Source: Enterobacteriaceae endosymbiont of Donacia provostii
Lineage (GTDB): Bacteria; Pseudomonadota; Gammaproteobacteria; Enterobacterales; Enterobacteriaceae
Direction of reading: 5' to 3'
Assembly (NCBI RefSeq): GCF_012570145.1
Contig: NZ_CP046206.1
Coordinates: forward strand, 212,324 to 244,323
DNA: 32,000 nt
The stretch's first letter is position 1. Every line of letters starts with the position of its first letter. A program made the translations under genes and the position numbers. The notes under the pieces were generated by a model. That model was given only the letters and a program-made list of their open reading frames with translations, was not told where the DNA came from and made no database searches. This document shows positions 1 through 32,000 of this stretch, piece after piece.

Positions 1-2504
1 ATAAAAATCAGAATTATATTAATTCTTTTTCTAAAAAAGAAGAGTTTACATATCCTGGAAATTTAATCATAGAAGAAAAAATTAGATCTTTTATTAGATG
101 GAATGCAATAATGATTGTTTTAAGAGCTTCTAAAAAAAAATTGGATTTAGGAGGTCATATTGCATCTTATCAATCTTCTTCATATATTTATGAAGTTTGT
201 TTTAATCATTTTTTTAAAGCGTCTAATAATACTGATAATGGTGATATTATTTATTTTCAAGGACATATTTCACCTGGAATTTATGCTAGATCTTTTTTAG
301 AAGGAAGAATAAATGTTCATCATTTAGACAAATTTCGTCAAGAAATATTTGGTTCAGGATTATCATCTTATCCACATCCTAAACTTATGCCTAATTTTTG
401 GCAATTTCCTACTGTATCAATGGGACTTGGACCAATTGCTGCAATTTATCAGGCTAAATTTCTTAAATATTTAGAAAACAGAGAATTATATAAAACTAAA
501 AATAAAAAAATTTTTGCATTTTTAGGTGATGGTGAAATGGATGAACCAGAATCAAAAGGAGTATTAAATATTGCGTCTAGAGAAAAATTAAATAATTTAA
601 TTTTTGTTATAAATTGTAATTTACAAAGGTTAGATGGTCCTGTATATGGTAACGGTAAAATTATTAATGAATTAGAAAATATTTTTCAAGGAGCTGGTTG
701 GAAAGTTATTAAAGTTATATGGGGTAATAATTGGGAAAATTTATTAACTCAAGATAAAACTGGTAAACTAATGGAATTAATTGATAAAACTCCAGATGGA
801 GAATTTCAAAACCTTAATTCTAAAAATGGATCTTATATTCGAAAAAATTTTTTTGGAAAATTTACAGAAACATTAGATTTAATCAAAAATTTTACTGATA
901 AAGATATAGAAAATTTAAATTTTGGAGGACATGATCCAAAAAAAATTTATACAGCTTTTAAAAAAGCTTATCTTATTAAAGATAAACCTATAGTTATTTT
1001 GTTTCGTACAATTAAGGGTTTTGGATTAGGTAAAATAGCTGAAAGTAAAAATATTGCTCATCAAATTAAAAAAATTGATATTGATGCAATTAAACATATA
1101 AGAAATACTTTAAATATTCCTATAAATGATAATGATTTACATAAATTACCTTATATTACTTTTAATAAAAATTCTATAGAATATAATTATTTACATAATC
1201 AACGTAAAAAATTAGGTGGATATATTCCCTATAGAAGAATTAACTTTACAGAAAAATTAATTTTACCTAATTTAGATCAGTTTAGTACTTTATTAAACAA
1301 ACAAAAAAAAATATCTACCACAATTGCATTTTTACGGATATTAAATATTCTCTTAAGAGATAAAAATATTAGTAATAGAATAGTTCCTATTATAGCTGAT
1401 GAAGCACGTACATTTGGTATGGAAGGTTTATTTAGACAAATAGGAATATATAATTCTAGTGGATTACAATACACTCCACAAGATAAATCTTTATTAACAT
1501 ATTATAAAGAAGATATAAAAGGACAAATTTTACAAGAAGGAATAAATGAATCTGGAGCTTTTGCATCTTGGTTAGCTGCAGCAACTTCTTATTCAACTAA
1601 TAATTTTCCTATGATACCATTTTATATTTATTATTCTATGTTTGGTTTTCAAAGAATTGGAGATTTTTGTTGGGCAGCAGGAGATCAACAAGCAAGAGGT
1701 TTTTTAATTGGAGCAACTTCAGGACGTACTACTTTAAATGGAGAGGGATTACAACATGAAGATGGACATAGTCATATTTATTCATTAACAATTCCTAATT
1801 GTATTTCTTATGATCCGACTTATGCATATGAATTAGCAGTTATTATTAATAATGGAATACAAAGAATGTATGGAATACAACAAGAAAATATTTATTATTA
1901 TATTACTACTATGAATGAAAATTATGATATGCCATCTATAAATAGATATAATCAATATGGTATTTGTAAAGGTATATATAAATTAAATTCTATAAACAAA
2001 AATAATAATAAAATAACAATTCAATTATTAGGTTCAGGATCTATTCTACTTAATATGATTAAAGCAGCTCATATTTTATATCAAGAATATAATATTAATT
2101 CAGATATTTTTAGTGTTACTTCCTTTACTGAAATTGCTCGAGAAGGACAAGATTGTGATCATTGGAATTTATTACATCCTAATGAAAAACGTCGTATTCC
2201 ATATGTTACAAAAATAGTAAAAAATTATCCTACTGTAGCTGCAACAGATTATATAAAAATTTTTGCAGAACAAATTCGTAAATATATACCTACAAATAAT
2301 TATTTTGTACTAGGAACAGATGGATTTGGTCGTTCCGATAGTAGAAAAAATTTACGCGATTTTTTTGAAATTAATGAAATATATGTAGTTTTAGCTATTT
2401 TAAATATATTATTTGATTTAAAACTAATTAATTTAAAATTAATTTTAGATTTTATTAGAAAAAATAATATTAATATAAATAAAAATAATCCAAGAATTTC
2501 CTAA
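1..2504 (+). CDS. aceE: Pyruvate dehydrogenase E1 component, 5'-truncated by the window edge
   Basis: The reading frame is open from position 3 (KNQNYINSFSKKEEFTYPGNLIIEEKIRSFIRWNAIM...), upstream of the listed ATG at 111. It aligns with enterobacterial AceE (YPGNLELERRIRSAIRWNAIM). The ThDP-binding motif GDGEMDEPES...NCNLQRLDG is present. It is followed by aceF and lpdA as in E. coli. Confidence 0.95.
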   Translation, partial: KNQNYINSFSKKEEFTYPGNLIIEEKIRSFIRWNAIMIVLRASKKKLDLGGHIASYQSSSYIYEVCFNHFFKASNNTDNGDIIYFQGHISPGIYARSFLEGRINVHHLDKFRQEIFGSGLSSYPHPKLMPNFWQFPTVSMGLGPIAAIYQAKFLKYLENRELYKTKNKKIFAFLGDGEMDEPESKGVLNIASREKLNNLIFVINCNLQRLDGPVYGNGKIINELENIFQGAGWKVIKVIWGNNWENLLTQDKTGKLMELIDKTPDGEFQNLNSKNGSYIRKNFFGKFTETLDLIKNFTDKDIENLNFGGHDPKKIYTAFKKAYLIKDKPIVILFRTIKGFGLGKIAESKNIAHQIKKIDIDAIKHIRNTLNIPINDNDLHKLPYITFNKNSIEYNYLHNQRKKLGGYIPYRRINFTEKLILPNLDQFSTLLNKQKKISTTIAFLRILNILLRDKNISNRIVPIIADEARTFGMEGLFRQIGIYNSSGLQYTPQDKSLLTYYKEDIKGQILQEGINESGAFASWLAAATSYSTNNFPMIPFYIYYSMFGFQRIGDFCWAAGDQQARGFLIGATSGRTTLNGEGLQHEDGHSHIYSLTIPNCISYDPTYAYELAVIINNGIQRMYGIQQENIYYYITTMNENYDMPSINRYNQYGICKGIYKLNSINKNNNKITIQLLGSGSILLNMIKAAHILYQEYNINSDIFSVTSFTEIAREGQDCDHWNLLHPNEKRRIPYVTKIVKNYPTVAATDYIKIFAEQIRKYIPTNNYFVLGTDGFGRSDSRKNLRDFFEINEIYVVLAILNILFDLKLINLKLILDFIRKNNININKNNPRIS

Positions 2505-2514
2505 AAAGGTAAAT

Positions 2515-3972
2515 ATGTATACAAAAATAGTACTTCCTGATACAGGAATAGAAAAAATGAAAGTTACCGATATTTTAGTTAAAGAAGGAGAAAAAATAAA
2601 AAAAGAACAATCTATTATTACAGTAGAAAGTGATAAAACTTCTATTGAAATACCTTCTAATAAAGAAGGTATAGTTAAAAAAATTTTAATATCTATAGGT
2701 AACATAATTACTAAAGGAGATATAATTTTAGAAATATCAAATGATAATATTAATAATTTATCAATAAATAAAAAAGAAGAAAAAAATAAAAAACAGATAA
2801 AATTACAAGAATTATGTATTCCAAATATTGGTTTCAATAAAATGAAAGTTACTGATATTTTAGTAAAAAAAAATGAGTTTTTTAAACAAAATCAAACTTT
2901 AATTATTATTAAGAATAATATTGATATTTTTAAAATAGCTTCTACATGTTCAGGGTTAGTAAAGAAAATCATTATTAAAATTAATGATTATGTATATAAA
3001 AATGATATATTCATGTATATAAATATTGTTTTAAAAGAAAATCAAAAAAACATAATAAAAACATTTATTAAAAATAATACATTAAGAAATATATGTTCTT
3101 CTCCTATTGTAAGAAAAATAGCAAGAAAATTTAATATTGATTTAAATAATATTAAACCTAGTGGTACAAAAAATAGAATTTTAAAAGAAGATATTTTACA
3201 ATATATTAAATCTCAAAAAGTATTAGAAAATAATAATATTAAAAATTCTGTTTTAATTTATCAAAAATTTGGTAAATGTGAAGAAATTCATTTAAATAAT
3301 ATACAAAAAATTTCTAGTAAAAACTTATCTAATTATTGGAAAAATATTCCTCATGTTACACAACATATAGAAACAGATATTACTAATTTAGAAAAATTTA
3401 GAATTCAAAAAAATAAAGAATTTGCTCAAAAAGAAGAAAAAATTAAATTAACTTTATTAAGTTTTATGATTAAAATTTGTTCACATGCCTTACAAAAATA
3501 TCCTAATTTTAATTCTTCTTTATCTCAAGATAATAATACTTTAATAATTAAAAAATATTATAATATTGGTATAGCTATTAATACAAAACAAGGTTTATTA
3601 GTTCCAGTAATTTTTGATGTTTTAAAAAAAAATATTAATAATTTATCTAAAATAATTAAAGATCTTTCTTGTAAAGCAAGAAAAAATAAACTTCATCCAA
3701 ATAATATGAAGGGAGGATGTTTTACAATATCTAATCTTGGTCAATTTAAAGGTAGTTTTTTTACTCCTATAATAAATTCTCCAGAAGTAGCAATTTTAGG
3801 AATTTCACAAGCTAATATTAAACCTATATGGAAAGAAAACAAATTTGTACCAAGACTTATGTTACCATTATCTTTATCATATGATCATCGTGTTATTAAT
3901 GGAGTAGAAGGTATTAATTTTTTAAATTATATTTGTTATTTAACATCTGATATTAGAAATATATTAATTTAA
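2515..3972 (+). CDS. aceF: Dihydrolipoamide acetyltransferase (PDH E2) with two lipoyl-type domains, a peripheral subunit-binding domain and a catalytic domain
   Basis: Lipoyl motif ITVESDKTSIEIP. Subunit-binding domain SSPIVRKIARKFNIDLNNIKPSGTKNRILKEDI. Catalytic motif SLSYDHRVINGVEG. Position between aceE and lpdA. AAGG Shine-Dalgarno-like sequence just upstream. Confidence 0.95.
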   Translation: MYTKIVLPDTGIEKMKVTDILVKEGEKIKKEQSIITVESDKTSIEIPSNKEGIVKKILISIGNIITKGDIILEISNDNINNLSINKKEEKNKKQIKLQELCIPNIGFNKMKVTDILVKKNEFFKQNQTLIIIKNNIDIFKIASTCSGLVKKIIIKINDYVYKNDIFMYINIVLKENQKNIIKTFIKNNTLRNICSSPIVRKIARKFNIDLNNIKPSGTKNRILKEDILQYIKSQKVLENNNIKNSVLIYQKFGKCEEIHLNNIQKISSKNLSNYWKNIPHVTQHIETDITNLEKFRIQKNKEFAQKEEKIKLTLLSFMIKICSHALQKYPNFNSSLSQDNNTLIIKKYYNIGIAINTKQGLLVPVIFDVLKKNINNLSKIIKDLSCKARKNKLHPNNMKGGCFTISNLGQFKGSFFTPIINSPEVAILGISQANIKPIWKENKFVPRLMLPLSLSYDHRVINGVEGINFLNYICYLTSDIRNILI

Positions 3973-4021
3973 TTTTTTTAAATTTTATATATAAAAAACA
4001 TTATTAATAATAGAGAATAAT

Positions 4022-5446
4022 ATGAATAATATAATAAAAATTCAAGTAGTTGTAATTGGAGGAGGGCCTGCAGGATATGCTGCAGCTTTTCGTTGTAGTG
4101 ATTTAGGATTAAAAACTATAATAGTAGAAAATTATAATAATTTAGGTGGAGTTTGTTTAAATGTAGGTTGTATTCCATCAAAAACATTACTTAACATTGC
4201 GAAAATTATTAAAGAGTATAAAAATTTTTCAAAAAAGGGTATATTTAACAATAATATTAAAATAAATTTTGATAGTATTATAAATTGGAAACAAAATGTA
4301 ATTAATAAATTAACTAATGGATTACATTTTTTAGCTAAAAAACGTAATGTTAAAATTATAAATGATATGGGTTTTTTAGAAACAAATAATTGTTTAAATT
4401 TAACTAATAGTAATGTAAAAATATTATTTGATAATGCTATAATAGCTACAGGATCTATACCAATAAGTTTACCTTTTCTGCCTTATGAAGATAAAAGAAT
4501 TTGGAATTCTACAGATGCATTAAATTTAAAAAAAATTCCTAAAAAAATGATGATTATAGGAAGTGGTATTATTGGTTTAGAAATGGCAACAATTTATCAA
4601 ACTTTTGGATCTAAAATAGATATAATAGATATTTCAAATAATTTATTACCTGAAGTAGATAATGATATTGTAAATATTTATCAAAAAAATATAAAAAACA
4701 AATTTAATTTTATATTAGGAACTGAAATAATATCAGTAGATAATAGTAAAGATTTATTACAAGTACATATGACTAGTGATAATCATAAATCCATTTACTC
4801 AAAACAATATGATGTAATTCTTGTTGCAATTGGTAGAAAACCTAATTCTATTTTTATAAATAAAAAATTTAATAAATTATTAATTAATAATCATGGTTTT
4901 ATTCAAACTGATAGTCAAATGAGAACTAATATTTCTAACATATATGCTGTAGGAGATGTTACTGGATATCCTATGTTAGCTCATAAAGGTATCCATGAAG
5001 GACATTTAGCTGCAGAAGTTATTTCAGGGAAAAAACATTATTTTGTTCCTAAAGTTATTCCATCTATTGCATATACGCATCCAGAAATAGCTTGGATAGG
5101 TATAACAGAAAAAAATGCAATAAAAAATAATTTAAATTATCAAACCTCTGTATTTTCTTGGAATGCATTAGGTAGAGCAATATCTTCTAATGAAGAAAAT
5201 GGTTTAACAAAATTAATTGTAGATAAAGATTCGAATAGAATTATAGGAGGAAGTATTATTGGATATAATGCTGGAGAATTATTAGGAGAAATAAGTTTAG
5301 CAATTGAAATGGGATGTGATATAGAAGATATTTCATTAACTATGCATGCACACCCTACTTTTTATGAATCTATTGGTATAGCAGCAGAAATATATACTGG
5401 TACAGCAACAGATATTATAAATATAAAAAATTTATCTGATATTTAA
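4022..5446 (+). CDS. lpdA: Dihydrolipoyl dehydrogenase (E3)
   Basis: FAD-binding fold GGGPAGYAAAFR. Redox-active disulfide GGVCLNVGCIPSK. C-terminal HAHPT...E motif. Collinear with E. coli Lpd over its full length. Confidence 0.96.
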   Translation: MNNIIKIQVVVIGGGPAGYAAAFRCSDLGLKTIIVENYNNLGGVCLNVGCIPSKTLLNIAKIIKEYKNFSKKGIFNNNIKINFDSIINWKQNVINKLTNGLHFLAKKRNVKIINDMGFLETNNCLNLTNSNVKILFDNAIIATGSIPISLPFLPYEDKRIWNSTDALNLKKIPKKMMIIGSGIIGLEMATIYQTFGSKIDIIDISNNLLPEVDNDIVNIYQKNIKNKFNFILGTEIISVDNSKDLLQVHMTSDNHKSIYSKQYDVILVAIGRKPNSIFINKKFNKLLINNHGFIQTDSQMRTNISNIYAVGDVTGYPMLAHKGIHEGHLAAEVISGKKHYFVPKVIPSIAYTHPEIAWIGITEKNAIKNNLNYQTSVFSWNALGRAISSNEENGLTKLIVDKDSNRIIGGSIIGYNAGELLGEISLAIEMGCDIEDISLTMHAHPTFYESIGIAAEIYTGTATDIINIKNLSDI

Positions 5447-5540
5447 AATTAGATATTTATTAATAAATGATTAATATCAAATATTACTAAATAATATATA
5501 TATATAATATATAAATAAACTTAATAATTATAAATATTAT

Positions 5541-6830
5541 ATGTATAATTTTAAAAAAAAAGAATCTATTTTAGATCAAATAAAAGTACCATCTTTTAAT
5601 CAAAAGAAATATTTTGTTAAAGAATATATTAAATCTTATCATAAAAAAAAAGATGATATTTCATATGCTATAAATAATACTATTAATGATTGTTATAATA
5701 ATGGTGGTGGAATTGTTGTTATTCCAAATGGAGAATTTTATACTGGACCAATTACTTTAAAAAGTAATGTAAATTTATATTTACAACATAATACTATATT
5801 AAAATTTTATACTGATCCTTATAAATATTATAATGTGTTTACAAGATGGGAGGGTACAGAATGTATTAATTATACATCATTAATATATGCTTATAATCAA
5901 AAAAATATTGCTATAACTGGTACAGGAACATTAGATGGACAAGCTAATTTTAATAATTGGTGGTCATGGAAAAATGATATTAATGGTAATCATTTACAAA
6001 ATAATGATGTAAAAAAACTTAAAGATATGAATAAAAATAATATTCCTATCAAAAATAGAGTTTTTGGTATTGATCATTTTCTTAGACCAAATTTTATTCA
6101 ATTATATTTATGTAAAAATATTTTTATTTCAGATATTAATATTATTAATTCTCCTATGTGGGAAATACATCCAGTTTTAAGTCAAAATATTATTATTCAA
6201 AATATTAAAATAAATAGTTTAGGACCAAATAATGATGGATGTAATCCAGAATCATGTAATAATGTTTTAATTCAAAACAGTGTTTTTTATACTGGAGATG
6301 ATTGTATTGCAATAAAATCAGGAACAAATAATGATGGAAGAAAAATTAATATTCCTTCTAAAAATATTATTATTAAAAAATGTAATATGTATAATGGTCA
6401 TGGAGCTATTACACTAGGTAGTGAATGTTCAGGAGGTATAAAAAATATTTTTATAGAAGATTGCATTATTGATGGTAAATTACAATCTTTTTTTAAAATT
6501 AAAAATAATGCAATAAGAGGAGGTAAAATAAATAATATTTATATTAACAATATAAATATTGCATTTATTCAAAAATTTTTTTTAAATATCGATTATTTAT
6601 ATGATGAAGGAAATAAAGGTAATTTTATACCTATTGCAGATAATATTTTTATATCTAATATAAATGTAGAAAACTGTTTACAAGTATTTAATATAAACTC
6701 CATAGAAAAATCTATTGTAAATAATATTTTTTTAAAAAATTGCCTTTTTAAGGGACTAAAAAATCCCGAAAAAATATTAATTTATAATAATTATAATATT
6801 AATATTATTAATACAAAATTTATTTCTTAA
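5541..6830 (+). CDS. Glycoside hydrolase family 28 (polygalacturonase-like pectinase), right-handed parallel beta-helix
   Basis: GH28 signature motifs occur in canonical order and spacing: NNDG (Asp codon 6234-6236), GDD in TGDDCIAIKSG (Asp codons 6297-6302), GHG in NGHGAITLGSE (His codon 6399-6401), and KIK (6495-6503) where RIK is usual. The N-terminal GGGIVVIPNGEFYTGPITLKSNVNLYL block is typical of bacterial GH28 and pectate-lyase-fold proteins. Hydrophobic coil repeats recur periodically (IIIQNIKI, VLIQNSVF, IIIKKCNM, IFIEDCII, IYINNINI, IFISNINV). Confidence 0.85.
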   Translation: MYNFKKKESILDQIKVPSFNQKKYFVKEYIKSYHKKKDDISYAINNTINDCYNNGGGIVVIPNGEFYTGPITLKSNVNLYLQHNTILKFYTDPYKYYNVFTRWEGTECINYTSLIYAYNQKNIAITGTGTLDGQANFNNWWSWKNDINGNHLQNNDVKKLKDMNKNNIPIKNRVFGIDHFLRPNFIQLYLCKNIFISDINIINSPMWEIHPVLSQNIIIQNIKINSLGPNNDGCNPESCNNVLIQNSVFYTGDDCIAIKSGTNNDGRKINIPSKNIIIKKCNMYNGHGAITLGSECSGGIKNIFIEDCIIDGKLQSFFKIKNNAIRGGKINNIYINNINIAFIQKFFLNIDYLYDEGNKGNFIPIADNIFISNINVENCLQVFNINSIEKSIVNNIFLKNCLFKGLKNPEKILIYNNYNINIINTKFIS

Positions 6831-6836
6831 ATTATA

Positions 6837-7997
6837 TTAAACTAAAAAAGTATTTTTTAAAATTTCATAGTATATTTTATATAAATTATATAAGTCATTA
6901 ATATAAACATGTTCATTAATTTTATGAATAGTAGAATTATTTAAGCCTAATTCAATAATTTGTGCTCCTGTTTTTATAATAAATCTACCATCTGAAGTAC
7001 CTCCATCATTAATTAATGATGGATTAATATTATTAATTGAATAAATACTTTTTTTTACTATTTGAATTAAATTTTTTTTTTTTTTATAATATTTATTACT
7101 TAAATAGGGTTTAGCAGATAAATCCCATTTTATATTAAAATTTAAAATATATTTTTTAATAATATTCTTTAATTCTTGTAAAATGTTCTGATAATTTATT
7201 TCATTATTAAAACGAAAATTAATATAAATATTAATATCACCTGGAATAATATTATTATTTTTTATATTAGAGCTAATTCTTGTAATTTGCATACTAGTAG
7301 CAGGTAATAAAGTATTTTCCTTACTCCATTTTTTTAGAATTAATTCATTTAATAACGGAATTACTATATGAATAGGATTTTTAGCTAAATTATGATATGC
7401 TACATGTCCTTGTATACCTATAATTTTTAGTTTAACATTTAATGAACCTCTCCTCCCATTTTTAATATTATCTCCAATAATTTTATTACTTGTAGGTTCT
7501 CCTATAATACAAAAATCTACTTTTTCTTTTTTTTCTAATAAATTTTGTATAATTTTTATAGTTCCATCTTTAGCACTACCTTCTTCGTCTGAAGTAATCA
7601 TAAAAGCTATACAGCCATAATAATGAGGATAATAAGAAATAAATTTTTTAGCCGCAAATATCATTGCAGCTAAAGAACCTTTCATATCACAAACTCCTCT
7701 ACCATATAAAATCTTATCTTTTATAACTGGTTTAAACGGATTAAATTTCCATTGTTTTATATTTCCTGGAGGAACAACATCAGTATGACCTGCAAAAACT
7801 AAAGTGTCATATATATTTTTATATTTAATATTGTGAATTGCCCAAAAATTTTTGGTATTATTAACATTCATTATATTAATATCAAATCTTAATTTTTGAA
7901 GTATTTTAATTATAATATCTTGACATTTAGCATCAAAAGGACTTATAGAAGGACATTGAACAAGTTTTTTAGTTAAATGAATTATTTTGTGTAACAT
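6837..7997 (-). CDS. dapE: Succinyl-diaminopimelate desuccinylase
   Basis: Metal-ligand motifs AGHTDVVP, GRGVCDMKG, TSDEEGSA, IIGEPTS and TIHKINEHV are present, and it is collinear with E. coli DapE. The listed ORF runs to 8072, but the Met at 7997 (MLHKIIHLTKKLVQCPSISP) aligns with the E. coli N-terminus and removes the overlap with lon. Confidence 0.9.
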   Translation of the reverse strand: MLHKIIHLTKKLVQCPSISPFDAKCQDIIIKILQKLRFDINIMNVNNTKNFWAIHNIKYKNIYDTLVFAGHTDVVPPGNIKQWKFNPFKPVIKDKILYGRGVCDMKGSLAAMIFAAKKFISYYPHYYGCIAFMITSDEEGSAKDGTIKIIQNLLEKKEKVDFCIIGEPTSNKIIGDNIKNGRRGSLNVKLKIIGIQGHVAYHNLAKNPIHIVIPLLNELILKKWSKENTLLPATSMQITRISSNIKNNNIIPGDINIYINFRFNNEINYQNILQELKNIIKKYILNFNIKWDLSAKPYLSNKYYKKKKNLIQIVKKSIYSINNINPSLINDGGTSDGRFIIKTGAQIIELGLNNSTIHKINEHVYINDLYNLYKIYYEILKNTFLV

Positions 7998-8028
7998 AAT
8001 ATTATACTTTTTAAAATAATTTTCATTA

Positions 8029-10362
8029 TTAAAACGGTTTATTTTGTAAAGATAAAGATAATACTTCTTCAATATTTTTGACAGTTAAAATTTTTAAATC
8101 TGTTATAATATTTTTAGGTATATCTTCTAAATTTCTTTTATTTTGTTCAGGAATAAGTACAATATTAATTCCCCCTCTATGTGCTGCTAATAATTTTTCT
8201 TTTAATCCTCCAATACCTAATATTTGTCCTCTTAAAGTAATTTCTCCAGTCATAGCAACATTAGCTTTTACAGGATTACTAGTTAAACTAGAAACCAAGG
8301 CAGTACAAATAGAAATACCTGCACTAGGGCCATCTTTTGGAGTTGCACCTTCTAAAGCATGAACATGAATATCTATATTTTTATAAAATTCTTTATCAAT
8401 ATTTAATTTTTTAGTTCTTGCTTTTACTACAGTTAAAGCTGTTTGTATAGATTCTTGCATAACTTCACCTAATGATCCTGTATATGTTAATTTTCCTTTA
8501 CCAGGTATACATACAGTTTCAATAGTTAATAATTCTCCACCTACTTCTGTCCATGCTAACCCAGTTACCTGCCCAATTAAATTTTCATTTTCTGCTTTAC
8601 CATAATCAAATTTTTGTACACCTAAATAATTTTTTAAATTAAAATTATCTATTATAATAGATTTAATATTTTTTTCTATTAAGATAGTTTTTACTGTTTT
8701 TCTACATAATGTAGATAATTTTCTTTCTAAACCTCGTACACCTGATTCTCTAGTATAATATCTAATTATATCGATAATTGTTTTATCATTAATAACTAAT
8801 TCTTTTTCTTTTAAAGCATTACGCTTTATTTGTTTAGGTAATAAATATTTTTTTGCTATACGTAATTTTTCATCTTCTGTATAACCAGAAATTTTAATAA
8901 CTTCCATTCTATCTAATAGAGGTAATGGTATATTTACTAGAGAATTTGAGGTTGCAACAAACATTACACTAGATAAATCATAATCTATTTCAAGATAATG
9001 ATCATTAAATGCAATATTTTGTTCTGGATCTAAAACTTCTAATAATGCTGATGCAGGATCACCTCTCATGTCATATGATATTTTATCTATTTCATCTAAT
9101 AATAATAATGGATTTTTTACACCTGTTTTAACAATTTTTTGTATTATTTTACCTGGCATAGAACCAATATATGTTCTACGATGACCTCTAATTTCACCTT
9201 CATCTCTTATACCTCCTAATGCTATTTTAATAAATTTTCTACCTGTAGCTCTAGCTATAGATTTTCCTAATGAAGTCTTTCCTACTCCTGGGGGTCCAAC
9301 TAAACATAAAATAGGTCCTCTAATTTTATTAGATCTATTTTGGACAGCTAAATATCCTAAAATATGTTCTTTAACAGATTCTAAACCATAATGATCTTGA
9401 TCTAATATTTTTTTTGCTTTACATAAATCTTTTTTTAATCTACTTTTTATATTCCATGGTATTTGTATCATCCATTCTATATATCCTCTAACTACTGTTG
9501 CTTCAGCTGATATAGGAGACATCATTTTTAATTTTCTTAATTCAAAAAATATTTTTTCTTTTATCTCTTTTGGTATTCTTGCTAATTCTATTTTTTTTTT
9601 TAAAATTTCATTTTCATCAAGGTTATTATCAATTTCTCCTAATTCTTTTTGAATAGCTTTCATTTGTTCATTTAAATAATATTCCCTTTGACTTTTTTCC
9701 ATTTGTTTTTTTACTCTATTACGAATTTTTTTTTCTACTTGTAATAAATCAATTTCAGATTCCATTATAGCCATTAGATATTCTAATCTTTTATTAACAT
9801 CAGACATTTCTAATATTAATTGTTTATTAGGTAATTTTAAAGGCATATGAGCAGCAATAGTATCAGCTAATTTAGCAGCATCTTCAATATTATTTAAAGA
9901 ACTTAAAACTTCTGGAGGAATTTTTTTATTTAATTTTATATATCCTTCAAATTGATTGATTGCTGTTCTAACTAATACTTCTTGTTCTTTTATATCTAAA
10001 ATTGGAGATGATAAGTATTTTACTTGTGCTGTAAAATAATTACCATCATCCGATAATGTTATTATTTTTACTCTATTTAATCCTTCTACTAAAATTTTGA
10101 CAGTACCATCTGGTAATTTTAACATTTGTAAAATAGATGTCATTGTACCTACATTAAATAAATCATTAATATTAGGATCATCATTAGATGCTTCTTTTTG
10201 TGCAACTAACATAATTTTTTTATCATTATTCATAGCTGCTTCTAAACAACGAATAGATTTTTCTCTTCCAATAAATAAAGGTATTACCATATGAGGATAT
10301 ACAACTACATCACGTAATGGTAAAACTGGAATTATGATATGTTCTGAATTCTTAGAATTCAT
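8029..10362 (-). CDS. lon: ATP-dependent Lon protease
   Basis: Very high similarity to E. coli Lon from the first residues (IPVLPLRDVVVYPHMVIPLF). Walker A GPPGVGKTS, Walker B LLLLDEIDK, catalytic Ser in PKDGPSAG and Lys in GGLKEKLLAAHRGG. Confidence 0.98.
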   Translation of the reverse strand: MNSKNSEHIIIPVLPLRDVVVYPHMVIPLFIGREKSIRCLEAAMNNDKKIMLVAQKEASNDDPNINDLFNVGTMTSILQMLKLPDGTVKILVEGLNRVKIITLSDDGNYFTAQVKYLSSPILDIKEQEVLVRTAINQFEGYIKLNKKIPPEVLSSLNNIEDAAKLADTIAAHMPLKLPNKQLILEMSDVNKRLEYLMAIMESEIDLLQVEKKIRNRVKKQMEKSQREYYLNEQMKAIQKELGEIDNNLDENEILKKKIELARIPKEIKEKIFFELRKLKMMSPISAEATVVRGYIEWMIQIPWNIKSRLKKDLCKAKKILDQDHYGLESVKEHILGYLAVQNRSNKIRGPILCLVGPPGVGKTSLGKSIARATGRKFIKIALGGIRDEGEIRGHRRTYIGSMPGKIIQKIVKTGVKNPLLLLDEIDKISYDMRGDPASALLEVLDPEQNIAFNDHYLEIDYDLSSVMFVATSNSLVNIPLPLLDRMEVIKISGYTEDEKLRIAKKYLLPKQIKRNALKEKELVINDKTIIDIIRYYTRESGVRGLERKLSTLCRKTVKTILIEKNIKSIIIDNFNLKNYLGVQKFDYGKAENENLIGQVTGLAWTEVGGELLTIETVCIPGKGKLTYTGSLGEVMQESIQTALTVVKARTKKLNIDKEFYKNIDIHVHALEGATPKDGPSAGISICTALVSSLTSNPVKANVAMTGEITLRGQILGIGGLKEKLLAAHRGGINIVLIPEQNKRNLEDIPKNIITDLKILTVKNIEEVLSLSLQNKPF

Positions 10363-10401
10363 AAATTTCTCTCTTTAATATTATAAAAAATTAAATAATT
10401 A

Positions 10402-11661
10402 TTAATTTTTGTTATATTCAATAATTGGATCAGATAAATTATTAATTACTTTTTCATTAATTTTAATTTTACAAATATTTTTTATTGAAGGTGCATTATA
10501 CATTATATTTAATAATGATTTTTCTAAAATAGATTTTAATCCTCTAGCTCCTGTATTTAATAATATTGCTTTTTTTGCAATTTCTTCTATAGCATTTGGA
10601 TTAAATTCTAATTTTATGTTTTCATATTTAAATAAATTTTGATATTGTTTAATAAGGGCATTTTTAGGTTTTAATAAAATTTCCATTAATTGTTTTTTAT
10701 TTAATTCTTTTAATGATACTATGACAGGTAAGCGTCCTATAAATTCAGGTATTAATCCGAATTTAATTAAATCTTCGGGAAGTACTTTTTTTAAAATATC
10801 ATTTTTATTTAAAAATTTATTTTTAATATTATTTGTTTTTGTATGAAATCCTATACTTTTACTAGCATAATTAAGTCTACTTGAAATAATTTTTTCTAAT
10901 CCATAAAAAGAACCAGCACAAATAAATAAAATATTTTTAGTATTTATTTGTATAAATTCTTGTTGAGGATGTTTACGTCCTCCTTTGGGAGGAATAGAAG
11001 ATATAGTACCTTCAATTAACTTTAATAAAGCTTGCTGTACACCTTCTCCAGAAACATCTCTAGTTATAGAGATATTTTCTGATTTACGTGCAATTTTATC
11101 AATTTCATCAATATATATTATTCCGCGTTGTGTTTTTTCTATATCATAATTAGCATTTTGTAATAATTTTTGAATAATATTTTCTACATCTTCTCCTACA
11201 TAACCAGCTTCTGTTAAAGTAGTAGCATCTGCTATGGCAAAGGGAACATTTAGAAAACGTGCTAATGTTTCTGCTAATAATGTTTTACCACTACCAGAAG
11301 GTCCTAATAGAAGAACATTACTTTTCTCTATTATATCATTATTTCCCATACAGAATTTTAATTTTTTATAATGATTATATACTGATACAGAAAGTATCTT
11401 TTTAGCTTGGGTTTGACTTATTATATATTGATTTAAATAATTAAAAATTTTATGTGGTGTTAAACATATTTTTGAATTATTAAAAATATGTTTAATTTTA
11501 TTTTTATCTTTTTTTTGTAAAATATTAAAACATAATATAATACATTTATCACAAATAAAAATAGAATCATTTACTGATATAAGTTGATTAACTTCATTTT
11601 GATATTTTTGACAAAAAGAACAACGTAAAATTGTATTATAATTCTCCTTATTATATGTCAT
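10402..11661 (-). CDS. clpX: ATP-dependent Clp protease ATP-binding subunit ClpX
   Basis: Zinc-finger cysteines CSFCQK...CDKC. Walker [12 protein letters not shown], pore loop GYVGEDV, Walker [10 protein letters not shown], and an IGF loop (SIGF). The start at 11661 is preferred over 11673 because GAGG (11668-11671, minus strand) lies 6 nt upstream of it. Confidence 0.95.
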
Positions 11662-11667
11662 TACAAA

Positions 11668-11671
11668 CCTC
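11668..11671 (-). promoter_or_regulatory. Shine-Dalgarno (GAGG) for clpX
   Basis: The minus strand reads ATGAGGTTTGTAATG. GAGG is 6 nt upstream of the second ATG, which aligns best with the E. coli ClpX N-terminus. Confidence 0.5.
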
Positions 11672-11726
11672 ATATTATATTCATAATAAATTTTATATTT
11701 ATATTTTTAAGATTTAAAAATCAATA

Positions 11727-12353
11727 TTATTTTTTATTACAAATAATATTGTCTATTAAACCATATTCTATTGCTTCTTGAGCTGATAAGAATTTATCTC
11801 TGTTTGTATCTTTTTCAATAATTTCAATAGATTTTCCTGTATGTAATGACATAAGTTTATTTATATAATTTTTAATTCTTAAAATTTCTTGAGTTTGAAT
11901 TTCAATATCAGTGACTTGTCCTTGATAATTACCCATAGGTTGATGTATCATCATTCTTGCATTAGGTAAGCAAAATCTTTTATTTTTTTTACCAGAAGAT
12001 AATAAAAAAGCAGCCATAGAACATGCTTGACCTATACATAATGTACTAATATCTGATTTAACAAATTGCATAGTGTCATATATGGACATACCAGATGTAA
12101 TAACACCTCCAGGACTATTTATATAAATAAAAATATCTTTATTTGAATTTTCTGAATCTAAAAATAATATTTGAGCAACTATTAAATTAGCCATATTATC
12201 TTCAATAGGTCCTGTAAGAAAAATAATACGTTCTTTTAATAATCTAGAAAAAATATCATATGATCTCTCTCCTTGAGAAGTATTTTCAATTACAATAGGA
12301 ATTGTATTAAAACAATTATTTTTAATTACTTTATTATTTTTTTTATATAACAT
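11727..12353 (-). CDS. clpP: ATP-dependent Clp protease proteolytic subunit
   Basis: Catalytic triad contexts GQACSMAA (Ser), MIHQP (His) and DTNRDKF (Asp). AAGGA Shine-Dalgarno about 6 nt upstream. Position upstream of clpX as in E. coli. Confidence 0.97.
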
Positions 12354-12386
12354 TATTATCCTTTAAATAAAAAAAATTTTATAATT

Positions 12387-12659
12387 TTACAAAATTTTAT
12401 TTTTTTTAATTTTTTTCCATTCACTTAATGTATAAGTATATAATGAAAGAGAATGAATTTTATTTATTTTATTTCCTATAATTTGATATATCAATTTATG
12501 ACGAGTAATTAATGATTTTTGAATAAAATAATCACTTACAACAGTAATTTCTAAGTAATTTATTATTTCATCTTTTTTAAGATGGTTATTATCATTAATT
12601 TTTAAATATATAGGTTTTAATTGAGATATTATTTTATTTTTGATATTTTTTATAATCAT
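12387..12659 (-). CDS. bolA: BolA-family transcriptional regulator / Fe-S-related protein
   Basis: Matches E. coli BolA blocks RHRMIY (here RHKLIY) and HALALHTYT..EW (here HSLSLYTYTLSEW). It lies upstream of the clpP-clpX-lon cluster as in E. coli. Confidence 0.8.
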   Translation of the reverse strand: MIIKNIKNKIISQLKPIYLKINDNNHLKKDEIINYLEITVVSDYFIQKSLITRHKLIYQIIGNKINKIHSLSLYTYTLSEWKKIKKNKIL

Positions 12660-12685
12660 GATTATATATCCAAGATTTGTAATTG

Positions 12686-12719
12686 AAAATATATTTTTTA
12701 TTAATAAAAAATATATTTT
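12686..12719. repeat. Perfect 34-bp palindrome (17+17 nt, no loop) in the suhB-bolA spacer
   Basis: AAAATATATTTTTTATT (12686-12702) is followed directly by its exact reverse complement AATAAAAAATATATTTT (12703-12719), then by more T residues. It lies between the suhB stop (12753) and the bolA start (12659). Confidence 0.7.
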
Positions 12720-12752
12720 TTTTTAAAAAGATTTATTTATTTATCACAAATC

Positions 12753-13529
12753 TTAATTTTTTAATATTATTAACTTTCTAATACTAGAATTAGTAGCTAA
12801 TATATTAGAAGAATTTTTATAATCATAATTTCCTATAAAATCAGTTATTAAACCTCCTGCTTCTTTTACTATTAATTCTCCAGAAAGTAAATAATAAAAA
12901 TTTTTTAAATCATTATTTATATAACAATCAATTTTATTGGCAGCTAAATATGCTAAATCTAATGATATACAACCACTAATTCTTATTGAAATTAAATTAT
13001 TTTTATATAAAAATTTTAAATTTAAATTTTGTTTTTTAGAAAAAAAAAAATTATTATTTAAAGAAAATAATAAATTTTTTTGTTTTATATAATTATGACA
13101 ACGTAATTTATATCCATTTAATTGAGCATTTTGACCTCTAATAGCTGTAAATAAATCATTTTTTAATGGATCATATATTAAAGAAATCATTGTTTTTTCT
13201 TTTGTGCAAATAGCAATAGATATTGAAAAATGAGGTATTTTTTTAAAAAAATTCATAATTCCATCTAAAGGATTTATAATCCATATAGTTTTTTTATAAT
13301 TAAAAATTAAAAAATTTTTTTTATGTGTAATAATAATATTATATGCATATATATTATAAAATATTTTAGTAATCATATTATTTAAATTTTTATTAATTTT
13401 TTTTATAAAAATATTAGCATCATAATTATTATGACAATATGAATTAATATTATTAATTTCATATTGTTTAATAATTGTGTTACCAACATTACGTATTATG
13501 CGTATTGCAATATTAAGCATTGGTTGCAT
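12753..13529 (-). CDS. suhB: SuhB / inositol monophosphatase-family protein with a degenerate catalytic site
   Basis: The N-terminus MQPMLNIAIRIIRNVGNTIIKQYE matches E. coli MHPMLNIAVRAARKAGNLIAKNYE. Conserved blocks include HFSISIAI, YDPLKNDLFTAIRGQNAQLNGYKLR, SLDLAYLAA and GELIVKEAGG. Confidence 0.88.
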   Translation of the reverse strand: MQPMLNIAIRIIRNVGNTIIKQYEINNINSYCHNNYDANIFIKKINKNLNNMITKIFYNIYAYNIIITHKKNFLIFNYKKTIWIINPLDGIMNFFKKIPHFSISIAICTKEKTMISLIYDPLKNDLFTAIRGQNAQLNGYKLRCHNYIKQKNLLFSLNNNFFFSKKQNLNLKFLYKNNLISIRISGCISLDLAYLAANKIDCYINNDLKNFYYLLSGELIVKEAGGLITDFIGNYDYKNSSNILATNSSIRKLIILKN

Positions 13530-13707
13530 ATATTATTTCTCATATAAATTATGAATTAAATAATTAAATAATAGATTTTTATTTATTTTATAATAAAAAA
13601 TAAATATTTTAAATATTTTTTTATAAAAGATATATTATAAAAATATTGTTTTTTTTTCAAAAACATCTATTATCTAAATAGAAATTTATTAAAAATATTA
13701 AATTACT

Positions 13708-14271
13708 ATGTTACAAATTACAAAACCAGCTCAAGAATATTTTTTAGAATTATTATCTAAAAGAGAGAAAAATACATTTATTAAAATTTTAGTTTTTTTT
13801 AAAAAAAATATATTAAAAGGTAAAATGATTTTTTGTAATATTAAAACAATAAAACATAATGATATAAAATTAAATTTTAATAAATTAAAAATATTTATAG
13901 AAAAAAATAGTTTAAAATTTTTAGAAAATGTTAAAATAGATATTATATCTAATAATTTATCTAAAAAAGTAAGTTTTACTGTTTTAAATAAAAATATAAA
14001 AAATATAAATAATTTAAAAAAAAATGTTAATATATTCTTAAAAAATGTAATTAATCCTAAATTATTTAATCATGGTGGTTCAATAACATTAAAAAATATT
14101 ACAACAAATAATATTCTACTTTTAGAATTTCATGGTGGTTGTCAAGGATGTATGATGAGTAAACAAACTTTACAAAATTGGATAGCAAAAGAAATATTAT
14201 ATAATTTTCCAGATATAAAAGATGTTTATGATATAACTCATCATAAAAAAAATAAATTTTCCTATTACTAA
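13708..14271 (+). CDS. nfuA: Fe/S biogenesis protein NfuA
   Basis: The C-terminal Nfu domain has INPKLFNHGGSITL and the CxxC motif GGCQGCMMS. The terminal FSYY matches E. coli NfuA HSYY. The N-terminus MLQITKPAQEYF is similar to MIRISDAAQAHF. Confidence 0.88.
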   Translation: MLQITKPAQEYFLELLSKREKNTFIKILVFFKKNILKGKMIFCNIKTIKHNDIKLNFNKLKIFIEKNSLKFLENVKIDIISNNLSKKVSFTVLNKNIKNINNLKKNVNIFLKNVINPKLFNHGGSITLKNITTNNILLLEFHGGCQGCMMSKQTLQNWIAKEILYNFPDIKDVYDITHHKKNKFSYY

Positions 14272-14372
14272 ATAAATATATAATTATTAATTTTAAATAT
14301 TATAAAATTTTTTAGTAGTATATATTTACTATTTTTTAAAAATTATTATTTATATTTAAAAAAGGAAATTAT

Positions 14373-15266
14373 ATGCCAGTTATAGTACCTCAAAAATTAC
14401 CAGCAATCAATATTTTAAAAAAAGAAAATATATCTTTATTAACTAGATTAAAACAACAAAAAAAATGTTCTAATCAACTTAAAATTCTTTTTTTAAACTT
14501 AATGTTTAAAAAAATTAATACAGAAAATCAAATAATCAGATTATTATCTAATTCTTCATTATTAATAAATCTATCATTATTAGCAGTAAATGATAATAAA
14601 TCATCAAATTATTTATCTATTAATCATATTAATAAATATTATTATCATTTAGATCAAATTAAAAATAAATATTATGATGGTTTAATTATTACAGGTGCAC
14701 CTTTAGGATTAATTAATTTTACGGATATTAGATATTGGAAAGAATTTATAAAAATTATACATTGGTCTAATGACCATGTTAGTTCTATTTTATCTATATG
14801 TTGGTCTGTTCAAGCAATATTAAATATATTATATAAAATTCCTAAAAAAGTTAATAAATCTAAATTATTTGGTATATTTAAACATAAAATTTTATTAAAA
14901 AATAATTATTTAATTCAAGGATTTGATGATTATTTTTTTGTTCCTCATTCTAGATATTCTGATTTTTCACTAGATTTTATTAAAAATTATACTGATTTAA
15001 ATATAATTGCTTATTCTAAAAAAGCAGGTGTTTATCTTTTTACTAGTAAAAAAAATAAATATGTATTTATTACTGGCCATCCAGAATATGATGTTTTAAC
15101 AATAAATGAAGAATATTTAAATGATTTAAAAAGTAAACGCAAATACACCAGTTTACCATATAATTATTATCCTTTAAATAATCCAAAATTAAAACCTAAA
15201 ATTAATTGGAGAAGTCATGGCAACTTATTATTTTTAAACTGGTTAAATTCTTTATTTTGTAAATAA
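14373..15266 (+). CDS. metA: Homoserine O-succinyltransferase
   Basis: Collinear with E. coli MetA (MPIRVPDELPAVN, here MPVIVPQKLPAIN). Catalytic Cys context SICWSVQA. GHPEYD His/Glu motif. WRSHGNLLFLNWLN. AAGGA Shine-Dalgarno 7 nt upstream. Confidence 0.93.
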   Translation: MPVIVPQKLPAINILKKENISLLTRLKQQKKCSNQLKILFLNLMFKKINTENQIIRLLSNSSLLINLSLLAVNDNKSSNYLSINHINKYYYHLDQIKNKYYDGLIITGAPLGLINFTDIRYWKEFIKIIHWSNDHVSSILSICWSVQAILNILYKIPKKVNKSKLFGIFKHKILLKNNYLIQGFDDYFFVPHSRYSDFSLDFIKNYTDLNIIAYSKKAGVYLFTSKKNKYVFITGHPEYDVLTINEEYLNDLKSKRKYTSLPYNYYPLNNPKLKPKINWRSHGNLLFLNWLNSLFCK

Positions 15267-15299
15267 AAATATATTTATATTAAAAAACTTTAAATATTA

Positions 15300-15305
15300 A
15301 AGGAG
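15300..15305 (+). promoter_or_regulatory. Shine-Dalgarno (AAGGAG) for proS
   Basis: AAGGAG lies 5 nt upstream of the proS ATG at 15311. Confidence 0.65.
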
Positions 15306-15310
15306 TAATA

Positions 15311-17062
15311 ATGTTAACAACAAAATATGTTTTTTTTACCTCTAAAAATAAAATAAATAAAAACTTTAATAGTTTTACTTTAATGAATAAATCAGGAATA
15401 ATTAGAAAATTATCTTCTGGAATATATATTTGGTTACCAAATGGATTAAAAATTATTAATAATTTAAAAAAAATTATACGTTATTTTATGAATAGTATTA
15501 ATGCTATTGAATTAATTTTACCAATTTTACATCCAGTTAATATTTGGGAACAAAGTGGTCGTATAAATGATTATGGTAAGGAATTATTAAAAATTATAGA
15601 TCGTAAAAAACATAATTTTATTTTAGGTCCAACACACGAAGAAGTTATAAACTATTTAATTAATAATGAAATTAAATCATATAGATCTTTACCATTACAT
15701 TTTTATCAAATACAAACTAAATTTAGAGATGAAATGAGATCTCGTTTAGGAGTAATACGTGCAAAAGAATTTTTAATGAAAGATAGTTATTCATTTCATA
15801 TAAGTAAAATTTCTTTACAAGAAACATATAATAATATGTTAGAAACTTACAAAAAAATATTTAATATTTTAAATATAAAATATGTAATAGTTAAGGCAGA
15901 TAATAATATTATTGGAGGTAATATTTCTCATGAATTTCATATTTTATCTAAAAATGGAGAAAATTCTATTGCAATATCTGAAGATAAAAAATATATTAAT
16001 AATATGGATTTAGGTAATTTTTTTATATTTCAAAGACATAATATTAATAAAAAAAAATTTTTAAAAAGAAAATTTTTAACTATAAAATATTATTTAAAAT
16101 TTAGAGAATTAGCTAAAAAAATTAATGTATCTATAAAAAGTATTATTAAAACTATTATTATTACAACATCAGATATAAAAAATCCTTTTATCGCGTTAAT
16201 TATTAGGGCTGATTATAAATTAAATTTTTATAAAATAAAAAAAATAAATAATAATGTAATTAAAATTTTATCTAATAGAGAAATAGAAAAAATTTTTAAA
16301 ATTAATCAAAATTTTCTAAATCCATTTTATTTAAAAATACCTATTATAGGAGATTATTCTATTATTAATATGTATAATTTTATTATAGGAACTAATATTA
16401 AAAATAAATATTCTATAAATACTAATTGGGATATTAATTTCCCTTTACCAAATAATATTCAAGATATTCGTTATGTAAATAATAATGATATAACTCCTGA
16501 TGGACAAAGTTTAATAAAAATTGAACGTAGTATAGAAATAGCTCATATTTTTCAAATAGGTACTAAATACTCAAAATCAATGAATAATTATATATATGAT
16601 AAAAAAAAAATGAAAAAATTATTATATATGGGTTGTTACGGTATTGGTATATCAAGATTAGTTGCAGCAATAATAGAAAAAAATTTTGATTCTCAAGGTA
16701 TTCTTTGGCCTAATGAATTTTTAGCACCTTTTTTAGTAGCTATTATTCCAATTAATATGTACAAATTTAATTTAGTAAAAAAAAATGCATTTTTATTATA
16801 TAAAAAATTTAAATTATTAGGTATAAAAGTTATAATTGATGATAGAAAAGAAAATCCGGGGACAATGTTTGCTGATATGGATCTTATTGGAGTTCCTCAT
16901 ATTATTACAATTAATAATTCTAATATTATAAATAATAATATTGAATATAAATATAGAAAAACAGGATTTACTAAAATTTTATCTATTAATCTAATTATAG
17001 ATTTTATTTTTAATAAAATAAAATTAAATAAATGTTTTAATATTTTTTTTGAAAATCAATAA
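15311..17062 (+). CDS. proS: Prolyl-tRNA synthetase (bacterial type with insertion/editing domain)
   Basis: Blocks IRKLSSGIYIWLPNG, LGPTHEEVI, FYQIQTKFRDEMRSRLGVIRAKEFLMKDSYSF, GCYGIGISRLVAA and MFADMDLIGVPH match E. coli ProS. Confidence 0.95.
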   Translation: MLTTKYVFFTSKNKINKNFNSFTLMNKSGIIRKLSSGIYIWLPNGLKIINNLKKIIRYFMNSINAIELILPILHPVNIWEQSGRINDYGKELLKIIDRKKHNFILGPTHEEVINYLINNEIKSYRSLPLHFYQIQTKFRDEMRSRLGVIRAKEFLMKDSYSFHISKISLQETYNNMLETYKKIFNILNIKYVIVKADNNIIGGNISHEFHILSKNGENSIAISEDKKYINNMDLGNFFIFQRHNINKKKFLKRKFLTIKYYLKFRELAKKINVSIKSIIKTIIITTSDIKNPFIALIIRADYKLNFYKIKKINNNVIKILSNREIEKIFKINQNFLNPFYLKIPIIGDYSIINMYNFIIGTNIKNKYSINTNWDINFPLPNNIQDIRYVNNNDITPDGQSLIKIERSIEIAHIFQIGTKYSKSMNNYIYDKKKMKKLLYMGCYGIGISRLVAAIIEKNFDSQGILWPNEFLAPFLVAIIPINMYKFNLVKKNAFLLYKKFKLLGIKVIIDDRKENPGTMFADMDLIGVPHIITINNSNIINNNIEYKYRKTGFTKILSINLIIDFIFNKIKLNKCFNIFFENQ

Positions 17063-18368
17063 AAAAATTATTTTTCTTTATAATGTCAATTTTTCCATAT
17101 TCAGTTATTAATTGATTTTCTAAATCCATAATTAATTCATTATTATAAAATAATAATGGAGTTATTTCTCTTTTCCATTTAGGAATATCTAAATTTTTCC
17201 ATATATTATTTATATTTTTTTTATATTTAGAATTATTAAAATAATATTTTTTTGGTATATTATTAAATTTTATATATATAAATTCATTATTTTTTGGTTT
17301 TCTAATATTTATTAATGTTTTTTTATAATTATTATTATATAATATAGTGATATTACCTAAATTATAAGGTAATATTAAAGTTTTTGTAATATCATTCCAT
17401 TTAATTATATTTTTTTTTAAATTGGGAAAATATTTTAAACAAAATAAATAATTTTTATGTTTTCTAATAATATATTTTCCTATTTTAACTTGAGGATTAT
17501 TATTTTTTTTACAACATATAATCTCATTCCATATAATATTTAATAATTTTCTTGATGGCATTAAATAATATTGATTATATTCTATCCATTTTCTAATAAT
17601 AAAATTTCTTTTTTCTTTATTAAAATTAAATAAAGGAAGAATTAATAAACTATTATCTTTTTGAATCAACTTTATTAGTATAGGTTTAATTAAATTATTT
17701 AATAATTTTTCTTGTTCTTTATAATTCTGAATTGATCTAACTAGAGTTTTTTGAAAATATGGCCATCTTTGTATAATTTTTGGTATAATAATATTACGTA
17801 AAAAATTACGATCATATTTTATATCTTTATTACTAGGATCTTCTATCCAATTTATTTTTTTTTTTATAGCATAATTTATTATTAAATTTTTACTTATATT
17901 TAAAAAAGGACGTAAAATTATAAAATTATTTAATTTTCTAATTAAAGACATACATGATAATCCTTTAGAACCACTTCCTCTTTTTAAAGCTAAAAAAAAG
18001 GTTTCACATTGCTCATCTAAATTATGAGCAGTAACTAAAATTTCATTATTTTTAATAATTTTTTTAAAAATACTATATCTTTTTTTACGTGTATATTCTT
18101 CTATATTATTTTTTTGATTTATATAAATATTTTTATATATAAATAAAACGTTTAATTTTTTACATTGTAAAAAACAAAATTTCATCCAATTATTGGATTT
18201 TTTATTTAAATTATGATTGATATGAATAGCTCTTATTTTAAGTTGGTATTTTTTCCTTAATTTAACTAAATTATATAATAATACAGTTGAATCTATTCCC
18301 CCACTGTATGCTAATAATATATTCTTGAAATTACATAATATATCTTGTATTTTTTTTTTTATTAACAT
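17037..18368 (-). CDS. tilS: tRNA(Ile)-lysidine synthase
   Basis: N-terminal PP-loop LLAYSGGIDSTVLL. The length is similar to E. coli TilS. It lies downstream of dnaE and convergent with proS, as in the E. coli region. Confidence 0.88.
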   Translation of the reverse strand: MLIKKKIQDILCNFKNILLAYSGGIDSTVLLYNLVKLRKKYQLKIRAIHINHNLNKKSNNWMKFCFLQCKKLNVLFIYKNIYINQKNNIEEYTRKKRYSIFKKIIKNNEILVTAHNLDEQCETFFLALKRGSGSKGLSCMSLIRKLNNFIILRPFLNISKNLIINYAIKKKINWIEDPSNKDIKYDRNFLRNIIIPKIIQRWPYFQKTLVRSIQNYKEQEKLLNNLIKPILIKLIQKDNSLLILPLFNFNKEKRNFIIRKWIEYNQYYLMPSRKLLNIIWNEIICCKKNNNPQVKIGKYIIRKHKNYLFCLKYFPNLKKNIIKWNDITKTLILPYNLGNITILYNNNYKKTLINIRKPKNNEFIYIKFNNIPKKYYFNNSKYKKNINNIWKNLDIPKWKREITPLLFYNNELIMDLENQLITEYGKIDIIKKNNFFIDFQKKY

Positions 18369-18410
18369 AATTATATATTTATTTATAATTTTATATAAAA
18401 AGTAATTTTA

Positions 18411-21400
18411 TTAATTAAATTCTAATTTAATATTTTGTTGATTTAATAAATCAATTAATTTATTAAAAATATTTAGTTTAATAGAAATAAAATAAGATTT
18501 ATTAAAATAAATTTTTTTTCTTGAATATAAATGTTCATAAAAAAAATATATCTGTATATTTTTTATATTTTTTTCTTTTTTACAAAATAAAATTTTTTTT
18601 AATTTTTTAAAAAAAATAGTATTATTTAAAATTTTTTTACTTGTAAAAATAATATTTATATTATTTAAATATTTTTCTCTTGCAGTCGTTATATCAATAA
18701 TATTATTTACATCACATACAAATAATTTTAAAAAATTATTAAAATATAATATTCCATTAATAATAACTATATTATTTAATTTAATTATATTATTTTTATT
18801 ACTTAATAAATCAAAAGATAAATTTATTTCTAATATATCAGAACTATCATCTAAATTAAATAAAAAAATTTTTTGTTTTTTTTTATTGTAAGTAATACGA
18901 ATATTATTAATTATTCCTCCTATTACAATTCTTGTAGGTTTTTTATATTTTTGTATAAAATATCTTATATTATAATTTTTAGTATAAAATAAAATTTCTT
19001 TAATAAATTCACTTAATGGATGACCTGTTAAATAAAAACCTAAAATATTTTTTTCTTTTATTAAAATATCTTTATTAATCCATGATAAATTTATATCATC
19101 ATCAATAAAATTATTATTTTCTAACAAATTATGATCTTCATTACTAAAAAAATCTATTTGTTTAGTTTTTTTTTCTTCTAAATATTTATTTGTTAATTTT
19201 ATAATTTTTTCTAAATTATTTATTAATAATCCTCTATTAAAATTAAATGTATCTAATGATCCAGATAATATTAAAGTTTCTATAATTTTTTTACTTAATT
19301 TTGCAAAATTTATTTTTATAAAAAAATGAAATATAGATTTAAAAAAACCTATTTTTTTTCTAATATTCAATATATTTAAAGATAATTGTTCCCCAATACC
19401 TTTAATAGCTCCTAATCCATAAACTATATCACCATCATGATTTACATGAAATTTATATAGACTAGTATTTATATTAGGAGGTAAAATTTTAATTTTCATT
19501 CTTTTACATTCATGAATTAAATAAATAATTTTATTTTTATTATCCATTTCAGATGTTAAAACTGACGCCATAAATTCTGATGGATAATATAATTTTAACC
19601 ACAAAGTTTGATAAGATATTAAAGCATAACCAGCAGAATGAGATTTATTAAATCCATATGAAGCAAATTTTTCTAAAAAATTAAAAATTTTCATAGATAA
19701 AGTATCATCAATATTTAATTTTTTAGAACCTTGTAAAAAACGTTTTCTTTGTTTTGACATTTCTTTATGTTGTTTTTTACTAATTACTCTTCTTAAAATA
19801 TCTGCTTCTCCCAAACTATAGTTAGCTAATACTTGGGCTATTTTCATAACTTGTTCCTGATATAAAATGATACCGTATGTAGATTTTAATATTGGTTTTA
19901 ATGTTTTATGTTGCCAATTTTTATCAGGATATGAAATAATTTCTCTACCATGTTTTCTATTAATAAAATTTTCTACCATTCCTGATTGTAATGGTCCTGG
20001 TCTAAATAAAGCTAATAATGCAATTAAATCTTCAAAATTATCAGGTTTTAATTGTATAATTAATTCTTTAATACCTTTAGATTCTAATTGAAAAATTCCT
20101 GTAGTTTGTGCTTTTTGTAAAAAATTATAAATTTTTTTATCATTTAAAATTAAATTGTTAATATCTAATATTTTTTGATTATTTTTAATTAATTTTTTAT
20201 TAATCATTTTAACCGCATAATCAATTACAGTTAAAGTTCTTAAGCCTAAAAAATCAAATTTTATTAATCCAATATCTTCTATATCATTTTTATCAAATTG
20301 AGTTACTATATTATCACCATTATTATCACAATATATAGTTGTATATTGCGTAATATTATTAGGTGATATTACAACACCGCCAGCATGTTTTCCAATATTT
20401 CTAATTGTACCTTCTAACTTAAGAGATGTATTTACTAATTCTCTAATATTATTATCTGATTTATATAAATTAAATAATATTTTATTTTTTAAAAAAGCTT
20501 TTTTTAAATCAATACCTATATCTACAGGAATTAATTTAGAAATACGATTAATAAAATCGTATGGATAACCTAAAACTCTACCAACATCTCTAATAACAGA
20601 TTTTGCAGTCATTTTACCAAATGTTATAATTTGAAATACTGAATCATATCCATATATTTTTTTTACATGATTAATAACTAAATCACGTTTTTCCATACAA
20701 AAATCAATATCAAAATCTGGTAGTGATACTCTTTCTTTATTTAAAAATCTTTCAAAAATTAAATCAAATTTTATAGGATCTAAATTAGTAATGTTTAAAA
20801 CATAAGATACTAAAGAACCAGCTCCTGAACCTCTCGCAGGCCCTACAGGTATATGATTTTTTTTAGCCCATCTTACAAATTCCATTACTATAAGAAAATA
20901 GCTAGGAAAACCCATATAATTAATAATTTTTAATTCTTGATCTAATCTGTTTTTATATTTTATATATTTTTTTTCAAAATTATGTATATTAGGATATAAA
21001 ATATTTAATTTTTTTTTTAAACCTTGATAAGATTTTTTTATAATATAATTTTCTGGTGTTATATTTTTTTGTATTTTAAATTTTGGTAAAAAATATTTAC
21101 CTAAAGGTAAAAATAAAGTACATCTTTTAGCTATTTCTACACTATTAGATAGTGCTTGAGGTATATCCTTAAAAAGAATATACATTTCTTTTGTACTTTT
21201 TAAAAATTGATTTTTACTATAATAACGATTTTTATAGTTTTTATTTATATTCAAACCTTTGTTAATTGCAATTCTAATTTCATGTGCATAATAATCTTCT
21301 TTATTTAAAAAACGAACATCATTAGTAGCAACTAGAGGAATAGCAAAATAACTAGATATATCTATAATTCTAGTAATGAATTCTTCTTCATTTATACGAT

Positions 21401-21917
21401 TTGTACGTATTATTTCAAAATAAAAATTATTACTAAAATATTTTTTATAAAAAAAAATAATTTTTTTTATTGCTAAAATATTTTGTTTTAATAAATATTT
21501 CCCAATTTCTCCTTTAAAATTAGATAATATAATTAAACCTTTATTATATTTTGCAAGTAAATTATAAGTAATTATAGGACCTATATCACTATCATAACCG
21601 TTTCTGTAACTATAGAATATTATTAATTTTAAATTTTGATAACCAATATTATTTTTAACTAAAATAGTTATTTTAGAATATTGACGATCATTAAAATTTT
21701 TAATTTTAAAATCAGCTCCAATAATTGCTTTTAATCCTAAATCATGAGATTTTTTATAAAATTTAACTAAACCAAATATATTATTAAAATCTGTAATAGC
21801 TATAGCAGGCATATTTAATAATTTAGCTTTATTTATAATTTGTTCTATTTTAGCAATACCATCTTTAATAGAATAATCACTATGCACATGTAAATGAATA
21901 AATTTCGGAGAATTCAT
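18411..21917 (-). CDS. dnaE: DNA polymerase III alpha subunit
   Basis: PHP domain FIHLHVHSDYS. Polymerase catalytic aspartates LPDFDIDFC. Length of 1168 aa. Conserved blocks GIFQLES, LALFRPGP and YGFNKSHSAGYA. Confidence 0.97.
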   Translation of the reverse strand: MNSPKFIHLHVHSDYSIKDGIAKIEQIINKAKLLNMPAIAITDFNNIFGLVKFYKKSHDLGLKAIIGADFKIKNFNDRQYSKITILVKNNIGYQNLKLIIFYSYRNGYDSDIGPIITYNLLAKYNKGLIILSNFKGEIGKYLLKQNILAIKKIIFFYKKYFSNNFYFEIIRTNRINEEEFITRIIDISSYFAIPLVATNDVRFLNKEDYYAHEIRIAINKGLNINKNYKNRYYSKNQFLKSTKEMYILFKDIPQALSNSVEIAKRCTLFLPLGKYFLPKFKIQKNITPENYIIKKSYQGLKKKLNILYPNIHNFEKKYIKYKNRLDQELKIINYMGFPSYFLIVMEFVRWAKKNHIPVGPARGSGAGSLVSYVLNITNLDPIKFDLIFERFLNKERVSLPDFDIDFCMEKRDLVINHVKKIYGYDSVFQIITFGKMTAKSVIRDVGRVLGYPYDFINRISKLIPVDIGIDLKKAFLKNKILFNLYKSDNNIRELVNTSLKLEGTIRNIGKHAGGVVISPNNITQYTTIYCDNNGDNIVTQFDKNDIEDIGLIKFDFLGLRTLTVIDYAVKMINKKLIKNNQKILDINNLILNDKKIYNFLQKAQTTGIFQLESKGIKELIIQLKPDNFEDLIALLALFRPGPLQSGMVENFINRKHGREIISYPDKNWQHKTLKPILKSTYGIILYQEQVMKIAQVLANYSLGEADILRRVISKKQHKEMSKQRKRFLQGSKKLNIDDTLSMKIFNFLEKFASYGFNKSHSAGYALISYQTLWLKLYYPSEFMASVLTSEMDNKNKIIYLIHECKRMKIKILPPNINTSLYKFHVNHDGDIVYGLGAIKGIGEQLSLNILNIRKKIGFFKSIFHFFIKINFAKLSKKIIETLILSGSLDTFNFNRGLLINNLEKIIKLTNKYLEEKKTKQIDFFSNEDHNLLENNNFIDDDINLSWINKDILIKEKNILGFYLTGHPLSEFIKEILFYTKNYNIRYFIQKYKKPTRIVIGGIINNIRITYNKKKQKIFLFNLDDSSDILEINLSFDLLSNKNNIIKLNNIVIINGILYFNNFLKLFVCDVNNIIDITTAREKYLNNINIIFTSKKILNNTIFFKKLKKILFCKKEKNIKNIQIYFFYEHLYSRKKIYFNKSYFISIKLNIFNKLIDLLNQQNIKLEFN

Positions 21918-21942
21918 ATTTTATATCAATATATAATGTTTA

Positions 21943-22389
21943 TTAATTAGATTTAAATTTTTTTTGCATATTTACACATATAATTTTTGCTTTACAAATA
22001 ATTTGATTATTAATTTTTGAAATACTATCAAAAAATATAAAAGATTTTTTTTGTTTTCGTAAAAAACTTTCTATTATTACTTGATCTCCTGGAAAAATAA
22101 ATTTTTTAAAACGTACTTTATCAATACCTGTTACATAATACATAAATTTATTTTGATTTATATTACTTTTATAAATTAATAATCCTGTAGTTTGGATCAT
22201 AGATTCTAATAATAATACACCAGGATAAACTGGATTTTTAGGAAAATGTCCTTGAAAAAAAGGTTCATTTATAGATATATTTTTTATAGCATATAAAAAT
22301 TTAAACTTTTTAAATGCTATAATTTTATCCACTAAAATAAATGGATATCTATGAGGTAAAATTGACAAAATTTCATTAATATTTAACAT
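21943..22389 (-). CDS. fabZ: 3-hydroxyacyl-ACP dehydratase
   Basis: LPHRYPFILVDKI, the active-site His in FFQGHFP and the Glu in PGVLLLESMIQ. It lies between skp and dnaE. Confidence 0.95.
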   Translation of the reverse strand: MLNINEILSILPHRYPFILVDKIIAFKKFKFLYAIKNISINEPFFQGHFPKNPVYPGVLLLESMIQTTGLLIYKSNINQNKFMYYVTGIDKVRFKKFIFPGDQVIIESFLRKQKKSFIFFDSISKINNQIICKAKIICVNMQKKFKSN

Positions 22390-22443
22390 ATATAATTTTT
22401 TTTTATAAAAAAACCTTTTTTAAAATAAATTTTATTATTCATT

Positions 22444-22968
22444 TTATATAAATAAAATATTATTTTGTTGAATTGCTAAATTTATTACATCATCTGTTAT
22501 ATCTTTGACATCTTTATTAATATAAGCTACAGAAGAAATATCTATAATAATATTATAATGATTTTTTTCAGCAATCATATTTATCAATTTATGAATAAAA
22601 ATTAATATTTTATTACGTGCATTTTCTTGTTTTTGACGATTTTTTTGTGTATAAAATTTTATTTTTTCTATTAAAATTTTTTTTTCATCTTTTATTTCTC
22701 TTTCTAGTATTTCTCTATATTTTTTAGATAAATTTTTATTTTCTAATTTTTTTGTTTTAGATAAAAATAATTTTTTCATTTTTTTTATAACTAAAAAATC
22801 AGCATATAATTCTCTTTCTAATTTTTTATTTAGTTTTTTTTTTTGAGGTATTATGTCAAAAATTTTAGCAATATTAACTACTGCTATTTTTGTACAACAG
22901 TACACTTTTTGATGAAAGAAACTTGAAACGATTAAAATTAATATTAAAAATTTAAAAAAATTTTTCAT
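22444..22968 (-). CDS. skp: Periplasmic chaperone Skp (OmpH)
   Basis: Hydrophobic N-terminal signal sequence MKNFFKFLILILIVSSFF. TKIAVVNIAKIF matches E. coli DKIAIVNMGSLF. The C-terminal VAYINKDVKDITDDVI matches VAYNSSDVKDITADVL. It lies directly downstream of bamA. Confidence 0.88.
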   Translation of the reverse strand: MKNFFKFLILILIVSSFFHQKVYCCTKIAVVNIAKIFDIIPQKKKLNKKLERELYADFLVIKKMKKLFLSKTKKLENKNLSKKYREILEREIKDEKKILIEKIKFYTQKNRQKQENARNKILIFIHKLINMIAEKNHYNIIIDISSVAYINKDVKDITDDVINLAIQQNNILFI

Positions 22969-23002
22969 ATTTAAAATACTCCATATTTTTTAATAGTTAT
23001 TA

Positions 23003-25351
23003 TTATAATTTTTGAGCAAAATTAAATTGAAAAAATTGAATTTTATCCATTTTATATTTTTTTAATGGATATGCAAAAGAAATAATTATATCACCAAATG
23101 AAGTACGAAATTGAAAAGATAAACCAATAGAAGTTCTTATTTGTGATAAAATATTAAATTTAGAAATTTTATATAATTTAGATAAATAATTATTTTTTAA
23201 TGAAGTATCAATTACATTACCTATATCTAAAAATATAGAAGATCTGATTTGTTTAATAAAAATATTATCTATTAATGATAGAGGAATAATTAATTCATTA
23301 TTTATATTAAATAAAACATTACCACCTACTGAATAATCAGATAAACAAATAGTTTTATTATTACAATTATATTCTTTTGAAGAATAATATATACCCTTAG
23401 GTCCAATACTATTGGTTTGAAAACCTCTAATAGAATTAACCCCACCTAAATAAAAATTCTTATAAAAAGGATATTTCCCCCCTAAAAATCCATTTCCATA
23501 ACTAAAATTACTTCTAAATAAAAAAATAATTAAATTATTACATTGTAGAGTATTCTGTAATTTAGATAAATCAAATAACGGTATATATTGTGTATAATTA
23601 AAATTAATTTTATAGTAACGATTTTTACTATACCAAGGAATAGAAAAATAAGTATCTAAAGAACTTAAGATACCATTTAATGGTAAATTAAAACTATTTA
23701 AGTTTTTAAAAATTAATGTATGATGAATTACAAATTCATCTAATACATAATATTTATATGATTTATTATATATTTGATAACCTATATTTCGAAGATAATT
23801 CCACAACAATATTTGTGGTTCAATATTACTAATTTTATTTTTTATAAATCCAATTTTATGAATTATAAAAATATTTTTATTAATAGGTAATTTAAATATT
23901 CCTAAAAAACCTTTGTTTTTATTTATATAATTATAAAAAAAACTATCATCTTCATTTATAGAATTTAAAAATATTTTTATACCAGAATTAATTTTTTTAA
24001 AAAAAGCATGATTTTTCATAATAAAAATTTCTAAATAATAATGATAAAAATCTTTATGAAGATCAATATTTACATCATATCCAGTACCTATAAAATTATT
24101 TTGTTTTAAAATAGTATTAAATCCTAATGAACCATCTTTTATTATTCCTAATCCTGTTCTTAAAAAACCATCATTTTTTTCATCAACTTTAAATACAACA
24201 TTTAACATATTTTTTAAATCATGATTTTTATATAAAAGAATTTCAATATGGTTAAAATAACCTAAAGATAACAATCTTTTTTTTGTTTTTTTAATTAATG
24301 TAATATTTATTGGATCACCTTCTAATTGTAATAATTCATTTCTTAAAAGAAAATCTTTAGTAAAATTATTTCCTAAAAAATTTATTTTTTTCACATAATA
24401 TTTTTTATTAGTATTAATATTAATTAATATATTAACTATATTTTTTCTTTTATTTATAATTTGTTTTATTATAATTTTAGAATTTAAAAATCCATTTTCT
24501 TTTAAAAATTTTGTTATTTTATATTGTAGTTTTGAATTTATATTAGTTTTATAAACTGTTCCAGGAAAAACATTAGTAATTTTTTTTATAGATTTTATTA
24601 AATATTTGTTTTTATTTAATTTAATTAATATTTTTTTATAAAAAAATGGTTTATTTTCTTGAATTTTAATTGTTAAATAATTTTTTTTTTCATGATATGA
24701 AATATTTGTTTTAACGTCTTTGATCTGAAAATTTAAATATCCTTGATTTATATAAAAATTATTTAATTTATTTAATAAATGATAAATATCATTAATATGA
24801 TATTTTTTTCTTTTTGTAAAGAAAAATAAAAATTTATTATTAATATTTAAATAATTTAATAAAAAATTAGTTTTATAAAATTTATTACCTATAATATTAA
24901 TTATATCTATATTAATAAAATTATTTTTTTTGAATAAAATTTTAATATTTACTACTTTTTTAGATAAAGATTGTTTTTTTTTTATATGAGAAATAAATAT
25001 ATAATTTTTTATAAACATTAATTTTATATTTTGTTTAAATAATATTAATAAATTTTTATTTTGAATAATATTAAAAATATTATTAATACTGTTTAAATAT
25101 ATAATTTGAAATATATTAAATATTTTTTTTGAAGAAAAATTATTTTTTCTTATATAAGAATATATTTTATCATTTTTGAAGTTAGTTTTATTTAAATTTA
25201 AAAAAATTATTTGATGCATATAATTATTTTTTTTATATAAAATATTTGCATAACACAAAATTTTTATATTAAAAATAAATAAAAAAATTAATAAAAATTT
25301 ATAAAAATGAAAAACTTTTATTAATTTTTTTTTAAAACTTATTAATATCAT
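23003..25351 (-). CDS. bamA: Outer membrane protein assembly factor BamA
   Basis: 782 aa. The C-terminal barrel has FYKNFYLGGVNSIRGFQTNSIGPKG and VGGN, and ends KIQFFQFNFAQKL (E. coli: AEQFQFNIGKTW). The POTRA region is strongly diverged. It sits between the rseP remnant and skp. Confidence 0.92.
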   Translation of the reverse strand: MILISFKKKLIKVFHFYKFLLIFLFIFNIKILCYANILYKKNNYMHQIIFLNLNKTNFKNDKIYSYIRKNNFSSKKIFNIFQIIYLNSINNIFNIIQNKNLLILFKQNIKLMFIKNYIFISHIKKKQSLSKKVVNIKILFKKNNFINIDIINIIGNKFYKTNFLLNYLNINNKFLFFFTKRKKYHINDIYHLLNKLNNFYINQGYLNFQIKDVKTNISYHEKKNYLTIKIQENKPFFYKKILIKLNKNKYLIKSIKKITNVFPGTVYKTNINSKLQYKITKFLKENGFLNSKIIIKQIINKRKNIVNILININTNKKYYVKKINFLGNNFTKDFLLRNELLQLEGDPINITLIKKTKKRLLSLGYFNHIEILLYKNHDLKNMLNVVFKVDEKNDGFLRTGLGIIKDGSLGFNTILKQNNFIGTGYDVNIDLHKDFYHYYLEIFIMKNHAFFKKINSGIKIFLNSINEDDSFFYNYINKNKGFLGIFKLPINKNIFIIHKIGFIKNKISNIEPQILLWNYLRNIGYQIYNKSYKYYVLDEFVIHHTLIFKNLNSFNLPLNGILSSLDTYFSIPWYSKNRYYKINFNYTQYIPLFDLSKLQNTLQCNNLIIFLFRSNFSYGNGFLGGKYPFYKNFYLGGVNSIRGFQTNSIGPKGIYYSSKEYNCNNKTICLSDYSVGGNVLFNINNELIIPLSLIDNIFIKQIRSSIFLDIGNVIDTSLKNNYLSKLYKISKFNILSQIRTSIGLSFQFRTSFGDIIISFAYPLKKYKMDKIQFFQFNFAQKL

Positions 25352-26585
25352 TTATAAATGTAATCCCCATAATAATTATTACTATAATTATACTAAAAAA
25401 ATATACTAATTGTTTAGTTTTATTAGATATTTTTTTATTAGTTATTTTTTCAAAAATTAAAAATAATAATTGTCTACCATCTAATATTAGCAAAGGAAAT
25501 AAATTAATTATACTTAAATTAAGACTTATTATTGCTAAAATATAAAATAATATGTAATATTATCTCGAAATAATATACTAGTAAATATGACCTATATAAA
25601 TAGGTCCATTAAATTTAGAAACATTTATTTTATTTAAGAATAAAGATATAAAAGAATAAATAATTAATTTTATTATTTTATAAGTTTAATATAATGATTT
25701 ATTTAATGCTTGAAAAAAATTAATTTTATATTGAAAATATAATTTATTCTTATTTTTATTTATTGCAGGTAAAAAAACTAAAAAACCAATTTTATCTTAA
25801 AGATAAGATATTAATCTTAATATTATTTTTTTCTTTGAATTTTTAAATGAATAATTTTATTAGGATTCTTATAAATAATTTTTTGAAATTGATACCAATT
25901 AATAATTTTTTTCCTTCTATATTTAAAATTTTATCTCTAATAATTAAATTAGATTTAGCTACAGGAGATTTAGGAATTATATAACTAATAATAGGATAAA
26001 TTTTTAATTCTTGAGGTAATATTCCTAATATTGTTATTAAATTTTAAATTTATATATTTTTTTTTATAAATATTTTTTATTAATAATATATTTAAATTAT
26101 TTAAATATTTAACTTTAATACTATTAATTTTTTAAATTTTAATATTAGGTTCTAAATGAATTCTACTTTTAATAGAAGTATAATTAATTTCATTAATAAT
26201 ATTAGTTTTAATAGGTAATCCTTTTAAAAAAAATGTAAAATAAATTAATTTTGCAAAAATAATATTTGATAAAAGTCCAGCAGATAAAATACATATTTTT
26301 TTTAAAAAACTTAATTAGTTAAAAGTTAATAATTTAAATTTATTAATATTATGAATATTATTTTTTATTGATTCAGAAATTTTAACATATTTCACCTAAA
26401 GATGATAATCTAATAATATAACGAGTACCATATTTATCATGATACTGAAATATTTTTTTACTAAAACATAATGAAAAACATTCTATATAAGTTTTAAAAA
26501 AACGTGCAACATAAAAATGTCCAAATTCATGAACAATAATAAGCGTAATCATAGTTATTAAAAATATTATTGTATTATATATCAA
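25332..26585 (-). pseudogene. rseP: rseP (site-2 zinc metalloprotease of the sigma-E pathway), nearly full-length but with multiple nonsense and frameshift lesions
   Basis: - N-terminal fragment (26382-26585): carries HEFGHFYVAR and starts at TTG.
- Frameshift near 26390, after which the sequence reads YVKISES...
- In-frame stops at 26315-26317, 26132-26134, 25797-25799, 25686-25688, 25578-25580 and 25560-25562.
- Further frameshifts at about 26040-26070 and about 25826.
- PDZ-like fragment: LGILPQELKIYPIISYIIPKSPVAKSNLIIRDKILNIEGKKI.
- C-terminal fragment (25332-25559): NLFPLLILDGRQLLFLIFEKI...FINDINKF, matching E. coli [21 protein letters not shown]...FNDFSRL. Confidence 0.9.
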
Positions 26586-26643
26586 AATTATAGCTTCTAA
26601 ATTTTAACATTTATATTTATAATAATATGTAAAAATAATTTAT

Positions 26644-27372
26644 TTAATCTCCACCAAAACGACGATTTCTTTTTTTAAATTCATTAATTGCTTTTTTAAA
26701 ATCATATTCACTAAAATCAGGCCATAATGTTTTAGTAAAATATAATTCTGAATAAGCAATTTGCCAAATCAAAAAATTACTAATACGATATTCTCCTCCT
26801 GTTCTAATTACTAAATCTATAGAAGGAATATTGTTCAAACAAATATAATTATTTATTAAATTTTCATTAATATTATTAGGATCTATTTTTTTTTGATGAA
26901 TTTTTAAAATAATTTTTTTTACACTATTTGTTATATCCCAACGTCCACCATAATTAATAGCTATATTTAATAATAATTTGTTATTATTTTTTGTTAGAAA
27001 TTCTGCCTTAGTAATAGATTTTTTTAAAGAAAAATTTAATTTATCTATATTACCAATAATTTTTAAACATATATTTTGTTTTTTTAAATTTATTGTTTCT
27101 ATATCAAGGACTTCTTGAAATAAATTCATTAGAAAATTAATTTCATGACTAGATCGTGTCCAATTTTCACTACTAAAAGCATATAAAGTTAATACTTTAA
27201 TTTTATATTTTAATGATAAACCAATAATTTTTTTTACCGTTTTTACTCCTTTTTTATGTCCTACAAATTTTAATTGTTTATTTTTTTTTGCCCATCTCCT
27301 ATTACCATCCATAATAATAGCAATATGTTTAGGATAAGAATTAATATTTTTATATAAAAATTTTTTGTCCAT
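26644..27372 (-). CDS. uppS: Undecaprenyl pyrophosphate synthase
   Basis: HIAIIMDGNRRWAKK, YAFSSENWTRS, RTGGEYRISNFLIWQIAYSELYF and the C-terminal RRFGG are all hallmarks of cis-prenyltransferase UppS. Confidence 0.96.
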   Translation of the reverse strand: MDKKFLYKNINSYPKHIAIIMDGNRRWAKKNKQLKFVGHKKGVKTVKKIIGLSLKYKIKVLTLYAFSSENWTRSSHEINFLMNLFQEVLDIETINLKKQNICLKIIGNIDKLNFSLKKSITKAEFLTKNNNKLLLNIAINYGGRWDITNSVKKIILKIHQKKIDPNNINENLINNYICLNNIPSIDLVIRTGGEYRISNFLIWQIAYSELYFTKTLWPDFSEYDFKKAINEFKKRNRRFGGD

Positions 27373-27415
27373 TTTTTGAAATTTTAATTAAATAAAAATG
27401 TTATTTTTAATTAAA

Positions 27416-27970
27416 TTAACATAATATTTTTTTTTCTGTTTTTTTATAAAATTCTTGAATATTATTAATATATAATATTGTTTGTTTTTGAATCTCATTA
27501 TATAGTTTTTTTTTTTGATTTTCATTTATTTGTTTATTTTTTAATAAATTTTTTATTTGATTATTAGATTTTCTACGTATATTTCTAATATGAATTTTAT
27601 TTTGTTCAGATTCTATTTTTATATTTTTCAATATTTTTAATTTTCTAGATTCTGTAATAGGAGGTATATATACATAAATACTATTTTCAATAATTTTAGT
27701 TGTCACATCTAAATTTGAAAGTATAATACTTTTTTCTATATTTTTTTTTATTTTATAATCAAATGGTGTAATTTTTAAAGTAAAATTATTTTCTAATACT
27801 ATAGAAGAGATATGATTAATAGAAATTAATTTATTATGTAATTTTATACAAACATAACGTAATAAATCAGGAGATAACCTGTTTTGTGATAAAATATTAA
27901 TTTTTTTTATGAATGTATCTAAACATTTTTTCATATTTTTTTTATTATTATTAATAATATTATTATCCAT
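27416..27970 (-). CDS. frr: Ribosome recycling factor
   Basis: About 184 aa, collinear with E. coli Frr (MDKCVEAF, here MKKCLDTF; TLKINVFD, here TLKITPFD). It lies between pyrH and uppS. Confidence 0.9.
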   Translation of the reverse strand: MDNNIINNNKKNMKKCLDTFIKKINILSQNRLSPDLLRYVCIKLHNKLISINHISSIVLENNFTLKITPFDYKIKKNIEKSIILSNLDVTTKIIENSIYVYIPPITESRKLKILKNIKIESEQNKIHIRNIRRKSNNQIKNLLKNKQINENQKKKLYNEIQKQTILYINNIQEFYKKTEKKILC

Positions 27971-28004
27971 ATAACAATCCTTTATTTAAAATAAAATTAT
28001 ATAT

Positions 28005-28733
28005 TTAAGAATTTTTTATTATTGTTCCTATAATTTGACCAGTTATAATTTTATATAAAGAACCAGGTTTATAAATATTAAAAATATGTATAGGTATATT
28101 ATAATCTCGAGCTAAGAGAAATGCAGTATTATCCATAATTTTAATTTTATTTTTTATTAAATAATCATAATTAATTAAATTAAAAAATTTAGCATTAGAA
28201 TAATTTATAGGATCTTTAGAATATACTCCATTAACCTTGGTTGCTTTTAATACAGCATCAGCTTCTAGTTCTATTGCTCTTAAACATGCTGTAGTATCTG
28301 TAGTAAATAATGGATTACCTAGACCTCCTGTTAATATAATTATATTATTTTTAATTAAATCTATTGCTTTAAAAATATTATATTCTTGACAAATACTTTT
28401 TATGGGTAAAGAAGACATTAAATATACATTAATTAATTTATTTTTAAAAGAATTATACAATAATAAACCATTAATTATGGTTGATATCATGCCAATTTGA
28501 TCACCTAAAACTCTTTTAACATTATTATTTTTATTACAATATCGACCTCTAAATAAATTCCCTCCTCCTATTACTATACCAATTTCAATACCTAAAGGTA
28601 AAATACTTTGTATTTCTTGTATGATATAATTTAGTAATTTATTATCTATACCTGATATATTTTTACCTTGTAAAAATTCTCCACTTATTTTTAATATAAT
28701 ACGATTATAAAATATTTTTTTTTTAGTATTCAT
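28005..28733 (-). CDS. pyrH: UMP kinase
   Basis: YNRIILKISGEFLQG, the VIGGGNLFRG glycine-rich loop and KATKVNGVYSKDP. It lies in tsf-pyrH-frr order. Confidence 0.96.
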   Translation of the reverse strand: MNTKKKIFYNRIILKISGEFLQGKNISGIDNKLLNYIIQEIQSILPLGIEIGIVIGGGNLFRGRYCNKNNNVKRVLGDQIGMISTIINGLLLYNSFKNKLINVYLMSSLPIKSICQEYNIFKAIDLIKNNIIILTGGLGNPLFTTDTTACLRAIELEADAVLKATKVNGVYSKDPINYSNAKFFNLINYDYLIKNKIKIMDNTAFLLARDYNIPIHIFNIYKPGSLYKIITGQIIGTIIKNS

Positions 28734-28794
28734 AAGATATTTATTTATTAAAATTTCATAAAATAAAATTAATAAAATGATATAAAAAAAATAA

Positions 28795-29610
28795 TTAGTT
28801 TTTAATTATATTTTCATTAATTTTTAAACGTACAAAATTTAAAATTTTCATTTTATTCTTTTTTAAAATATTAAACACTGTTTGATTATTATCTAATAAA
28901 AATTTTTGGTTATATAATGTAATATTATTTATAAATTTTTTTATTCTTCCTTCTATTATTTTTTTAAAAATTATTGGAGATTTATTTTTTTTCATTGCAA
29001 TATTTTTTTGTAACTTATATTCTTGATTAAGAATATCAGAAGGAATATTTTTTTCTTGTATATATTCTGGTTTTAACATAGCTATATGCATAGCAATCTG
29101 TTTCATTAATAATTGATTATTAATATTAGATTTAATAATAACTCCTATATTTTTATTATGATGTATATATTTACCTATAAATTTACCTTGAATATAGTGT
29201 ATTTGATTAATAAATATATTTTCTTTTAAAAGACCAATTAGTTCTATTTTTTTTTTATTAAAAACTTTCTGTATTATATTAATATCTTGTTGATTATTTT
29301 TTATAATATAATTTAAAATTTCATTTCCAAAATTTATAAAATTTATTGATTTTGCTACAAAATCTGTTTGACAATTTATTTCTAATAAAATTCCAAAATC
29401 TTTTGTTACATAATCTAAAATAAGTCCTTCTTTTGTTTCATTATTAAATTTCTTAATAGATTCTACTGTAAGATATTGTCTTATATAATTTATTGCATTA
29501 TTAATATTTCCTTGTGTTGCTACTAATGCTTTTTTACATTCTATAATACTAATACCTGTAATATTTCTTAATTTTTTAATTTTATTAATATTAATTTTCA
29601 ATGTTATCAT
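28795..29610 (-). CDS. tsf: Elongation factor Ts
   Basis: N-terminal UBA-like KKLRNITGISIIECKKAL. LEINCQTDFVAK. IAMHIAMLKPEYI. It lies immediately downstream of rpsB. Confidence 0.94.
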   Translation of the reverse strand: MITLKININKIKKLRNITGISIIECKKALVATQGNINNAINYIRQYLTVESIKKFNNETKEGLILDYVTKDFGILLEINCQTDFVAKSINFINFGNEILNYIIKNNQQDINIIQKVFNKKKIELIGLLKENIFINQIHYIQGKFIGKYIHHNKNIGVIIKSNINNQLLMKQIAMHIAMLKPEYIQEKNIPSDILNQEYKLQKNIAMKKNKSPIIFKKIIEGRIKKFINNITLYNQKFLLDNNQTVFNILKKNKMKILNFVRLKINENIIKN

Positions 29611-29613
29611 CTC

Positions 29614-30321
29614 CTAATGAGTTTTTAGTTTTTTATTATTAGATTGTAATTTATTATTTAATATGGTTTGAGTAACATAATATAAATATAATTTTATAGC
29701 ACGGATAGCATCATCATTAGCAGGAATAACAAAATTAATTCCTTCTGGATTAGAATTAGTATCTACTACTGCAAAAATAGGGATATTTAATTTTTTAGCT
29801 TCACTTATAGCAATTTTTTCATGATTTGCATCAATAACAAATATTGCATCAGGTAATCCTCCCATATTTTTAATACCACCTAAACTTTTTTCTAATTTTA
29901 ATAATTTTCTATTTCTTATTAAAGCTTCTTTTTTAATTAATTGATTAAATGTTCCATCTTTACTTTGTAATTCTAATTCTTTTAATTTTTTTATAGATTT
30001 TTTCACAGTTTTCCAATTAGTTAACATACCTCCTAACCAACGATGATTAATAAAAAATTGATGACAATTAATTGCAGTTTCTTTTATAAGATTAGATGCT
30101 GCTTTTTTTGTTCCAATAAATAAAATTTTACCTTTACGAGAAGTAATTTTTTTTAATTCTTTTAGTGCAATATTAAACATTTGAAAAGTTTTATCTAAAT
30201 TAATAATATGTATTTTATTTTTATGGTTAAAAATAAATTTTTTCATTTTTGGATTCCAATAACGTGTTTGGTGACCAAAATGAGTTCCTACTTTAAACAT
30301 TTTCTTGATAGATATAGACAT
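29614..30321 (-). CDS. rpsB: 30S ribosomal protein S2
   Basis: [34 protein letters not shown] and [28 protein letters not shown] match E. coli S2. The listed ORF starts at 30381, but the ATG at 30321 (MSISIKKMF...) aligns with the E. coli N-terminus and has GAGGA about 8 nt upstream. Confidence 0.95.
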
Positions 30322-30485
30322 TATTATTATCCTCATTTTATAAATAAATAAAATAATATTATATAATTTGTATTTATACAAAAAATTTATTTAATAAATT
30401 TAATTTAATTATTTTTATAAAAATAAAATTAGGTATATAATATACCATTTTATATTAAATAATTAATATTATATAAAAGAAAATA

Positions 30486-31265
30486 ATGAAAATTTTCATT
30501 AAAAATTCTAAAGAGATAAAAAAAATTTATAAATCTTGCCAATTAGCAGCTGAAGTATTAGAAATGATAAAAACTTATATAGTACCTGGAATTAGTACTG
30601 AAGAAATAAATAATATATGTCATAATTATATTACTAAAACTCAAAAAGCTAAATCTGCTATTTTAGGATATAAAGGTTTTCCAAAATCTGTATGTATTTC
30701 TATTAATGATGTTGTATGTCATGGAATACCAAATAAAAATGAAATTTTAAAAAATGGAGACATTGTAAATATAGATATAACAGTATTGTATGATAATTAT
30801 TATGGCGATACATCAAAAATGTTTTTAGTAGGTAAAAATATTTCTAAAAAATTAAAATTATTATGTTTAACTGCTAAGAAAAGCTTATATAAAGCTATTA
30901 ATATTTTAAAACCAGGTATTAGATTATATAAAATTGGTCAAGTAATACAAAAATATGTAGAATCTAAAAATTTTTCTGTTGTTAGAAATTATTGTGGTCA
31001 TGGTATTGGAAGAAATTTTCATGAGGAACCTCAAATTTTACATTATAAATCATATGATTATGGTATTATATTACAAAAAGGCATGATATTTACAATTGAA
31101 CCTATGATTAATATAGGGCATCATAGTGTATATGTTACAAATGATCATTGGACAGTAAAAACTATAGATAAAACTTATTCAGCTCAATATGAGCATACAG
31201 TGCTTATTACTAATAATGGAAATAAAATATTAACCTTAAGAAGAGGGGAAAAAAAATATATTTAA
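30486..31265 (+). CDS. map: Methionine aminopeptidase type I
   Basis: All metal-ligand contexts are present: NIDITV..GDTSKMF (two Asp), CGHGIG (His), FTIEP (Glu) and QYEHT (Glu). It is divergent from rpsB as in E. coli. Confidence 0.96.
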   Translation: MKIFIKNSKEIKKIYKSCQLAAEVLEMIKTYIVPGISTEEINNICHNYITKTQKAKSAILGYKGFPKSVCISINDVVCHGIPNKNEILKNGDIVNIDITVLYDNYYGDTSKMFLVGKNISKKLKLLCLTAKKSLYKAINILKPGIRLYKIGQVIQKYVESKNFSVVRNYCGHGIGRNFHEEPQILHYKSYDYGIILQKGMIFTIEPMINIGHHSVYVTNDHWTVKTIDKTYSAQYEHTVLITNNGNKILTLRRGEKKYI

Positions 31266-31276
31266 ATAAAATTTAT

Positions 31277-31312
31277 ATAATTAAGTAATTAATTTCTTAA
31301 TTACTTAATTAT
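31277..31312. terminator. Hairpin with 16-bp stem and 4-nt loop between convergent map and rpoD, a candidate bidirectional terminator
   Basis: ATAATTAAGTAATTAA (31277-31292), loop TTTC, then TTAATTACTTAATTAT (31297-31312) are perfectly complementary. T-rich sequence follows on the plus strand. It sits in the 58-nt spacer between two convergent stop codons. The stem is almost entirely A-T, so its stability is modest. Confidence 0.5.
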
Positions 31313-31323
31313 TTTATTATGGA

Positions 31324-32000
31324 TTAATTATCTAAAAAACTTTTTAATATTTCAGACCTACTAGGATGTCGTAATTTTCTTAATGCTTTTGCTTCTATCT
31401 GTCTAATTCTTTCTCTAGTTACATCAAATTGTTTTCCTACTTCTTCTAAAGTATGATCTGTATTCATATCAATTCCAAATCTCATTCGTAATACTTTTGC
31501 TTCTCTTGGCGTTAAACTAGAAAGAATGTTATATGTAGCAATTTTTAAACTTTCTGAAGTTGCAGAATCTAAAGGTAGTTCTAAATTAGAATCTTCAATA
31601 AAATCACTTAAGTGAGATTCTTCATCATCTCCTATAGGAGTTTCCATTGAAATTGGTTCTTTAGCTATTTTTAAAATTTTTCTAATTTTATCTTCAGGTA
31701 AAAGCATATGTTTTGATAATTCTTCTGGTGTAGGTTCTCTACCCAATTCTTGTAATATTTTTCTCGAAACTCTATTAAGTTTATTAATAGTTTCAATCAT
31801 ATGAACTGGAATTCTTATAGTTCTTGCTTGATCTGCAATAGAACGTGTTATAGCTTGTCTAATCCACCAGGTAGCATATGTAGAAAATTTATAACCTCTT
31901 CTATATTCAAATTTATCTACTGCTTTCATTAAGCCAATATTACCTTCTTGAATTAAATCAAGAAATTGTAATCCTCTATTTGTATATTTTTTAGCTATAG
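31324..32000 (-). CDS. rpoD: RNA polymerase sigma-70 factor, 3' portion (the 5' end lies beyond the window)
   Basis: The frame stays open to the window end ([67 protein letters not shown]). It is essentially identical to E. coli RpoD regions 2-4, ending ...[18 protein letters not shown]. Confidence 0.97.

Follow-up and report, generated by a model that had tools for sequence, protein, structure and literature searches.

A predicted leaderless, exo-type GH28 polygalacturonase in the chromosome of the Donacia provostii symbiont and a putative FNR-type promoter upstream of its gene

The locus between lpdA and dapE in the Enterobacteriaceae endosymbiont of Donacia provostii raises the question why a highly reduced genome keeps an intact enzyme that acts on the plant cell wall, and how such an enzyme might work for the host beetle. 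The gene was analyzed within a stretch of 32,000 nt (contig NZ_CP046206.1, positions 212,324 to 244,323 of the forward strand), in the following called the window. Its product matches, at 100% identity, the NCBI record 'glycoside hydrolase family 28 protein [Enterobacteriaceae endosymbiont of Donacia provostii]', and the gene is the chromosome-encoded polygalacturonase (cPG) of 'Candidatus Macropleicola' (Reis et al. 2020, Nat Commun 11:2964; PMC7289800). Hence, the original prediction, which had seen in it a member or relative of the class known from Stammera and Macropleicola, has proved right. The gene and its role have been known since that publication in 2020, and only modest new details are added here. 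Compared with the published Donaciinae cPG (PMC7289800), the protein, its lpdA-dapE locus and its clade are the same and nothing is different in kind; the site between lpdA and dapE is common to seven sister symbionts.

Reis et al. 2020 (PMC7289800) described chromosomal and plasmid polygalacturonases (PGs) at fixed locations, the losses of which follow host switches to Poales. Efficient digestion of di- and tri-galacturonate was found only in beetles whose symbionts have both PG genes, the recombinant plasmid PG alone produced oligomers and left dimers and trimers, and the guts of D. crassipes and D. cincticornis showed good oligomer digestion (PMC7289800). Moreover, male beetles retain their symbionts only if these encode pectinases, and the cPG ortholog of M. 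mutica is transcribed and more highly expressed in adults. Recombinant cPG was never recovered in an active form (PMC7289800); hence, we infer its activity, its exo mode and the effect of the lysine at position 319. The papers on cPG consulted here mention neither its exo or endo type, its catalytic motifs and the substitution R319K nor the missing signal peptide, the upstream binding site and the relic in Plateumaris.

Family assignment and mode of action

The profile PF00295 (Glyco_hydro_28) matches residues 182-378 of the encoded protein with 83.8 bits, far above the gathering cut-off of 22.9 bits (E = 1.6e-23). AlphaFold2 predicts a parallel beta-helix with a long run of short strands (pLDDT 95.6, pTM 0.94), and all top Foldseek matches of this model are GH28 beta-helices. 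The membership in GH28 and the beta-helix that had been claimed from the letters alone are thereby supported by profile and model, and the four GH28 segments lie in the predicted order, in frame and exactly at the predicted positions, including the unusual KIK in place of RIK (Table 1). The residues D232, D253, D254 and H287 are invariant in 127/127 aligned homologs, and K321, the lysine of the R-I-K segment, is also invariant among them. As judged from the sequence and the predicted model, the ORF encodes a bona fide GH28 enzyme, a parallel beta-helix in which D232, D253, D254, H287 and K321 make up the complete catalytic set. We take D232 to be the equivalent of D180 in PGII of A. niger, one of the two carboxylates activating the nucleophilic water, and D253 and D254 to be the general acid and the second base, respectively, by homology to PGII D201/D202. 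Likewise, K321 corresponds to PGII K258 and position 319 to PGII R256, a ligand of the substrate carboxylate. The arginine of the GH28 R-I-K segment is a conserved substrate ligand and not a criterion for family assignment. Lists of the catalytic residues of GH28 are available (PMC8952511, PMC10059216).

Table 1. Features of the cPG locus in the window
Feature	Position	Strand	Details
lpdA, upstream neighbour	4022..5446	+	last gene of aceE-aceF-lpdA; NCBIfam TIGR01350, 458 bits
FNR-type palindrome ATGATTAATATCAA	5467..5480	+	centre 5473.5; 9/10 match to TTGAT-N4-ATCAA
Predicted -10 hexamer TATAAT	5503..5508	+	exactly 22 nt after the FNR-type box
GH28 CDS (cPG, D. provostii symbiont)	5541..6830	+	429 aa plus stop, ATG start
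Residues 147-182, N-terminal region shared with exo-type GH28	5979..6086	+	36 aa versus about 10 aa in 1BHE
N230-N231-D232, 'NTD/NND' segment	6228..6236	+	D232 codon 6234-6236; in frame
G252-D253-D254, 'GDD' segment	6294..6302	+	D253-D254 codons 6297-6302
G286-H287-G288, 'GHG' segment	6396..6404	+	H287 codon 6399-6401
K319-I320-K321, fourth segment, normally R-I/F-K	6495..6503	+	K319 codon AAA
dapE, convergent downstream neighbour	6837..7997	-	NCBIfam NF009557, 468 bits

Within the family, cPG is closest to exo-acting enzymes. A phmmer search against the PDB aligned it with the exo-PG 3JUR continuously over query residues 6-408, starting at chain residue 10 (E = 6.8e-96, 325 bits), followed by the galacturonidase 5OLP (E = 3.5e-69, 237 bits), while endo-PGs reached 3e-16 (1BHE) or weaker. 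The Foldseek comparison of the model gave TM scores of 0.92 for 3JUR (rmsd 2.3-2.4 A, about 36% identity), 0.88 for 5OLP, 0.69 for 1BHE and about 0.5 for fungal endo-PGs. The alignment to 1BHE is interrupted between query residues 146 and 183 (chain 140 to 151). The Pfam GH28 core covers residues 182-378 only; the preceding N-terminal region of roughly 180 aa and the insert at 147-182 are common to exo-types only. In exo-PGs, an extra N-terminal region and inserted loops close one end of the substrate cleft, and sequence counterparts of both are present in cPG. By sequence and model, cPG thus belongs to the exo-acting, 3JUR-like GH28 subgroup (EC 3.2.1.67), in agreement with the digestion of oligomers that has been inferred for cPG in the literature; the original prediction had not decided between exo and endo.

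The best match in sequence and structure, 3JUR, is the exo-poly-alpha-D-galacturonosidase PelB/TM0437 of Thermotoga maritima. It shares with cPG the catalytic segments, the N-terminal region and the lack of an N-terminal leader, but has R-L-K where cPG has K-I-K; it is a tetramer and comes from a hyperthermophile that catabolises galacturonate. The second-best match is the exo-acting GH28 enzyme BT4155 of Bacteroides thetaiotaomicron (5OLP), which acts on RG-I-derived oligosaccharides in the periplasm. The corresponding model NF049892 (BT4155 alpha-D-galacturonidase) is the best NCBIfam match of cPG; however, with 298.3 bits the score is far below the equivalog cut-off of 800 bits, hence cPG is no member of this equivalog. 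Plasmid PG, the PG of Stammera capleta and PehA of Pectobacterium (1BHE) are GH28 enzymes with the same catalytic segments, but they belong, unlike cPG, to the endo-type subgroup. Plasmid PG and Stammera PG resemble cPG in that they serve host-beneficial pectin digestion in reduced symbionts of leaf beetles. Plasmid PG shares 54-58% identity with the Stammera PGs, whereas cPG does not, and plasmid PG has the canonical motifs NTD/GDD/GHG/RIK, whereas cPG has KIK.

Two other modes of action have to be considered. cPG might be a classical secreted endo-polygalacturonase (EC 3.2.1.15) duplicating the function of plasmid PG, as could be read from the published OrthoMCL table, in which cluster418 is named 'Polygalacturonase (EC 3.2.1.15)', i.e. 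with the endo EC number; enzymes of either mode occur in GH28 and have the catalytic motifs in common. We regard this as very unlikely in view of the distance between the 3JUR and 1BHE matches in E-value as well as TM score, the N-terminal region and the 147-182 insert that are found only in exo-types, the lack of a signal peptide in cPG, unlike in plasmid PG, and the dimers and trimers that plasmid PG alone leaves behind but guts with both enzymes digest. An exo-galacturonidase with another substrate, such as the terminal GalA of RG-I backbone oligosaccharides as for BT4155, would agree with the BT4155 model as top NCBIfam match and with 5OLP as second-best fold. Nevertheless, this substrate appears unlikely, given the low NCBIfam score, the closer relation to the homogalacturonan exo-PG of T. 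maritima (325 versus 237 bits, TM 0.92 versus 0.88) and the fact that gut extracts of the cPG-bearing species differ specifically on pure GalA di- and trimers.

Age of the locus, selection and the lysine at position 319

The stop codon of the GH28 gene is separated by 6 nt from that of dapE. A longer, TTG-started dapE ORF reaching 8072 is an artefact of ORF calling, and the NCBI protein agrees with the 386-aa form at 100% identity. The other genes in the window include aceE, aceF, lon, clpX, clpP, suhB, nfuA, metA, proS, tilS and dnaE as well as fabZ, skp, bamA, uppS, frr, pyrH, tsf, rpsB, map and rpoD. All of them have housekeeping or biosynthetic functions, so the GH28 gene is, as originally predicted, the only exception, and the decay of rseP that had been set against its intactness is also evident from the broken pieces of this gene at about 25332-26585, where HEFGH is retained in one fragment.

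Several lines of evidence indicate that cPG has been resident in this genome of roughly 0.45 Mb since ancient times. The GC content of the gene is 19.4% and its GC3 5.4%, which lies within the range of five neighbours (4.9-8.0%). The synteny lpdA-GH28-dapE is identical in four genomes, namely in the window and in the loci of three sister symbionts. Sister genomes without cPG were reached via DapE homologs and exact look-ups; a scan of the genome collection with DapE matched solely an unrelated archaeal MAG. In a neighbour-joining tree (computed with numpy), the eight symbiont cPGs form one clade with 100/100 support, in which Donacia and Haemoniini subclades mirror the host tree. The sister-group homolog P0006 is encoded on a metagenome contig among unrelated neighbours (metH, a KwaA-family gene and a TonB/siderophore ABC system), hence its context gives no hint of the origin beyond a Gram-negative source.

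Furthermore, a 91-nt relic of cPG was found at the lpdA-dapE site of a Plateumaris symbiont in a protein-level comparison with shuffled controls. Corresponding searches detected no significant protein-level relic in the lpdA-dapE spacers of D. tomentosa (313 nt; 35/150 shuffles equally good) and P. sericea (28/150 shuffles equally good). When the spacers were instead aligned with GH28 genes by blastn-short, A+T-rich noise was all that was returned; the search for relics was informative only at the protein level and against shuffles. Ameliorated codon usage, four-genome synteny, host-mirroring monophyly and the Plateumaris relic lead us to reject a recent horizontal transfer of cPG; A+T-rich codon usage like that of the neighbours and an old rather than recent acquisition, both part of the original prediction, are in line with these data.

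The claim of strong selection is likewise supported. The dN/dS of cPG is 0.19, compared to 0.13-0.53 for five neighbours, and wherever the gene has been lost, i.e. in seven genomes lacking cPG, it was cleanly excised, leaving an lpdA-dapE spacer of 91-313 nt. The cPG of D. provostii keeps 89/98 near-invariant columns of the family. Among the symbiont cPGs 9-13 of these 98 positions are changed, while no free-living homolog has lost more than 4, so that a reduced efficiency of the enzyme is possible.

A clade-specific change lies in the fourth GH28 segment. Position 319 is lysine in 5/5 symbionts of Nymphaeales-feeding Donacia, including those of D. crassipes and D. cincticornis, and arginine in 3/3 Haemoniini symbionts as well as in 119/119 non-symbiont homologs. 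R319K, which conserves the charge, corresponds to a single change from AGA to AAA, with AGA being the codon in the Haemoniini orthologs, and this transition was probably already fixed in the common ancestor from which the five Donacia symbionts descend. Only five arginines are left in the cPG of D. provostii (1.2% against 5.3%), all five of them at invariant columns. Since one AGA to AAA change in five Donacia symbionts faces arginine in all 119 other homologs, R319K was likely caused by A+T mutational pressure at a site where a positive charge suffices, rather than by loss of function. With this clade-specific replacement of arginine by lysine, natural variants are at hand for studying how much erosion by A+T mutational pressure an active site tolerates before its function is lost.

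An FNR-type box upstream of the gene

The palindrome upstream of cPG has a perfect right half-site, while the other half-site reads ATGAT, with A for T at one discriminating position. In 4/4 genomes, its centre precedes the first nucleotide of the predicted -10 hexamer by 29.5 nt, which corresponds to -41.5 if transcription starts 7 nt after the hexamer; this would put the transcription start near 5515. The box, the 22 nt and TATAAT occur at the same spacing in the symbionts of D. proxima, M. appendiculata and N. nigricornis, and over the four genomes the box forms an invariant block within an otherwise scrambled upstream spacer. The composite pattern of box and -10 hexamer is found once in the window and in 0/100 shuffles, once in each of the three sister loci and in none of the other loci searched. 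A single FNR half-pattern is not significant on its own (2 matches versus 0.93 expected), and the support for the site is drawn only from the composite pattern and its conservation across genomes. A -35 element was not detected at the cPG promoter. A generic scan for sigma-70 promoters and terminators yielded fewer promoter-like matches than shuffles and no terminators, but such a scan is uninformative because the DNA has only 20% GC.

The arrangement resembles class II FNR promoters of E. coli, where TTGAT-N4-ATCAA is centred at -41.5: the cPG box agrees at nine of ten positions and has equal spacing to TATAAT, but differs by its half-site ATGAT, and the signal sensed may not be oxygen. Expression of cPG probably starts from an activator-dependent promoter with a putative FNR-type box about 41.5 nt upstream of the predicted start. 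Such a promoter fits the published co-occurrence of fnr with pectinases, as, according to the published table, an fnr ortholog occurs in the 11 genomes with pectinase genes and in no others. FNR control of pectinase expression is itself an already published hypothesis; the conserved box upstream of cPG has not been pointed out previously and provides this idea with a concrete DNA target. An FNR-like site upstream of plasmid PG (8/10 match) is no better than chance in the one sequence analyzed.

Release of the enzyme and its role for the host

Another question is how cPG reaches its substrate. A signal peptide was detected in none of the 8/8 cPGs, which start at the mature domain and have a best 12-residue hydrophobicity of at most 1.4; a hydrophobic, Tat-like or lipoprotein N-terminus is present in at least 102 of the 119 other homologs. 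Plasmid PG starts with a Sec leader, MKILFQQTNKILFYICIFFLFSQKIFA, directly followed by EDQ, and in the published expression constructs its leader was trimmed exactly there, while cPG was expressed minus Met only. The published gene table contains secY, secA and secE, both signal peptidases and only a few unrelated transporters, and a name search in this table returned no entries for twin-arginine, exuT, uxaC, hexuronate, uronate or 2-dehydro-3-deoxy/KDG. Because cPG is leaderless and the table lists Sec but no Tat or uronate-uptake and catabolism genes, leakage or lysis of symbiont cells in the lumen of the Malpighian tubules or the gut is the most likely way for the enzyme to meet its substrate. 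A leakage/lysis route has also been proposed for the analogous Stammera system. The in-vivo evidence on digestion comes from bead-beaten gut homogenates; bead-beating would release cytoplasmic enzyme as well, hence these homogenates cannot show where cPG acts.

The missing leader could alternatively mean that cPG acts inside the symbiont on imported oligogalacturonides, as was proposed for the leaderless Thermotoga enzyme, and thereby feeds the symbiont and not the host. The absence of a signal peptide from all eight orthologs and the likewise missing N-terminal extension of 3JUR (chain residue 10 aligned to query 6) speak for this. Nevertheless, we consider it quite unlikely, because names of uronate-uptake or KDG-pathway genes are absent from the published gene table, and because the gene is lost exactly as the host diet turns pectin-poor and males retain symbionts only when pectinases are encoded, both of which point to a benefit for the host. 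Extremely unlikely is, in our view, that cPG represents a decaying or catalytically crippled relic which, without the substrate-binding arginine and a signal peptide, has kept its ORF intact by chance. The lysine at a position that is arginine in all 119 other homologs, the alteration of 9-13 of 98 near-invariant positions and the fact that recombinant activity was never shown might suggest such a decay. However, the dN/dS equals that of essential neighbours, all catalytic residues and 89 of the 98 conserved columns are retained, the K variant is maintained in five species, and the promoter elements are conserved. Moreover, relaxed selection led to deletion of the gene down to a spacer of 91-313 nt, the M. 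mutica ortholog is transcribed, and more so in adults, and K-bearing species display the oligomer-digesting phenotype.

Taken as a whole, we consider the following explanation likely: cPG is a resident, exo-type and leaderless enzyme under purifying selection, which serves pectin digestion of the host, is released by leakage or lysis of symbiont cells and is expressed from an FNR-type promoter. Purifying selection would retain it because leaves of Nymphaeales, the food of the adult beetle, are rich in pectin. As an inverting hydrolase, cPG would take GalA units from the non-reducing end of oligogalacturonides, which would be made by the secreted plasmid endo-PG. With plasmid endo-PG supplying the oligogalacturonides used by cPG, the two enzymes would divide the labour, and this matches the published digestion of dimers and trimers only where both genes are present. 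A more specific version, in which cPG is a cytoplasmic exo-galacturonidase released only by leakage or lysis and switched at the level of transcription by FNR via a class II site, we put forward only tentatively and with more doubt than conviction. This FNR, one of the four or five transcription factors left in the 0.45-Mb genome, may control the plasmid endo-PG, too.

cPG is a published textbook case of a tiny symbiont genome that retains a plant-cell-wall enzyme for its host. With the Plateumaris relic, there is physical evidence for the presence of cPG in the ancestor of all reed-beetle symbionts, which was previously inferred by parsimony only. The pair of a secreted endo- and a predicted non-secreted exo-enzyme sharpens the question how enzymes leave symbionts without secretion systems. 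If an FNR switch and release by leakage or lysis hold true, an eroded symbiont would have a dedicated regulator in control of a digestive gene that benefits the host, and symbiont cells would be sacrificed for the host to obtain the enzyme.

The pectinase gene and its genomic setting

The original prediction of an intact GH28 pectinase, belonging or related to the class known from Stammera and Macropleicola, is right and the observation real, but the gene was already published in 2020: the chromosome-encoded polygalacturonase (cPG) shares 100% identity with the entry 'glycoside hydrolase family 28 protein [Enterobacteriaceae endosymbiont of Donacia provostii]', encoded on a contig of 453,917 bp, the reported size of this symbiont chromosome (Reis et al. 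2020, PMC7289800). In that study, cPG and a plasmid-encoded polygalacturonase (pPG) were both found in five Donacia, two Macroplea and one Neohaemonia symbionts, each gene having a constant location within genomes of perfect synteny, and both were lost each time the host switched to pectin-poor Poales. Galacturonate oligomers were digested better by gut extracts when the species had both enzymes, and active recombinant cPG was never obtained (PMC7289800). Slightly higher cPG expression was later reported for M. mutica adults, and FNR was proposed as pectinase regulator on gene co-occurrence alone (2025 paper, PMC12508126).

The predicted open reading frame and every motif position, including KIK, proved exact and in frame, and the family assignment was confirmed by the Pfam model Glyco_hydro_28 (83.8 bits; gathering score 22.9). 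As proposed, cPG lies between lpdA upstream and the convergent dapE downstream, two genes that are distant from each other in E. coli K-12. All other genes in the window have housekeeping or biosynthetic functions, in line with the claimed exceptional status of cPG, and the A+T-rich codon usage was likewise borne out, with GC (19.4%) and GC3 (5.4%) indistinguishable from the neighbours. The assumed decay of rseP was also seen, with nothing but fragments of the gene remaining at about 25.3-26.6 kb. A separate 53-aa piece (25332-25493, minus strand) overlaps the bamA start, and the fragment region is the GC minimum of the window (about 11.5%). No ORF in the window corresponds to cdsA, which in E. 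coli separates uppS from rseP. The TTG-started extension of dapE is an ORF-calling artefact.

Coordinates of features in the window and in related symbiont loci (L-numbers)
Feature	Position	Strand or orientation	Remarks
cPG GH28 ORF	5541-6830	+	ATG start, 429 codons
N230-N231-D232 of cPG	D232 at 6234-6236	+	in frame
G252-D253-D254 of cPG	two Asp at 6297-6302	+	in frame
G286-H287-G288 of cPG	His at 6399-6401	+	in frame
K319-I320-K321 of cPG	6495-6503	+	in frame
dapE	listed ORF 6837-8072	-	411 aa, TTG start, overlaps lon end; annotated protein 386 aa, starts 7997
rseP fragments	25332-26585	-	67-aa piece with HEFGH zinc motif at 26382-26585
FNR-type box + TATAAT (predicted)	5467-5508; L002:5925-5966 (D. 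proxima); L003:5924-5965 (M. appendiculata); L004:5927-5968 (N. nigricornis)	upstream of GH28	conserved in 4/4 genomes examined
Weaker FNR-like site TTGATTTTAGACAA	L012:244-285 (M. mutica plasmid)	upstream of plasmid PG 320-1591	8/10 to FNR consensus, 22 nt, TATTAT
Native M. mutica plasmid PG	L012:320-1591		Sec signal peptide MKILFQQTNKILFYICIFFLFSQKIFA, then EDQRIV...
Plateumaris GH28 relic, 'RWEGIDCINYTPLIY' block	L009:5183-5273 (P. braccata); L011:3790-3881 (P. rustica); L010:3750-3847 (P. sericea)	GH28 sense	in lpdA-dapE spacer

All eight cPG orthologs were recovered, and the order aceE-aceF-lpdA-GH28-dapE-lon-clpX-clpP was also found in the D. proxima, M. appendiculata and N. nigricornis symbionts. 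The eight proteins form a single clade (100/100 bootstraps) made up of a Donacia and a Haemoniini (Macroplea and Neohaemonia) subclade, each at 100/100; their sister group consists of leader-bearing homologs (85/100), followed by a Serratia-like group. The nearest non-symbiont homolog (L013:374-1848, on a 283-kb metagenome contig) lies close to a TonB-receptor/siderophore ABC cluster and to a gene whose product has a KwaA (Kiwa anti-phage) domain, outside any pectin-utilisation locus.

Enzyme type, position 319 and release

The top PDB sequence match of cPG is the exo-polygalacturonase 3JUR of Thermotoga maritima (E = 6.8e-96, residues 6-408), followed by the exo-galacturonidase 5OLP of B. thetaiotaomicron (E = 3.5e-69), while the Pectobacterium endo-PG 1BHE reached only 3e-16 with residues 147-182 skipped in the alignment. 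An AlphaFold2 model based on 116 homologs was very confident (pLDDT 95.6, pTM 0.94) and gave Foldseek TM-scores of 0.92 for 3JUR, 0.88 for 5OLP, 0.65-0.73 for Yersinia exo-PG, 0.69 for 1BHE and ~0.5 for fungal endo-PGs. The best NCBIfam match is an exo-galacturonidase model, with 298 bits far under its 800-bit equivalog cut-off. Since sequence, fold and NCBIfam matches favour exo enzymes, cPG is predicted by homology and fold to be of the exo type, and this would give a molecular basis to the published view of cPG as an enzyme acting on oligomers. The published gene table gives it the endo EC number 3.2.1.15 (Reis et al. 2020), and the terms 'exo', 'catalytic', 'secret' and 'signal peptide' are absent from the text of that paper (PMC7289800).

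Across 127 aligned homologs, neither the catalytic residues nor K321 vary. The Arg and Lys of the R-I-K segment correspond to R256 and K258 of A. niger PGII. Position 319, whose equivalent is a substrate ligand at subsites -1/+1 (GH28 literature), is Arg in all 119 non-symbiont proteins and the three Haemoniini symbionts. The five Donacia symbionts from Nymphaeales-feeding hosts all have Lys here; the predicted replacement of RIK by KIK is thus real and shared within this group. R319K corresponds to one AGA to AAA transition, and two further near-invariant Arg are replaced (R268K, R336N/K). Altogether, 9-13 of 98 near-invariant columns are changed in the symbiont enzymes; free-living homologs deviate at no more than 4 (median 0). 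Arg is reduced to 1.2% of the D. provostii cPG versus a median of 5.3% in free-living homologs, the five remaining residues (R102, R173, R182, R267, R326) all being located at family-invariant columns, and Lys is enriched to 9.6% versus 5.3%. This shift cleanly illustrates how selection filters A+T pressure. Lys319 is present in the cPGs of the D. crassipes and D. cincticornis symbionts, for which an oligomer-digesting phenotype was reported (Reis et al. 2020, PMC7289800). R319K is read as clade-specific, A+T-driven drift, with a positive charge being sufficient at this site.

All eight cPGs lack a hydrophobic stretch at the N-terminus, their first residues already belonging to the mature domain; a hydrophobic leader is found in at least 102 of the 119 homologs, many with Tat-like S-R-R-x-L-L motifs or lipoboxes. 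In contrast to the leaderless cPG, the M. mutica pPG, which has canonical NTD/GDD/GHG/RIK segments and is 54-58% identical to Stammera capleta plasmid PGs, carries a classical Sec signal peptide. The synthetic pPG constructs of Reis et al. start right after the leader site, and in their cPG constructs the initiator Met alone is missing. Name searches in the published ortholog table returned secY, secA, secE and signal peptidases I and II, and no entry for the twin-arginine translocase, exuT, uxaC, hexuronate or the KDG pathway. The published gut assays were done with bead-beaten homogenates (PMC7289800) and are therefore uninformative on where cPG acts. Considering the missing leader together with the model published for the analogous Stammera system, in which symbiont membranes degenerate and leaking enzymes are then squeezed into the gut, cPG would be released by leakage or lysis of symbiont cells.

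A predicted FNR-type promoter

The lpdA-GH28 spacers of the four genomes are unalignable apart from two shared elements, the box ATGAT-N4-ATCAAAT (9/10 versus the FNR consensus TTGAT-N4-ATCAA) and a TATAAT hexamer exactly 22 nt after it. The box centre lies 29.5 nt before the hexamer, a spacing that would correspond to the class II site geometry (-41.5) of E. coli FNR/CRP promoters. Invariant runs comprise 7, 7 and 5 columns in this spacer; those of three control spacers do not exceed 4. For the composite pattern, the 32-kb window contains a single match (0/100 shuffles), as does every one of the three other cPG loci, and 9 other loci contain none; the bare FNR box alone is not significant (2 matches versus 0.93 expected). 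A second exact TGAT-N4-ATCAA at 29822-29834, within rpsB and without TATAAT at class II spacing, is most likely a chance match. The FNR-like site upstream of the plasmid gene has the same spacing as the chromosomal one and does not exceed chance expectation (5 matches with two mismatches versus 4.0 expected in 2 kb of one sequence). An FNR ortholog is present in exactly the 11 pectinase-bearing genomes of the published table, and the 2025 paper gives no FNR binding site at pectinase genes (PMC12508126). The conserved putative promoter upstream of cPG is not mentioned in the papers proposing FNR as pectinase regulator.

Selection, loss and the Plateumaris relic

Between D. provostii and D. proxima, the dN/dS (Nei-Gojobori) of GH28 is 0.19, compared with 0.13 for lon, 0.25 for clpX, 0.29 for dapE, 0.35 for lpdA and 0.53 for aceF, whereby only relative values are meaningful because synonymous sites are near-saturated in deeper comparisons. 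The lpdA-dapE spacer measures 1,390 nt in the D. provostii symbiont and 91-313 nt in the seven cPG-lacking symbionts examined; hence, unneeded cPG vanishes fast and cleanly. The 313-nt spacer of the D. tomentosa symbiont (L005:5165-5477, 8.6% GC) contains no chromosomal GH28, and no significant GH28 relic was found in it. For this species, one sentence of Reis et al. mentions 'a PG in the symbiont chromosome', and their discussion describes the chromosomal copy as lost, which fits the sequence.

A relic was detected in Plateumaris. The 91-nt spacer of the P. braccata symbiont translates in GH28 sense to LFKWEVIKCINYSPLISYLYK, the intact protein reading LTRWEGIDCINYTPLI-YAYK, and the match of 30.8 bits was reached by 0/300 and 0/150 shuffles. 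The same relic is frameshifted in P. rustica, and the homology is backed by nucleotide alignment. A hairpin is predicted for the relic (z = -3.2) and for none of the intact GH28 genes (z about 0 to -1.5), so that the relic may be kept as a terminator-like element between convergent genes. In P. sericea, it is remodelled to a perfect 35-bp palindrome (z = -14). The lon gene of the latter symbiont (L010:5-2443) is called as two genes of 574 and 205 aa, which points to a frameshift, the onset of pseudogene formation or an error in the assembly; it is a single 777-781-aa gene in every other symbiont examined.

An origin of cPG before the Plateumaris split was inferred by Reis et al. (PMC7289800), who make no mention of a remnant in Plateumaris. 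Collectively, the predicted exo type, the leaderless start, the R319K drift, the putative FNR-type promoter and the relic are incremental and testable, not surprising, additions to the 2020 paper, and the relic is direct evidence that cPG is older than the Plateumaris split.
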